Below, piece by piece: positions 1 to 64,000 of a stretch of DNA of 64,000 bases (position 1 is its first letter; each line of letters starts with the position of its first letter). Source of the DNA: an uncultured Acidobacteriota bacterium (lineage in GTDB: Bacteria > Acidobacteriota > UBA6911). A program made the position numbers and the translations under genes. The notes under the pieces were generated by a model, which ran no database searches, was not told the DNA's origin, and worked only from the letters and a program-made list of their open reading frames with translations. The DNA lies in contig CAWHCF010000049.1 of assembly GCA_963827655.1 (NCBI GenBank), positions 192,001 through 256,000 of the forward strand, given 5' to 3'.

Positions 1-2
1 CC

Positions 3-392
3 CTCCTGTTCCAGATGAACGCGCCACGAATCCTCCTGGGAGCGCTGCTGGGTGTTGCCGGAGCTGCCGTGGTCGCCTTCCTGTGGAGCCGGTACAGTCA
101 CCTGGTAGATCTGCGGCGTTTCCTTCAGGTGACGGCTGTTTTCCTCCTGGTATTTGTGGGTCAACTCATTCTCTATGGCGTCCACGAGCTTTCCGAAGCG
201 AATGTTTTTCCCAACAGCGCTGCCATCCACGACGCCACGGAGCCGTATGGTCCCGATGGAATATATGGCCAGTGGATTTCGTTTTCCCTGATTGCCATCC
301 CACTGGCATGGCTTGCCTGCTCCTGGCTGGCCGATCGCCTGAAGCGCGGCAGGGAATCCCGCTCTGTGCGGGCGGCCGCCTCTTCGGTGTAG
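3..392 (+). CDS. FTR1-family iron permease, C-terminal part (5' partial)
   Basis: Frame is open from the window edge. Hydrophobic helices with 'LRRFLQVTAVFLLVFVGQLILYGVHELSEA' resemble the FTR1/EfeU C-terminus. Confidence 0.7.
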   Translation, partial: LLFQMNAPRILLGALLGVAGAAVVAFLWSRYSHLVDLRRFLQVTAVFLLVFVGQLILYGVHELSEANVFPNSAAIHDATEPYGPDGIYGQWISFSLIAIPLAWLACSWLADRLKRGRESRSVRAAASSV

Positions 393-501
393 TTCCCTGT
401 ATCACCTGCGAATTCGTTTTTAAGAACAATTCTCTTATTCGGCAATTCCGAAGGCTGAAGGCTGACGGCTGTGCGCTATAGCTTTGCGACGTGACGGATC
501 T

Positions 502-1548
502 TCACACCAACGGCTGCTGCTGGGTAACACAGTGGAAAGCTCCCAATCCCCAGACTAGATCCCTCGCATCTATCCCGATGACTGTCCGAGAAGGAAAGAG
601 CCGCCTCAGGGTGTCCAGGGCGGTCGTGTCGCTTTGCTGTCCATAGGTTGGAACCAGCACAACGCCGTTAGCGATATAGAAATTGGCGTAGCTGCATGGA
701 AGCCGCTGCCCCTGGTAGTAGAGCGGACGAGGCATCGGCAGCGTGACGATCTGCAGCGGCTTGCCCGACTTATCCCGGATATGCTGGAGTCTTTCCAAGT
801 TATCTCTCAGAGCCGCGTAGTTCTCATCCAGGGGATCTTCTTCCACGACCGTCACCACAGTCGTCGGGCTGACGAAGCGCGCCAGGTCATCGATGTGGCC
901 GTCAGTGTCATCCCCGGCGATGCCCTGACCCAGCCACCAGAATTGAGTCACTCCCAGGAAGTCGCCGAGGAAGACTTCAATCTCGCGTTGGTTGAGGCCA
1001 GGGTTCCGGTTTGGATTCAGCAGGCACGACTCGGTCGTGAGTAGCGCTCCGTTGCCATTTACGTCGAGCGATCCTCCTTCCATGACTATTCCCGGCATGA
1101 AGCAGGGGGCTCCCAGCTCTTCGGCTACCCGGGCGGGAACCCGATCGTCCAGGTCGAAAGGCGGGTATTTGCCGCCCCAGGAGTTATAACCCCAGTCGAC
1201 GACGGCCATTTCTTGCCGGTTACCCAGGTCTCGCACGATGAAGATCGGACCGTGGTCGCGGCACCAGGCGTCATTGGTAGGGATTCGATGAAATCGGACT
1301 CGGTTCAGCTCAGCGCCGCGAAGCTGCAGGAGACTTCGCGCGCTCTCTTCCATGGCCGCGTCGCAAACGTTGATATGCACCTGTTCATGCGGACTCAGCA
1401 CACGGACGATTTCGGCGAAGACGGCAGGAATGGAGTTGAATTTCCCCGGCCAGGATTCCTCTTTGTGAGGCCAGCTCAGCCAGGTGGCGGCGTGCGGTTC
1501 CCACTCTGCGGGCATCCGATAACCGAGCTCTCGTGGGAGGAGACTCAA
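502..1548 (-). CDS. aguA: Agmatine deiminase (peptidyl-arginine deiminase family)
   Basis: Motifs MPAEWEPH, NDAWCRDHGP, MEGGS, DDTDGHID, SYANFY and GAFHCVTQQ. Probable TTG start at 1548 overlaps the upstream TGA (TTGA). Confidence 0.93.
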   Translation of the reverse strand: MSLLPRELGYRMPAEWEPHAATWLSWPHKEESWPGKFNSIPAVFAEIVRVLSPHEQVHINVCDAAMEESARSLLQLRGAELNRVRFHRIPTNDAWCRDHGPIFIVRDLGNRQEMAVVDWGYNSWGGKYPPFDLDDRVPARVAEELGAPCFMPGIVMEGGSLDVNGNGALLTTESCLLNPNRNPGLNQREIEVFLGDFLGVTQFWWLGQGIAGDDTDGHIDDLARFVSPTTVVTVVEEDPLDENYAALRDNLERLQHIRDKSGKPLQIVTLPMPRPLYYQGQRLPCSYANFYIANGVVLVPTYGQQSDTTALDTLRRLFPSRTVIGIDARDLVWGLGAFHCVTQQQPLV

Positions 1549-2417
1549 TCCAAGAACCTTTTGGTGAGGTCCCCGTAGGCTTCGAGCCTGCGGTCGCGTA
1601 GAAAAGGCCAGTGGGTTCGAACAATGTCGACGTTGTCGAGATCGCAAGCAACCAACAGAGTTTCCTCCTGATCCTGAGAACCCTCTTTCAAGACGCTTCC
1701 GCTCGGATCACACACAAAGCTGCCGCCCCAGAACTCGATGCCATCGGGTGGTGCCCCTTCGTGTCCGACTCGATTTACCGAGGCGACATAGACGCCATTG
1801 GCTATGGCATGACTTCTCTGGATTGTCTGCCAGGCTGAATGCTGGCTGGCGCCGTACTGCTGCTTCTCACTGGGGTGCCAGCCGATTGCGGTCGGGTAGA
1901 AAAGAATCTGGGCCCCGCCCAGCGCGGTCAAACGCGCTGCCTCGGGGTACCACTGGTCCCAGCAGACCAGAACGCCGATCCGTCCGTAGCGTGTCTCCCA
2001 GGCCGGAAAGCCAAGGTCTCCCGGTGTGAAATAAAACTTCTCATGGTAGAGCGGATCGTCAGGAATATGCATCTTGCGGTACTTGCCGAGATAGCTTCCA
2101 TCGGCATCGAGGATGGCGGCGGTATTGTGGTAGACGCCCGGAGCCCGGCGCTCGAACAGGGGAACAATTATGACCAACTTAAGCTCTCGAGCCAGCTTGC
2201 TCATAAGTTCCGTCGTGGGACCGGGGACTTCTTCGGCAAGTCTGAAGTTTGCATGGTCCTCGACCTGGCAGAAGTAAGGCGACTTGAAAAGCTCCTGCAA
2301 GCAAACCATCTGGGCGCCTTGCGCCGCGGCCTCTCGGATGCGCGTGACTGCCTTTTCGAGATTGGCTTCAGGCTTCCCCGCACACGACATCTGGATCAGT
2401 CCCACGTAAACACGCAT
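1545..2417 (-). CDS. aguB: N-carbamoylputrescine amidase (carbon-nitrogen hydrolase)
   Basis: Nitrilase triad motifs LQELF, YRKMHIPDDP and VCWDQWYPE. Adjacent to aguA. ATG at 2417. Confidence 0.9.
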   Translation of the reverse strand: MRVYVGLIQMSCAGKPEANLEKAVTRIREAAAQGAQMVCLQELFKSPYFCQVEDHANFRLAEEVPGPTTELMSKLARELKLVIIVPLFERRAPGVYHNTAAILDADGSYLGKYRKMHIPDDPLYHEKFYFTPGDLGFPAWETRYGRIGVLVCWDQWYPEAARLTALGGAQILFYPTAIGWHPSEKQQYGASQHSAWQTIQRSHAIANGVYVASVNRVGHEGAPPDGIEFWGGSFVCDPSGSVLKEGSQDQEETLLVACDLDNVDIVRTHWPFLRDRRLEAYGDLTKRFLD

Positions 2418-2639
2418 GGCGGTAATTATATCAAGAGATCCTAGCAACGAAGTCGCGAAGAAACACAGGTACAGGCGTCTGTTTCCTGGTGTTTCTTCGT
2501 GTCTTTGTAATCTTCGTGGTATTTGTTTCACGGAAGGCAATGAAACACCAGGCTACAAGGAGGGAGAGCATTTTTGAGCTTGTGGCAGGGATGGATCTCA
2601 TACAGAATCCCTCTCTGCGATTGAAACCAGGAGATTGAT

Positions 2640-2879
2640 ATGAGCGAAGCCAACCTCGTCGTCTTGAACAACGGCCCGCTGCGCGTGTCGGGAAACTTCG
2701 TGATCAGGGATGCCCAGGGAAATGCCTTTGATCTTTCGGGGCGCGATGCGATTTCCCTCTGCCGTTGCGGAAATTCAAACAACAAGCCTTTTTGCGATGG
2801 GTCTCACAACCGCGTAGGTTTTCAATCGGAGGTTCAGGCGCGGACGCTTCCGCCGCCTGCCCCGAAGCCGACGCTTTGA
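2640..2879 (+). CDS. CDGSH iron-sulfur domain protein
   Basis: LCRCGNSNNKPFCDGSH motif, NGPL motif, AGGAG RBS. Confidence 0.93.
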   Translation: MSEANLVVLNNGPLRVSGNFVIRDAQGNAFDLSGRDAISLCRCGNSNNKPFCDGSHNRVGFQSEVQARTLPPPAPKPTL

Positions 2880-2953
2880 GACGTCCCCGATTCGTGACTG
2901 AACTCTGAGCGAAGGGTTGTTGCCCTGAAACCGCTGCGAAACGAAGAAAGTTT

Positions 2954-3145
2954 TCAGCCGCGCGCGCGATCGCGGGCTGCGTTGTTAAAAGCATCGAGCA
3001 AGCGGAAGTACTCTTCGTGGTCAAAGACCCGGTTCGGATCGCCGTTATCCACCTCGCCTGCTGATTTCAGGCACAACCGGCATATCCAGAGGACGCGACC
3101 CTTTTCAAAAGTTTCGGTGTAGACTTTTTCGTGCTGGCAAGTCAT
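2954..3145 (-). CDS. Small hypothetical protein with CxH...CxxC (possible zinc ribbon)
   Basis: 63-aa ORF with AAGGA upstream. It fills an otherwise empty gap. Confidence 0.55.
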   Translation of the reverse strand: MTCQHEKVYTETFEKGRVLWICRLCLKSAGEVDNGDPNRVFDHEEYFRLLDAFNNAARDRARG

Positions 3146-3304
3146 GTGGGCAATCCTTATTCTGCAACGCCAGGTTTACTTCGTCAAGATAACTGAACGG
3201 CTGGGACTTTGTGCCTGTGCGGCCGTACGCGAAAACAGGATTCACCGCCGGGACACGAAGTCGCCAGTAACCGCGAGTTCTCCTTGATCTCAAGCGATAG
3301 CACC

Positions 3305-4453
3305 ATGACGGGCGGCGACCGGCCTTCCGCGACCCGGCATGGCTTTATCGATCTACTCCGCGGTTTCGCGCTGATTTTCATGATCGAGACCCACGTAGTC
3401 AACGCCTACTTGCCGGAGGCCTATCGCTCCAGCCAGTTTTTCTTCTGGCTCTCATTTGTCAATGGCCTGGTTGCTCCGGCTTTTCTTTTCGCCACCGGCT
3501 TTTCGGTCATCCTCCAGGCCAGCCGTAACTGGGATTCTTGGCTCAGATTCAGTTTGCCTTTCTTGAGGCAAATGCGACGGCTCGGGTTCATCACCCTGAT
3601 CGCCTACTACACTCACATCCAATGCTTCAAATTGAGCTGCTATCTGAACCCGGAGCAACCCGATCTCTGGAGAAAGACACTGCAGGTCGATATCCTTCAG
3701 TGCATCGTCGCATCGCTCCTGGTTGTTCACCTCCTGATTGTCGCTCTTCGAAAGCCTATCCTGACGGCATGGGGAGCCGGTCTGCTTGCGGCGCTTGTCG
3801 CTCTCTTGACACCCCTGGTCTGGTCCCAGGACTTCACCGGCCGGATTCCCCTTGGGCTTGCGCTTTTCCTCAATCCGCACGGAGTGTCTCTCTTTCCGTT
3901 GTTTCCCTGGACTTGTCTGGTCCTTTCCGGCAGCGTGGCCGCCTTCCTCTTCCTCAAGTCTGTGAAAGCGCGGCACGAAATCCGTCACATGCGAAACGTG
4001 TTTCTTCTCGGTCTCGTCATGATCGCCGGCGGGCTGATCGGGCGCTGGGCTCCCCTTACTCTTCCCGGACATGAGAGTTTCTACACCACGAGCCCGCTCT
4101 ACGTCATGATCCGGCTCGGGTGCGTCCTGGTCATCGTGGCTTTACTGGCCGGACTGGAGAAGCTCGCGCATCTTGTCCCAAAGTCAATACAGGTGGCAGG
4201 GCAGGAGTCGCTGCTGGTCTATGGTGTCCACCTCTGGCTCATCTTCGCCGTGTTCAGGGGAAAGCATGTGGGACCGATCCTGGGGCTGGAGGCCGGATAC
4301 GCGAAGTGCTTTTTGCTGAGCGCCGTTGTTACGGTATTCATGCTGTGGCTTGCGGGCTGGTGGCACAAGCTCAAGCGCGACTATCCCACTCGTGTCAGAC
4401 ACGCCCAGGCCACGGCCGTGATCATCATGATCCTTGTTTTCGTTCTTCGGTAG
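3305..4453 (+). CDS. DUF1624 / heparan-alpha-glucosaminide N-acetyltransferase-like membrane acyltransferase
   Basis: IDLLRGFALIFMIETH, VDILQCI, FPLFPW and GQESLLVYGVH motifs, with many TM helices. Confidence 0.8.
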   Translation: MTGGDRPSATRHGFIDLLRGFALIFMIETHVVNAYLPEAYRSSQFFFWLSFVNGLVAPAFLFATGFSVILQASRNWDSWLRFSLPFLRQMRRLGFITLIAYYTHIQCFKLSCYLNPEQPDLWRKTLQVDILQCIVASLLVVHLLIVALRKPILTAWGAGLLAALVALLTPLVWSQDFTGRIPLGLALFLNPHGVSLFPLFPWTCLVLSGSVAAFLFLKSVKARHEIRHMRNVFLLGLVMIAGGLIGRWAPLTLPGHESFYTTSPLYVMIRLGCVLVIVALLAGLEKLAHLVPKSIQVAGQESLLVYGVHLWLIFAVFRGKHVGPILGLEAGYAKCFLLSAVVTVFMLWLAGWWHKLKRDYPTRVRHAQATAVIIMILVFVLR

Positions 4454-4571
4454 CGCTGCAACCTAAGTCGCGCAGACTTAAGATTCTTCGGAGACGTGCA
4501 ATCTGAACCGGTTTCTTCCGAAGCAACAGATCGCGCCATGAACCCTAAGACTCGAAGAAACGCGAAGAACC

Positions 4572-6608
4572 TCACTGAGCCGGCGCGAGCTTGGTAGAAG
4601 CGAGCGGAAGTGGCGAGCGAAGAAAACGCAGGAACTCCTCGGGCTTTCGAGTCATTCCGGGGAAGGTAGCGATCTTGTTTCCTTGATGGTCCAGAATGAC
4701 GTAGAGCGGCAGGGCTACGGTGCCGAATTGGTCTTTTTGATAGCGCTGGTTGTCTTCGTATTGCTGGCCCGAGCCGTCGGTGTAAAGCTGAACTCGAACG
4801 AATTTCTCAAGCTCAGCATGGACCAGCGGGAGAGGGAAAATGTTTGCTTCCATCCAGCGGCAATTCGTACACGTGTACCCGGTAAAGTCGATAAAGACGC
4901 GTTTTTGAGTCGTGCGAGCCTGTTCCAGCGCAGGCTTCAGGCTGGTATGCCAGGTGAGGTCGGGTCCGCGGGAACCGCTCCCGGTTAAGGCAAGTCCTCC
5001 GGCATTTCGAGGAGGAAGAAAAGCCTCGAGCGTCCCCAGGCTTCCTCCGATCAAACCCGTGAAGAGATAAAAGCCGATCGCCAGGAAAGTCATTGCGGAC
5101 AACATCCGCATTACCCCGAGGCTTTCGACTGGTGAGTCGTGCGGCAGACGAAATGTGCCGAGCAGGTAGACTGTCGCCAGGACGGCGATCGAGAGCCAAA
5201 CCGCCAGGATTAACTCGCGAGTGAAGATCTGCCAGTTCCAGACCAGGTCTACGTTGGAAATGAACTTCATCGCAGCCGCGACTTCCAGGAAGCCCATCGT
5301 GACCTTGACGGAATTCAGCCAACCTCCGCTCTTGGGCAGCGAGGTGAGAAGCTGCGGGACGAGCGCCAGGATGAAAAACGGAGCCGCAAAGACAATCGAA
5401 AAACCGAGCATTCCAAGAGCCGGCCAGAGCCAGTCTCCCTGAGAGGTTGCGACCAGCACGGTCCCGACGAAGGGAACCGTGCAGGTGAAGCTGGTCAGAG
5501 TGAAGGTCAGTCCCATCAGCAGAGTTTGAACGTAGCCGCCGCTGTCCCCCGCCTTGGAGAGTCTGGTCAGGACGCTCGATGGAATTCCTATCTGGTATAA
5601 GCCAAAGAGGTTCAGCGCAAATCCAAGGAAAACCGCCGTAATCAGTAAATTCACCCACGGATTGGCCGCAAACTGGTTAATGCCGGTGGCTCCCAGCAGC
5701 GCGGCGAGCCCCAGGCCCAGGCCTGTGAATGTAAAGATGATACCCAGGCAATATATCGTCGCCTGCTTGAGTCCAGCTGATTTACCCGTCTCGGCATTCT
5801 TGGTGAAATAGGATACGGTGATCGGGATCATGGGAAAGACACACGGGGTGGCTAATGAAAGAGCTCCCATGGTCATGGCCAGCCACAAGAAAGGTAGAAA
5901 CCCACTCGATCGCGCCTCCGCCACTTCCGCCGCGGTTCCGGCGATTGCGCGAGCCGGGTCCGGATTCGCAGCGGGTTGGGAAGCCGAAATGGGCGCGGAT
6001 GAACCGGCGTCAGGAGGTACCGCAGGGTTCGCCGCGGATTCAGTTTCCGGCGCCGAGGTCGGCGCCTCAGCGCCTTTGCCAGGTTGCGCGGCCGTGCCGG
6101 ATGACACCTTTATCTTTACCGGAATGGGTACTTTGGCGGGTGGCAGACAGAGCGTGTCATTACACGCCATGTACACCACCTGAATCCTGGCTTCGTATTC
6201 GCCCGGCTTGGCATCGGCCGCCGCTTTCAGCGACACCCAGAAATCGGCGCCGACGGTAAAGAACTCGGTCGGAATCCCGAAATTAGGATCGAATTTGGTA
6301 GTCGGGGCCGACTGGCGGACGCGGCTTCCGATCTGGAAGGGCGGTCCCGAAAGGAGTGTGAAGCGTGTGGGAACGGGCCCGCCCGGCGGCTGCGTTGTGG
6401 AGTAAAGGTGCCAGTCCCCGTCGATGGTAGCTTCGATTTTTACCTCAACTTCTCCCCCTGCCGCGACAGGCTTGGCCGGTGGCCGTGCAACCCACCGGAC
6501 CGGCGGTTCAGAAGGAGCCTGGGCATGAGTTGGAACCTGGGCCAGAATGAATAAGGCCAGGATAGCGGCACAGCGGGAGCCAAGAAATACTCGACCTGAC
6601 CGGTCCAT
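4572..6608 (-). CDS. dsbD: Thiol:disulfide interchange protein DsbD (N-terminal Ig-like + TM + thioredoxin domains)
   Basis: Signal peptide, CNDTLC, TPCVFPMIPIT, SFTCT, PKSGGWL and FTGYTCTNC. Confidence 0.9.
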   Translation of the reverse strand: MDRSGRVFLGSRCAAILALFILAQVPTHAQAPSEPPVRWVARPPAKPVAAGGEVEVKIEATIDGDWHLYSTTQPPGGPVPTRFTLLSGPPFQIGSRVRQSAPTTKFDPNFGIPTEFFTVGADFWVSLKAAADAKPGEYEARIQVVYMACNDTLCLPPAKVPIPVKIKVSSGTAAQPGKGAEAPTSAPETESAANPAVPPDAGSSAPISASQPAANPDPARAIAGTAAEVAEARSSGFLPFLWLAMTMGALSLATPCVFPMIPITVSYFTKNAETGKSAGLKQATIYCLGIIFTFTGLGLGLAALLGATGINQFAANPWVNLLITAVFLGFALNLFGLYQIGIPSSVLTRLSKAGDSGGYVQTLLMGLTFTLTSFTCTVPFVGTVLVATSQGDWLWPALGMLGFSIVFAAPFFILALVPQLLTSLPKSGGWLNSVKVTMGFLEVAAAMKFISNVDLVWNWQIFTRELILAVWLSIAVLATVYLLGTFRLPHDSPVESLGVMRMLSAMTFLAIGFYLFTGLIGGSLGTLEAFLPPRNAGGLALTGSGSRGPDLTWHTSLKPALEQARTTQKRVFIDFTGYTCTNCRWMEANIFPLPLVHAELEKFVRVQLYTDGSGQQYEDNQRYQKDQFGTVALPLYVILDHQGNKIATFPGMTRKPEEFLRFLRSPLPLASTKLAPAQ

Positions 6609-6703
6609 GGCGCAAAATTATAGCAGCTTTCCATGTCGATGGTTGATTCTTTAGGTCTTCGTGGGGTTGCTTTGCGTCCTGGCGGTTAGCGCCAATAATG
6701 TTT

Positions 6704-6727
6704 AACGATTCCGGGGCAGGCATCGTC
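6704..6727 (+). promoter_or_regulatory. Putative ECF-sigma promoter (AAC-N17-CGTC)
   Basis: TTTAAC-gattccggggcaggcat-CGTCTAA lies about 25 nt upstream of the ECF sigma gene and fits the common ECF -35 AAC / -10 CGT pattern. Confidence 0.55.
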
Positions 6728-6750
6728 TAAGCTGTCGGAAAACCGGAAGA

Positions 6751-7392
6751 ATGGGATTGGAGAATCGCTTAAGCTGGGGGAATGTGCTTAGCCTTGAGCA
6801 CCCCGCGAAGGAGAGGCGCTTGACAGGTCCCGATGACCCGGGCGCGGCCTCGGATCTTGTCGAGGGCTGCAAGTTCGGGAAAATATCGGCTTACGAAGAA
6901 CTCTATCGAGTGCATGGTCCGCGCATGAAGAGCATTGCGTTGAATCTGCTGGGGAATGTTTCCGATGCAGAGGATGCGATCCAGGAGGCCTTTTTGAAGA
7001 TCTATCGCAGCGTGGGGAACTTCAAAGGGGAATCGACCTTTACCACCTGGATTTATCGCGTACTGGTGAACACGTGTTACGACTTGAGGCGAAAGCACAG
7101 ACGACGGCATGAGACGGCGGAGCTGGATGCTGATCCCGGCGGAATTCACCCGGCTCGTGAGGTTTCCGATCATCCTCTGAGAATGACTCTCCAAAAATGC
7201 CTGGCCCATTTACACCCGAGAAACCGAGCGGTTTTTCTTCTGTTCGAAGTCGAAGGGTTCAAGCACCGAGAAATCGCTGAAATTTTGAGCATTCCTGAAG
7301 GAACTTCGAAGAACCTCCTCTTCGAGGCCAAGCGAGAATTACAGCGGATGCTGTGGGAATCTTCGAACAGCGCGAGGACGCATGCGTCATGA
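6751..7392 (+). CDS. ECF RNA polymerase sigma factor
   Basis: Region 2 (DAEDAIQEAFL, FTTWIYRV) and region 4 (EIAEILSIPEGTSK). Exact start is uncertain. Confidence 0.92.
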   Translation: MGLENRLSWGNVLSLEHPAKERRLTGPDDPGAASDLVEGCKFGKISAYEELYRVHGPRMKSIALNLLGNVSDAEDAIQEAFLKIYRSVGNFKGESTFTTWIYRVLVNTCYDLRRKHRRRHETAELDADPGGIHPAREVSDHPLRMTLQKCLAHLHPRNRAVFLLFEVEGFKHREIAEILSIPEGTSKNLLFEAKRELQRMLWESSNSARTHAS

Positions 7393-8051
7393 AGATTGAA
7401 TGCAAAGACCTGCCTTACGTGCTTCGGCACGAAGAGCCCGAGTTGCTCAAGGCGCTCGAAGTCCACACCGAGACCTGCGCGCCATGCCGGGAGCAGTTCA
7501 AGATATGGAAGGAAATCTCACTCACCGCAGGCCAATTACGACAGGAGTGGGAGAGTCCTGGTTTGTGGCCCAGAATTCATCAGGCCCTGGCCGCCGAGTC
7601 TCAAGGCTCGAAGTCGACCAGATCCTGGAACAGCCTGATGTCGAGCTGGCAGGTGCCCGCCGCCGTCCTGGCGCTGATCCTGATCGCAATCTCGGGCGTT
7701 TGGGTTCTGCTGCGCAATTCTGAAACGGCGCCTGTCACCGACAATCGAGTCGATCAACGACAGCCGCTCCTTACCGAGCAGGCATTGCGCGACATCGAGA
7801 GCGCGGAAGCTGCTTATATCCAGTCGATTGAAAAGCTGTCTGCCGTTGTCGAGCCCAGAGTCCAGCAGGCGTCCTCGCCCCTCCTGATCAGCTATCGGGA
7901 AAAGCTGATGCTCATCGACGCCGCCATCAGTGAATGCCGCGCCAATATCGAGCGAAACCGTTTTAACGCGCATTTGCGTCAGGAGCTACTTTCGGTCTAC
8001 AGGGAAAAACAGGACACACTCCAGCAGGTTTTGAGGGAGGACAAGCAATGA
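7389..8051 (+). CDS. Zinc-finger (ZAS) single-TM anti-sigma factor
   Basis: HTETCAPC (HxxxCxxC), one TM helix, ATGA overlap with the sigma gene. Confidence 0.8.
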   Translation: MKIECKDLPYVLRHEEPELLKALEVHTETCAPCREQFKIWKEISLTAGQLRQEWESPGLWPRIHQALAAESQGSKSTRSWNSLMSSWQVPAAVLALILIAISGVWVLLRNSETAPVTDNRVDQRQPLLTEQALRDIESAEAAYIQSIEKLSAVVEPRVQQASSPLLISYREKLMLIDAAISECRANIERNRFNAHLRQELLSVYREKQDTLQQVLREDKQ

Positions 8052-9826
8052 GCTGCGATAGGCCCGGCAAGGCGCCGGCGACCATAATCCGGTTCTTTTC
8101 CTTTATAACGGTTTGGCTCTGTTGGAGCGGGCTTGTCCTGGCCGGCAGACCTGCACAGCGCGAGGAATTCACCAAGAGCTTTCAGAAGGCCGTGCAACTC
8201 TCGCCCGGGCTTGGAATCCGAATCGACCATCGGCACGGCGACATCGTCATACGCACTCATCGCCTGGAAGAGGCGCGCATCGATGCCATGATCCGCGTAT
8301 CGGCCGCGACGAAGGCCGATGCCACACGGTTCGGCGATCAAATCGAAATTCAGGTGGAGCAGACTGCCGCTGCGGTTTCAATCCGGACCAAATATCCGGA
8401 GTCGCGCGACGGGTCTCTCTTTCGCCGCCAGAACGTGTCTTTTTCCGTCGACTATCAGATTGTGATTCCCGAAAGCGCCCCTTTGAGCGTTCGAAATAGT
8501 TTCGGAAACGTCTCCGTGTCTCAGTTGAAAGCGAGCGCGGACATCACCAATGCTCATGGCCTCCTTGCCTTCAAGGACGGCGAGGGAACCCAGAGGCTGG
8601 AAAATTCATTCGGAGGAGTCGAAGTCACCGGGAATAGAGGCGATGTCACCATAACGAACGGCAACAATTTTGTCACCGTGGCAAATGTGGACGGCTCGGT
8701 CAATGTACGCAACCGATTCGGCAATGTGACTGCCACTAAAATAAGCAGGGCGGCCACAATTGTGAACAGCAACGGAAACGTCCTGCTGACGGGAGCCGCG
8801 GGTCCTTCCTCGATCGCGAACTCCTTCGGCGCGGCGAACGCGAGCGACATAACCGGCGACATCATCGTCAAGAATAACAATGGTGCCGTGGATGCGCGTA
8901 ACATACAGGGTGGGGCCGAGCTGAGTACGTCATTTGGCTCGATCAATTTTTTCGATATCGGCCGGAGACTGGCCTGTATCGCAACCAACACGCGTATAAC
9001 CGGGAGCAAGGTGGCTGGAGGCGCCGTGGTGCGCACGACCTTCGGCGCGGTCGAACTGCGCGACCTCGGGGGCGATACCGAGGTCCAGAATTCCAATGGC
9101 AAGATTTCGATTCAGGACGTGCGGGGCGAGGCGCTCCTTAAGACGAGTTTTGGAGCTATAGAAGCCATGGGCATTAGCGGGAACGCCACGGTCAGCAATT
9201 CCAACGCAGGCACCACGCTCAGTAATGTCCAGGGGGTGGTGGATATTCGCAGCTCCTTCGGGCCGATTGATGTAAGCGGAATCAGAAAAGGAGTCAAGAT
9301 AATCTCCGGAAACAGCAACGTCACGATCGCGGGTATTGCCGATGCTGCTTATGTGAAAACGACCTTTGGGCTGATAAAGGCAAGCCGCATCGGGGGTTCG
9401 CTCACCGCGGAGAATACGAACGGCGGAGTTACCGGCTCCTCCATCAAAGGCGCCGCGAACGTGCGGACTTCTTTTTCTTCAGTGATCCTGGATGGAGTGA
9501 GCGGCGGAGTCGACGTTTACAACCAGAATGGTTCTATCGAAGTATTGGGACTGGCCGCCAAGACGCCAGGCTCGCCGGGCTGCAATCCCATTATCCTTAG
9601 AACTTCCTTTTCTCCCATTCGGGTCTACCTTCCAGAAGACGCTGGATTCAATGTCACGGCTCGAACCTCTTTCGGCAAGATCAATAGCGAACTGCCGCTG
9701 ACCGTCAGCGGCAGCTTGAGCGCCGATGCCCTGTCGGGAAAAATCGGCACCGGCGAATGCGAATTGAATCTCACCAACAACAACGGCAATATCGAGATCC
9801 TTCGGGCATCCCTGAAGAAGAAGTAG
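8048..9826 (+). CDS. DUF4097-like secreted beta-strand repeat protein
   Basis: N-terminal hydrophobic segment, alternating 'SFG' and 'NxNG' beta repeats, ATGA overlap with the anti-sigma gene. Confidence 0.8.
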   Translation: MSCDRPGKAPATIIRFFSFITVWLCWSGLVLAGRPAQREEFTKSFQKAVQLSPGLGIRIDHRHGDIVIRTHRLEEARIDAMIRVSAATKADATRFGDQIEIQVEQTAAAVSIRTKYPESRDGSLFRRQNVSFSVDYQIVIPESAPLSVRNSFGNVSVSQLKASADITNAHGLLAFKDGEGTQRLENSFGGVEVTGNRGDVTITNGNNFVTVANVDGSVNVRNRFGNVTATKISRAATIVNSNGNVLLTGAAGPSSIANSFGAANASDITGDIIVKNNNGAVDARNIQGGAELSTSFGSINFFDIGRRLACIATNTRITGSKVAGGAVVRTTFGAVELRDLGGDTEVQNSNGKISIQDVRGEALLKTSFGAIEAMGISGNATVSNSNAGTTLSNVQGVVDIRSSFGPIDVSGIRKGVKIISGNSNVTIAGIADAAYVKTTFGLIKASRIGGSLTAENTNGGVTGSSIKGAANVRTSFSSVILDGVSGGVDVYNQNGSIEVLGLAAKTPGSPGCNPIILRTSFSPIRVYLPEDAGFNVTARTSFGKINSELPLTVSGSLSADALSGKIGTGECELNLTNNNGNIEILRASLKKK

Positions 9827-9849
9827 TCGTTGGTCTTCGCGCCCTGGCC

Positions 9850-9940
9850 GGCAAGTCGACGAAGCGCTTGTTATCCGGGTAGAGAACGTCGCGTAAGAAG
9901 AAGCGATCGATGACGAAGATGTTGCTGTCGAGTAGATCAA
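9850..9940 (-). pseudogene. Truncated PIN-domain toxin remnant
   Basis: An alternative frame reads LLDSNIFVIDRFFLRDVLYPDNKRFVD, like the first strand of a PIN domain, directly after the antitoxin. Similarity ends after about 30 aa. Confidence 0.55.
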
Positions 9941-10276
9941 GCGATCCCCTTTGATGGCCTTGTCCATTTCCCGCCAGGACTTGAAGCGAAGCCGACCGCG
10001 GACCTTGGCCGAAGCCTGCTCGAATAGCGACTCTAGCTCTCTGTCTTCTCGAGCCCTCAGCTCCGGGTACTTTCCGGCGATCTCCTCTCGCCAGGAATCG
10101 TAGAGAGTCGTCGGGTACTCGGTTGCTTTGGGTTTGAGGTCTTCAGGATCGAAGGGCTTGACTGTCGCAACGGGCTTCGCCCTTCGCGTCACGATAAGGG
10201 TAGTTCCTCGCTCTATTTCCCGCAGCAACCGGGTTGCCTGATTCTTCAGCTCCCGCACTGATACAAACCTTGCCAT
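9935..10276 (-). CDS. Phd/YefM-family antitoxin (3' end disturbed, no stop at the expected site)
   Basis: MARFVSVRELKNQATRLLREIERGTTLIVTRRAKPVA is a typical Phd N-terminus. The end coordinate is approximate. Confidence 0.75.
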
Positions 10277-10861
10277 CGCCGCCTTCTCCAGTTGGCCACA
10301 ATTGTAGCTACCTGAGCGAATTGAGTCAAGTCGCATCGTAGCGGTCGATCGCTCGAGATCTGCGATACGAGCACAGGCCGCACTCCACGGCCTAGACGAC
10401 GTCGTCCCGACGCGCGAGCCTTCGGATGAGCAAGATTCCGAGCCGGAGGGTCCGATTACCTCGGATCGAGATCGTAATCCACTGGTTGCAGATCTTGATG
10501 CTGGCAGCGCCGGCGATGCCGAGGTAGTCTAATCATTCGGTCCGGCGATCGCAAACGAGCCTGCCTGGTACTCGGCGAAGACGCTTCGAAGTCGAAGCGT
10601 TTCAGGCAGGGAAGGGAAGAGCCGGCGGTGGTCTTCGAATCAGGGTGTGGTGAAATCAATTGCGGGGACGCCGGGCCGGGGAGGCTTCCTGTGCTCACCT
10701 TCCGGCCCGGCTCGCCTCGTCGTCCTCCCTCACGCCGACTCCCCCTAACCGGCGAGAAGAATTCATCGACGAAGGCGTCTCAACCCAAAAACAACGTGCG
10801 AACGATGCGTTCTTCCTGGCATCGCGTCCGCATGTTATGCAGCGATAACTCGATGGTGCGG

Positions 10862-11059
10862 TCAGTGAACTTCCGGATAAAATTCTCCCTGTTCCAAAAC
10901 TTCCTTGAAATTGAGAATCCCCCGGCTGCAGGAGGGACATTCTGCAACATGAAGCTCAAGCAACTGCTGCATCTCGGGGCTCAACCCGTGCGCCCGTATT
11001 TCGTAGCAGAGGAGATCCAGCAGCGTTTGTGTACACCCAGACGGTTCATGGAGCCGCAT
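10862..11059 (-). CDS. Stand-alone zf-HC2/ZAS-like mini-protein
   Basis: 65 aa containing LELHVAECPSC (HxxxCxxC), GGAGG RBS, no TM helix. Confidence 0.65.
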   Translation of the reverse strand: MRLHEPSGCTQTLLDLLCYEIRAHGLSPEMQQLLELHVAECPSCSRGILNFKEVLEQGEFYPEVH

Positions 11060-11195
11060 CGTTTCCTCCGAGCTCCGATAAAAGCTGTCTCTGTTGCTAC
11101 CGCCGATCAGCCCATTTTCTATTGACGATTGATGATTGAAATAATCCGTCAGTTCGAATACACCGCCAGTCTAAGGAATCTTATGAGGGATGCGT

Positions 11196-11678
11196 CTAGC
11201 GGCCCTCTGTCGATGAATCACTCCTGAAGTTGATTTTTAGGTAGATTTCGCCGTCCGTAACGTAAAGTTGAGCCAAGCCGTTCAGATCCTCTGAACGCAT
11301 CCGGCTTCGTGCAATCTGGTAAAATCGTGTTTCCTCGACTGCCACCAGATCTTCCTCCAGTATTCCGTGTTGCTCTCTGTCCAGCGACTTGCTGGAGACA
11401 CGCGATGAGGGAATCACGATCGCTACCTGCTTGCCGGGAAACATCGCATCGGAAAGGCGGTCGATGAACTGGCTGCGCGTCAGCCCCATGCGTTCGATCG
11501 CGCTCTCTGAGATCTCAAACTGGCTGTGACTCGCCAGTTCCCGTGATTGCGCATTGCGAGCGAAAACCATGGTTACAGCATCCAGGTGGCGGCAATCCGC
11601 CTCCCTGTGCCATGGCAAAGCCTGGAACTAAAGTAAGGTCAATACCCCTGCAAACAGCGCAGCCCCGCGGTTCTTCAT
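11196..11678 (-). CDS. Putative secreted hypothetical protein (reading frame interrupted near the 5' end)
   Basis: GGGAGG RBS and ATG at 11678 (MKNRGAALFAGVLTL). In-frame TAG at 11628-11630. A shifted frame continues LVPGFAMA-QGGGLPPPGCC, completing a signal peptide. Confidence 0.55.
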
Positions 11679-11783
11679 TTCGCCTCCCTGCGGATGACCA
11701 CGGGTAGTTGACGTTCAAGGATCAGCAGAGGTAAACTGTGCTCCGCTCAAACACTCTGGTCCCTACCCGAGCTGATTTGATCC

Positions 11784-11829
11784 AGGGCGCCGGGATTGCG
11801 GCAACAACCCCGGCGCCCTTGTCTTTTTT
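11784..11829 (+). terminator. Intrinsic terminator-like hairpin on the + strand
   Basis: AGGGCGCCGGG...CCCGGCGCCCT 11-bp stem followed by TGTCTTTTTT. Confidence 0.55.
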
Positions 11830-12035
11830 AGTGCCTATACGATCTCTCAATAACAAGAACGCAAAACAGAGGAATTTGCCTACCGAAGAAAATCATTTTT
11901 TTGCATCTTAGGTTGCAGTACTGCGGAGAAGGCAGTCAACTACCGTCTCGGTTAAGCCCAGCGCCCTCGAGCGGATAGACCGAACCGGCGAATCTGGAGT
12001 ACCAGGCGACCGCAAGGAAGCGCAGAAATCCTTAG

Positions 12036-15000
12036 CTACTGCGGATTGCCGACGAGTACAAAGGGAGTCCAATGAAGCGGTGGTGGATCGGAGGTGGAGA
12101 GGTTGCCCTTCAGGATGTAGAGTTGGGCCATCTGCAGCGCGCGCGCCTTCGAGATCGCCCCACGAGCCATGAATTCATAAAAGCGCATGTTGAGCGCCCG
12201 CGTGGCGGCGTCATCCACGGGCAGCAGGCTCACCAGGACCGTGGGAGCGCCGGCGTTGAGAAAGGCTGGAAGCAAACCCCAGGGCGTTTCGCCGTCGGCT
12301 CGAGGACCAACCCCGGTGCTGCAGCCGGCCAGATTGACCAGAAAACTTCTTGCCAGTCTCAGGTCTTCGATCTGGGCCGGCCGAAGATAAGTTTCTCCCC
12401 GAGGAGATTTAAAGACCAGACTCGGTCTCCCATCCACCGGCAGGGCGTGACCCGAGAAATGAATGATCTCCGCGTCTGCTGCGGCTTGGGCCAGCCGATC
12501 GAGATCTCTTCCGTCGACAAGGTGCGCGCCCAGACCGTAAAGCCTGCTCAAGTGGGCGATTTCTTCCGACGCACCGGCCAGATTTGACGTGCCGTCGAGA
12601 AGGAGCACACTGGCCCGACGCCCTGAAGAAATTTCTCTTTTCTTGGAGAGGCAGTAATTCAGGATGCTGCGCGATGGAGCGTAGGCGAGGGCGTGCTTTT
12701 CCAGAAGGTAAGGACCCGCCGGACTCTTCAGTCCGGCAAATGGCAGGGAATGTAGCGGGCCATCGGGCAGTATGACCAGGTGCTCGACCGTCTGGGATTC
12801 CAGCTGGGCCGCGACCGGTGCAATCAGATAATCATAGAGCTTGCGGGCAAGCGCTTCGAAGCGCGCTTTTCCGTTCTCCTGAATGCTCTCAAGGTATTGT
12901 TGTACTTGCCGGTTCAGTTCGGCGGCGGAAAGAGCAACAGCGGCGGCTTTGACTCCGTGACGACCGGTTCCGAATACGAAAAGCTCCTCGCTAGTGGAAA
13001 AATACTCGATGATAAACGTGTTGCCTTCAGGCAGGGTGAATTCCGGGCCACCCTTCGAGACAGCCGGACGGCCCAGGGCAGCGCGCGAAAGGCCTTCTTG
13101 TGCGCCCAGCTGTTCCTTGAGCGTCATCGACTTGGCGCGATCTACCCAGGCCAGAGCGGAGCGCGGGTCCTTTTGAGAGCGAATCACCACCGAGACCAGC
13201 CCCTGGTAAGGGTCGAAGCGTCGGATCAAAAAGCTCTGTCGTAGATTCCGGGCGACGTGCTTGCGCATTTCCTCCAAAACCTGAATTGCGTGCTCGTAGT
13301 GGTACAAGGCATCAGCGGAATTGCCCTCGAGCCGGCGGAGGTCTCCGGTGAGGCTATGAGCCTGCCAATCGAGTTCGGGGAATTCTCCGGAAGAAGTAAT
13401 AGACCGGCAGACACGCAGCTCCTCTCCGGCTTCCTCGAATTGCTTCCGGCGCATGTGGACTTGAGCCAGCCCAATGCGATTGCGCGCTTCCAGTTCGCGC
13501 ATTCCGCCTCCGGAAGAAACCAGGCTCTCCCTGAAGCGGGTTTCGGCGTCCGCCAGGTCATTCATTCTCAGGGCAAGGTCCCCGAGTTGGCAAAGGCGAT
13601 TGAGCCAGCGGGCTCGCAGGGCAGGCGCGGCCTGCATCGTACCCTCTTTTATGAAGCTTTCCTGCCTGGTCGTCGATTCCTGATAGAACGCACGTGCCTC
13701 CGGAAGCCGATCCTTTCGTTCCATGATCGCGCCAATGCTCTCGAGAGATTCGACCACAGTCTCTTCGTCCATCAGGCGATAACCTGCGGCCAATGCCTGG
13801 GTGAATTCGTCCAGGCTCTGGTCGAGCTTGTTCAAGTCCATATAGGCGGTTCCAAGGCCGTTGGAAGCGTACGCCCCCCAGGACTGCAATCCGTACATTG
13901 TGGACAGCTCTTTCATTCTAACCAGGCAAGGTATTGCCTTCTCGAAATCACGCTTTTCGAGGTGAGCGGAAGCCACGGCGCCTAGCGCCTTGGCGATCAG
14001 ATCCGGTGAGCCGGAGAGCTCCGCCGCTCGGAGCATTTTTTGGTATTCTGCCAGCGCGCTCGGGAAATCGGCCTTGCTGTAGTACCGCCAATTGCCGCGA
14101 AGGTGGTGCAGGTCGACGAGTTGCCAGTGATCCCGAAGGCTACCGAATCTTTCCTCCAGGAATTGGCTGTCTAGGAGGGCTGAGTGCAGGTCTTTCGACT
14201 GAATGTCTTCATGACGATGGGTATCGATTAGTTTCTGTAGTCTCGCATCCAGAGCTTTCTTTGCGCGCCGTCGGGGAGGGGAAAGGCCGGCGTAGAAGTC
14301 GAGCAGGCGCTGGTAAGTGCGATCACCGGTTACAGAACCGTACTCAGCCGTCAGGATGCCGGAAGCCCACCCCAAGTCTGGGGAACCGCGCTTTCCCTCA
14401 GGCGCCGTACCTTCGATCTGGAGGCTTCGCTTGAGCGAGTTCCGGATGGCATTCGGAATCTGGTAGGGAACCAGCCGAACCAGCCGCTCCAAGCCGGCGG
14501 CATCAAGGGTCATCGCGGCCCGGTTCACCTCTTTCTGGACGGCATCGGCTCGCGTCATCCGTATTCTCGCCTGGATCGCCCGGAGTTTTTCGGCCCATAT
14601 TGAAGTTGAGTCCCTGGAAAGATAGAGGTCAATCTCCGCCAAGGCTTCCTTGTGCCGCCCGTTGTCGTACAACGCGCGGGCCCGATCGAACCGGGCCTCG
14701 TCAGAACCTGGATTTTCCCGGAGCACCGCTTCGAAATCCTTGAGCGCTCGATCTATCTTGCTGGTACGCTCTACGGGGTCGCGAGATGCGAGCCCCTCCT
14801 CATAGAGAGCCACGCCTCGGCCGATCAGAGCCTGTTGATGGGTGCCTGTCTCAGCCAGAATCCGATCAAACTCCGCGCTTGCCTTCGAGAACTCTGATTT
14901 CGCGAGGTACACCGACCCAAGGCCTAACCGTGGTTCCAGCATGTTCTGCTGAAGGGCGAGGGCCTGGTAGAAGAGCTTTTCGGCTGTTTCCAGCGAGTCC

Positions 15001-15524
15001 TCGCCCGGCGAGCCGCGCCGGTTGGCCGAGGGCTGAAAGGGGAGGTTTAATCGCAAACCACTGGGACTCTGAGGCGCGTACGCTTCTTCCAGAGCGGCTC
15101 GGGCCTGCGCGCTGAAGGCATCAGCCTTGCTCCTGTTCCAGAAATAGACGGAGGCCAGCGAACCCGAGACTACAGCTGCTACGACGGCAGCCGCTACCGC
15201 TCCCCATCGGTACCATGCGCCGGAGAAAACGTAACGGCCCTTCCGGTTTCGTTCCTTCCAGGAGATCTGCCCGATTCTCGCGAGTGTTTCGTCGATTTCT
15301 TTTTTCGAAACTTCGCCGGTCGATTCGGCGCTTTCAGAGGGCTCGGGGTAAATAATCTTGATCAGCTCTCCGAGCTCAGAGGAGCACCGCGGACAGACGG
15401 ACAGGTGTGATTCGAGTTCGGCGGGAACTCTCGTTCCCGGATTATGCGTGACGTAGCTGTAAAAATCTTCCTCGTTCAAACAATGATCTTTTGTGACATG
15501 CGGGGCATTGATCTGGTTTTTCAT
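12036..15524 (-). CDS. Anti-sigma zinc finger - TM - TPR - CHAT (caspase-like) domain protein
   Basis: HLSVCPRC near the N-terminus, one TM helix, TPR-like helices, and CHAT motifs LYDYLIAP, PDGPLHSLPFAGL, IIHFSGH, LAGCSTG, FLNAGA and WTPFVLVG. Confidence 0.9.
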   Translation of the reverse strand: MKNQINAPHVTKDHCLNEEDFYSYVTHNPGTRVPAELESHLSVCPRCSSELGELIKIIYPEPSESAESTGEVSKKEIDETLARIGQISWKERNRKGRYVFSGAWYRWGAVAAAVVAAVVSGSLASVYFWNRSKADAFSAQARAALEEAYAPQSPSGLRLNLPFQPSANRRGSPGEDSLETAEKLFYQALALQQNMLEPRLGLGSVYLAKSEFSKASAEFDRILAETGTHQQALIGRGVALYEEGLASRDPVERTSKIDRALKDFEAVLRENPGSDEARFDRARALYDNGRHKEALAEIDLYLSRDSTSIWAEKLRAIQARIRMTRADAVQKEVNRAAMTLDAAGLERLVRLVPYQIPNAIRNSLKRSLQIEGTAPEGKRGSPDLGWASGILTAEYGSVTGDRTYQRLLDFYAGLSPPRRRAKKALDARLQKLIDTHRHEDIQSKDLHSALLDSQFLEERFGSLRDHWQLVDLHHLRGNWRYYSKADFPSALAEYQKMLRAAELSGSPDLIAKALGAVASAHLEKRDFEKAIPCLVRMKELSTMYGLQSWGAYASNGLGTAYMDLNKLDQSLDEFTQALAAGYRLMDEETVVESLESIGAIMERKDRLPEARAFYQESTTRQESFIKEGTMQAAPALRARWLNRLCQLGDLALRMNDLADAETRFRESLVSSGGGMRELEARNRIGLAQVHMRRKQFEEAGEELRVCRSITSSGEFPELDWQAHSLTGDLRRLEGNSADALYHYEHAIQVLEEMRKHVARNLRQSFLIRRFDPYQGLVSVVIRSQKDPRSALAWVDRAKSMTLKEQLGAQEGLSRAALGRPAVSKGGPEFTLPEGNTFIIEYFSTSEELFVFGTGRHGVKAAAVALSAAELNRQVQQYLESIQENGKARFEALARKLYDYLIAPVAAQLESQTVEHLVILPDGPLHSLPFAGLKSPAGPYLLEKHALAYAPSRSILNYCLSKKREISSGRRASVLLLDGTSNLAGASEEIAHLSRLYGLGAHLVDGRDLDRLAQAAADAEIIHFSGHALPVDGRPSLVFKSPRGETYLRPAQIEDLRLARSFLVNLAGCSTGVGPRADGETPWGLLPAFLNAGAPTVLVSLLPVDDAATRALNMRFYEFMARGAISKARALQMAQLYILKGNLSTSDPPPLHWTPFVLVGNPQ

Positions 15525-16255
15525 TGGATCGTAGCCTCCGAAGGCCCGGTTCCCGCAACATTCCTCAGACGATCCTTCAGTCGATTGAGGACTTTTTCAA
15601 CGCCCGGCTTGGATAGTTCGACCCCTTTGCACTGAGCGATCTGCGTGGTGGACAGGCCATAGGTAAAGTAAAGCTGGAAGATCAACTGGTCGCGAGCCGA
15701 CGATTCTCCGGAAGAATCACGGATCATCCTCATGCTTAGATCGGCAACTTCGCGAGCCAGGAGCTCGCGCTCCATCGACGCGTGTTTCGCGAAGCTGTCT
15801 GATACGTCGGTTCTCGACTCTGACAGGGAGGCCAGGGAAATCTGGGTATGGCTGATCGGGCGCTTGAGGGCTCTCTGGCGGCGCAAGAAATCTGAGACTA
15901 CTGATCGCGTGATGACCGCAAGGTAGGCCATGAACTCCTCTTCGGTGATGCCCGAAAACCGCCTCATGACGGAGCAGCCGTTTTGTACCAGGCGAACGAT
16001 CGTGTTCTGGAAAAGGTCGCTTTCCTGAAAGCCTCCGGACAGGAGAGGCGCGTCCGAAGGGCCGAAGGAGCCACCGCGGTTTTGCCGTAGCGTTCCTCGT
16101 ATGAAAGCCTTGATCTTAGGTGTAATACGGCGCAGCAGCTCGGACCAGAGAGCGGAATTTCCGGTGTCTTGTGCGCATAAAGACACCAGCTCGACAGTCT
16201 CGATGGCTATCGGGTCGTTACCGGGCACACGTTCTGCGACGACTTTGGCGGACAT
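15521..16255 (-). CDS. ECF-like sigma-70 factor
   Basis: Region 2 (SDLFQNTIVRL, FMAYLAVITRSVVSDFLRR) and region 4 (RDQLIFQLYFTYGLSTTQIA). ATGA overlap with the CHAT gene. Confidence 0.85.
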   Translation of the reverse strand: MSAKVVAERVPGNDPIAIETVELVSLCAQDTGNSALWSELLRRITPKIKAFIRGTLRQNRGGSFGPSDAPLLSGGFQESDLFQNTIVRLVQNGCSVMRRFSGITEEEFMAYLAVITRSVVSDFLRRQRALKRPISHTQISLASLSESRTDVSDSFAKHASMERELLAREVADLSMRMIRDSSGESSARDQLIFQLYFTYGLSTTQIAQCKGVELSKPGVEKVLNRLKDRLRNVAGTGPSEATIQ

Positions 16256-16330
16256 TCAAACGCTATTCTATATGGGTCTCGATTACTCCAGCAAGCAAGA
16301 TAATTCTGTCTTCACGGGAGCCCATGATTG

Positions 16331-17662
16331 CTAGATTTTTTCGAGATTGTAAGGGGCGCGATACTCCTTCATGAGATGTTTGTTCGCCTCGCGGTCGTTG
16401 ATGAATTCTTCTTTGGCCGCATCCCAGTAGAGCTTACGGCCGGTCTTCAGGGCTATGTTTCCCAGAATCGCGGCCGTGGTCGAGCGGTGGCAAATCTCAA
16501 CGTCGGCGTTGAGTGTCGCCTGGCCGCGCACGGCTTCAATGAAGTTTCGCACGTGGGGTGTTTCCTGATCCTGGCCGCGTCCTCGAATAGGGGCGGTGTT
16601 ATAGGAAAAGACCCCCTCGTCAACAGTCCCCTTGCGGGTCTCCCGGGGGAACAGTTCATACTGGCTGCGGTCGGCGTAGAGCGTGGCGTCGGTGCCATAA
16701 AACTGGAAGCCGCCGCCTTTCGCGTCGATACCGCGGCTTACGCACTGAGATATGGAGTAGACCAGGATCCAACCCGGATACTCGTAGATCACCTCAAGCG
16801 TGTCGGGTGTTTCACGGTTGTCCTGAAGGGCCAATTTGCCTCCCGACGCGCAGACAGAACTGGGCGCCTCAACGTGCATACATTGGTGAATGGTGTCGAT
16901 CCAGTGGACGCCCCAGTCCGTCATCAACCCGCCGGCGTAATCCCAGAACCAACGAAAATTTCCCCGCAAGAAGCGATTCGGGTTATATGGGACTTTGGCT
17001 GCCGGTCCAAGCCATGCATCCCAATCTAATCCGGGCGGTGGGTCTGTATCGGGTGGACAGCCGATTCCTGCGGGGTAAGAGTTCCCCATGTTCCACGCGC
17101 GGACCTGGCTGATCTCCCCCAGGACTCCACTTTGCACGAGCTGTTCGACCCGCTTGAAGTGAGGCCCCGAGCGATGCTGGGTTCCCGCCTGTACCAGCCG
17201 GTTGTATTTCCGGGCCGCTTCAACCATTTTGCGGCCCTCGCCGATACTCGTCGCCAACGGCTTTTCCACGTAAACGTGTTTTCCAGCCTGGCAGGCATGC
17301 ACCGTGGGAAGCGCGTGCCAATGATCGGGTGTTCCTATGATCACGGCATCGATATCCTTGCGCTCCAGGAGCTTTCGATAATCACTGTAAACTTCCGGTT
17401 TACCGCCTGAATCGGCGCATGCTTCATCCGCATAGGGTCGATAGACATCGCACACCGCGGCGACCTCGGCCCCCGACCGAACAAAAGACTGCATTACCCG
17501 TTTTCCCCTGGCGTGAGGCGGACCGCCGGGGCCGATGACTCCCAGGACGATCTTGTCGTTGGCGCCGAGAACGTTCCGCACTGCCGGCGCCGCAACCAGA
17601 CCCGATGCCAGCGCACTCGCGCTCCGGACGAAATCTCTGCGGCTAACCCTCGGTTTCTTCAT
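16331..17662 (-). CDS. Tat-exported Gfo/Idh/MocA oxidoreductase
   Basis: SRRDFV Tat motif, GAND, TPDHWHA, YVEKP and DWGVH. Confidence 0.92.
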   Translation of the reverse strand: MKKPRVSRRDFVRSASALASGLVAAPAVRNVLGANDKIVLGVIGPGGPPHARGKRVMQSFVRSGAEVAAVCDVYRPYADEACADSGGKPEVYSDYRKLLERKDIDAVIIGTPDHWHALPTVHACQAGKHVYVEKPLATSIGEGRKMVEAARKYNRLVQAGTQHRSGPHFKRVEQLVQSGVLGEISQVRAWNMGNSYPAGIGCPPDTDPPPGLDWDAWLGPAAKVPYNPNRFLRGNFRWFWDYAGGLMTDWGVHWIDTIHQCMHVEAPSSVCASGGKLALQDNRETPDTLEVIYEYPGWILVYSISQCVSRGIDAKGGGFQFYGTDATLYADRSQYELFPRETRKGTVDEGVFSYNTAPIRGRGQDQETPHVRNFIEAVRGQATLNADVEICHRSTTAAILGNIALKTGRKLYWDAAKEEFINDREANKHLMKEYRAPYNLEKI

Positions 17663-17677
17663 ATCACCCCTCCGGCT

Positions 17678-18094
17678 TCAAGACTGGATCATCTTACGGA
17701 CTTCCTCGATGTCGGTAGTCTCCGCCAGAATCAACTGACGTGCCATCTCCTCCAAGGCAACGTCCTCGGCCGCCAGCTCCATCAGGTGCTGGTATAGCTG
17801 GAGAGCGGCCTCCTCGAACGCCAGGCTCTCCTGGAGAATGTCGATCACTCCGTGCTTGTTGGTCTCCGGGACCGCATCCACCTTGAGCGTGGGATGGCCT
17901 CCGAGCGCGGTGATTTTCTCTCCTACGGTGATTGCGTGCGTCATGGCCTCGGAGGCCTGCGATCGAAAGAAGGTGGTCACAGGGATGCGATTCGGGCCGA
18001 AGAGCATAAAACTGTAGTGCAAATATCGAACGATTCCGGATAGTTCCGCCCGGAGGATCGCGTTTAATTGGTCGATAATCTCTTTTTTTTCCAT
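17678..18094 (-). CDS. Bacterioferritin / ferritin-like protein
   Basis: Four-helix bundle pattern AEL...EAMTH...LGGHP...FEE. Confidence 0.8.
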   Translation of the reverse strand: MEKKEIIDQLNAILRAELSGIVRYLHYSFMLFGPNRIPVTTFFRSQASEAMTHAITVGEKITALGGHPTLKVDAVPETNKHGVIDILQESLAFEEAALQLYQHLMELAAEDVALEEMARQLILAETTDIEEVRKMIQS

Positions 18095-18335
18095 GGTGAT
18101 CAGCGCTCTACCCTATTTTCATTTGAGTCAAAATGAAAGATCCGAGCCGGGCCCCGGCCCGGCTGGCTGAAAACGAAAATATCAACTTTGGGCTCAGCAT
18201 CAAAGGGAATTCTTGAATTGACAAACGGCAATCGACGAAAGACAAATGGACTTTGCATTGGTTGTTGGTCAATCTTCTTTGGATTGCCGCCCGACTCGAA
18301 ACGGGGCCCAATCCTGAACGCCTGGAAGGAGCTAC

Positions 18336-19254
18336 ATGTCTTTTCGATACGATCTGGCTAAATTTATTCCGTTTCGCGACGTCGAAGCGCTCGAGCGCGC
18401 GCGCAGCATCATCAAGAGAACAGATTACGCAACATCCCAATCCGGATTTCAAGCTTCGCGTCATCGAGGGTTCCGCTGACTTCTATTTCAGTTTTGCGCT
18501 CGATATCGTTCTTCGGATCAAGGAAGCGCTCGAGAAAGGTCGAAAACTGGTTGTCATCCTCCCGGTTGGTCCCACTCCTCAGTATGAAATCGCGGCCATG
18601 ATGATCAATTGCTTCCGGATTTCGTGCAGGCATCTGGTGTCGTTCAATATGGACGAGTATGCGGATTCCGAGGGCAACACCCCTCCTGCAGACTGGGTGG
18701 GATCTTTCCAGCGCGCAATGATGGAAAACTTCTTCGGTAGGCTGGATGCCGAGCTTCGCCCGCCGCTGGGCCAGATCCACTTTCCTACCAAAGAAAAACT
18801 TGCCGATTACGGCAAGATGATCGCCGACCAGGGGGGTGCGGACGTTTGTTATGGCGGCATCGGCTGGTGCGGCCACATCGCTTTCTGGGAAGCCCATCTG
18901 GGCTTTGAGTTCGGCAACGATCTGGCGGCCTACAAGCAGGCCGGACCGCGATGTGTCGAACTTCATCCGATGACCATCATGCAAAATGCCCTGCATTCTT
19001 TCAGCGGCGACTGGTCTTGGGTGCCACCTAATGCAAATACAATCGGACCGGCCGAGATCCTCGGCGCCAAAGACCGCAGCTTCTGGCTGGACGGTTATCT
19101 CGGAGGCGGGGTCAGCTGGCAGCGCTTTATTGCGCGCCTGGTGGCCCATGGCCCTGTGAACACTCTGGTGCCGGGGTCGATCCTGCAGACGGTTCCGGGA
19201 ACCTATACCATCCTCGGGGGTGTGGCCGAAAACTGCGTGGTGCAGATGAAGTAA
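18336..19254 (+). CDS. Glucosamine-6-phosphate isomerase (NagB)-like protein, frameshift near 18408
   Basis: PVGPTPQY, FNMDEY and GGIGWCGHIAFWE. AAGGAG RBS and ATG at 18336 (MSFRYDLAKFIPFRD) lie in a different frame from the main ORF. Confidence 0.75.
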
Positions 19255-19397
19255 GCCAGGAAGTCAGGAGTCAGAAATCAGGAGTCAGAAGTACCGATCG
19301 AGAATCTCGTCGATTACACAGAATCGTTCCGCAGGGCGAGATCCTAGAACTTGACTGCGACTCTGCACTGATTCTGGCTTCTGACTTCCGGGCTTCC

Positions 19398-21273
19398 TTA
19401 CTTTGGCAGGCGCTCCAGGCGTGATCGAATCTCTCGCACATCGAGGGTGTTCGAGGGTGAATCCAGGAGTCTGGCGTAGGCTTCGCGCGCAGCTGCCGTG
19501 TTGCCCAGCGCCTCGAGCACCAGGCCTCGACCGTACAGACCCATATCATAGCCGGGATCTGACTGAAGCGAACGATCGAAAAAATGCAGCGCCCGGCTCA
19601 GATCCGGCATGCTGGAATAAACCATTCCCTTGGCAGCCAGGAACTCTTTGTCGGCGGGGTCTATGGCCAAGCCTCTGTCCAGGAGGCGCAGCGCCTCAGG
19701 CAGATCTCCCTGCTGGTATTTTCGGATAGCCGCCTCGAGCAGCGCGCGCATGTACCAGAACTCGCCGCGCTTCCATCGCGATTCCGGGAGAGCCAGCCGC
19801 AAAGGCCATGGGTTCAAGATCGCCTGGTCGGGTCTTGCGTAGGGTGGCGGAACCGCCTCCGGAAATCTGTTGATCCAGGGAGGTCGCCTCCAGAGAGGGT
19901 TTTCGGCTTCATTTGCCGCCCTGAGCTGTGTAGTGGCCTCCACGCGCGACAACCATAGATGGCCTGATAACTGGCTGAAGAGCGGCTCGAGACGCTCGTA
20001 TTCCACCCCGGCGCTTCGAGCCGTGATGTAGAAGGCCTGGTAGTTTATCAGCGATCCCAGTGAGTTCACGGCAATTCCCGCCGCGACGAGCGCGTACCCC
20101 GCCCGCCGCGCCCAGAGTGAATCCGACGCCGCACCGGCCAATAGCGCCAGGAAAGGCGCGATCGGAAGCAGGAGCCGGGGGCCCCAGCAGTTTCCCCCTT
20201 CGAACATATGCCATTTTGAAATCAGACCAACCTGGGCCGCTATTGCGGCCGACAGTACCACCCCCGCCCACCGCTCGGATCCTCGGATGAGTTTCCATGC
20301 CCCGATTGGAGCAATCAGCGCCATGGGGAAGAACCAGAAAATTCCCTTTCTCAGACTGAAAGTCAAGCCCTGGAGTCCTTGCAGAAAGGGCGTGGTAAAC
20401 GATTCTTCTCGGTAACCGAATTCCGTCACGTTGCCGTACAGAAGCAGGTTCGTTGACAGGAGCGAGATAAAGGCCAGTGCGGCGGGCGCGGCAAAGAGGG
20501 CGGCTCTCAGAGACGCGTCTCGCACCGGGAGTCGCTGCCTCCATACGGCAGCCGCACCGAGGACCAGAATGGGCGCCAGGATGACCAGGGTCGCCTTGAT
20601 CAGAATCGCGTATCCGAGCGCACAACCGCCCAGCAAGACGTATCGGCGCCAATAGGCCTCCTCTTGCCTGGCTGCCAATAGACAATAAAACGAAGCGGCG
20701 ATCAGAAGCGCCTGATAGGGCTCACTCCAGTTGATCCCTGCGTAGGGCCATGCGAACGAACCCAGGGCAAAGCCGAGCGCCGGCCACCACGCGTTGTCCG
20801 ACCCGAGTCCAAGGCGCAAGGCCGCGCGCCATAGAACCGCCGTTGTTGCGGCTAGCGCCAGCACAGACGGAAAGCAAAGCATGATTTCGGACGCCAGGGT
20901 TCCGAAAACAGTGGCCATTAACCGGACCAGCGGCAGGTAAAGAGCGAGGATCAGCGGGTACCCGGGAGGATACTTGGCGTAGACTTCTCCCGATTCAGCC
21001 TGCTTTCCAAAGAACTGCCCGCCGATTCTCTTGGTCGCGAAACGGGTCGGTGCGGCGAGATCTCCAGTCTCAACCAGGTTGACCGCGCTGGTCAGCATCA
21101 GCTGGTCGTCGATATTCGTGATCGGGACGGAGCTGAACGTAAGGCAATAGACTGTTACAACGGCCGCGAGCAAAACGTATAGATTTCGTCTATCCCTCGC
21201 GTTCGCCGCCACGAAGGGTGGCAAGAACCGAGCGTTTCTTCCTGGGAGGCTTCTGTTTAGAACGCTTAGCCAT
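19398..21273 (-). CDS. Multi-TM GT-C-like glycosyltransferase with C-terminal TPRs
   Basis: Acidic DD after TM1, KYPPG, WSEP, WGPRLLLP and a TPR tail. Probable start at 21273 (MAKRSKQKPPRKKR) needs one frameshift. Confidence 0.6.
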
Positions 21274-21360
21274 GAGTCCCAGTATAAGACCGGAGGCAAG
21301 CTCCACATGGGGTCTTGCTTGCATCGGGGCCCAAAGGTTGCAAAACTCAGATTCTCGAAC

Positions 21361-21440
21361 AACGTCGACAGTCGTCTACGCGCACGTGCACGACCACGTC
21401 AACGTTGACGTGCACGTGCTCGTGGACGTGGTCGTAATCG
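21361..21440. repeat. Hexamer-period (ACG) palindromic repeat tract
   Basis: cacgtg-cacgac-cacgtc-aacgtt-gacgtg-cacgtg-ctcgtg-gacgtg, with a central perfect palindrome CACGTCAACGTTGACGTG. Confidence 0.75.
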
Positions 21441-21590
21441 GCTTTTGCCACGTCCGGGGGTTAGCCTAGGCGTGCCGGGCCTTCGGCCCTGTTCGCGCGA
21501 AATCTCAAAGACTGCATCACGGGTGGCATGCTATAAGTACCGCCTCAATACGATTGACGATTTACGATTGACGATTGACGAGGAAACGGC

Positions 21591-21962
21591 TTGACTTATT
21601 TACGGCCTACTCTGGTTAAACGTGTGAGTCCCACTCAAACGGATGTGACCTGGAACGACGGGCATTTCAGTTCTTATCCATCCTGGTATCTCCGTCAGAA
21701 CTGTCCTTGCGCTTCCTGCGTCGAGGAGCTTACAGGTCGGCGCAAGATTCTCGAAGGGAGTATTCCGGCGAACTTGCAGAGGCTCAATGTGGAGCCTGTG
21801 GGAAACTACGCGCTCAACTTCCAGTGGAGCGACAGTCACGGCACAGGGATTTATACCTTCGATTACCTGCGCCAGCTCTGTCCTTGCGCGGAGTGTCTCC
21901 CCGAAGGTCTTGCAGAACCTGACATCCGGGCGGGGAGAAAACCGGGTTCTTTCGAAGTATGA
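21591..21962 (+). CDS. DUF971 / gamma-butyrobetaine hydroxylase N-terminal-like protein
   Basis: WNDGH, LRQNCPCASC, VGNYAL and WSDSHGTGIYTFDYL. Confidence 0.88.
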   Translation: MTYLRPTLVKRVSPTQTDVTWNDGHFSSYPSWYLRQNCPCASCVEELTGRRKILEGSIPANLQRLNVEPVGNYALNFQWSDSHGTGIYTFDYLRQLCPCAECLPEGLAEPDIRAGRKPGSFEV

Positions 21963-21971
21963 GAAGAGACT

Positions 21972-23282
21972 TTGGATCGGGATCCTAAGCTCATCCGGGC
22001 CGTAGGTCGGTGGGATCTTACCGCTCTGGCAATTAACGGGGTAATCGGCTCGTCGATTTTTGCGCTTCCCGCCAGCGTGGCTCAGCTCACCGGGTCATGG
22101 AGCGCTTTGGCCTGCCTGATGTGCGCCGGAATCGTCCTGCTGATCGTCCTCTGCTTTGCTGAGCTTTCCAGCCTGTTTTCCGGGACGGGGGGGCCGTACC
22201 TCTACGCGCGGGAGGCTTTTGGCGACACCACGGCCTTGGTTGCAGGCTGGATGATGTGGCTTGCCCGGGTGACCGCCTATGCCGCGAATTCGAACCTCCT
22301 GGTCTCCTTCGTGGCCTATTTCGTTCCGGCGCTGAAAGAACCGGCGCCACGCGCCATTTTCTTGACCGCCACGTCGGTTTTTTTTGCCTGGGTAAACATC
22401 CGTGGCGTTCGCCAGAGCGCCTATGTGGGCGACATTCTGGCCGCGTCCAAGATGGTTCCCATGCTGGCCTTCGTGGCGATCGGAATGTTCTTCATCGACT
22501 CCCGACTTATCGATTTCGGCACAAAACCCGCATCCGGGGACTTTGGCCAGGCGGTACTGCTTTACATTTTTGCCTTCACCGGCTTTGAATTTGCAGCCAT
22601 TCCGGCCGGTGAGGCGGTCGCGCCCAAGAAGCACCTCCCGCAGGCGATGCTGTCGGCACTGGGAATTGCGGCGATCCTCTATACCGGTATCCAGATCGTC
22701 TGCCTTGGAACCTTGCCCGGGCTGGAGCGTTCCCAGACGGCCATGGCGGATGCAGGCGAGCGATTCCTGGGCTCGGTAGGGGGGCAGATCATCGCTGTTA
22801 CCGCGCTGGCTTCCATATCAGGCAATCTAAGCGGGATGGCCCTGGTCGCGCCCCGTCTGACTTATGCCCTGGGGAAAGATGGTCTGCTTCCCAGGGCTCT
22901 GGCTGCTGTCCATTCCCGTTACCACACCCCCTATGTTTCGATCGTTCTGTTCAGCAGTCTCACCCTGTTCCTGGCACTCTCCGGGACCTTCGTCGGCATG
23001 GTCAGGATAAGCTCGGTGGCACGAATCATCACGTATGCCCTGGCTTGCCTCGCGGTTCCGGTGTTGCGGCGAAAGCGCCCCGAAGATCCTGATCGATTTC
23101 GTCTTAGGGGCGGATACGCGGTCCCCGCCCTGGCGATCGGTCTCTGCCTCTGGCTTCTCGGCCAGAGCCAGCGAAGGGATGCGCTGACCGCGGGCGCGGC
23201 TCTTGCGGCAGGGTTCGTCTTATATGGCGGGACGGTGTTATGGAGGCGGTGGACGGGTACTCCGAGCGCCGGGCGTGTCTAA
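21972..23282 (+). CDS. APC-family amino acid permease
   Basis: INGVIGSSIF, GGPYLY, FAFTGFE and about 12 TM helices. Confidence 0.9.
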   Translation: MDRDPKLIRAVGRWDLTALAINGVIGSSIFALPASVAQLTGSWSALACLMCAGIVLLIVLCFAELSSLFSGTGGPYLYAREAFGDTTALVAGWMMWLARVTAYAANSNLLVSFVAYFVPALKEPAPRAIFLTATSVFFAWVNIRGVRQSAYVGDILAASKMVPMLAFVAIGMFFIDSRLIDFGTKPASGDFGQAVLLYIFAFTGFEFAAIPAGEAVAPKKHLPQAMLSALGIAAILYTGIQIVCLGTLPGLERSQTAMADAGERFLGSVGGQIIAVTALASISGNLSGMALVAPRLTYALGKDGLLPRALAAVHSRYHTPYVSIVLFSSLTLFLALSGTFVGMVRISSVARIITYALACLAVPVLRRKRPEDPDRFRLRGGYAVPALAIGLCLWLLGQSQRRDALTAGAALAAGFVLYGGTVLWRRWTGTPSAGRV

Positions 23283-23300
23283 GTACCGCCGAAGGGAAGT

Positions 23301-23520
23301 ACCGGCCGTGAGAAGCTGAGAAAAAATCAGGTCTGTGGCGCGGGTCATCCGAGACTGTCGCAAAACTCAGATTGCCCTGGTAGTGTGGCTCAGACAGTCT
23401 TCCGAGCACCCTGTGGCGACGGGCCATTGGCCCGTCGCAAGTAACGGAATCGCTATGCCTTAACCTTAAAAAGTTTAGTAGTGCCCCTCGGGAGCCGGAC
23501 GGGCTTGATGAGCCCGTCCG
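23301..23520. repeat. Cluster of REP-like elements
   Basis: 23301-23349 matches 59096-59143. Hairpins GCGACGGGCCA-T-TGGCCCGTCGC and CGGACGGGCT-tgatg-AGCCCGTCCG. Confidence 0.6.
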
Positions 23521-23861
23521 CACATGTATCGGGGGGTGTGCGCGCCGGTGGGGTGTGCAACGCGCCTTGCGCCGCGCCCGCGAATAGCCGATCTCCAGAC
23601 CCAAGCCAAGGGCCTCCCGGTCAATCGAGGGTCATTCGCTGAAGTCTTTCACACCTGAGACCGGGATCGGACGAGCCATTAACCGACTAAGTCACTCTCA
23701 GGCAATAAAATACCGCCAAGACGCAAAGTTTAAAGTACTGAGAAACTTTGCTTTGGTTCCTGCCTCTCTCTCAGAGTAAAATATGCGGTTTGTGTTCTTA
23801 GCGTCCAACCGGGAAGATTCTCTTTCAATAAAGGGAGGTTCTCTTCAACAAGGTAAGCATT

Positions 23862-26800
23862 GTGAGCGATTTTTCCAACAAGAGTGAACTTCTAGAGCAG
23901 CTGCTGGCCCAGCGCATCGCCATTATCGACGGGGCGATGGGCACCATGATCCAGCGTTACCAACTTGACGAAAAAGGCTATCGCGGGGAGCAGTTTGCGG
24001 ATTTTCCGCACGATCTCAAGGGGAATAACGACCTCCTTTCGCTGACCCAGCCCGCAATCATTGAAACTATTCACCGGCAGTACCTGGAAGCCGGTGCCGA
24101 CATCGTTGAGACCAACACGTTCAACTCGAACGGCGTCTCGATGGCTGATTACAAGATGGAGGGGCTGGTCTACGACCTCAATCTGGCAGGCGCAAAGGTG
24201 GCGCGCCGCGCTGCCGATGCCGTGATGGCGGGCGATCCCAATCGGCCTCGTTTTGTAGCCGGCGCGATGGGGCCGACGAACCGGACCGCATCGATGTCGC
24301 CGGACGTCAATAACCCGGCTTTCCGCTCGGTTTCTTACGACCAGCTGGTCAGCGCCTATCACGAACAGGTGCGCGGTCTGATGGACGGGGGCGTGGATCT
24401 GCTCATCGTTGAAACGGTCTTCGATACGCTGAATTGCAAAGCGGCGCTCTTCGCTATCGAGAACTATTTCGAGGAAAAAGGACGTCGCGTCCCGGTGATG
24501 GTTTCGGTCACCATAACCGATGCGAGTGGGCGCACTCTTTCGGGGCAGACGCTTGAGGCTTTCTGGAATTCCATATCGCATGCTCCCTTGCTGAGCGTCG
24601 GAATCAATTGCGCGCTCGGAGCCAAGGATATGCGCCCTTATATCGAGGAACTGTCGAGCCTGGCGCCGATCTTTGTCACCTGCTACCCGAATGCCGGCTT
24701 GCCCAATGCGTTCGGGGAATACGACCAATCCCCCGAGGAAATGGCGGCTCTATTGAGAGACTTTGCCGCCAACGGGTGGCTGAACGCGGTGGGCGGATGT
24801 TGCGGCACGACTCCGGCCCACATTCGAGCCATCAGCGAGGCGGTTCGCGATTTCCAGGCCCGGATTCCTGCCAGTCCCGAACCCTATACTCGCTTGAGCG
24901 GGCTCGAGCCGCTGACCATAAGACCCGACACTCTGTTCGTGAACGTCGGAGAGCGAACCAACGTTACCGGTTCACCCAGGTTCTCCAAACTGGTTCTCGG
25001 CGGAAACTATGAGGATGCGCTGCCGATTGCACGCCAGCAGGTGGAAGGCGGAGCGCAGATTGTCGATGTCAACATGGATGAGGCCATGCTCGACTCAGAA
25101 AAGGCAATGAGCACTTTTCTCAGTCTGGTTGCATCCGAACCTGACATCGCCCGCGTTCCGATCATGATCGACAGCTCTAAATGGTCGGTCATCGAGGCAG
25201 GGTTGAAGTGCGTCCAGGGCAAAGCCGTTGTGAACTCTATCAGTCTCAAAGAGGGTGAAGAGGTCTTCAGGCGCCATGCCCGGCTGGTACGGCGCTTCGG
25301 CGCCGCGGTCATCGTCATGGCTTTTGATGAAAAAGGACAGGCGGATACAGTAGAACGGAAGGTCGAAATCTGCACTCGCGCGTTCCGTATACTGACCGAA
25401 GAAGTGGGCTTTCCGCCTCAGGACATCATCTTCGACCCGAACATCCTTACGGTTGCTACTGGAATCGAGGAGCATAACCGCTACGCGGTTAATTTCATCG
25501 AGGCCACTCGGATCATCAAGGCTACCCTCCCGCTTTGCAAAGTGAGCGGCGGCGTCAGCAACATCTCTTTCTCTTTTCGCGGCAACAATCTCGTGCGCGA
25601 GGCGATGCACTCGGCGTTTCTTTATCACGCGGTCCAGGCCGGGATGGACATGGGGATCGTGAATGCCGGACAGCTGGCAGTCTACGAAGAAATCCCAAAG
25701 GATTTGCTCGAGCTGGTAGAAGATGTTCTCTTCGATCGCCGGCCTGACGCAACGGAGCGGCTCATCCGGTTTGCGGAGTCCGTCAAGCAGCGGGGAAAAG
25801 CGGAGGTGAAGGAAGACGCCTGGCGTGAAGGCACGGTCGAAGACCGCCTCTCTCACGCTCTGGTGAAGGGCATCGTTGATTTCATAGACGCAGACATCGA
25901 AGAAGCCCGGCAGAAATATGACAGGCCGCTTTCGGTAATCGAGGGCCCGCTCATGGCCGGAATGAATATCGTGGGAGATCTTTTCGGCGCCGGGAAGATG
26001 TTCCTGCCGCAGGTCGTCAAGAGCGCAAGGGTAATGAAGAAGGCCGTTGCCTACCTCCTTCCCTTCATGGAAGCCGAAAAGCAAGCTTCAGGCGGCGGGC
26101 AGGCGCAAGGAAAGATCGTCCTGGCCACAGTCAAGGGCGACGTGCACGATATCGGCAAGAATATTGTCGGTGTGGTGCTTGCTTGTAACAATTACCAGAT
26201 CATCGATCTTGGTGTCATGGTGCCCTGCGAGAAGATACTGAACACGGCTCGTGAAGAAGGGGCGCACATGATCGGCCTGAGCGGATTGATAACACCCTCG
26301 CTCGACGAGATGGTGCATGTGGCGCGTGAAATGGGACGTCAGGGGTTCAAGATTCCCCTCCTGATCGGCGGAGCCACCACAAGCCGGATCCACACGGCGG
26401 TCAAGATTGCCCCAGCCTACCAGGAACCGGTCGTGCATGTGCTCGATGCTTCACGCGCCGTCGGGGTGGTTGGGAAACTGATCAATCCGGAATTGAAAGT
26501 CGAGCTTGCCGCAAGGAATCAGCAAGAACAAGAACGGGCCCGCGAACAACATCTGGGACAAAAAGCGCAGCGGGCTCTCCTGAAGATCGAGGAGGCTCGC
26601 GCTCGAAAACCGCGGCTCGATTGGAACAGGACCGACGTGCCCAGGCCGGCTTTTACGGGGGTGCGCGCTTTGGACCGGTTTCCGCTTCAGGACATCGCTC
26701 GCATGATCGATTGGACTCCATTTTTCCACACCTGGGAACTGCGGGGACGGTATCCTCAGATTTTTGACGATCCGACTGTGGGCAGCAAGGCGAGGGAACT

Positions 26801-27584
26801 ATTCGACGACGCCCAGAAACTGTTGGATCAAATCGTGAGTCAAAAATTGCTCACCGCAAGGGGAGTCTACGGTTTCTTCCCGGCCAACAGTGTGGGAGAC
26901 GACATCGAGATCTACACGGATGAATCCCGTTCGAAGGTGTTGACTGCTTTCCACACGCTGCGCCAGCAAACCGACAAGCCGGAAGGCCAGTTCAACCACG
27001 CGCTCGCGGACTTCATCGCGCCGAAATCAACCGGTATCGAGGATTACCTGGGCGGTTTCGCCGTTACCACAGGGTTCGGCGTTGAGGCGCTCTGCGAACA
27101 CTTCGAGCGAGACCACGATGACTATAACTCGATAATGACCAAGGCTCTTGCCGACCGTCTGGCCGAGGCTTTCGCCGAGTTGCTGCACAAGCGAGCCCGC
27201 GAGGATTGGGGCTACGGTCACCAGGAAAAGTTGAGCCTTGAAGACTTGATCAGGGAGCGCTATCGGGGCATCCGTCCGGCGCCCGGCTATCCCGCTTGTC
27301 CCGACCACACTGAAAAGCGACTTTTGTTTGACCTGCTTGAGGTGGAGCAAAACGCCGGCATCTATCTCACCGAGACCTGCGCAATGTATCCTGCCAGCTC
27401 GGTCAGCGGCCTCTATTTCGCGCATCCTGACGCCACCTATTTCGCGGTGGGTAAGATCGGTCGCGACCAGGTCGCCGACTATCAACGCCGCAAGGGCATG
27501 GACCTTCGAACCATTGAGCGCTGGTTGGCGCCCAACCTTGCCTACGATCCGGAAGAGGTCGAAGTGGTGGCCACCAGGAGCTAG
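23862..27584 (+). CDS. metH: Cobalamin-dependent methionine synthase
   Basis: [33 protein letters not shown] and [12 protein letters not shown]; 1240 aa. Confidence 0.98.
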
Positions 27585-27627
27585 GATTCAGGATCTAGGA
27601 TTCTAGATGCTAATCCTGAATCCTGTT

Positions 27628-29046
27628 CTAGAGTCGCTGTAGCGTCAGGACGATGTAGTAGCCCATGAAGAGCATGATGATCGCCGTTGCCAGCCACACG
27701 GCGACCTTGATGAAAGGCGGAGGCAAGATTTCCTTGGGCAGATGCCGAGTCAAGAGGTAGACCGTGGCGGCGCCAATGACCGGAAGCATGAACGACTGGG
27801 CCAGTCCGCCCGCGACCACCATCTTCACCGGAGATCTGAGAAATAGATAGAGGATCACCGGGACCACGGTTAGAAAGACGATCAGCCACCGGCGGTACTG
27901 GACGCGCCGTGCATAGTCATCGGCCTCAAAAAACCCCATCAGGCGGAACATATCGGCGAAAACGCGGGAGTTGGCGGCTGTCGCCGCAAAAATAGTTCCA
28001 TAGAGCGTGGCGATGGCTCCGGCATAGAACAGCCACAACGACCAGGCCCCTAGCGTCTGAGTATAGATGTTGGAAAGCACGGGGATCATGTCGTCGGCGG
28101 CTGGGACTTGCCCCATGCCGTGCAGTATGCCGGCTCCGAGGAAATAGAACGCAATGGTCGCGACCGTGTAGATCACCATCGATGCGATAATGTCGATGTG
28201 CATCACGCGGATCCAGCCCCTCGCCCGGCGGAGCCATGCCGGTGTCAGGTCCCGTTTGCCGCTGAAGCGGGCGTACCCTTTTTCGACGCACCAGTAGGGG
28301 TACATGAAAAGTTCCGATGCCCCGACACCCGTAATCCCGAACACGGCTACCGCCGTTGCGAATCCTTCTCCCGGCAGCCGAAATTTGAATCCTTCAAAAA
28401 CATCCTTCCAGGAGAAATACTGAGGCATTCGAGTCAGCACAATGGCGGCAAGAAAGGTCAGGGTGGTAAAGAACCCGACCTTCACCAACGCGAGGCGCTC
28501 AATTCTCTCGTAGCCGCCTCCGAGTAGCAGAAATAGAGTAAGAATCAAGAAGACGAACACCCACGCATTCACCGGCAGGATCGGCAAAAGTAAATTCATT
28601 ACCTGGGCGACCCCGCCGAACATCGCCCCGACCTGCAGCAGCGTCATCAAGACCATCAGCGCCCAGGACCAGACCACCCAGTTTACCTTCCAGCGCGGAC
28701 CGGGAACCCGGTTGAAACCCTCGAGCCCCGTCTCTCCGGTGGCGATCACGTAACGTCCCATTTCCGCCTGGATGGCAGGCTTGATAAGACAACTTAAAAC
28801 GATCACCCAGAGAGCCGCGTAACCAACCTGCGCGCCCAGAGTCGTCGTAGCGATTAGCTCGCCCGAGCCGACGATGGAAGAGGCCAGAATCATCCCCGGA
28901 CCGATCCGGCGCAGAGCCGCAAGAGTGGACTTGGGTGCGTCGGCTATATCCTCCTGACGAAGCTGGTAAGGATCCGCTGCGCCGGAGGAAACGGGCGAGG
29001 TTTGATGGGGGCTGACTGGAACTTGCCGGGGATTGGGCTCGCGCAT
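27628..29046 (-). CDS. Nramp-superfamily (MntH/YcsG-like) transporter
   Basis: IGPGMILASSIVGSGEL motif and about 11 TM helices. Confidence 0.8.
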   Translation of the reverse strand: MREPNPRQVPVSPHQTSPVSSGAADPYQLRQEDIADAPKSTLAALRRIGPGMILASSIVGSGELIATTTLGAQVGYAALWVIVLSCLIKPAIQAEMGRYVIATGETGLEGFNRVPGPRWKVNWVVWSWALMVLMTLLQVGAMFGGVAQVMNLLLPILPVNAWVFVFLILTLFLLLGGGYERIERLALVKVGFFTTLTFLAAIVLTRMPQYFSWKDVFEGFKFRLPGEGFATAVAVFGITGVGASELFMYPYWCVEKGYARFSGKRDLTPAWLRRARGWIRVMHIDIIASMVIYTVATIAFYFLGAGILHGMGQVPAADDMIPVLSNIYTQTLGAWSLWLFYAGAIATLYGTIFAATAANSRVFADMFRLMGFFEADDYARRVQYRRWLIVFLTVVPVILYLFLRSPVKMVVAGGLAQSFMLPVIGAATVYLLTRHLPKEILPPPFIKVAVWLATAIIMLFMGYYIVLTLQRL

Positions 29047-29072
29047 GATTCTCTCGGGTTTCCTTTGTCCTA

Positions 29073-29223
29073 GGGCTCGCGCAGAAATAACTTCGCATTC
29101 TGGCGCGAGAGTCGGTGATCAATTTTGAACCTGTTTTCTCTTGGCTGCGTAGTCTGGCACCCTCTGGATCGCGCCCCTTCGGGCTGCGGGCCTGCAGGAG
29201 AATGTGAGTTTCTGCGCGAACCC
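29073..29223 (+). mobile_element. MITE copy 1
   Basis: Terminal inverted repeats GGGCTCGCGCAGAAA...TTTCTGCGCGAACCC. Internal GGATCGCGCCCCTTCGGGC is shared with copies 2 and 3. Confidence 0.75.
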
Positions 29224-29249
29224 CTCAGGGTTTTCGCGGGTGAACAGCG

Positions 29250-30092
29250 TCAAAGCGACTGAAGAAAGTCTCGCAAACGGGCGATGTAATCTCCTCCTGC
29301 CACCCAGGGCAGGTCATTATGGCCTGCGCCGGGCACTTCATAGAACTGTTTTGGAGGCTGAGCCAGGTCGTACAACTTTTTTCCCATGCGAAAAGGGACA
29401 ATTTCGTCCCGGTTACCGTGGATGATCAATTTCGGACAGCGTATGCCTGCGATCTTGGCCACGGAATCGAAGTGGACTCGTGCGATGGGTTGCAGAAGTC
29501 CAATCGGAAGGATCGTCTTCGCCATGTCCCAAGCGGTGGTGAAAGGGGATTGCAGGATCAACCCTGTTACGGGCGCTCTCGAGGCGAGATCCACCGCCAC
29601 CGATCCGCCAATCGATTCTCCGACCAGGACCAGTTTTTCCCCCGAGGCTGCCCGCTCTCGCGTCCACCATTCATAGGCAGCGCGCGCATCCCGATACAAA
29701 CCTTCTTCGAAAGGCTGCCCTTCGCTCTTGCCGTAACCGCGATAGTCGATGATCAAGACATGACCGGCCGCCTCATGGAGCATTTTGATCCAGTGCACCC
29801 TATGACTGATGTTCCCTGCGTTCCCATGAAAAACCAACAGGGTACTCCGGGATTTCGGATGAGGGACGAACCAGCCGTGAAGTCTCACTTTATCCTCGGT
29901 AACCAGGAAGATGTCCTGGTAGTGAAGCCCTACCATCGATGGACTGGTGTCGACGTCCTTCGTGGGATAGTAGACGAATAAGCGTTCCAGCGCCCTCGTT
30001 GTCATGGAAACTATTATCACGAACAGTAATAGTCCGGTAAAGAGCCAGTGCCTCCTTAGAAATATGACGGCAGCATTCCAGGTCAGGGTCAT
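29250..30092 (-). CDS. Alpha/beta hydrolase (Bem46/YfhR-like)
   Basis: FHGNAGN, DYRGYGKS, GESIGG, HGNRDEIVP and GAGHND. Confidence 0.9.
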   Translation of the reverse strand: MTLTWNAAVIFLRRHWLFTGLLLFVIIVSMTTRALERLFVYYPTKDVDTSPSMVGLHYQDIFLVTEDKVRLHGWFVPHPKSRSTLLVFHGNAGNISHRVHWIKMLHEAAGHVLIIDYRGYGKSEGQPFEEGLYRDARAAYEWWTRERAASGEKLVLVGESIGGSVAVDLASRAPVTGLILQSPFTTAWDMAKTILPIGLLQPIARVHFDSVAKIAGIRCPKLIIHGNRDEIVPFRMGKKLYDLAQPPKQFYEVPGAGHNDLPWVAGGDYIARLRDFLQSL

Positions 30093-30210
30093 GTCGCGTC
30101 CAGAGAGTCGATTCTAGCACCTCTTTGCTCACCATGGTCGCCAGTCGGCAATTTCCGGAATCCTCGATCAGATCAATCATTAGGCGTGAAGAACGTCAAT
30201 CAAGCAAACC

Positions 30211-30223
30211 GGGAAAATTTCCC
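30211..30223. promoter_or_regulatory. Palindrome GGGAAA-A-TTTCCC, putative enhancer (bEBP site)
   Basis: Perfect 6-1-6 palindrome about 130 bp upstream of a sigma54 motif; it recurs at 36095. Confidence 0.55.
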
Positions 30224-30350
30224 GCCGTCTGATTTACGCCCCATCCATCATCTCTGACAGCTGTTCCTCTTGTCGGCGCACCCGCAATTTGTTGCTGAGT
30301 ATCGGAGAACACCTGGTCACCACGCTTCGAGAACGACCCATTCTTTGAAC

Positions 30351-30366
30351 TGGTTCGCGAATTGCT
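30351..30366 (+). promoter_or_regulatory. Sigma54 -24/-12 promoter
   Basis: TGGTTC-GCGAA-TTGCT with exact GG-N10-GC spacing. Confidence 0.6.
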
Positions 30367-30448
30367 CTGCCTCTGGTCCGTGTTTGTTTAGTGGTTTTCG
30401 AGAGCTAGGCTATGGCGCAGTCGCGCCATGGCGCGAGGGAGTTGAAAC

Positions 30449-30598
30449 GTGCTCTGGACTGTGTTTGCGATCCTGCTGATCTTGTCGCTTCAAATGGCCG
30501 TGACTGCGGGGACACTCGGCGGGATCATACATTTCTTGCTGATGGTAGCAATCGCTAGCGTACTCGTTCAGTTCCTCCAGAATCGCAGAGCCGTTTAA
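30449..30598 (+). CDS. lmo0937-family (DUF5670-like) small membrane protein, 49 aa
   Basis: Translated by hand: MLWTVFAILLILSLQMAVTAGTLGGIIHFLLMVAIASVLVQFLQNRRAV, with GAGGGAG RBS. Below the ORF-track cut-off. Confidence 0.8.
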   Translation: MLWTVFAILLILSLQMAVTAGTLGGIIHFLLMVAIASVLVQFLQNRRAV

Positions 30599-30635
30599 GA
30601 TTCCGGCTGAGTTACATGATGGAAGGAGAGCGTCT

Positions 30636-30794
30636 ATGACACTTGGAACGATCCTGGTTGTCTTGCTTATTCTAATCCTCCTCGGCGCACTTCCGAGTTG
30701 GCCCTATAGCCGAAGCTGGGGTTACTATCCAAGCGGCCTGTTGGGAACCATTCTCGTTATTGTGATCGTATTACTGCTACTTGGCCGGTTGTAG
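30636..30794 (+). CDS. DUF3309-family small membrane protein, 52 aa
   Basis: Translated by hand: MTLGTILVVLLILILLGALPSWPYSRSWGYYPSGLLGTILVIVIVLLLLGRL, with AAGGAG RBS. Confidence 0.9.
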   Translation: MTLGTILVVLLILILLGALPSWPYSRSWGYYPSGLLGTILVIVIVLLLLGRL

Positions 30795-30897
30795 GACTAC
30801 TGCCCGCTCGACTGAACCGGTTATCCTGGCAATAGAGCACGCCCCTTGAAGGCTGCGTAAGCCTTCATGAGCAGGACTATCCAAGCCCAGAGCTGGC

Positions 30898-31365
30898 ATG
30901 AATACCGGAGATGGCATGAATAGAGAACCAAGCCAGACAATTGCAATCCTCTATAAACTGATTGAAACCTGCAGGGACGGCCAGGAGGGTTTTCTGGCAG
31001 CTGCCGACAGGGTCCCTGACGGTGATCTGAAGGCTCTCTTCAATAGCTATTCACGACAGCGCGCGCAGTTTCTACGGGAATTACAGGAGGAAGTACGCCG
31101 TCGTGGAGGAGAGCTTGAGACAACGGGAAGTCTAACCGGGACGCTCCGTCGGGAATGGATGGAGATGAAAGGCGCGGACGCCGGCGACTGCGAAGGGGCT
31201 ATCATGACCGAATGCGAGCGGGGAGAGGACGCGGCCGTCAAGAATTACCGGGAGGCTTTGGCCGCGGAGTTACCAGGGGATTTGCTTGCGAGAGTCCAGC
31301 AACACTATACCCAGATTCGAGAGTCGCACGATCTGATCCGCGCCCTGGAGAAAGCCAGGACGTGA
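30898..31365 (+). CDS. PA2169-family (DUF2383) four-helix-bundle protein
   Basis: LIETCRDGQEGF and ECERGEDAAVKNYREAL. Confidence 0.88.
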   Translation: MNTGDGMNREPSQTIAILYKLIETCRDGQEGFLAAADRVPDGDLKALFNSYSRQRAQFLRELQEEVRRRGGELETTGSLTGTLRREWMEMKGADAGDCEGAIMTECERGEDAAVKNYREALAAELPGDLLARVQQHYTQIRESHDLIRALEKART

Positions 31366-31484
31366 GAAAAGAACGGCCTATCGACTCATCCTGGTCATAA
31401 TCGAAAGGGGTTCATGCTAGAGTTCCAGTCAGCCACGCTTCCAAACCAAGGGTTGTATGACTGACAGTCAACGGAGAAGACAAA

Positions 31485-32051
31485 ATGAGTAAGCCCAGCC
31501 CCAAAGAAGGCCCTTTTTTGAGTGATGTGAAAGAGCTACGACGCCGCGCCCGGCAGCACATCGATCAGGGTGCCGTAACTTCCGGATATCTGGCTGATCG
31601 CGAAAAAGTCGTTGCAGTCTTGAACGAGGCTCTGGCGACCGAAATTGTCTGCGTTCTTCGATACAAGAGACATTACTTCATGGCCACGGGGATACATGCT
31701 CAGGCCGTGGCGCAGGAGTTTTTGGAGCATGCCAACGACGAACAGGGCCACGCCGATCGTATAGCGGAGCGAATCACACAACTCGGCGGAGACCCCGACT
31801 TCAACCCCGAGGGTCTCGCGACCCGCAGCCACTCGGAATACGTCGAGGGCGAGTCCCTCATCGACATGATCCGCGAGAACCTCGTCGCGGAACGAATCGC
31901 GATCGAGTCATACGGCGAAATCATTCGATTTCTCGGCGACCGCGACATCACTACGCGTCGTCTGATGGAGGAGATTCTTGCGGTCGAAGAAGAACACGCG
32001 GACGACCTTCGAGACTTGATGGCGACATTGGACCCGACGCGGCCAGGCTGA
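31485..32051 (+). CDS. Ferritin-like / Dps-like protein
   Basis: LNEALATEIVCVLRY, EQGHAD, AERIAIESY and EEEHADD. Confidence 0.88.
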   Translation: MSKPSPKEGPFLSDVKELRRRARQHIDQGAVTSGYLADREKVVAVLNEALATEIVCVLRYKRHYFMATGIHAQAVAQEFLEHANDEQGHADRIAERITQLGGDPDFNPEGLATRSHSEYVEGESLIDMIRENLVAERIAIESYGEIIRFLGDRDITTRRLMEEILAVEEEHADDLRDLMATLDPTRPG

Positions 32052-32144
32052 GTCGCTCGGGGCTCAATGCTCCGAGGTCCATAGGGAAAGAGCGTACGCA
32101 GTCTACCCTCGAATGCGTGCGGCACTACAGAAAGGAGCTCTATC

Positions 32145-32633
32145 ATGGCAACTTTGGTAACCGGCATATTCAAAACGCGGTCAGGCGCCGAACGTGCGGT
32201 CAACGACCTCATAAGCAACGGATTCTCGCGCGATGACATAAGCTTGCTGATGTCAGACATGACACGGGGACGAGAGTTCGGTGTGGAAATGGCGACCAAA
32301 GCCCCGGAAGGGGCGGCGGCTGGCGCAACGGTGGGAGGAGTCCTCGGAGCAATTGCGGCCGGCCTGGTCGTTCTCGGGACCATCGTGGTTCCAGGCCTGG
32401 GTCTTCTTGCCGCGGGACCGGTAGTCGCAATCCTGGCAGGACTAGGCGCCGGCGCCGCTGCCGGAGGTCTGACTGGCGCGCTGATTGGCCTTGGAATTCC
32501 GGAACATGAGGCCAAGTTCTTTAACGACGCTATTGAACGCGGCGGAATTCTTGTCGGCGTCTATGCTCACGACGACAAAAAGGAAGTCGCCCGGAAAATC
32601 CTCGATGCCGCCGGGGCCGACAAAGTGAAGTGA
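32145..32633 (+). CDS. General stress membrane protein (YflT-like with glycine zipper)
   Basis: AERAVNDL..GF..DDIS, Gly/Ala zipper, GLGIPEHEAK and GGILV. Confidence 0.75.
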   Translation: MATLVTGIFKTRSGAERAVNDLISNGFSRDDISLLMSDMTRGREFGVEMATKAPEGAAAGATVGGVLGAIAAGLVVLGTIVVPGLGLLAAGPVVAILAGLGAGAAAGGLTGALIGLGIPEHEAKFFNDAIERGGILVGVYAHDDKKEVARKILDAAGADKVK

Positions 32634-32786
32634 CCATAGGCAAAGATTCTTGGTGTTTCTTCGTGTCTTCGCGTCTTAGTGGTATTTGTTTTGTAGCGGT
32701 AACCACCAAGACACGAAGACACTGAGAAGTACGAAGAGCACCTCCGTTCCCCTCCAAGATAAACAAATCTTCCCATTAGATTAGAT

Positions 32787-32802
32787 TGGTTCGCTAATTG
32801 CA
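32787..32802 (+). promoter_or_regulatory. Sigma54 -24/-12 promoter
   Basis: TGGTTC-GCTAA-TTGCA, 14/16 identical to the motif at 30351. Confidence 0.6.
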
Positions 32803-32852
32803 TCACTACTTTGCGTGTTTCATGCTGTTCCCGATTCCTGGGGAGGTTCACG

Positions 32853-33044
32853 ATGAATTGCAGCTTTGAAAAATTGGTGCTTTACCTCGATAGAAAACTG
32901 AATTTGGACGCACAGCTTGAGCTACTGGAACATCTGGAGAAATGTGGGAACTGCTTTGACGCCGTTTATCATATTTCACGCGATCGGGATGCCAGGTTCT
33001 TCGTCCGCCGGCCAATGGAATTGGAGGTTTTGGTGTCAAGTTAA
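32853..33044 (+). CDS. Stand-alone zf-HC2/ZAS-like mini-protein
   Basis: MNC...YLD...LLEHLEKCGNC (HxxxCxxC), GGAGG RBS, no TM helix. Confidence 0.75.
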   Translation: MNCSFEKLVLYLDRKLNLDAQLELLEHLEKCGNCFDAVYHISRDRDARFFVRRPMELEVLVSS

Positions 33045-33208
33045 CGGCTGCTCTTCCATGGGTGGTTGCGGTAACGAAGGTTTCCCCACGGGAGAGTTTC
33101 CCCCCACGAGTTTCCCCCCTTGGCGGAACGTTTGTTCCGGCGCCCGCGCTGAGGCTGCCCAGGCGCGCGGCACCTTTATTACAGGCAGCCAATCATATGG
33201 AGAGAGCA

Positions 33209-33457
33209 ATGAATCAGGATGTCATGGAGGGAAAGTGGAAACAAATACGCGGGGAGGTAAAGAAGTGGTGGGGCCAGCTCACCGATGATGATCTCGACAC
33301 GGTGGCCGGCAATAAAGACAAGTTGATTGGAAAGCTGCAGGAAAGGTATGGCTACGCCAAGGAGAAGGCGGAAGAAGAAGTCGATCGGCGCTTGCGAGAG
33401 TACACAGCGGCGCAGAGAGATTTCGTCCAGCCTGCAGGCTCCAAAGGGTCCAGGTAA
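33209..33457 (+). CDS. CsbD/YjbJ-family stress protein
   Basis: MNQDVMEGKWKQIRGEVKKWWGQLTDDDL...LQERYG. Confidence 0.93.
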   Translation: MNQDVMEGKWKQIRGEVKKWWGQLTDDDLDTVAGNKDKLIGKLQERYGYAKEKAEEEVDRRLREYTAAQRDFVQPAGSKGSR

Positions 33458-33482
33458 GAGCTGGCCCGAATGATTGCGGAGC

Positions 33483-33514
33483 AAAGGGGGGTGTTCACAC
33501 CCCCCTTTTCTTCT
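33483..33514. terminator. Intrinsic terminator
   Basis: AAAGGGGGGTGT-TC-ACACCCCCCTTTTCTTCT after the csbD-like gene. Confidence 0.8.
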
Positions 33515-33551
33515 GTTCCCTATGTTCGCGCCATAACCGGGAAGGAACTTC

Positions 33552-33994
33552 ATGCCTAAGAAAAGCAAAGCCACGCCGGGAGAAAGGAAGCCGTGCCGGC
33601 GGCGCAGCAGTGACCGAAGAGTCAAAGCGCGCGCCGGAGCCCGAGGTACAACAAGAGTTCGATGATGCTCAGCGTCTGGGGTCTGGCAGCGATCAGCTTT
33701 TACGCCGCCTTCGTGACCACCACTCCAGGACGCCCAAGTTATCGGGGGGTGATATTGATGCGGCCTGGGATCTGGCCGACGTCGGGGAAGAGACCGTAGG
33801 CGGTTCGACGCCGACGCCCGATCAGAACGTTGTGGATGAACTAGGCGAAGCCGTGGGACTGACCTACCAGGATAACGAAGAGCTACACACTGACTGAGAA
33901 GCTTGAAAAACGTGACCGGCACCGTTGGGATCTCGATCCTGCCTCGGCTGACGATTATCCAGAGCGCAGCAAGCGGAAGAAGGACGGAGCCTAG
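33552..33994 (+). CDS. DUF6335-like protein (frameshifted near 33600 and 33893)
   Basis: LSGGDIDAAW..ADVGEETVGGSTPTPDQNVVDELGEAVG, continuing in another frame as EKLEKRDRHRWDLDPASADDY. Confidence 0.75.
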
Positions 33995-34000
33995 CGTCTT

Positions 34001-34091
34001 CGAAATTCGGTGACAGGCACCAAATTGCGGGTCAAGAGAAGCCAAAGGCTGGTGTTTTGCCACGCAATTTGGTGCCTGTCACCGAATTTCG
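34001..34091. repeat. Perfect 29-bp inverted repeat (REP-like) between convergent genes
   Basis: CGAAATTCGGTGACAGGCACCAAATTGCG-N33-CGCAATTTGGTGCCTGTCACCGAATTTCG. Confidence 0.9.
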
Positions 34092-34120
34092 AGGCGACGA
34101 AGACGCCAACAGATGGGCAC

Positions 34121-34579
34121 TTACCGATGGCGGAAGAATTCCAGCGCGATCTCCGACAGTGCGTTAATTGCGGGTTCCGCATATCGGCCGGTTCGACGGC
34201 GCGAGCCGCCACTGGCAAGCAGCAGGCCGACTCCGATCCCGGCTCCGAAAGCTATCAGCGTCAATTGGCCCGGATGTTCGCGCCCAAAGCTCATGGCCTG
34301 GTCATAGGTTGAACTGACCGCTTGTGCAGTCTTGTCGTAAGCCTCGTTGACCGTCTTTCGCGTCTGGTCGTAGACTTCCGTGGCGCGATCTCGCAACTGA
34401 GATCCGGCTTCCGCGGCGCGGTCTCGCAACTCAGCGCCGACTTCGGCGGCACGATTCCGGAACTCACTGCCGGCGGTCGGGTTATTGGGATTGCCCCCGG
34501 CTGACCACCTGGGTTCTCCACCCGTGCTATGGACACTGCCGGGTCTTTCCAGTTCGGGATTGGGTTTGTTCGGTTCCAT
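34121..34579 (-). CDS. ElaB/YqjD/DUF883-like tail-anchored stress protein
   Basis: 11-aa amphipathic repeats (LRDRAAE) followed by REHPGQLTLIAFGAGIGVGLLL. Confidence 0.75.
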   Translation of the reverse strand: MEPNKPNPELERPGSVHSTGGEPRWSAGGNPNNPTAGSEFRNRAAEVGAELRDRAAEAGSQLRDRATEVYDQTRKTVNEAYDKTAQAVSSTYDQAMSFGREHPGQLTLIAFGAGIGVGLLLASGGSRRRTGRYAEPAINALSEIALEFFRHR

Positions 34580-34652
34580 AAGATGATTCCTCCTTTTTAA
34601 AGTTTTATCTAACGCTGCTACTGAGGGGTACGTTCTTCGGGCTCGAGCCGGT

Positions 34653-35111
34653 TTATTCGGCTGCCGGGTCAGGCTGCTCCCAGCGCGTATCGCTCCCGCT
34701 CCTGGTGGATTTGAAGGCTTGAACGACCGCCTTCGTGAGTACTCCAGCGATTGCCGATCTAAGAAAACTCGGGCCTGCCGTCCTCAGGAACAGGCTGGTT
34801 ACGGAATGGCGCACGTCATCTGTGAAGTCCTCAATGGTTTCGGCCAGAGCATCCATGATCCGCTCCCGAGGCGTGGGGCGATGCTTGAAGGCCCCGGAAA
34901 TGAGGACACCCACGGCCGCCGCCGCGCCCAGCGCCATGTAGGGATGCTGTGCGACCTGCTCACGCCAGTCCAGCTTTCGCTGTAGATGCTCACCCAGGCG
35001 ATCGACCGTTTCAGATATGGACTCGCGCTTGGCCGCAATATCCTGACGTATTTCTTCGGCGCTCCTTTGCCAGGGTTGTTCAACGCTTCTCAGGTCATTT
35101 CTTTCAGCCAT
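34653..35111 (-). CDS. DUF3618-domain protein
   Basis: SAEEIRQDIAAKRESISETVDRL and HPYMALGAA. Confidence 0.75.
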   Translation of the reverse strand: MAERNDLRSVEQPWQRSAEEIRQDIAAKRESISETVDRLGEHLQRKLDWREQVAQHPYMALGAAAAVGVLISGAFKHRPTPRERIMDALAETIEDFTDDVRHSVTSLFLRTAGPSFLRSAIAGVLTKAVVQAFKSTRSGSDTRWEQPDPAAE

Positions 35112-35494
35112 TCCTTGTCCTCCTTCAGGGAACGAACAGTCTCTTTCGGCTTTAGACGGGCCCGCTTGAGCCGGCGAATGCCCGACGAGGCTACGATCCC
35201 ACCAACTAGAGCCAGCCCGAGTCCGATAATGAGCGCCGACATGCCGATACCGATAAGAATGCCGAGACCGATGACCGCTGCGGCGCAAAGCGTGAAGAGC
35301 GCTAGAAGGCCAAGCACCACGCTGACGGCGAGTGTGACGAGACCCGACCGCAGCCTCGCCAGGTTCTCGCGCATTTCCTCTTTGGCAAGCTCGATCTGGT
35401 CCCGGATCAAAGCCGCGGAAGTGCTTGCCAGCTGGCTCAATAGCTCGCCGAACGACTCGCGGGGCTCACTGGTTTCCACCTGACGCTGATTCAT
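35090..35494 (-). CDS. YqjE-like ('phage holin family') membrane protein
   Basis: SFGELLSQL...LIRDQIELAKEEM, two TM helices, PKETVRSLKEDKEWLK. Confidence 0.85.
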   Translation of the reverse strand: MNQRQVETSEPRESFGELLSQLASTSAALIRDQIELAKEEMRENLARLRSGLVTLAVSVVLGLLALFTLCAAAVIGLGILIGIGMSALIIGLGLALVGGIVASSGIRRLKRARLKPKETVRSLKEDKEWLKEMT

Positions 35495-35498
35495 AGAC

Positions 35499-35864
35499 TC
35501 ATCTCCGTCTGAACAGACTTCCTATGATGAGTCCGGCGGCTGCGGCAATTAGCAGACTTCGGCCTGGGTTGCGGCGAACCTTTTCCTCAATGTCAGACCT
35601 GACCGTCTGAAAGTCCATGTCCCGCACATAATCTGCTGAAGCGTTCAACCAGCGCGATGCCTGGTAACCATAATGACTCAAGTTGCTCTGCTCGCCTGCC
35701 TCCTCGACCTTATCCTGGATGACACCGGCGGCGGTGCGCAGTGAATCAGAAACGCTCGCCTTCAGGTTGCTAAACGTCGAACCTGAGCTTTCGAAAGTCG
35801 ATTCGGAGACAGCCCTTTCGGGGAAATCCATCGGGATATCTTGCGAACTGTTTTTTTCTTCCAT
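35499..35864 (-). CDS. ElaB/DUF883-like protein
   Basis: C-terminal VRRNPGRSLLIAAAAGLIIGSLFRRR. Confidence 0.8.
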   Translation of the reverse strand: MEEKNSSQDIPMDFPERAVSESTFESSGSTFSNLKASVSDSLRTAAGVIQDKVEEAGEQSNLSHYGYQASRWLNASADYVRDMDFQTVRSDIEEKVRRNPGRSLLIAAAAGLIIGSLFRRR

Positions 35865-35989
35865 TATTCAAAACCTCGACAGGTACCAATCTTCCTTGTC
35901 CGGGAACCATGGGGCGACAAACGAGGACACACAATCGCCCCGTCGCTTCGATGTTTACAATCCACTCTCGGCACTTCGCGCTTAACGAG

Positions 35990-36005
35990 TGCAAAGTCTG
36001 TGCCA
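35990..36005 (-). promoter_or_regulatory. Sigma54 -24/-12 promoter
   Basis: Minus strand TGGCAC-AGACT-TTGCA matches the consensus. Confidence 0.8.
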
Positions 36006-36094
36006 GCGTGAAATCAGGTTCATTATCAGACTCGCGTTCGAACGACTTCGGGTATTCGGTTCAGGCGAATCTCAAGTCATATCGATAAACACCT

Positions 36095-36107
36095 GGGAAA
36101 TTTTCCC
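36095..36107. promoter_or_regulatory. Palindrome GGGAAA-T-TTTCCC, putative enhancer
   Basis: About 90 bp upstream of the sigma54 motif at 35990-36005. Identical to the 30211 site when read in the direction of transcription. Confidence 0.55.
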
Positions 36108-36137
36108 GCCGCGAAGGGCTTAACGTTGCTTGCTGAG

Positions 36138-37707
36138 TCAGGGATTTTCAATGACTAGCGGGCGGGGTTCAGGAGAGATCTCATCTTCGACGGCGAGGTC
36201 GCTTATGGCAGGACCATTGATGACTCTGCCGTAGTGGTCGAAACGTGAGCCATGGCAGGGGCAATCCCAGGTTCCCTCGGCTGAGTTCCACGCTACCACG
36301 CAGCCGAGATGGGTACAGACGGCCGACCGGCCGTGCAGGTTCCCGCGCACATCCCGGTAGACCGCGACCTTCTTGAGTCCTCGGCGGACGACCGCGCCGG
36401 TCCCAGGCTGAATGTCGTCGGTAGACGAGACTTCGCCTCCGGTCAGCCAGTCCGTGTATTGGACCGCGACATTTATATTCTCTCGCGTGAATTCTGCAGC
36501 GGCTCTAAGGGTAATGCGCGACGGATCATAGAGAGCTTCCCAGGGATTCTTTCTTCCCTGAATCATGTCAGTCAGGAGAATACCGGCAATGGTTCCGTGC
36601 GTCATGCCTTGTCCCGAATCTCCGGTCGCGACGTATACATTGGACTGATCCAGGGGGTTGTGTCCGATGAATGCAAGGTAATCTATCGGCTCCATGACCT
36701 GTCCGGACCATCGGAACTCGATCCCTTCAATCATGGGAAATCGAGCGCCGGCCCATTCTTCAAGCTGAGCCCAACGCTGCGCCGCGTCGTTGGCTTGCCC
36801 CGTCTTGTGATCTTCGCCTCCTACGATAAGGAGATCATAGCCCTGGCTCGGTTCCTCCTGCAGCCTGATGTAGTGATAAGGGTCGGCTGTGTCCCAGAAG
36901 AGACCCTTGCCTACCGATCCTGGCTTTACTCGTGCGCCGATCACGTATGTCCGGTATGCCGCCTGCTTCGTGTGAATGGAAACCAGATCGTTGACCGGGG
37001 TATTGGTCGCAACCACGACCGCCTGGGCGGTAACAACCCGGCCGTTATTCGCTGTGATACGCGCGGGAACGCCTCCCTTGATGCTGTCCACATGGGTGCC
37101 CGTCTTGATAACCCCCCTATATTTGTTTTCGATTGCGTGGACAACTCCCGCCAGGTACTTCAAGGGATGAAACTGTCCCTGGCGTGGAAAGCGGAGACAA
37201 GGTCCGGTGTCGAAGGCTTTGAGCGGCGCATGGTCGAGGCGGCGCACCTGTGTCAAACCCGCGCGGTGCGCTGCTTCGAGTTCACGGTCGAGCAGTTCTC
37301 TGGATCCTCCTGGATGGAGAAAGAGGTAACCGTCGACTCTTTCGAAATCGCAATCGATTGCCTCTTCGGCCACAATGGATTCAATGCGGTCGATTGCCGT
37401 CGTGTGACTCTCGGCGCACAGCCGCGCTCCCTCTTGCCCATGGAGGCGCTCGATCTCGAAGTAGCGGTCGTCCATTGCGTTACTGAGGTGCGCCGTGGTG
37501 CGCGAGGTTTCGCCGCCCCCGATCAAACCGTCGTCGAGAACCACTACCGATTTCCCTTCGCGCGCCAGGCAATAGGCGGTGGTTATTCCCGCGATTCCGC
37601 GCGCCCACGATGCAGACGTCGGCATTTAGATCCTGGAGCAGCGAGCCTCGTGGAGCGGGTGCGGCATCCATCCAGACCGACACGCTTCGCCCGGACTCGT
37701 TGTTCAT
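36138..37707 (-). CDS. FAD-dependent oxidoreductase with C-terminal Rieske domain (YhfW-like), frameshift near 37600
   Basis: DVCIVGA and GIAGITTAY are split by one extra base. TSRTTAH, CTHLGC and [10 protein letters not shown]. Confidence 0.9.
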
Positions 37708-38224
37708 GATTCGCTCCTTTGCCCGGAAGACGAAACTTGCGTGAGCTGTGGATTAGGTAGTCGCCGGACTGGCTCAAGCCTCCATTCGACGATCTCACTT
37801 GCATCTGCGGTGATGCGAATGTAACGAATGGTCCCCTCGTACCCCGGCATTGCTGCCCGCACCTGGTGCCTTCCTGAAGGGAGGTCGCTCAGGATGATTG
37901 GAGAAGTACCCAGTTGCTGCCCATCGACGAAGATTGTCGCGCCCGGTGGTGATGTGCGTACATGAAGTTGTCCATAGCGTGGCCGTAGCGTCTCAAGCAT
38001 GAAGCCGGCGCAGTAGACAAGGACTGCCATCGCCGTAAGCCCGGCGATGCACGCCGGCAATCGGCCCGAAGCCCCTCGCCGCGCGGAATTGTGCAGTTTT
38101 GATTTTGAACCATGATGCACGGAACGGCAGCTGGATGCAGTTCCGCAGCATCAATAGGACAGAACCGAAAATACGCTGGATAAACATTACCGCAAGAATT
38201 ACACCCGATCTTTCCCGTTCGCAT
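37704..38224 (-). CDS. Zinc-ribbon - TM - PEGA domain protein (frameshift near 38125)
   Basis: N-terminal CNSC...FCPID in one frame; TM helix and PEGA motif VRTSPPGATIFVDG...GTSP...GRHQV in the next. ATGA overlap with the oxidoreductase gene. Confidence 0.7.
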
Positions 38225-38300
38225 GTGCCAGCCCCCCGTATCGGTTAAGCCTTATGGCCGCCGCCTTCAGCGCGGTGAGAGAGCACTCGGCGCATTTCCA

Positions 38301-38316
38301 GGCAATCGACGTGCCA
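38301..38316 (-). promoter_or_regulatory. Sigma54 -24/-12 promoter
   Basis: Minus strand TGGCAC-GTCGA-TTGCC. Palindrome variant GGGAAAATATTCCC lies at 38394-38407. Confidence 0.75.
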
Positions 38317-38509
38317 CAGCAACGTCGAGGGTTAACCCCTGTTTGATCGAGAGGATTCCTTGATGATGTGAACGTAGGTCCACACGTCCGCCAGGGAAAA
38401 TATTCCCCTTTCGGCTTGCGTCTTTGAGTCTTTGCGGTGAGTGCAGAAAAAGGCGAAAGCCACGTCCTGCTTTCGCTCGATTGACGATTGGACTCCTGAG
38501 GTCGCTATT

Positions 38510-39667
38510 TTACGGAATCTCCTCGATCTGAAAGCCTAAAGCTCCGAGCGTCGCCCCCAGCGCGGTTTGCCCTGGCGAGATTCCAACAAGGAAGTGCCGG
38601 AACTCCGGTCGCAACGGGTATTCATCTCGCAGCCGGTCAAAGTCCCCGGCGATCTGGTCGGGTGAGAGAGATCTCAGAGCCCGGAGGTTTGCGTCATCCT
38701 GCATAATGTCGTAAGCCTGGAGCACAACCGAGTGCAGAGCATCCTGTCCTGTGCTTTCGGGCGCTGGACGAATCTTGCGCGGCGGCGGATAAGCCAGCGC
38801 GCTGTCCCAGGGGTTGGCGCAACCGAAATGCCGGCACAGCGCCTCCAGAATCATCTCGATCCCCCGGATCTTTCCATCCACGGAATACCCGGCAATATGG
38901 GGGGTCCCGATGTCGACGAGGTCGAGAAGAGTCGGGTCAACCCTGGGTTCGCCCTCCCAGACATCCAGGACAGCTCCGCTGAGGGCTTTTTTGTTCAGAG
39001 CGTCTTTCAGCGCGGGCTCGTGGATCACGGATCCACGCGCCGCGTTGATCAGGAATTGTTGAGGGTTGAGACGGTCGAGAATGCCTTCGTGAATCATGTG
39101 CCGCGTCGGATACTTCCCCGAGCTGGTAAGCGGCACGTGAAGACTTAAGATGTCTTTGTCAAGAACGTCTTCGAAGAAGAGGTAGCGCGGGTCCCGAGTG
39201 CTCTCTCTCAGCGGTGGATCACAAAGGTGCAGCGACATTCCCAGGGCTCGCGCTTTGGTCGCCACTGCGCTTCCTACGCGCCCAGCCCCGATGACCGCAA
39301 TCGACTTGTGCCGCAGGCTGAATTTCCGGGCCTGGCCCAGGACTAATAGCGCGGCGACGACATACTCGGATACCGAATTGGCATTGCACCCTGCCGCATT
39401 CGTGAAGACGATGCCTCGCGATTTCAGGTATTCCTGGTCCACGTGATCCATTCCGATGGTAACGCTTCCCACGAAGCGAACGGCGCTTCGTTCGAGCGCG
39501 CCCGCGTCGACGCGGGTAGCAGACCGGACTATCAATGCATCGGCGTCTCGAACACAGGACGGGGGCAGCCTTCTCCCGTCGAAGGGTCGTACTTCACCGA
39601 GAGGCGAAAAGGCGTCTTCCCAATACGGAATTGCGCCATCTACTGCAAGAATCAGTCGGCGGTTCAT
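38510..39667 (-). CDS. pdxB: Erythronate-4-phosphate dehydrogenase
   Basis: LIVRSAT, IGMDHVD, NAAGCNANSVSEY, DVWEGEP, TPHIAGYSVDGK and YPLRPEF. Confidence 0.9.
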   Translation of the reverse strand: MNRRLILAVDGAIPYWEDAFSPLGEVRPFDGRRLPPSCVRDADALIVRSATRVDAGALERSAVRFVGSVTIGMDHVDQEYLKSRGIVFTNAAGCNANSVSEYVVAALLVLGQARKFSLRHKSIAVIGAGRVGSAVATKARALGMSLHLCDPPLRESTRDPRYLFFEDVLDKDILSLHVPLTSSGKYPTRHMIHEGILDRLNPQQFLINAARGSVIHEPALKDALNKKALSGAVLDVWEGEPRVDPTLLDLVDIGTPHIAGYSVDGKIRGIEMILEALCRHFGCANPWDSALAYPPPRKIRPAPESTGQDALHSVVLQAYDIMQDDANLRALRSLSPDQIAGDFDRLRDEYPLRPEFRHFLVGISPGQTALGATLGALGFQIEEIP

Positions 39668-39837
39668 GGGAGACTGGTATAATGTAGGCTTTCCCGACCG
39701 AAAGCAACGCTCGGTTGGTTAGCATTTCTTCTAATCTTCGCATGCTAGGTCGTAATGCTTGCTTTTTTGGCAAAATTCTTGGTGTTTCTTCGTGTCTTTG
39801 AGGCTTGGTGGTATTTGTAACATGAGGAGGAAGAGCA

Positions 39838-40842
39838 ATGGCGAAAGCATGGTCTAAAAATCGGCGCGAATTCGTTGTGTTCGTTTCGGCGCTTCTTATC
39901 GCCGGGACGGGCCTGGCGCAGGCTCCAGCGAAGAACTATTCGTTCACGCCGGTTCTTCATTCGGTTAGTTATGCAGGGGTATGGAGAGGGCAGGCCCAGT
40001 TGAATGTCGATCAGTTCCTCCTCAAGGCGAAGGAGCTGGGATTTTCTCACATTGAGCTGATGGCGAAGCGGCCCCACGTTTCCCCGTTGGATTACGATGC
40101 CGAGGGGCGCAAGAAGCTCAAAGCCCGGATACAGGAGTTGGGTTTGAAGCTCGTGTGTCTGGCGGGATATCCCGACTTCACCGCCAGCGTGGACAAGCCG
40201 GGCATTCCGAGCGCAGAGATGAGCGCCGTTTACGTGGGAGAGCTGGCGCGCCTGGCTCGCGACCTCGATGTTCCCATGGTTCGGGTTTTTACCGGATACG
40301 AACGGGCCGGGATACCATTCGATACCCAGTGGGGGATTGTGGTCCAGGGACTCAAGTTGGCCTCGCGCAAGGCGGCCGAGTACGGGGTGACGCTGGCGGT
40401 CCAGAATCATCATGACATCGCCATTCATCCCGAGGCTAACCACTGGCTGATCCGCGAAGTCAACGAACCGAATTGCAAGGCAGCTTTTGACGCCTGGTCG
40501 CCCGCGCTCCAGGGAATCAATGGGAAGGAGCTAGCCGAGGCCGCCTGCAAGATGGTGCCCATGATGGTCTACACCACCGTGGCCGACTACGTGAAGCATC
40601 CGCGCGCCCGATTCGATTCGACCCTGACCAATTACATAAAGCAGGAAGATCTCATCCGCGCCGTGCCTTTCGGAACCGGCTTTATCGACTATAAAGGCTT
40701 CTTCCAGGCTCTCAAGGACTCCGGCTACAAGGGATATGTCGCCTACGAAATGTGTGAGGTTTTGGACGGGGGCGGTTCCATCGAGAACCTGGACAAGACC
40801 GCGCGCCAGTTCCTCGAGTATTTCCGAGACATCGCAAAGTAG
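39838..40842 (+). CDS. Sugar phosphate isomerase/epimerase (xylose-isomerase-like TIM barrel), probably exported
   Basis: NRREF leader, LAVQNHH, GTGFIDY and GYKGYVAYE. Confidence 0.85.
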   Translation: MAKAWSKNRREFVVFVSALLIAGTGLAQAPAKNYSFTPVLHSVSYAGVWRGQAQLNVDQFLLKAKELGFSHIELMAKRPHVSPLDYDAEGRKKLKARIQELGLKLVCLAGYPDFTASVDKPGIPSAEMSAVYVGELARLARDLDVPMVRVFTGYERAGIPFDTQWGIVVQGLKLASRKAAEYGVTLAVQNHHDIAIHPEANHWLIREVNEPNCKAAFDAWSPALQGINGKELAEAACKMVPMMVYTTVADYVKHPRARFDSTLTNYIKQEDLIRAVPFGTGFIDYKGFFQALKDSGYKGYVAYEMCEVLDGGGSIENLDKTARQFLEYFRDIAK

Positions 40843-40948
40843 CAGTGAATGTTCTCCGAAGGCCTCACGAGCGACACCGTGATTACCGATCGCGCAAGTA
40901 ATTTCTGCGAAGCGAAGCACGAGACTCGAAGGCGCTAAGCCGGGACGC

Positions 40949-41800
40949 TCAGGAATAGTATTTCTCCACTTTGACATCAACATCGGGCTTGAACCCGCGC
41001 TGTGAGAGGATTTGGACGGTATTGTCGATGGTGCCGGGATGCCCGCATATGTAGACGACGTGGGTTGCCGGGCTCAGCCGATCGCGCACCCATTCCCTCA
41101 TCGCGTTTTCCAAAGGGTTCGGCGTCATGTCGCCAGGTGAATCCTCAAAGAGGGATTCAGCGCGGCCGCGGAGTCCTGTCCACGAAGGATCCAGGTGCGG
41201 CCGGCTTATGGTGGGGCAGTAAAAAAACCCTAGTTTGCGCGCGGGATTCTTTTGAGTCTCCAGATGTAACGCTTCCAACTCGCCACGATAGCCGAGATTT
41301 CGCGAGTAGCTTACGCCGTGAATGATACGGACCGCGCGTGAGCGGAAATTCTCGGGAGCCGCCAGATAATCTTCGTTCAATTTGCGCGTCATGCTGATGA
41401 AAGGAGCCAGCCCCGTTCCTGAGGCTACGAAGATCAGGTCCCGAGGATCGTTGAGGTCGAGGACGAACCGTCCCTTCGGGCCGGTGATAGCCAGGCTGGC
41501 ATCCTCGCGCCCGCTCTTGAGGGAGTGCATCACTTCGGGGTCCCAGAGGGATGGAGTCAGACGGCCGTTTTCCACCAGGTTGATATAGAACTCGAGGATC
41601 CGGGTTTCCGACGGAGAAGAGGCGATGGAGTAAGGGCGCGGTATCGTTTCGCCGTTATGAGTCAGCCAGAGGGTGGCATACTGTCCCGGCTGGAAAAAGA
41701 ACTCGCGCTGAAGAGCAAACCTGAAAATCGAAAGCCCAGTAGCCAGATCGATCCGCGTATCAAGCTCCGCTCGTATTCCGGCAGCTTTGGCTCCAGGCAT
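40949..41800 (-). CDS. Ferredoxin-NADP+ reductase family protein
   Basis: FQPGQY, RPYSIAS, GRLTP, SGTGLAPF, YICGHP and EKY. Confidence 0.88.
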   Translation of the reverse strand: MPGAKAAGIRAELDTRIDLATGLSIFRFALQREFFFQPGQYATLWLTHNGETIPRPYSIASSPSETRILEFYINLVENGRLTPSLWDPEVMHSLKSGREDASLAITGPKGRFVLDLNDPRDLIFVASGTGLAPFISMTRKLNEDYLAAPENFRSRAVRIIHGVSYSRNLGYRGELEALHLETQKNPARKLGFFYCPTISRPHLDPSWTGLRGRAESLFEDSPGDMTPNPLENAMREWVRDRLSPATHVVYICGHPGTIDNTVQILSQRGFKPDVDVKVEKYYS

Positions 41801-41939
41801 TTTATCACCTGCTTGCCTCGAAGGGCGCGAAGACGCTCAGAGCCCCGAACATTCTGGATTGGCGTCTTCAAGTCTTGCGGTGCGTGCAAGAAAGGGACTG
41901 ACGAGTGATGCGATATTGCCGCGAAGAAGATTCGCGGGC

Positions 41940-42969
41940 TTACGGAGACGTGCGCTCGGCGGACCAAGCTCCGCTTTCCGCTCCGCTGGCAGACGACCAC
42001 TTGCCTGCCAGTTTCCCGTTCGCAAGACTTGCTTCGATGCGATAGGATCCCCCGCCGTACTCGATCTCGAGAGTGAGCACGTTGTTAGCGAACGCAGCCT
42101 TCTTTACGGGTATGTTCCCCTCTGGAGTGACGATGTTCCCCGAGATCATGTCGCCCGATTGTTTCAAGACCAGCTGAAACGGCCGGGTGCCATCGGGTGT
42201 CACCGCCACAGCGTTCCAGGTGCCCTGCAAAGGAAGGGAACCGAAGGCTGCGACGGAGGGTGCGGCGGGTGCGACGGAGGGTGCGGCGGCCTTCCGGGTT
42301 GCGCTCCAGGGGCCACCATCGTTCGTTCCAACATTGACCCAACGGCCGGAGAATTTATCGTCTTTCAGGACCGCGCTGGTCCGATAAATAGTTCCATTCA
42401 TGTCTATGTCGAATTGCAGCGTGTCACCTTTGAAGGTCGCGGCCTGAATCGGCAAGGCTCCCAGTTCGGAGCTGACGGTTCCAGTGAGCTTTTCACCGTC
42501 CTGCTTCAGATCGAGCGAGAGCAAAAGCTCGCCCTGGGATGTAACGGCAACGCTGCTCCAGACGCCTGAGATGCCGCCCGCGGCGGCCGTGGTTGCTGTC
42601 GGTCCTTTTGCGCTCCGCAGTCCACGTTCCCTGCACCTCGGTTCCGACCTGTTCCCATTTCCCTGAGAACCTGCCCTCCTTCAACAATCCGGTTAGCTTG
42701 AAGTTCGTTCCTGCGAAGTTCATCTCGAGCGACAGGTTGGGGTCTTCGAATTTAAGACCACTCAGCGGGAAGCTGCCCTGGAAAGCGGCCGCAGAACCCA
42801 GCAGCTGGTTGCCCTCCATCTTTAGTTCGAATTCCATCTCTAAAGGACCATGCGGGGTTTGAGCTTTAGCGACCCACTTGCCCAGAATGTCTTCGACTCC
42901 ACCGACACCTGGCCTGGCGGCAAAAAAAAGCATGAGCGCCAGAACGGCTAGATTTCGATTCATCGACAT
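41940..42969 (-). CDS. Secreted protein with three tandem beta-rich domains (frameshift near 42607)
   Basis: Signal peptide and three repeats of GxW...TPxG...GKW...WxAxR. The two ORFs join if one A is removed from a homopolymer. Confidence 0.7.
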
Positions 42970-43142
42970 ATGTTTTCCCCTTCCAGAACAAGAGCGGCTG
43001 TCTCCAGGCCAGAGGCAGCGGCTCAACCGGCCAAATGAGGATTGGTCTTGGATCGACAGCGCATCAATTCTGCCACAGCGAAAGAATCAATTCCACAATC
43101 AGGATCTAGGATGCTAGAAATCAGGCTGCTAGAAAGTTCGAC

Positions 43143-43840
43143 TCAGATTCCGGATCCTGAATCCTGATCCAGAATCGAGCGGGCTCGTTCGAAGATGCCG
43201 TGGAACATCGGTCGCGTAAGCCGGCCGGTTTGCGTATTCTGCTGGCTTGGATGATAAGAACAAGATCAAGGTCAGGCGGCTGGAAAGTTCCCATTCCCCG
43301 CCGTGGCGAAACGCCATGCGTTCGACTGGACGGGAGCCACCGGTCTCGCTCCAGGCTTTCAAGAACGCCTGGAGCGCAATCTGTCCCAGAACCGCAATCA
43401 CCCTCTTTTTCTCCGTCAATTGCAATTCATGTCGAAGATAACGCCGGCAGTTGTCCAGCTCGGGCGGCAACGGTTTATTGTCCGGCGGCGCACACCGCAC
43501 CGCTGCCGTAATCAGGCAGTCAAGCAACGCCAATCCATCGTTTTTGTGAAGCGAGGACGGTTGGGTGGCGAATCCGAATCGATAGAGTGCTTCGTAGAGC
43601 CAGTCGCCGCTGCGATCTCCCGTGAACATTCGTCCGGTTCTGTTGCCGCCGTGCGCAGCCGGGGCCAATCCAATGATAATCAGCGACGCGTCGGGGTCTC
43701 CGAATGACGGCAGCGGGCCGCCCCCAGTACTCTTGCGTTTGAAAACGCGGGGCCTTCTGGCGTGCAATCCGTTCACGCCACTCGACCAGGCGGGGACAAA
43801 GGCGGCACTGGATGATTTCCTGCTGCAGGTTCGCGAACAT
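43143..43840 (-). CDS. Uracil-DNA glycosylase family 5 (UdgB-like), two frameshifts
   Basis: [43 protein letters not shown] and [12 protein letters not shown] across three frame segments. Confidence 0.88.
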
Positions 43841-44040
43841 CTTGAAGGACGATTCCAACTCGGGACCTGTCGTTTTGAAAGATTGGCACACACGTTGTTG
43901 CCGGGTGTATCATACTTCAGATCAAGCTTTAGAACCCTCGGGGAGGATGCAAGGGCAACCCAGGCTGCCTGATAATCTTCCCGTGAGCCCCCCCTCGACT
44001 CCTCCCCAGGACTTCCGGTCGGGTGTTGAACGGAGGAGTT

Positions 44041-45138
44041 ATGAAGAAAACAGTTACCGCAAATAAATTCCGGTTTGATTTCCGCATCTTTTCCATCTTG
44101 ATGCTACTCGCCGTAGTTCCGCTCTTGATAGGGAGCTGGTTGCTCTTTCGAAGCTATAAGGCGGCCTACCTGGACATGGTGGGCGCCCACCTCGGTGAGT
44201 CGGCTGAAATGGCTTTCGGCTTAATCGACAATTACCTGCAGCATCAGATTATCGCAGTCGCCGGCCTGACCGAGGTCCCTACCCTGCGAGACGCTGTCCG
44301 GACGGGCAACGAGGATCTGCGGAGGAACCTTGAAGAGGTGCGCAAGGCAATCCCGGCCATGGAGTCTTCGTGGAGCAGACTGGACAGGAAGTCCGCGCAG
44401 ATGAGATCGATTCTGGACAACACGGCCTCAGATTTCCTGAGACGGTACATCTCGATCGAGAAGACCTATCGCGAGATCATGGTGACTGATTTTCTGGGAC
44501 GGCTGGTGGCTGCGACTGGAAAGACCTCAGACTATTACCAGGCCGACGAAGACTGGTGGAAGGAGACTTACGGGGATGGGCGCCGCGGCTCCGTCTATAT
44601 CGGCGATGTCAAGTATGACGAGAGTGCCAAGGCCTGGTCGATGGAACTGGCACAACCCTTCGTTGAACCGGAAGACGGAGTCATCGGCGTAATCAAGGTG
44701 GTGCTGGACGCGCAGGATATCCACAGGCTCATCGGATCCATGCGAGGGGGCCCTTCGACTACTGCCGCACTAATACGCGCCAAGGGAGATGTTATCTCGG
44801 CCCCGGGTTTTGGTCTTATGGATAAGACGTATCCCGAGACGCTGGACATTCTCAACGCGCGCGAAAAAGGAAAGCGGTACATGATTACGACGTCGTCTCC
44901 ATCCCTCATGCTTGGATTGACTCCGAAGAACTTTCAGGACGTTTATCCCCACTTGAACTGGATCGTTGTGACCACGGGTTCGGTGAACGACCTGTTGGGC
45001 CCGTTCCCTCAGCACAGCCGCTATTTTGTCGCTCTGGTAGTAGCAATCCTGCTCTTGAGCCTGGTAGCGACGCTGGTTCTTTCTCGAGTGGAGTCTCGAC
45101 CTGCCCTCGAGCAAGACCCTCATCTGGAGGCGCTCTGA
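44041..45138 (+). CDS. Membrane protein with an extracytoplasmic Cache/PDC-like sensor and no output domain
   Basis: TM helix, then YREIMVTD..G.LVAAT.KTSDYYQADEDWW...YDES, then a second TM helix and an 18-aa tail. Confidence 0.75.
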   Translation: MKKTVTANKFRFDFRIFSILMLLAVVPLLIGSWLLFRSYKAAYLDMVGAHLGESAEMAFGLIDNYLQHQIIAVAGLTEVPTLRDAVRTGNEDLRRNLEEVRKAIPAMESSWSRLDRKSAQMRSILDNTASDFLRRYISIEKTYREIMVTDFLGRLVAATGKTSDYYQADEDWWKETYGDGRRGSVYIGDVKYDESAKAWSMELAQPFVEPEDGVIGVIKVVLDAQDIHRLIGSMRGGPSTTAALIRAKGDVISAPGFGLMDKTYPETLDILNAREKGKRYMITTSSPSLMLGLTPKNFQDVYPHLNWIVVTTGSVNDLLGPFPQHSRYFVALVVAILLLSLVATLVLSRVESRPALEQDPHLEAL

Positions 45139-45234
45139 CGAGTGGGCGGATTGCGGATTTCCGCTTGGGGCCGCTCGAGCCGATGTCAAGTCACGCGATC
45201 GGCCAAAGCCGATCTCGAAACTCACGAGGACCGC

Positions 45235-45417
45235 GTGAAAATAAACATAGTCTCGCAGAATCCGGCGGTGATCCAATTGGTGCTGTCGGGAGAGGAAATC
45301 AACTACCTGCGGTTGGCCCTGGAACGCGCCACGTTCCAGGATACGCCGCCGCAGCATCAGCGGGCGATCTATAACTTCGCGGAGGATCTGCTGCGCGCGC
45401 TGGAAAAAACCTCCTAG
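45235..45417 (+). CDS. Small hypothetical protein, 60 aa
   Basis: GAGGA RBS with GTG start and protein-like composition. Confidence 0.55.
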   Translation: MKINIVSQNPAVIQLVLSGEEINYLRLALERATFQDTPPQHQRAIYNFAEDLLRALEKTS

Positions 45418-45574
45418 GATTACGGATTTCGGATTCGATTGACGTTGCCGAGATGAAGCAAAGGCCTCGTCAGCCGACCTTCTACGGCGACGTCCCAACA
45501 TGAATGACAAATGAGAAATGACCAATGACTGGTTGGGTCATTGATCGGTCATTTCTCATTTCATTCATTTCTTG

Positions 45575-46333
45575 TTAGGTCGCAGTGTATCCTCCGTCGA
45601 CCATGAGATGCGTGGCCGTGATGAAGGAGGCCTCGTCGGAAGCCAGGAACAGAATGGCATAAGCGACCTCGCGCGGTTGTCCGATGCGATTGAGCAAGTG
45701 CAACGGGGCGTTCTTGGCGACGAATTCTGCTTCAGACATGCCGGTCTTCGCCAGGTGTCTCTCGGTTGCCGAAGTACGAATGGTACCGGGACAGACGCAA
45801 TTGACTCGGATGTTGTAGGGTGCGAGGTCCATCGCCATGCACCGGGTCATATTTACCAGGGCTGCCTTCGTCGCGCTGTAGGTCAGGAAGCCGGGCTGAG
45901 CGATGAAGCTCGAGATGGATCCGAGGTTAACTATCGAACCCCCTTGGTTCCGCTTCATAATCTTGGAGACATGACGGGCGCAGAGCGCGGTCCCGATCAG
46001 GTTGACGTCGATGACCTGATGCCAGTCGTGGGGCGACGCCTCGAGACCCTTGAGCACAAAAACGGCCGCGTTGTTTACCAGAATATCCACCCTGCCGTAG
46101 GTTTGATCTGTCAGTTCGATCGCCTGCCGGACTTCTTTTTCTTTTGAGATGTCGGCCTGTATGAAAAGTGCCGAGCGCGAGTTTTCGCCAATTTGACGCG
46201 CCCGCTCGGCTCCCCCCGGATCCTTGTCCACCAGGACTACGCTGGCGCCTTCTTCCGCGAACAACTCGGCGGTAGCCCGGCCGATGCCGGCTGCGGCTCC
46301 CGTTATGATTGCGACCTTGTCTCTTAACCGCAT
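45575..46333 (-). CDS. Short-chain dehydrogenase/reductase
   Basis: TGAAAGIG, NNAA, YSATK and CPG. Confidence 0.93.
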   Translation of the reverse strand: MRLRDKVAIITGAAAGIGRATAELFAEEGASVVLVDKDPGGAERARQIGENSRSALFIQADISKEKEVRQAIELTDQTYGRVDILVNNAAVFVLKGLEASPHDWHQVIDVNLIGTALCARHVSKIMKRNQGGSIVNLGSISSFIAQPGFLTYSATKAALVNMTRCMAMDLAPYNIRVNCVCPGTIRTSATERHLAKTGMSEAEFVAKNAPLHLLNRIGQPREVAYAILFLASDEASFITATHLMVDGGYTAT

Positions 46334-46477
46334 ATCGCTACCTCCGGGTGACGGGCTCGACTTCATCCGGTTCCGGGGAGTCCGGCTGAACCGGAAAAGC
46401 GGTACCTGTCACCGAAATCCTGTCAGTGTACAATAAGGCTTTCATAGGGCTTATCATCCACTGACGAGGAATATTTC

Positions 46478-48112
46478 ATGAAGGTTGCTTTGGCTCAGAT
46501 TAATACGACGGTGGGCGACATTCGCGGTAACCGTGACCGGGTGATGAGGGAGCTGGATAAAGCGGAGGGGATGGGTGCGGACCTGGCGGTTTTCCCGGAA
46601 TTGTGCCTGACCGGTTACCCGCCGCGGGACATCCTGGGAATTCATGGATTTGTCAACGCCAACATCCGAGCCTTGAATGAAATCGCAACCCGTGTCGGAC
46701 GAGTCGCCGCTGTGATTGGCTTTGTCGATCGGAACCATCAAGACGGAGGACGAGAATTCTACAACGCGGCTGCATTCCTTTGTGATGGAAAAGTCCAGTC
46801 GATCATTCACAAAACCCTGTTGCCCACCTACGATGTGTTCGATGAGGATCGCTACTTTGAAAGGGGGGATGAAACGATTATTGTCCCTTTTCGCGGGCGA
46901 AAACTCGGCATATCAATCTGCGAGGATTCCTGGAACGCAGGAGACTTTTGGCCCAAACCACTGTATCGCACCGACCCCATTCGCAATCAGGTTGAAAAAG
47001 GCGCCGACCTGCTTATCAACATATCCGCGTCGCCCTTTGAGATGAATAAGCCACGGTTCCGATATCGCATGCTTCTTAACCATGTCCGGAAGCACCGTGT
47101 TCCGCTTCTCTACCTTAATCTGGTGGGAGGGAACGACGATCTCGTCTTCGACGGAAACAGCCTGGCGCTTGGAAAAGAGGGGAGTGTCATTGCTCAGGGG
47201 AGGAGTTTCGCCGAGCAGCTCCTGGTCGTGGACCCGGACGCCGGTAAGGGACTGGGTTATCGAGAGGGCGACGAAATGGAGAATCTCCTTCACGCCCTCG
47301 TCCTGGGAACGCGGGACTATGCGCGGAAGTGCGGTTTCAGGTCGGCGGTTCTTGGTTTAAGCGGCGGAATCGATTCTGCGGTTACCGCCTGCATTGCCAC
47401 CGAGGCTTTCGGCCCGGAGAATGTCATCGGCGTTTCCATGCCCTCGGTCTATTCGGCGGAAGAGAGCTACAACGACGCCCGCACCCTGGCCATGAATCTC
47501 AGGATCTCGTTTCAGGTAGTACCAATCCAAGCTGTGTTCGAGCAATACCGGAACGAGCTGTCCCATGCCTTTTCGGGTCTTCCAGAGGACGAGACCGAGG
47601 AGAATCTCCAGGCTCGGATTCGAGGCAACATCCTGATGGCGCTATCGAACAAAATGGGACACCTGGTGCTCAGCACCGGGAACAAATCCGAGCTGGGAGT
47701 TGGCTACTGTACCCTTTATGGAGATATGGCCGGGGGGCTGGCTGTTATTTCCGACGTGCCCAAGACTACGGTGTACCGGCTGGCCCGCCATATCAACCGG
47801 GTTAGCGAGGTCATTCCGGAGAACACGATTCGCAGGGCGCCGAGCGCCGAGCTGCGCCCGAACCAGAAAGACCAGGACAGCCTGCCCGAATACGATATCC
47901 TGGACGACATTCTTCGGCTTGCGGTTGAGGAGCAGTTGAGCGTGGATCACATCGCCGCCCGGGGGTACGAGAAGAGGATTGTTGAGGAGGTCGTGCGTAT
48001 GATTCACAAGAGTGAATACAAGAGGCGCCAGGCGGCTCCGGGCCTGAAGGTGACGATCCGGGCCTTCGGAACCGGGCGGCGCATGCCCATTGCAATGCGG
48101 TTGAATTTTTGA
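46478..48112 (+). CDS. nadE: Glutamine-dependent NAD+ synthetase
   Basis: Nitrilase domain (FPEL, ICED), plus SGGIDS, ENLQARIRG, GNKSE and EYKRRQ. Confidence 0.96.
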   Translation: MKVALAQINTTVGDIRGNRDRVMRELDKAEGMGADLAVFPELCLTGYPPRDILGIHGFVNANIRALNEIATRVGRVAAVIGFVDRNHQDGGREFYNAAAFLCDGKVQSIIHKTLLPTYDVFDEDRYFERGDETIIVPFRGRKLGISICEDSWNAGDFWPKPLYRTDPIRNQVEKGADLLINISASPFEMNKPRFRYRMLLNHVRKHRVPLLYLNLVGGNDDLVFDGNSLALGKEGSVIAQGRSFAEQLLVVDPDAGKGLGYREGDEMENLLHALVLGTRDYARKCGFRSAVLGLSGGIDSAVTACIATEAFGPENVIGVSMPSVYSAEESYNDARTLAMNLRISFQVVPIQAVFEQYRNELSHAFSGLPEDETEENLQARIRGNILMALSNKMGHLVLSTGNKSELGVGYCTLYGDMAGGLAVISDVPKTTVYRLARHINRVSEVIPENTIRRAPSAELRPNQKDQDSLPEYDILDDILRLAVEEQLSVDHIAARGYEKRIVEEVVRMIHKSEYKRRQAAPGLKVTIRAFGTGRRMPIAMRLNF

Positions 48113-48202
48113 GCTGCGGCGGAGAGAGTCTTTCAAAGTTCTCTTGGCGTCCTCGCGCCTTCGTGATTGCTTATGGTGGACCCGGCCGTCAGAAAGAAAA
48201 CC

Positions 48203-49654
48203 ATGTTCACCGACGCGCTGCTCACGGATCTTTACCAGCTCACGATGGCAGCCGGCTATTTGAATCGAGGGAAATGGGCGGAGCCGGCGACATTCGATCT
48301 CTACTATCGTCACAATCCCTTCCGAGGAGGTTATGCGATCGCCGCCGGTCTGGAAAGCGCGGTCCAGGCGGTGATGAGCGTCCGGTTCGGCGCAGAGGAT
48401 GTCGCTTTCTTGCGTTCGCTGCGCGCCTCTTCGGGCGGGCCCGTGTTCGCCGCGGAGTTTCTCGAATTCTTGTCCGGATTCCGATTCGGCGGGAACATTC
48501 GAGCTATCCCCGAAGGAACCGTCGTGTTCCCGAACGAACCGCTGGTGCAGGTGAGCGGGAGGCTGATCGAATGCCAGATGGTGGAGACGATTCTGTTGTG
48601 CCACATCAATTATCAAACGCTGGTCGCTACTAAAGCGGCGCGGCTGTGGGAAGCCTCCAACCACGGCATCGTGATCGAGTTCGGGCTGCGGCGCGCGCAA
48701 GGACCCGACGGAGCGCTGAGCGCATGCCGGGCCTCTTTTATCGGAGGGGCTGAAGGCACGTCGAATGTCCTCGGCTCAGCTTCTTTCGGCATGCCGGTGC
48801 GCGGCACCCATGCGCACAGTTGGGTTCAGGCGTTTCCGTCGGAGCTTGACGCATTCCGCTCCTACGCGCGCGTGTTCCCGAACGACTGCGTTCTTCTGGT
48901 CGACACGTATGATGCGCTGAGCAGCGGCGTTCCCAATGCAATAACCGTCGGGAAAGAACTCGAGCAGCACGGACACCGGCTTTCCGGAATCCGGATCGAC
49001 AGCGGCGATCTGGCTTTTCTCAGCCGGGCCGCGAGACAGATGCTGGATCAGGCTGGTCTTTCCTACGTCAAGATCATCGCCTCGAATGACCTGGATGAAT
49101 ATCTTATTGCGGACATTCTGGCGCAGGGCGGGAAAATCGACATATGGGGGGTCGGAACGAGCCTGGTCACCGCGGGGGGCGAGGGAGGGGCCGCTCTCGG
49201 CGGCGTTTACAAACTGGTCGAGCACAATGGCCTGCCGAAGATCAAGCTCAGCAGCAACCCCGAAAAAACGACCAATCCGGGCGCGAAGAAAGTAATCCGC
49301 TTCTACGATGACATCGGAATGATCGAGGCGGATGCGCTGGCCCAGCAGTCGGAAGCCATCGATCAAAACGAAGTCCTGATCGTCGATCCGATTAATCCGC
49401 TTCGCCGCAAGAAGATCCACTCACGCCGGCGCTGCGAATTGTTGCGCGACGTCGTTGCGGAAGGCAGGATCGTCTACCAGTTTCCGTCGCTGGAGGCTGT
49501 CAGAGCACGGCGCCGGGATCAGCTGCTGCATCTGCACGAGAGTTATCGGCGGCTCCGTAACGCTCACGAGTACAAGGTGGGACTGACCTATGCGCTCTGG
49601 CGGCAAAAGGAACAGATGCTGAGCAAATTCGGGATGGCTCCTGATGGAGCGTAA
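48203..49654 (+). CDS. pncB: Nicotinate phosphoribosyltransferase
   Basis: LLTDLYQLTM, EFGLRRAQG, GTHAHSW, LVDTYD and RIDSGDL. The start could be 48173. Confidence 0.95.
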   Translation: MFTDALLTDLYQLTMAAGYLNRGKWAEPATFDLYYRHNPFRGGYAIAAGLESAVQAVMSVRFGAEDVAFLRSLRASSGGPVFAAEFLEFLSGFRFGGNIRAIPEGTVVFPNEPLVQVSGRLIECQMVETILLCHINYQTLVATKAARLWEASNHGIVIEFGLRRAQGPDGALSACRASFIGGAEGTSNVLGSASFGMPVRGTHAHSWVQAFPSELDAFRSYARVFPNDCVLLVDTYDALSSGVPNAITVGKELEQHGHRLSGIRIDSGDLAFLSRAARQMLDQAGLSYVKIIASNDLDEYLIADILAQGGKIDIWGVGTSLVTAGGEGGAALGGVYKLVEHNGLPKIKLSSNPEKTTNPGAKKVIRFYDDIGMIEADALAQQSEAIDQNEVLIVDPINPLRRKKIHSRRRCELLRDVVAEGRIVYQFPSLEAVRARRRDQLLHLHESYRRLRNAHEYKVGLTYALWRQKEQMLSKFGMAPDGA

Positions 49655-49845
49655 CAGCGCGCCTTTGGTGCGCGAAGCTTGCTTGCGCTGTGTGCGCGGC
49701 AGCTTGCGCCGCTTATCCAGGCAATTTTTCAGCGTCCGTCGTCAGGATGGCGATGCAAGTGCCGATTAAGACGGCAGGTCGCACAAATGCCGATTGAAAT
49801 TCTTGCCTCAACAGGACTATGGTTGGCTGACTGGAGGAGTCTGAT

Positions 49846-51204
49846 ATGAAACGAAGAAGCCGCCGTCAATTCCTGAAGGAATCGGTTGCCGCCGGCGCCG
49901 TCGCGGGAGCTTCCATGACCGACGGTGAAGTGCGTTTGCCGGAAGTGCTTCGCCCCAGGCCAGGGTCATAGGCGCGAATGATCGCATTCGGGTCGGGCTG
50001 ATCGGATGTGGGGGAAGGGGCCGAAGCGATTTTGAGGGATTTCTTACAGGTCAAGAGCATCGAATGCGTTGCGCTGTGCGATGTCGATGATGCCCAGAGT
50101 GCCGAGGCGGGGAAGCTTACTCAGCAGGCCTCGCAAAAACCGGCGCTGATCACTCGCGATTTTCGGAGAGTCATCGAGCAAAAGGATATTGACGCAGTGA
50201 TTGTCGCGACTCCGGATCACTGGCACGCAATTCCCACCATCATGGCGTGCCAGGCGGGGAAGGATGTCTATGTCGAAAAACCCCTGTCGGTCTGCATTGC
50301 GGAAGGTCGCGCCATGGTCGAGGCCGCGCGCAAGCACGATCGCGTCGTCCAGATGGGAACCCAGCAGCGCAGCGCTCCTCACTACACCGACGCCGTCGAA
50401 TTCGTAAAGAGCGGACAATTGGGAAAGATTCGACTGGTGCGGACCTGGGCCTATCTCGATTGGAAGGGCGAACTCCCTCCGGTTGCAGATGCCGAACCCC
50501 CTTCCACCGTTGATTACGACCTCTGGTTGGGCCCGGCCCGCAAGCGCCCGTTCAACAAGAACCGTTTCCATTTCACTTTCCGGTGGTACTGGGATTACTC
50601 GGGCGGTCTGATGACGGACTGGGGAGCTCACATGATTGATATCGCCAATTGGGCGATGGGCATAAAAGCTCCCAACTCGGCTGTTTCAGTAGGCGGGAAG
50701 TTCGGCTATCCCAATGACGCCATGGAGACGCCCGATACCCAGCAGGTCATCTGGGCGTTTCCTGAATTCACCATGATCTGGGAACATATGCTCGGGGCGG
50801 GACGAGGCCCTGAAGCGCGCGAGCATGGTGTTGCGTTCCACGGAAACAGCGGGGTGCTCGTGGTCGATCGCGCAGGCTGGGAGGTCTATCCTGAAACCGA
50901 CAGGATCGATAAGCCCCGCATGAACAAGTTTCCTGGTGTTCCGCGCCGCGCCGCAGGAAATCAGAACTATAATCTGACTCACATCCAGAATTTCATCGAC
51001 TGCATGCGCTCGCGCAAGCGCCCGAACTCCGACGTCGAGATCGGACACAACTCGATGATCGCCTGTCACCTGGGGAATATGTCGCAGCGCTTGGGGCGGC
51101 AGATCAAATGGGATGTCGAGCGCGAAAAGGTAATTGGCGATCCCGAGGCGCAAGCCCAGGTCTCGCGCGAGTACCGCGCTCCCTGGAAACTCGCCACAAC
51201 CTAG
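49846..51204 (+). CDS. Tat-exported Gfo/Idh/MocA oxidoreductase (frameshifts near 49925 and 50031)
   Basis: GGAGGAG RBS and MKRRSRRQFL; GANDRIRVGLIGCGGRG lies in an intermediate frame; then TPDHWH and YVEKP. Confidence 0.88.
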
Positions 51205-51293
51205 TAGTTGAACCAGCCGGGCGTACGAGCGCATGGGAGAAACTAATGTCACGCCGGCAGCGGTTCCTGGCTTCCGGCAGAATCCGCGATGGG

Positions 51294-52088
51294 CTAGCGG
51301 GGAGGACCTTGGAGCGCTTTTCCGGTCATAGGCACGAAACGGACCGGAATGGTCGAGCGGCGGGTAACGCCGGAAGGCCCTTTCTCGATAAGAAGCAGCT
51401 CCTGCTCTCCACGTCCCACCGGGATGATCAGCCTCCCTCCGGTCCTGAGCTGATCGATCAGCGGTTGAGGGACGTGGTCGGGTGCGGCGGTGACCATGAT
51501 TCCGTCAAAGGGCGCGGATTCCGGCCACCCTTGATATCCGTCTCCAGTACGAAAGCGTATGTTTTTGTAGCCCAGCGACTCGAGAACGGATCGGGCGCGT
51601 TGGGCGAGTTCCGTCACAATCTCAATGGTATAGACTTCAGGGGCAATCTCCGCCAGTACTGCGGCCTGATACCCGGAACCGGTTCCGACTTCAAGCACGC
51701 GCTCGGTACCGCGCAACTTCAAAGCCTGAGTCATGTACGCGACGATATACGGTTGCGAAATAGTCTGTCCCGACGCAATCGGAAGAGCGCTGTCGTCATA
51801 GGCTGAGTCCACAATCCTCTCCGGAACGAACTCGTGCCTGGGAACCTTCAGCATGGCGGCCAGTACCTGGGCGTCCTTGATGTCACGCCCCTGCAACTGC
51901 TCGCGCACCATGCGCTCGCGCATGTGGGTAAATCTTTCTACCCCGGTCGCGGGCGATCTCTGTTTGCCGTCACCACCGAAGATGGACCAGTTCGTGGAGC
52001 ACCCTCCGCTACTGAGAACCAGGATGGAAACCAGCGCAACCGTTAGTAGCGCGCACCGCAACCATCCTGACCCTTCGAGACAACACAT
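51294..52088 (-). CDS. pcm: Protein-L-isoaspartate O-methyltransferase with an N-terminal signal-like extension
   Basis: VPRHEFV, QTISQPYIVA, VLEVGTGSGYQAAVL and VRFVPM. Start is uncertain. Confidence 0.93.
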   Translation of the reverse strand: MCCLEGSGWLRCALLTVALVSILVLSSGGCSTNWSIFGGDGKQRSPATGVERFTHMRERMVREQLQGRDIKDAQVLAAMLKVPRHEFVPERIVDSAYDDSALPIASGQTISQPYIVAYMTQALKLRGTERVLEVGTGSGYQAAVLAEIAPEVYTIEIVTELAQRARSVLESLGYKNIRFRTGDGYQGWPESAPFDGIMVTAAPDHVPQPLIDQLRTGGRLIIPVGRGEQELLLIEKGPSGVTRRSTIPVRFVPMTGKALQGPPR

Positions 52089-52286
52089 TCGAAGTCCGCC
52101 CGAAAGTAAGCCCAGGGTCCAAGATCCCCTGATCATGATTAATGTACCGCCAGACGAGGCTAATTTTAACCATCTTCTTCGGGTTTTCGCGACACTCACC
52201 GGCAAGCGCTAACCGCGAAGACTCGAAGACACGAAGGAATGCCGAGAACTTGTTTCCTGGTGTGTTCGAGTCTTCGTGGTTAGTGG

Positions 52287-53195
52287 CTAAAGAATATTCT
52301 TTCCCAGGGCTGAGAGGATCAGTTCCACGCCGAGATATGCCGTAGAATTGCGCGTGTCCAGGATTGGATTGACCTCGACCACGTCCAGGGCGACCAGACA
52401 CTGGCTGTCGGCGACCATTTCCATCAGCAGGTGAGACTCGCGGTAGGAGAGACCGCCGCGCACCGGAGTGCCCACGCCGGGTGAGATGGCGGGATCCACT
52501 CCATCCATGTCGAAGGAAACGTGCAGCGCCGCGCCATCGGCGCATGTCAAGTCGAGAGCCTCCCTCATGACCGCGGCCATGCCGCGCAGATCAATGTCTT
52601 TCATGGTGTAGGCACGAACGCCCGATTGCCGGACCAGCCCTTTCTCGCGCTGGTCAAGATTGCGCAATCCCACCACCGCGCACCTCTTGGGATCTACCTT
52701 CGGGCTGAAGCCCCCGACCTCGACTAGTTCGGGCGGTCCCTTTCCCAGAATGGCCGCCAGCGGCATGCCGTGAACATTACCGCTGGGAGTCGATTCAGGC
52801 GTATTCATGTCCGCGTGGGCGTCTACCCACAATAAGCCCAGGGCGCGGTTCTGTTTCTGCAGCGCGGCAGCGGTTCCTGCGATGGATCCGGCGGCCAGGC
52901 TATGGTCTCCGCCCAGGCTCAGGGGAAGGTGTCCTGCCAGGATGCTGTCGCGCGACTTCTGGTAAAGAGATTCACAGGCTTCGCCGATCTCCCTGGCATA
53001 GCGGGCTCGGTTGTCTTTGATCCCGATGGTCTCAGGAATGGGGACCGGTATGTTGCCGCAGTCATGTACCTCGAAGCCCAACTCTCGAATCCGGCTGCCC
53101 ACATCTGCGATGCGAAAAGCTGAGGGACCCATGTCGACGCCACGCCGGTTTGCGCCCAGGTCGAGAGGAACGCCGATTATATCGACAACTTTCAT
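52287..53195 (-). CDS. rocF: Arginase
   Basis: GVDMGP, GGDHS, DAHADMNT, SGNVHGMP, SFDMDGVDP and EVNP. Confidence 0.95.
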   Translation of the reverse strand: MKVVDIIGVPLDLGANRRGVDMGPSAFRIADVGSRIRELGFEVHDCGNIPVPIPETIGIKDNRARYAREIGEACESLYQKSRDSILAGHLPLSLGGDHSLAAGSIAGTAAALQKQNRALGLLWVDAHADMNTPESTPSGNVHGMPLAAILGKGPPELVEVGGFSPKVDPKRCAVVGLRNLDQREKGLVRQSGVRAYTMKDIDLRGMAAVMREALDLTCADGAALHVSFDMDGVDPAISPGVGTPVRGGLSYRESHLLMEMVADSQCLVALDVVEVNPILDTRNSTAYLGVELILSALGKNIL

Positions 53196-54790
53196 GAGGC
53201 GCGGGGTCCGGCCGCGATCACTTGCGGCTCGACCGCCGGGGCGTACTGCTCGAAGTTCTTGGTGAATCGATGAGCCAGTTCTCTGGCTTTGGCGTCAAAG
53301 GCTGCGGGGTCTTTCCAGGTATTTCGCGGGATCAGGACTTCTGGCGGGACTCCCGGGCATGAGCTTGGAATCTGCAGCCCGAATATTGGATCTTGACTGG
53401 AAGTCGTGGTGGCGAGGGTGCCGCCGAGAATGGCATTGATAATGGCCCGGGTAAATTGAATTTTCATGCGAGAGCCCACACCGTAAGGCCCTCCGGTCCA
53501 ACCGGTATTTACCAGCCAGCAATCCACGTTGTGGCGCGAAATCTTGTCTCGCAACAGGTTGGCATATACCGAGGGGTGCAAAGCCATAAAGGGAGCGCCA
53601 AAACAGGTACTGAAAGTCGCCTGCGGTTCTTTGCCCAGTCCCTTCTCGGTCCCGGCGACCTTGGCGGTATATCCTGAGATGAAGTGGTACATCGCCTGTT
53701 CCGGCGATAGACGAGCGACCGGCGGCATGACACCAAATGCGTCGCAGGTCAGCATGATGATGTTCTTGGGATGATCCCCTCGCCCCGTGGGGACGGAGTT
53801 CGGGATGCAAGACAGCGCGTATGCGGCTCGAGTGTTCTCGGTCAGAGCGTCGGAATTCAGGTCGAGCTCGCGCGTATTCTCGTCGATCACTACGTTTTCC
53901 AGAACTGTGCCGAAGGTCTGAGTACAGGCGTAAATCTCCGGCTCGGCCTCCGGGCTGAGGCGAATCACCTTCGCGTAGCAGCCTCCTTCGAAGTTGAATA
54001 CGCCATCGTCACTCCAGCCGTGTTCATCATCGCCGATGAGGCTGCGCATCGGATCGGCCGAGAGGGTCGTCTTCCCGGTTCCACTCAGGCCGAAGAAGAT
54101 GGCGGTGTCTCCCTCCTTTCCGATGTTGGCCGAGCAGTGCATCGACATCACCGACTTTTGCGGAAGCAAGTAATTCAAGACGGTGAATACCGATTTTTTC
54201 ATCTCCCCGGCGTAGCCGGTTCCGCCAATGAGAACCAGTTTCTGGGAAAAATCGAGCAGAATAAAGGTTTCCGAGTTGGTATCGTCCTGGGCCGGATTCG
54301 CGGTGAAGTTCGGCAGGCAGATGATTGTGAAATCAGGGGCGCTCGGTCCGGAATCGTTGCCGGGCAGAAAGAGGTGCCGGGCGAAGAGGCTATGCCAGGC
54401 GTATTCGGTGATTACGCGAATGCGTATCTGATACTTGGGATTCGCGCCTGCCGAACGGTCCTGGACATAGAGATCGCGGCCCTGCATGTAGGCCTTCATC
54501 CGTGCCAGGAGAGAATTGAATTTTACCTGGGGGATAGGGCGGTTAACCTTGCCCCACCAGATTTTGTCCTGGGACGAGGGTTCCTTCACGATGAATTTGT
54601 CGTTCGCGGACCGGCCGGTGTGGCGTCCCGTATTTACCACCAGCACGCCCCGATGTGAGATCAGTCCTTCTTCCTTGCGGGTCACGTGTTCGTAGAGGGC
54701 AGCCGCTGAAAGATTGTGATAAACGGCGCCTACTCCCACGATTCCACTGGCGTGCAGACCGTAGTCTTCCCCTTTTTTCACCGTTGCCAT
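53192..54790 (-). CDS. pckA: Phosphoenolpyruvate carboxykinase (ATP)
   Basis: YAGEMKK, GLSGTGKTTLS, IGDDEHGW and NFEGGCYAK. Confidence 0.97.
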   Translation of the reverse strand: MATVKKGEDYGLHASGIVGVGAVYHNLSAAALYEHVTRKEEGLISHRGVLVVNTGRHTGRSANDKFIVKEPSSQDKIWWGKVNRPIPQVKFNSLLARMKAYMQGRDLYVQDRSAGANPKYQIRIRVITEYAWHSLFARHLFLPGNDSGPSAPDFTIICLPNFTANPAQDDTNSETFILLDFSQKLVLIGGTGYAGEMKKSVFTVLNYLLPQKSVMSMHCSANIGKEGDTAIFFGLSGTGKTTLSADPMRSLIGDDEHGWSDDGVFNFEGGCYAKVIRLSPEAEPEIYACTQTFGTVLENVVIDENTRELDLNSDALTENTRAAYALSCIPNSVPTGRGDHPKNIIMLTCDAFGVMPPVARLSPEQAMYHFISGYTAKVAGTEKGLGKEPQATFSTCFGAPFMALHPSVYANLLRDKISRHNVDCWLVNTGWTGGPYGVGSRMKIQFTRAIINAILGGTLATTTSSQDPIFGLQIPSSCPGVPPEVLIPRNTWKDPAAFDAKARELAHRFTKNFEQYAPAVEPQVIAAGPRAS

Positions 54791-55065
54791 GGATCAGCTC
54801 TCTCGGTTTGAGTGTCCGCCACAGGCGGCTATTCTGTCTTAAATCGACCCAACGGTCAATCTTTGGAACCTTTGAGACCGTAAGGGATGCTTGATCACTT
54901 TCCCGTTAGCGCTTCCTTGTTTTCCATTGGATCCCGGGCGTTTCTTCGAGTCTTCGTGTCCTGGCGGTTGGTTTTTGAAACACAAAGCTGCTTGCGCGCG
55001 CCAGAGCCTCCCGGCAAACTATACTCTTGTACTCCGCAAGCAGCTTTGGAAGGAGAGCGAATTTG

Positions 55066-56397
55066 ATGCGAATCCTGGTCTCGAGTATGGTCCTGTTTCT
55101 CAGCCTGGTGATTTCGATGGCATCCGAAAGCATATTCCCGTACAAGTACTTCATCGACGATCTTCCCAACGGTCTTCGACTCATCGTGGTTCCGACCGAT
55201 TACCCCAATCTAGTCGCTTTCTGGGCCGTGGTCCAGGCGGGATCACGGAACGAGGTAGAACCCGGAAAATCGGGTTTCGCTCATTTTTTCGAACACATGA
55301 TGTTTCGTGGAACCGAGAACTACAGCAACGAGCAGTATAACGAACTCCTGAAGAACGCAGGAGCGGACGCCAACGCGTTTACCTCTGACGATTACACTGC
55401 CTACCATATCACGGTTGCGAAGGAGGATCTGGAGTTGATTTTCAAGCTCGAGGCGGACCGTTTCCGGCATCTGAAATATTCGCAGGAGGATTTTCGAACC
55501 GAAGCCAAGGCCGTCTTCGGCGAATACAACAAGAACAGCTCCAATCCGGTTCAGAAATTATTGGAAGTGCTTCAGGACAAGGCCTTCGACGTTCACCCCT
55601 ACAAGCACACCACCATGGGATTCCTCAAAGACATCGAGGACATGCCCAATCAATATGAATACAGCCTGCAGTTCTTTTCGCGGTTCTACCGGCCCGAATA
55701 CACGACGCTTCTTGTGGTCGGAGACGTGAAACGCGAGCAGGCGCTTGCTCTGACCAGAAAATACTGGGGTGACTGGAAGCGTGGCTCCTACGCGGCTCAG
55801 ATTCCTCAAGAGCCCAAGCAGACTGCCCCTCGCACCGGCCACGTGGAATGGCCTTCCGATACGCTTCCCTGGATTGTCGTTTCTTTTGAGGGGCCGCCTT
55901 ACTCGGACGAATCGAAAGACATGCCCACGGCGGACATTATCTCGAACCTCTTTTTTTCGGAAAGCAGCGCTTTATATCAGAAGCTGGTGATACAGGAGCA
56001 GAAGGTGGATGCCCTTTCCCCCAGTTTTCCAGATCACCGGGATCCGTTCCTTCTTTCGGTCCTCGCGCGCGTGAAGGAGCTCAAGGATGTACCGTATGTT
56101 CAGGAACAGATTCTGAAAACGTTCGAAACGGTCAAGAGCGAAGCTTTGTCCGCCAAGCGGTTGGAGGATGTGAAATCGAATCTGAAATACTCGCTCGCTC
56201 TGCGGATGGATAGCAGCGAGGCCATTGCCGAGACCCTGGCCCATTACGTACAGTTAAGGCGCACGCCTGAGTCAATCAATAAGCTGTTTCGCCTCTATGA
56301 CGCGGTAACTGTGGAAGACGTCCGGCAGATCGCGAAAAAGTATTTTATTCCAGAAGGTCGAACCGTTGTTACCCTGAGTCCGGCCAAGGAGAAGTAA
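55066..56397 (+). CDS. M16 zinc peptidase, catalytic subunit
   Basis: Signal peptide, GFAHFFEHMMF (HxxEH) and NAFT. Confidence 0.93.
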   Translation: MRILVSSMVLFLSLVISMASESIFPYKYFIDDLPNGLRLIVVPTDYPNLVAFWAVVQAGSRNEVEPGKSGFAHFFEHMMFRGTENYSNEQYNELLKNAGADANAFTSDDYTAYHITVAKEDLELIFKLEADRFRHLKYSQEDFRTEAKAVFGEYNKNSSNPVQKLLEVLQDKAFDVHPYKHTTMGFLKDIEDMPNQYEYSLQFFSRFYRPEYTTLLVVGDVKREQALALTRKYWGDWKRGSYAAQIPQEPKQTAPRTGHVEWPSDTLPWIVVSFEGPPYSDESKDMPTADIISNLFFSESSALYQKLVIQEQKVDALSPSFPDHRDPFLLSVLARVKELKDVPYVQEQILKTFETVKSEALSAKRLEDVKSNLKYSLALRMDSSEAIAETLAHYVQLRRTPESINKLFRLYDAVTVEDVRQIAKKYFIPEGRTVVTLSPAKEK

Positions 56398-56399
56398 CG

Positions 56400-57911
56400 A
56401 TGGAATGCCGAGGTCTTCTTCGAAAACTGGTAGTCCTCTTTGCCGGGATTGCTGCGACTTTGTCGTTTTCTGATGCTCAGGAGAGCGCCAAGATGGAAAC
56501 AGTACTTCTCCCGAGTTCCTCGCCTCTGGTTTCGTTTCGAATTCTTTTCCAGATCGGAAGCGCCTCGGATCCGCAAGGCAAAGAGGGCGTGGCCGCATTG
56601 ACTGCGGCGATGATCTCCGGGGGAGGGACCCGGAAGTTGTCTTATTCCGAGATCGTCCAAGCCATGTATCCGATGGCTACGAGGTTTTCGTCTCAGGTCG
56701 ACGAGGAAATGACGGTTTTCATGGGGAGCACCCACAAAGACAACCTCCGGAAATATTTCGATCTCATCTCAGCCATGTTGCTCGAGCCCGGCTGGAAGGA
56801 AGAGGACTTTAGCCGGGTCAAGTCCGATGCCATCAACTATCTCAAAGTCAATCTTCGAGGAACCAACGACGAGGAGCTGGCGAAAGAAGCTCTGTACAAT
56901 TTCATCTATGAAAACCATCCGTACGGCCACGAGAATACGGGAAGGGTTTCAGCGTTGGAGAAGTTAACTCTGGACGATGTAAAGGCTTTTTACCAGGCCA
57001 ACTATTCGCGCCAAAACCTCGTTCTTGGCCTGGCGGGAGATTATGGCCCGGAATTCCTTCAGCAGGTCAAGGCGCGCTTCGGCAGCCTGCCTGAAGGGAA
57101 TCGGTCTTCTCTGGTGCTTCCGGTGCCGAAAGCCTTCGATGGACTTCAAGTCAGAATCATCAAGAAGGAAGCTCGCGCTACGGCGATCTCGTTGGGCTAC
57201 CCTATCGAAGTTACCCGCCGCCACAAAGACTGGGTCGCCCTCTACCTGGTCCAGTCCTATTTCGGCCAGCACCGGTCGAGCAATAGCTATCTTTATCAGC
57301 GGTTGCGCGAGTTGAGGGGGCTGAACTACGGCGACTATGCCTACATCGAGTATTTTCCCCGCGGCATGTTTCAGTTTCATCCGGATCCCAATCTCGGCCG
57401 CCGGCAGCAGATTTTTCAAATCTGGATACGCCCGGTCGAGCCACAGAATGCCCACTTCGCGCTCCGTACGGCCATCTACGAGCTGGGCAAGCTAGGCAAG
57501 GAGGGTATGAAACAAAAGGATTTCGAGGATACGCGGCGTTTTCTCTCAAAGTTTGTCAACGTCCTGACCAAAACGCAGGACTTGCAGTTGGGTTATCAAT
57601 TAGACAGCCGTTACTATGGAATTTCCAGCTTCACTGATTACGTGAAGACCGGGCTGGCGAAATTGACCCTGGCTGACGTGAACCGCGTGATTCGCGAGAA
57701 TCTGCAAACGGAGAACCTCATGATTGTGATCGCAGCCAAGGAGGCGGAGAAGTTGAAGGAGGCGCTGGTTGCGAATGCCGCTTCGCCCGTCCAGTATAAC
57801 GCGCCCAAGCCCGCCGAGATTCTGAACGAAGATAAGATGCTGCAGAACTATGGGCTCAAGATTTCGGAAAAAGCTGTGAAGATCGTACCCGTAGATCAGG
57901 TCTTTCAGTGA
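56400..57911 (+). CDS. M16 peptidase, non-catalytic partner subunit
   Basis: No HxxEH motif. LRELRGLNY R/Y motif. Immediately follows the catalytic subunit. Confidence 0.88.
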   Translation: MECRGLLRKLVVLFAGIAATLSFSDAQESAKMETVLLPSSSPLVSFRILFQIGSASDPQGKEGVAALTAAMISGGGTRKLSYSEIVQAMYPMATRFSSQVDEEMTVFMGSTHKDNLRKYFDLISAMLLEPGWKEEDFSRVKSDAINYLKVNLRGTNDEELAKEALYNFIYENHPYGHENTGRVSALEKLTLDDVKAFYQANYSRQNLVLGLAGDYGPEFLQQVKARFGSLPEGNRSSLVLPVPKAFDGLQVRIIKKEARATAISLGYPIEVTRRHKDWVALYLVQSYFGQHRSSNSYLYQRLRELRGLNYGDYAYIEYFPRGMFQFHPDPNLGRRQQIFQIWIRPVEPQNAHFALRTAIYELGKLGKEGMKQKDFEDTRRFLSKFVNVLTKTQDLQLGYQLDSRYYGISSFTDYVKTGLAKLTLADVNRVIRENLQTENLMIVIAAKEAEKLKEALVANAASPVQYNAPKPAEILNEDKMLQNYGLKISEKAVKIVPVDQVFQ

Positions 57912-57980
57912 TCAGTCTTTGGTCTTCGCGCCTATAGCGGTACGTGTTCCGCAGCGCTAGCCCCGAAGACACGAGCCGAG

Positions 57981-58871
57981 TTACAGAATGCCCTGGTAGG
58001 CGAGAAAGAGGGCTCGGAAATATCGCATTATGCGCACAGGATCGCTGCTCTCCGGGATTTCGGCGCAACAATACCCTTGAAATTTCATTGCGGACAATAG
58101 TCCAAAGAGCTTCCGCCAAGGATAGTCGGCGAAGAGGTCCCGGGTATGCACGTGCCGCACCTTTTCTGAAACTCGGGCGAAGTTCTCTTCGATCGTTCCT
58201 CCCTCCAGGTCTGCGGGATTGGAATTCCAGTTCACCGTCACTTGCGAATGGTCCGCCACTTTCATGATTTTCTGGATATACTCGATCCGGGACGTGCCGG
58301 TTCCATGAACCTCGAGGCGGACCTCCACGCCGTTATCGGCGGCGGTCTTGCCCAGTGCCTTAAGGGAAAGACCGATCTGCTCCAGGGTCTTTTCCACGGG
58401 AATCCCGGCCTTGGTCTGGAGCCCGTTGGGTCGCACCTTGACCCCGAGGGCGCCCACATCGTGCGCCAACTGGATGTAGCCCTTGCATCCCTCGATGTTC
58501 TTTTGCACTTCCGCCGGATCGGCTGAGTGGAACTCGTAAGTGCTCCCAAGCTGGACCAGCTTCACGGCGGAGTCGGCGAACCTCCGCTTGACCTCAGCGC
58601 GTTGACCGGAAGTGAGTGACATCTCGACGCCGTGGGCATGGGAAGTCCGCAGCTCTACGCCGTCGTATTTCGTTTCCGTGCAGTTCTTGATAATTGTCGG
58701 CAGGTCCCAGTCTTTGGCAATGTTGTAAGTCACGATGCCGATCTTGAGTGGCGAGTTTGAAGCCGCCGCGCTTTCAAGAGCCAGAGAGACTTCGGGATTT
58801 GTCATCCCTGCGAGAATCGGTCCGCCCATAACGCTGCCGGCAAGAAAGTTTCTGCGCGTCCACTGAGACAT
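57981..58871 (-). CDS. Tat-exported sugar phosphate isomerase/epimerase
   Basis: TRRNFL, GVELRT, LEVHG and HVHTRD. Confidence 0.85.
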   Translation of the reverse strand: MSQWTRRNFLAGSVMGGPILAGMTNPEVSLALESAAASNSPLKIGIVTYNIAKDWDLPTIIKNCTETKYDGVELRTSHAHGVEMSLTSGQRAEVKRRFADSAVKLVQLGSTYEFHSADPAEVQKNIEGCKGYIQLAHDVGALGVKVRPNGLQTKAGIPVEKTLEQIGLSLKALGKTAADNGVEVRLEVHGTGTSRIEYIQKIMKVADHSQVTVNWNSNPADLEGGTIEENFARVSEKVRHVHTRDLFADYPWRKLFGLLSAMKFQGYCCAEIPESSDPVRIMRYFRALFLAYQGIL

Positions 58872-59066
58872 AGGTACCTTTCTCCTGATGTCAAAGTATC
58901 GATTGAGTTCCCGGATTCGAATGACGCGATTATAGCACTGATAGCGCCGCCTGGCGCGCTGTGTTTCACGGTTAATTTTGTCTTCCCTGGCGTCCACTGC
59001 GGAGACGCGTGGTATCCTTAGTACTGCTGTTCGCAATTACGGTAGTAACGAATTTTGGAGCAATTA

Positions 59067-59193
59067 AGGCCCTGAAGGGCCGAAAGAGAGTGGGGACCAG
59101 CGGTGAGAAGCTGTGAAAAGATTAGGTCTGTGGCGCGGTCATCAGACCCGCGCGTTGAGGGCAATCGCGGCGGACTAACGGGCCTTCGGCCCT
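59067..59193. repeat. REP-like composite element
   Basis: Bounded by GGCCCTGAAGGGCC and CGGGCCTTCGGCCCT. The internal part matches 23301-23349, and the right hairpin recurs at about 21476. Confidence 0.6.
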
Positions 59194-59260
59194 GGGCAAA
59201 AAAACAGAGCCGACTCGTACAGCTCCGCCGGATACGTTACCGTATGAACCAGCCGACTTA

Positions 59261-59491
59261 GGGCTCGCGCAAAAATAACTTCACATTCTGGCGCGAGTCG
59301 GTGGTCAATCATGAGCCGGTTTCTGTTCGCTAAGCACGCTGAGGATCGCGCCCCTTCGGGCTGCGGCCCGCAGGCCCGCTGGCTTTGTTGCTCGCTCCTC
59401 ACGTACCGCACCGGGTACGCATCGTCGCTCGCGCCTCGCCAGCGGGCCTGGGGGCCTGCAGCAGAATGCGAACTTATTTCTGCGCGAACCC
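59261..59491 (+). mobile_element. MITE copy 2 (longest, 231 bp)
   Basis: 30-bp terminal inverted repeats (26/30 match) flanked by TTA on both sides. Confidence 0.8.
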
Positions 59492-59558
59492 TTAGTGAGG
59501 TGATTTGATTGGAAGACAGGTTCAACCCGCTATCACATGGAGTGCCAGAGGAGGCTGG

Positions 59559-59870
59559 ATGATTTTCGCGGTAGAAACCTGGCTACTCCCCGCGATCGCG
59601 GCAGGTTCTTCCTCCTATCTTGTCTCGTTGGGGTGGGAGCGACTTCGAAAGCCAAGCGCGCCAAGCGGCATAATGGCGGGTTTTCTGGCTGCTCTCAGTT
59701 TCATAATGGGCGCAATATGTGCCTATTACCGTCATACAGTCTTTGCGCCCAGCCTGGAAAACAACATCATCGTCATGTTTGTGGTAGGGGCCAGCACTAC
59801 TTATCTGTGGCTCCTGCTGCGCAAGTATCTTCCGGGAACGGGAACGCCGCGTTCAAACTTGACTCGGTAG
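59559..59870 (+). CDS. Small membrane protein with about 3 TM helices
   Basis: GAGGAGG RBS before the ATG at 59559 and three hydrophobic segments. Confidence 0.55.
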   Translation: MIFAVETWLLPAIAAGSSSYLVSLGWERLRKPSAPSGIMAGFLAALSFIMGAICAYYRHTVFAPSLENNIIVMFVVGASTTYLWLLLRKYLPGTGTPRSNLTR

Positions 59871-59987
59871 CCCTTTTGGAGTTCGGTGACGAGGCTGTCG
59901 CTGCGCTTCATGACTTATGATGGGCACGGAGCGGAGCGTCTTCTCTTCCAGGTGATGACCCTCGTGGGCGTCATTGCGTACAACAAG

Positions 59988-60137
59988 GAGTTCGCGCAGA
60001 AACAGGTTGGCATTCTGCTGCAGGCCCGAAGGGGCGCGATCCTGAGGGTGCTAGGCTGCATAGCAAACGGAAAACCCGGTTCAAAAAACTGACCGCGACT
60101 CTCGCGCCAGAATGTGAAATTGTTTCTGCGCGAGCCC
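59988..60137 (-). mobile_element. MITE copy 3 (inverted)
   Basis: Reverse complement of copy 1: GAGTTCGCGCAGAAA...TTTCTGCGCGAGCCC. Confidence 0.75.
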
Positions 60138-60153
60138 CTAAGAAAGGACAAGG

Positions 60154-60756
60154 ATGTCTTTCGTCGAAAATCAACTTCTTCCCGATGAAGAGGTGGTCCT
60201 CCTGACCCATCAGCATCCGGTGGTCCTTTTTTGGCCGATCCTGATCAACATCGCGGCCGCCGCCGTCGTGATTGCTCTGGCCTTCAACCTGGCGATCTAC
60301 TGGTTTCTTCTTTTCTATTTCGGCCCGCTTTTGCTTCTTTTGTGGGAAGTTCTGGTTCGGCACAAAAAAGAGTACATCATCACCACCCGCCGCATAGTCA
60401 AGCAGCAGGGAGTTTTTTCGGTGAGTTCTTTCGACGCCTCGCTGGATAAGATCAACAATATTCTTCACGAGCAGAGTTTGTGGGGCAGGGTTCTTGGCTA
60501 CGGCAACGTCAGGTTGGAAACGGCCAGCGAGCATGGTATTACGGTATTTCATCTGATTCCCGATCCCGTAGCCTTCAAGAACTGCATCGTTCAGCAGCGC
60601 GAACTTTACCGATCGTCACAGGCGGGATCCCTGGGTTCGGTCAGTCGCGAAGATGTTCCTAGAATGTTGGACGAATTAGCGCGTCTGCGCGATCGAAAGG
60701 TAATTACCGCGGCTGAGTTTGACGAGAAAAAGAAGAATCTCCTTGCGCGCCTGTAA
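60154..60756 (+). CDS. Bacterial PH-domain membrane protein with C-terminal SHOCT
   Basis: LLPDEEV, YIITTRRIV, QSLWGRVLGYGNV and LARLRDRKVITAAEFDEKK. Confidence 0.88.
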   Translation: MSFVENQLLPDEEVVLLTHQHPVVLFWPILINIAAAAVVIALAFNLAIYWFLLFYFGPLLLLLWEVLVRHKKEYIITTRRIVKQQGVFSVSSFDASLDKINNILHEQSLWGRVLGYGNVRLETASEHGITVFHLIPDPVAFKNCIVQQRELYRSSQAGSLGSVSREDVPRMLDELARLRDRKVITAAEFDEKKKNLLARL

Positions 60757-60759
60757 CAA

Positions 60760-60887
60760 TTGACGATTTACGATTGACGATTTACGATTGGAAATTCGTT
60801 TGTTTACTGGCGGTGGGTGATTGTGATTCACAGCTCCAGCTACTTTGCCTTCAATCGTAAATCGTCAATCGTAAATCGTAAATCGAA
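60760..60887. repeat. Inverted heptamer tandem repeats (TTKACGA / TCGTMAA)
   Basis: ttgacga-tttacga-ttgacga-tttacga, then aatcgta-aatcgtc-aatcgta-aatcgta. The same unit occurs at about 21550-21581. Confidence 0.85.
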
Positions 60888-60889
60888 TC

Positions 60890-63169
60890 ATGCATAACCA
60901 AGTCTCCCATGCGCCCGCCCGGTCGCTTGAAAAGCTCGCCTTGCTGAATGAGATCGGGCGTCTTGTGATCTCATCCACGAACCTGGACCAAATGTTCGAG
61001 GACGCCGCGCGGCTCCTGCGAAAAAATCTAGGTGTGCAATACGTAATGATTGGGACCGTAGAGTATGAGAAGGGGCGAATCCTCACACGCGGCACGGATG
61101 GTATATCGCCCGATCTCGTGACGCGCTATCAGTCTCAGGGAATCGAGCAGGGTGTCATCGGCCAGGTAGCCGAGAGCGGGAAGACGGTTGTCATTGACGA
61201 CGTCTCAAAGTCCTCCCGCTATTTGGATGCAATTCCCGGCACGCGTTCTGAGATTTGTGTCCCCTTGAAAATATTTGGAAAAGTGGCGGGCTTCCTCAAT
61301 ATCGAGAATGACCGCCTGGGAGCCTTTGAGCCCGCCGATGTCGAAATCTTCGAAGCCGTGGCAAACTTTTTGGGCCAGGCTATGAAGAGAATTCAGGCCG
61401 AAGACGCGCTTCAGAACAGCCTGCAGGCTATGCAGTTGCTCAACGAGGTGAGCGTCGAGCTGGTTTCGATTCTCGACCTGGACAGGCTGCTGGACAAAAT
61501 AGCCCAGATAACGCGCCGGTTCATTGATTACGAGCTGTTCGCGATTCTCCTGGTGGATGAGGACGCGCAGGAATTGGTCTGGAAGACATCGGTCGGATAT
61601 AGCGAGGAATCTCGTCGCGAACTCGGGCGGCTCAGCCTTCATGAAGGGGTAATCGGACGAGTGATACGTACCCGCGCCCCAATCCTGGTCCCCGACGTGA
61701 CAGCGGATTCGGACTACAAGCCGGCCCGCACCCTCAGCGGGGTTGAACCTCAGTCGGAGCTGGCGATCCCCCTGATGGCCAAGAATCGGATCGTGGGGGT
61801 GCTGGTGCTGGAGAGCACGCGCAAGGGCTATTTCGGTCCGCAACACCTGCGGCTTATGACGCCGCTTGCCGCACAGATCGCTGTGGCAATTGAGAATGCC
61901 AGCCTTTACGAGGGGAAGACCCGGGATGCGCTCACTGCCCAGGTGATGAATGAGATCGGCAAGGAGATGACGGCCATTCCGGAACTGGATGAGCTTCTGA
62001 ACAGGATTGCCGCGTTGATTCGTCGCATCATCAATTACGAGGTTCTCGGGATCTTTGTCTACCGGCCTGAAACTGAGATCATGGAACTGAAGGTTGCGAT
62101 CGGCTATGCCGAGGAAACACTTCAGCAGTGCCGCGCCTTGCCGATGGATAAGGGGCTTCTGGGGCACGCGGGCCGGGAACGAAGGACCATCCTGTCTACC
62201 GATTTGGCCAACGACGGGAGGGTAATTCGAGCCAAAACCCTGGATGGACAATGGACGCAATCAGAAGTTGCGGTGCCGATTATTTCCCGGGACCGCCTGC
62301 TGGGCGGAATTGTAGTGGAAAGCTCCAATCCGCGGTTTTTCAAAACCGAGCAGGTGCAGATGCTGGAAACGCTGGCGAGCCAAATGGCGGTCACGATCGA
62401 CAATGCGCAGCTCTTCCAGCAATTGCTGGCGAAGGAGCAGAAGCTGGAAGCTGACTTTGGCCTGGCGCGCGACCTGCAGTCCAGCATGCTCCCGCTCTCG
62501 ATGCCGGAGATGGGGGGTTTTGATTTCGCCGCCATTTACAAGCCCGCGGAAAGTCTGGGTGGCGATTACTATGATTTTCTCTGGCTGGACAGCGAACATC
62601 TTGGACTGGCAATCGGCGACGTTTCCGGAAAGGGCGTCGCCGCCGCCATGACGATGGCGGCGACTCGCAGCGCGCTGCGTTTCGCCGCCCGGGTAAATTC
62701 CTCTCCCTCGCAAGTCCTGTATCACGTGAACCGGCGCCTGTACCGGGACGTCAAGAATCGGACCTACGTCAGTCTTTTTTACGGGATTCTGGACATCAAG
62801 ACGCGCTGGTTCCGGTGGTCCAACGGCGGACATTTTCCGCCGGTCTTGATTCACGCGGACGGCCGCAGAGAGGATCTGTCAAGAGGAGGCACAGTTCTTG
62901 CACTCTTCGACAAGTCGCGCTATGCAGCGGCACAGACGCTGCTTCGCTCGGGTGACGTTCTCTGTTTTTATACCGACGGAGTCATTGAGACATGGAACCA
63001 ATCCGAGGAGGAATTCGGCCGGCAACGTTTGGAGGAAGTGCTCTCATCGAAGGCGAACCAGCCGGCCAAAGAGATACTGAAAGCGCTGACCAGCGAAATG
63101 AAGAGGTTCGCGCGCGACGCCGCGCAACACGACGACATCACCGCATTTATTCTGAAAGTGCCCAGGTAG
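60890..63169 (+). CDS. Three GAF domains + SpoIIE/PP2C (RsbU-like) phosphatase
   Basis: Three GAF repeats (SEICVP, SELAIP, SEVAVP), then LGGDYYD, GDVSGKG, YTDGV and DDIT. Confidence 0.93.
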   Translation: MHNQVSHAPARSLEKLALLNEIGRLVISSTNLDQMFEDAARLLRKNLGVQYVMIGTVEYEKGRILTRGTDGISPDLVTRYQSQGIEQGVIGQVAESGKTVVIDDVSKSSRYLDAIPGTRSEICVPLKIFGKVAGFLNIENDRLGAFEPADVEIFEAVANFLGQAMKRIQAEDALQNSLQAMQLLNEVSVELVSILDLDRLLDKIAQITRRFIDYELFAILLVDEDAQELVWKTSVGYSEESRRELGRLSLHEGVIGRVIRTRAPILVPDVTADSDYKPARTLSGVEPQSELAIPLMAKNRIVGVLVLESTRKGYFGPQHLRLMTPLAAQIAVAIENASLYEGKTRDALTAQVMNEIGKEMTAIPELDELLNRIAALIRRIINYEVLGIFVYRPETEIMELKVAIGYAEETLQQCRALPMDKGLLGHAGRERRTILSTDLANDGRVIRAKTLDGQWTQSEVAVPIISRDRLLGGIVVESSNPRFFKTEQVQMLETLASQMAVTIDNAQLFQQLLAKEQKLEADFGLARDLQSSMLPLSMPEMGGFDFAAIYKPAESLGGDYYDFLWLDSEHLGLAIGDVSGKGVAAAMTMAATRSALRFAARVNSSPSQVLYHVNRRLYRDVKNRTYVSLFYGILDIKTRWFRWSNGGHFPPVLIHADGRREDLSRGGTVLALFDKSRYAAAQTLLRSGDVLCFYTDGVIETWNQSEEEFGRQRLEEVLSSKANQPAKEILKALTSEMKRFARDAAQHDDITAFILKVPR

Positions 63170-63170
63170 C

Positions 63171-63735
63171 GTGATGCATCGGAGCATCGTGCTCGGATTG
63201 GCGTTTTTGCTGATGGCGGCGGCGTTAGTCGGCTGGATTCACTATCGCAGCGCGGCTTACGATCACTGGATCGCCCAATCCGCTGCCGAGAACGGAATCG
63301 ATTTTTATCTGGTTAAGGCGCTTATTTACGAGGAGAGCTGGTTTCGGCCGGGCATTCGAGGGGCCGCCGGCGAGCTCGGGCTGATGCAGGTCTCCATGGG
63401 GGCGGCTCGCGATTTCAGCGAAAAGAAGAAATTGCCGCCCTTTCAGGAAGCCCAGGTCCTGGAGCCCAGGCAGAACATTGTGATCGGGTCCTGGTATTTG
63501 GGACGCTCTCTGGAGCGCTACAAGGATTCCCCGGCGCCCGCCGTCTTTGCGCTGCTCCGCTACAATGCGGGAGAAACGCGGGCAAACGGCTGGTTGCAGG
63601 CCGCGGGGCAGAAACCGGTACCCACCTGGCATCCAGGCGGAGGAGTTTTACCTCTCGTTTGTGGACCTGCCCAGAACGCGCAACTACGTCCGCCGAATTC
63701 TGCACCGCGCGAGAAGCCGCAATTTTTGGTTTTGA
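63171..63735 (+). CDS. Lytic transglycosylase, SLT domain (frameshift near 63625)
   Basis: ALIYEES, GLMQ, GSWYL and YNAG; C-terminal TRNYVRRI lies in another frame. Confidence 0.85.
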
Positions 63736-63755
63736 CGACCGGGATACCAGCAGTT

Positions 63756-64000
63756 TCAGGGTTTGTCGGCGGGCCGGCGGTCGCTGCTCTCTATTTCTCC
63801 GGTGATCTGGTCTGCAGCCCGCTGTGGGTCCGGGGCATGCAGTATTGGGCGTCCGACCACGAGAAAGTCCGCGCCCGCGCGAATGGCATCGGCCGGGCCG
63901 GCGATGCGTCGTTGATCGTCTGAACTTGCGCCTGAAGGACGGATTCCGGGAACGACCAGTTTCATTTGTCCTCGGAATTTTTGACGGAGATGCGTCAATT
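63756..64000 (-). CDS. pyrF: Orotidine-5'-phosphate decarboxylase, C-terminal part (5' partial)
   Basis: VVPGIRP, DDQRR and [11 protein letters not shown]. Confidence 0.92.

Follow-up and report, generated by a model that had tools for sequence, protein, structure and literature searches.

A cassette of four genes from an uncultured Acidobacteriota bacterium pairs an ECF-type sigma factor with a large anti-sigma protein. This core pair matches DdvS/DdvA of Myxococcus xanthus in architecture and fold, and the cassette is a variant of that system, with two extra conserved genes, in a soil bacterium. Taken as a whole, it probably works as a DdvA-type transmembrane switch with two feedback parts, an explanation that we favor with moderate confidence.

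All four genes lie co-oriented on the minus strand between positions 10862 and 16255 of the window (the 64,000-nt stretch of DNA analyzed here), where an earlier note on this DNA had placed them. The first encodes a divergent sigma factor of 244 aa (15521–16255), identified by TIGR02937 and by its relatives beside the large gene. It overlaps the gene for the 1162-aa anti-sigma (12036–15524) by ATGA at 15524–15521, also as previously described. Next come a frameshifted copy of a gene for a secreted PPxCC protein (11196–11678) and a gene for a soluble CHCC mini anti-sigma-like protein of 65 aa (10862–11059). The genes of the four-gene cassette described earlier stand, yet they are predicted to form two transcription units, the second preceded by a promoter motif (11883–11854) inside the 357-nt gap upstream of the secreted gene.

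Related loci were collected with an alignment of the large protein as query; the sigma factor as a single-sequence query recovered none. The cassette is present in 28 of 51 genomes, within one Acidobacteriota family. Where a related locus includes the start of the large gene, the sigma gene immediately precedes it in 33 of 34 cases, so the pairing goes beyond chance and the proposed conservation of sigma/CHAT adjacency holds. One locus (L025) has the large gene with no adjoining sigma gene. The secreted protein accompanies the protease in 55/59 loci, and the remaining four end at contig ends. Of the 28 family genomes that carry the large gene, 27 have the mini-protein; conversely, 27 of the 29 with the mini-protein have the large gene.

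The sigma factor and the large anti-sigma

The sigma factor passed TIGR02937 (52.4 bits against a cut-off of 42.9), which bears out its reading as ECF-like; in the Pfam search, Sigma70_r2 was weak (E = 0.011) and Sigma70_r4 was absent. Its relatives adjoining the large gene are 43–57 per cent identical. For the large protein, Pfam, hydropathy and motif analysis confirmed the order given in the earlier note: HxxxCxxC, a single TM helix, a TPR array, and a CHAT domain with HFSGH and LAGC intact. Domain analysis likewise upheld the fusion of anti-sigma, sensor, and protease beside an ECF sigma factor.

HxxxCxxC at residues 40–47, together with C15, forms a CHCC zinc site (C15, H40, C44, C47). This anti-sigma domain (15351–15482, minus strand) is predicted to be cytoplasmic and has three helices in the AlphaFold model. 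H40, C44, and C47 are kept in 46/46 homologues and C15 in 45/46, the site being CHCC in forty-five and HHCC in one. A single strong hydropathy peak (2.03) marks the TM helix at residues ~107–128 (15141–15206, minus strand), with positive charge higher before than after the helix in 41/46 homologues. Hydropathy, charge bias, and the resemblance to DdvA together make an N-in/C-out topology, with CHAT facing the periplasm, the most likely one. Beyond the helix, a juxtamembrane linker holds the conserved motif SPxxLRLxLPF (residues 151–163; 15036–15074, minus strand), in which S153, L157, R158, P162, and F163 are invariant in 46 homologues.

The CHAT domain (12039–13166, minus strand) matched PF12770 over residues 891–1160 (E = 2.3e-44), and TPRs were matched as well. 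Its dyad, H1022 in HFSGH (12461–12459) and C1068 in LAGC (12323–12321), is intact in 46/46 homologues; a second cysteine, C958, is conserved in 44/46. The AlphaFold monomer model reached a pLDDT of 84.9. Foldseek ranked DdvA first and second (8rw5/8rot; best E = 6e-18), and VIA aligned residues 134–1159 to DdvA 95–991 (Z 22.6, rmsd 11.7, 846 aligned). The TPR region (419–750) also aligned in VIA with peptide-binding LGN (Z ~25, rmsd 3) and with Rap proteins, a likeness in fold that by itself demonstrates no function.

The earlier note took this arrangement to be without experimental characterization, which overlooked the genetics, cryo-EM, and NMR already published for DdvA/DdvS (PMC11506125, PMC6061681; PDB 8ROT, 8RW5, 8RLZ). 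In both systems an ECF sigma gene is followed by a CHCC zinc anti-sigma with one TM helix, a linker, a TPR scaffold, a long midrib-like helix, a TPR superhelix, and CHAT with a His–Cys dyad. As with DdvS, the −10 element is CGT, and control of cas operons is predicted in some relatives. The large protein differs from DdvA in length (1162 vs 991 aa), in belonging to Acidobacteriota, and in sequence (16–17 per cent identity in structure alignments). DdvA-type anti-sigmas are described as nearly restricted to myxobacteria in PMC11506125, and the available part of its survey (Table S7) contains no Acidobacteria; the present pair extends the architecture to this phylum. Narrow DdvA orthologues in that part of the table share ~32 per cent identity or more over ~90 per cent of DdvA's length. 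The large protein is not one of these, given its lower identity, a phmmer search that did not find DdvA at E ≤ 1 (PDB gave weak TPR matches only), and a different promoter (GTAGGC-N16-CGTT here, GTAA-n16-CGT for DdvS); a profile search with the large-protein family recovered just two stretches of DdvA. It does form a DdvA-like pair, with a CHCC domain, a predicted single TM helix, a scaffold–TPR–CHAT dyad, and an ECF sigma gene directly upstream. Moreover, ddvS is autoregulated, whereas our motif scan found no site directly upstream of the sigma gene in the window, and the accessible descriptions of DdvA include neither a conserved PPxCC protein nor a soluble mini anti-sigma.

The comparison with type III-E craspase (Csx29/Csx30) drawn in the earlier note is weaker than that with DdvA. 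It stands in that Csx29 shares the TPR-CHAT fold (VIA Z 29.4, rmsd 8.5, 500 aligned) and in that a protease is tied to release of an ECF-like sigma factor. Csx29, however, works in the cytoplasm under the control of Cas7-11 and target RNA, whereas the protease here is tethered to the membrane, probably on the periplasmic side, as part of the anti-sigma itself. In addition, the locus has no Cas7-11, Csx30, Csx31, or array (PADLOC on the 16 window ORFs found none of these three proteins), and the sigma factor falls outside NF041236 (CASP-sigma), at 25.5 bits against a cut-off of 100.

ECF54 sigma factors of Actinobacteria also lie beside a TPR-CHAT gene, and proteolytic control has been proposed for them (PMC7826278 supplement; PMC8999054). 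As described in the available parts of these sources, ECF54 lacks an anti-sigma, sits near subtilase and carboxypeptidase-like genes, uses the promoter GTATCAG/CTCC, and occurs in Actinobacteria only; CHAT occurs three times in the supplement (PMC7826278), in passages concerning ECF54. The window sigma factor lies outside this group, its anti-sigma being fused to CHAT and its relatives being Acidobacteriota.

Proposed release of the sigma factor

At rest, the cytoplasmic zinc domain would hold the sigma factor at the membrane, as the zinc domain of DdvA has been shown to do. A periplasmic signal, probably a protein or peptide lodged in the TPR superhelix, would activate the CHAT protease, which would then remove the bulky periplasmic part, most likely through a cut in the membrane-adjacent linker. 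RseP, whose gene is present in the window genome, could next cut the TM helix and free the sigma factor. We infer this proteolytic release in part from DdvA, for which CHAT self-cleavage followed by RseP has already been proposed (PMC11506125); RseP cleavage was shown for truncated DdvA, and CHAT self-cleavage is an unproven proposal. The switch is not self-contained, as the earlier note had it: with CHAT most likely outside the membrane, the zinc domain is out of its direct reach, so a host site-2 protease would be needed.

Alternatively, CHAT may spare its own linker and cut another periplasmic protein, such as the PPxCC protein; the sigma factor would then be released by a distinct site-1 protease or through a change in conformation. 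The invariant dyad points to selection for catalysis and leaves the substrate unspecified, the secreted protein occupies the same compartment and accompanies the protease at every locus not cut by a contig end, and neither constitutive nor phage-induced self-cleavage of DdvA was seen. We still think this reading unlikely given the strong conservation of linker motif 151–163 and the DdvA dimer, in which the active site (of a CHAT domain without the three-helix motif) faces the partner subunit's linker. By analogy with the DdvA linker, motif 151–163 is a candidate site-1 cleavage or auto-inhibitory segment of the DdvA-type switch. DdvA H862A and C907A leave repression unchanged, which makes the effect of catalytic mutants on sigma activity, the test put forward in the earlier note, misleading where no trigger is present. 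According to PMC11506125, validating CHAT self-cleavage must await identification of the signal.

Promoter motif, leader RNA, and predicted regulon

The freed sigma factor would transcribe from GTAGGC-N16-CGTT promoters, which are placed before the secreted and mini genes and not before the sigma gene. In the window, the predicted promoter is GTAGGC-N16-CGTTCTTG (11854–11883, minus strand), scoring 33.5 bits against a matrix from which the window was left out; the next-best site in the genome reached 18.0 bits, leaving one strong site in 8.2 Mb. The exact motif occurs in 17/28 cassette genomes (61 sites) and in 1/23 other family genomes (one site), some of the same genomes having supplied training loci for the matrix. 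A reversed-pattern control gave 11 sites in nine genomes, and in 11/28 cassette genomes no site fits the strict pattern exactly. From this co-occurrence among kin, we infer that the motif belongs to the cassette sigma factor. It also travels with the secreted and mini genes at inverted or split-off loci. Moved loci, none of them in the training set, scored 32.6–35.6 bits (L021, L022, L028, L101) or 18.0–23.3 bits (L018, L023, L024, L083, L091). Variable-spacer scans of the genome peaked at 21–24.5 bits and, having no shuffled control, were not counted; scans for sigma-70 promoters and for terminators were uninformative on the cassette.

The fixed targets would be the genes for the PPxCC protein and the mini-protein, and these two cassette genes are the only predicted output in the window genome. 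In relatives, the variable targets are regulators (PilZ, PAS-kinase, and small HTH types) and exported proteins, joined in some genomes by cas operons; most predicted targets are regulators or exported proteins lacking a known role. With up to 18 sites in one relative and one strong site here, the window copy may be decaying, its secreted gene a pseudogene and its regulon shrunk to nothing useful. Two compensating frameshifts, near 11631 and 11568, lead to TAG at codon 17, and the secreted gene may be dead in the window genome. (The earlier note's cryptic secreted protein keeps its predicted secretion, while its bounds are corrected to 11678–11196 and its reading frame is broken.) Decay of the cassette is nevertheless quite improbable. 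Its three other genes, promoter, and leader are all intact, and near-identical strains and close relatives carry an intact secreted gene (159 aa and 93 per cent identical in P0272). Both indels coincide with short base runs and could stem from misassembly, although the neighboring genes are free of frameshifts.

The motif stands directly before cas3 in two relatives from different genera, in a complete type I-C operon (G004, locus L243; 31.0 bits) and a type I-G operon (G332, locus L244; 31.7 bits). A third site, in G345, has a 17-nt spacer (26.4 bits) and lies ~420 nt before cas3. CRISPR and CBASS are under DdvS control (PMC6061681, PMC11506125), and the two cas operons under the motif suggest that TPR-CHAT anti-sigmas have been linked to defence more than once. 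The cassette might then be a danger alarm that senses phage attack or lysis of neighbors, spreads the alarm through the PPxCC peptide by positive feedback, and turns on defence genes where these are present. We regard this as doubtful, however, as no site of at least 15 bits turned up within the 12–19.5 kb surveyed at 7/10 cas3 loci of cassette genomes, and the targets are mostly of the kinds named above. There are no cas genes at the locus, and no cas1, cas3, or array was found in the window genome (90 per cent complete). No cas or CBASS core gene appeared among 232 neighboring ORFs, which were picked by length, so genes under longer antisense frames may be missed. These ORFs gave scattered matches (Wadjet at L013, type I RM at L016, DpdJ-like at L019, DrmD-like at L023, DEDDh at L008) plus generic domains, and we rejected a defence island at the window locus, in contrast to DdvA. 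'CRISPR-free', as the earlier note put it, is accurate for the locus only; in two relatives the predicted regulon takes in cas operons situated elsewhere in the genome. Many DdvA-like pairs in the available part of Table S7 (PMC11506125) already lack flanking CRISPR/CBASS.

The ~170-nt leader of the secreted gene holds a hairpin conserved by covariation (11785–11818, minus strand). With the structure derived from the window sequence, 75.8 per cent of cells in this first hairpin were paired, against 64.7 per cent when shuffled (0/500 shuffles as high) and 33–39 per cent in slid controls. Taken one by one, the leaders outperform their shuffled versions in folding (mean z −2.2; 24/49 under −2). 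A second stem was weak (78/2000 shuffles as high), RNAalifold on a MAFFT alignment of 35 leaders gave no consensus structure, and an Rfam search gave no family at threshold (one chance match). We do not claim a riboswitch. Metatranscriptome contigs from two studies span the cassette and were not counted because contigs cannot show level, strand, or start; one begins at the hairpin's base (11818).

The secreted protein and the mini-protein

The secreted protein has a Sec-type signal peptide, a mature N-terminus of the form Q-x(2-9)-PPxCC, and a small C-terminal domain. The PPxCC start is present in 49/55 loci, and the N-terminal peptide is the sole part common to all forms of the protein. In some it is tandemly repeated (three copies in L028/L101, repeats also in L080), and tandem peptide repeats are frequent in peptide-signal precursors. 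Searches of Pfam and the Atlas found no match, nor did Foldseek at E ≤ 0.001 (best VIA Z 4.2), which shows neither a new fold nor the lack of one.

The vicinal cysteines might instead serve, with the zinc sites, to report periplasmic oxidation or metal load, the mini-protein being a zinc or redox buffer and not an anti-sigma. Such a sensor would fit the CC pair of most secreted proteins, the conserved C958 of CHAT, three conserved cysteines in the sigma factor, and the frequency of oxidant sensing among zinc anti-sigma domains. We find it very improbable: none of the predicted targets examined belongs to a family for redox or metal handling, a TPR-CHAT sensor of 1000 residues would be superfluous, and the prolines ahead of CC are conserved like a binding epitope. 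As a point against the DdvA-type reading, the CC pair is missing in 6/55 secreted proteins, whose receptors retain the dyad where the DNA reaches it, and its loss showed no association with loss of C958.

Within the DdvA-type switch, the PPxCC peptide could feed back on the receptor in the periplasm, either as a ligand or as an inhibitor, a possibility that we take seriously while leaning slightly against it. Complex prediction for the receptor and secreted protein of L095 scored 0.32, against 0.02 for the best of three controls, with one of three runs at 0.02; at least 42 per cent of contacts agreed, and partner pLDDT was at least 36. The mark for such scores was reached by 116/157 solved pairs and 2/215 mismatched pairs, with a score of 0.60 or less in 18/157 solved pairs and both mismatched ones. 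The prediction thus weakly supports binding. By analogy, the pairing of a right-handed TPR superhelix with a neighboring gene for a small exported protein, whose short peptide is conserved and sometimes repeated, resembles Rap/Phr and RRNPP systems. Those receptors are cytoplasmic and their peptide is re-imported, whereas the receptor here would be periplasmic and proteolytic. A fuller version, in which PPxCC, as the sigma factor's own product, binds TPR-CHAT and triggers or blocks self-cleavage in a cell-to-cell alarm or autoinducer loop, with CRISPR-Cas in trans in some lineages, is tentative and seems to us unlikely.

The secreted protein may be the trigger or brake of DdvA-type switches. 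If so, PPxCC would be the first ligand to be named for an anti-sigma of the DdvA type, and peptide gating would open a way of testing the autoproteolytic step that has been proposed. The four-gene circuit is compact, with a sharp promoter motif as a ready reporter and a synthesizable candidate ligand or inhibitor, so the open question of DdvA self-cleavage becomes testable in a laboratory host.

The second feedback part, the mini-protein, most likely recaptures the sigma factor and would so reset the switch. It matches zf-HC2 at the Pfam cut-off, confirming the free HxxxCxxC mini-protein seen earlier, and C9, H37, C41, and C44 are invariant in 37 sequences. Its best match among solved structures is RsiW (E = 0.0066), and its relatives comprise 62 representatives at E ≤ 1e-10, nearly all of them shorter than 125 aa.

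The cassette and its likeness to DdvA

All four reading frames of the cassette are present on the minus strand where the earlier note had placed them. The 244-aa protein (15521-16255), which had been called ECF-like, passes the sigma70-ECF model TIGR02937. In the 1162-aa protein we found each of the claimed parts: a CHCC zinc site (C15, H40, C44, and C47), a single strong hydrophobic helix (residues ~107-128), TPR repeats, and a CHAT domain whose supposed catalytic residues are intact (H1022 and C1068). The 65-aa mini-protein, described as a free HxxxCxxC protein, reaches the zf-HC2 cut-off.

A protein search with the large protein returned 47 close relatives (37-95 per cent identity), with a sharp drop beyond. 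All 46 large proteins in the alignment keep H1022 and C1068; 45 have a CHCC zinc site and one an HHCC site, and 41 show a charge bias for N-in/C-out. A second conserved cysteine of the CHAT domain is C958 (12651-12653; 44/46), and the sigma factor has conserved cysteines at C27, C94, and C209.

The core family comprises 59 of 159 fetched loci (best segment at least 38 per cent), including several near-duplicates; its named records are Acidobacteriota. Outside it are L125, a 145-residue piece at 43 per cent, and 99 more distant CHAT loci; these left-out loci gave one weak sigma match and neither small gene. The gene-neighbourhood survey that the earlier note had called for places the sigma gene directly 5' in 33 of the 34 loci holding the 5' end of the large gene. 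The mini-protein is found in 45/59 core loci (the other 14 are contig fragments) and the secreted gene in 55/59 (the remaining 4 are truncated by contig ends). In the window's family (51 genomes), 28 genomes carry the large gene, 29 the mini-protein, and 25 the sigma factor; the mini-protein accompanies the large gene in 27/28 genomes, and the large gene accompanies the sigma factor in 24/25. A phylum-wide sample of 301 genomes contained the mini-protein in two, both belonging to the window's family.

At L028:4889-8103 (also L022 and L101), there is a second sigma copy, and the gene after it encodes 872 aa that begin with the same zinc domain. The middle part of this protein is ATPase-like by look, and its C terminus matches HATPase_c_2 below the cut-off (E 1.8e-5). 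The extra pair is the same sigma/zinc pair with a sensor other than TPR-CHAT.

The earlier note's observation was confirmed and its interpretation partly supported, but its statement that no experimental characterization was known did not hold: the core idea of a sigma factor with a TPR-CHAT anti-sigma is already published with structure, for DdvA/DdvS of Myxococcus xanthus (PMC11506125). In that paper, DdvA is a zinc anti-sigma of the CHCC type that spans the membrane with a single TM helix and forms a scaffold-TPR-CHAT dimer in the periplasm; RseP cuts it after loss of the periplasmic part. The paper gives its signal as unknown and CHAT self-cleavage as a proposal only, not demonstrated; catalytic mutants leave resting repression unaltered. 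Its authors report DdvA-like proteins from Myxococcota and from a single Comamonas. 'Acidobacter' is absent from both supplement files, and in a portion of Table S7 many rows are marked as without flanking CBASS or CRISPR. DdvS, according to PMC6061681, is autoregulated through a GTAA-n16-CGT promoter and has a regulon mostly in the neighbouring island. ECF54 is treated in sections of PMC8999054 and of the PMC7826278 supplement, where other groups may bear on the cassette. Our literature search, mostly outside subscription journals, found no description of an acidobacterial form.

When the AlphaFold model of the 1162-aa protein (pLDDT 84.9) was searched with Foldseek, DdvA took ranks 1 and 2 (E 6e-18, 16-17 per cent identity). 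With VIA, craspase and separase outrank DdvA by Z (29.4), and the longest alignment is to DdvA (846 residues over 134-1159, Z 22.6, rmsd 11.7). This fold match at low identity suggests that the protein works like DdvA; it is not a close orthologue.

The secreted gene and its predicted promoter motif

From its start at 11678, the secreted gene encodes a signal peptide, but a TAG follows at codon 17; its PPxCC motif is read in another frame (11631-11569), and the original frame picks up again at 11567. Fifteen homologues were found; the intact ones, at 159-161 aa, include P0272 (93 per cent, 9 member sequences). Among the indels listed for metatranscriptome contigs covering the cassette, one base is missing at 11567 in three runs, and the fourth run has compensating changes at both break places. 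Neighbouring genes align to relatives free of frameshifts. The breaks may be either assembly errors or real.

The vicinal cysteines are kept in 49/55 secreted proteins. Of the distinct sequences, 27 have the C-terminal domain and ~20 carry unrelated tails in its place. All forms have in common no more than the signal peptide and Q-x-PPxCC. The N-terminal peptide also occurs in tandem, with three copies in L028/L101 (L101:3404-3832), several in L080:2986-3135, and two in L092:9419-9685.

An alignment of 49 upstream regions of the secreted gene reveals GTAGGC-N16-CGTTCTTG ~200 nt 5' of the start. A matrix of 46 sites, window excluded, scores the window site at 33.5 bits and the next-best in the genome at 18.0; ten column-shuffled matrices gave 0-4 sites of at least 20 bits. 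The motif travels with the small genes where these are rearranged; the divergent mini-protein of L027 has no promoter site. No site lies directly upstream of the window's sigma gene; the sigma gene of L006, L016, and L023 could be served by a site that stands one gene further upstream. We found the strict pattern in 17/28 cassette genomes versus 1/23 others, though kin are not independent and the cassette sites are partly in-sample.

The leader (11676-11848, ~170 nt) is structured: it has a hairpin that covaries and a long stem, less well supported, whose end lies just 5' of the ribosome site. It has no match in Rfam and is possibly a cis-regulatory RNA.

Predicted regulon and candidate mechanism

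We examined 33 regions around distal sites, omitting G009:C19, G010:C441, G019:C35, G334:C242, and G345:C1 (genome:contig); 31/33 sites score at least 26 bits. Among the first genes after these sites are excisionase-like HTH proteins (four by family match, two by look), PAS sensors (three), a PilZ-CBS protein, a sigma-54 activator, ~six exported-looking proteins, and, at two sites, cas3. PilZ and PAS-kinase genes also recur close to the cassette. Most of the predicted targets point to a regulatory output and not to an antiviral one. The small excisionase-like protein is likely a recurrent regulon member. It stands behind the motif at L215, L219, L227, L228, L229, and L241, in five genomes and away from the cassette.

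The two cas3 sites belong to different genera and lie directly upstream of a complete type I-C operon in G004 (L243:221-8103; C184; 31.0 bits) and a type I-G operon in G332 (L244:2-7394; C330; 31.7 bits). A third site, in G345, scores 26.4 bits, has a 17-nt spacer, and precedes cas3 (L265:2851). The window's family has 14 cas3-model matches, of which 3 resemble Lhr helicases. Ten of the remaining 11 are in cassette genomes: two have the canonical site, one (G345) has the 17-nt-spacer site, and the other seven have none of at least 15 bits in the 12-19.5 kb covered. No cas1, cas3, or array was found in the window's genome (90 per cent complete). Single loci have Wadjet jetBCD (L013:2352-7870) or type I RM genes (L016:18809-23406) beside the cassette, and a small HNH gene is near it in L007, L023, L024, and L083.

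Anatomy, conservation, linkage, and promoter motif are what this analysis shows, and on them a mechanism can be proposed. By analogy with DdvA, the zinc domain would capture the sigma factor and an RseP step would free it; an rseP gene is present in the window's genome. The sensor/protease part of the large protein is probably periplasmic, and CHAT may cut its own conserved linker (151-163). The cassette's sigma factor would read the GTAGGC motif, the mini-protein would reset the system, and the peptide of the secreted protein may feed back on the receptor.

We counted three things toward peptide feedback: the tandem peptides, the modelled TPR superhelix, which aligns with peptide-binding LGN and Rap proteins, and a complex prediction for the relative L095 (receptor 185-1149 with mature peptide 1-32), which lends weak support at 0.32 versus 0.02 for the best control. 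The L095 runs gave 0.32/0.02/0.36, with contact agreement of at least 42 per cent and partner pLDDT of at least 36. That level was reached by 18/157 solved pairs and by both passing mismatches (2/215); the prediction lifts the odds of feedback only a little. The peptide may be an activator, inhibitor, or substrate. With a fixed secreted partner, a mini anti-sigma, and a promoter, the trigger of TPR-CHAT anti-sigmas becomes testable.

Other features of the window and genome

A Phd/YefM-like antitoxin frame (9479-10336) is below the cut-off, overlaps a convergent gene in its 3' part, and has no toxin partner that we could see. Contigs of all four metatranscriptome runs depart from the window sequence at 10662, so the stretch with this frame is strain-specific. 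The stretch at 6751-9826 encodes another ECF sigma, a membrane protein resembling an anti-sigma, and an exported repeat protein of 592 aa, in a neighbourhood that is the same in L020, L095, and L099. The window's genome has five more CHAT genes, on contigs C10, C14, C25, C26, and C45.
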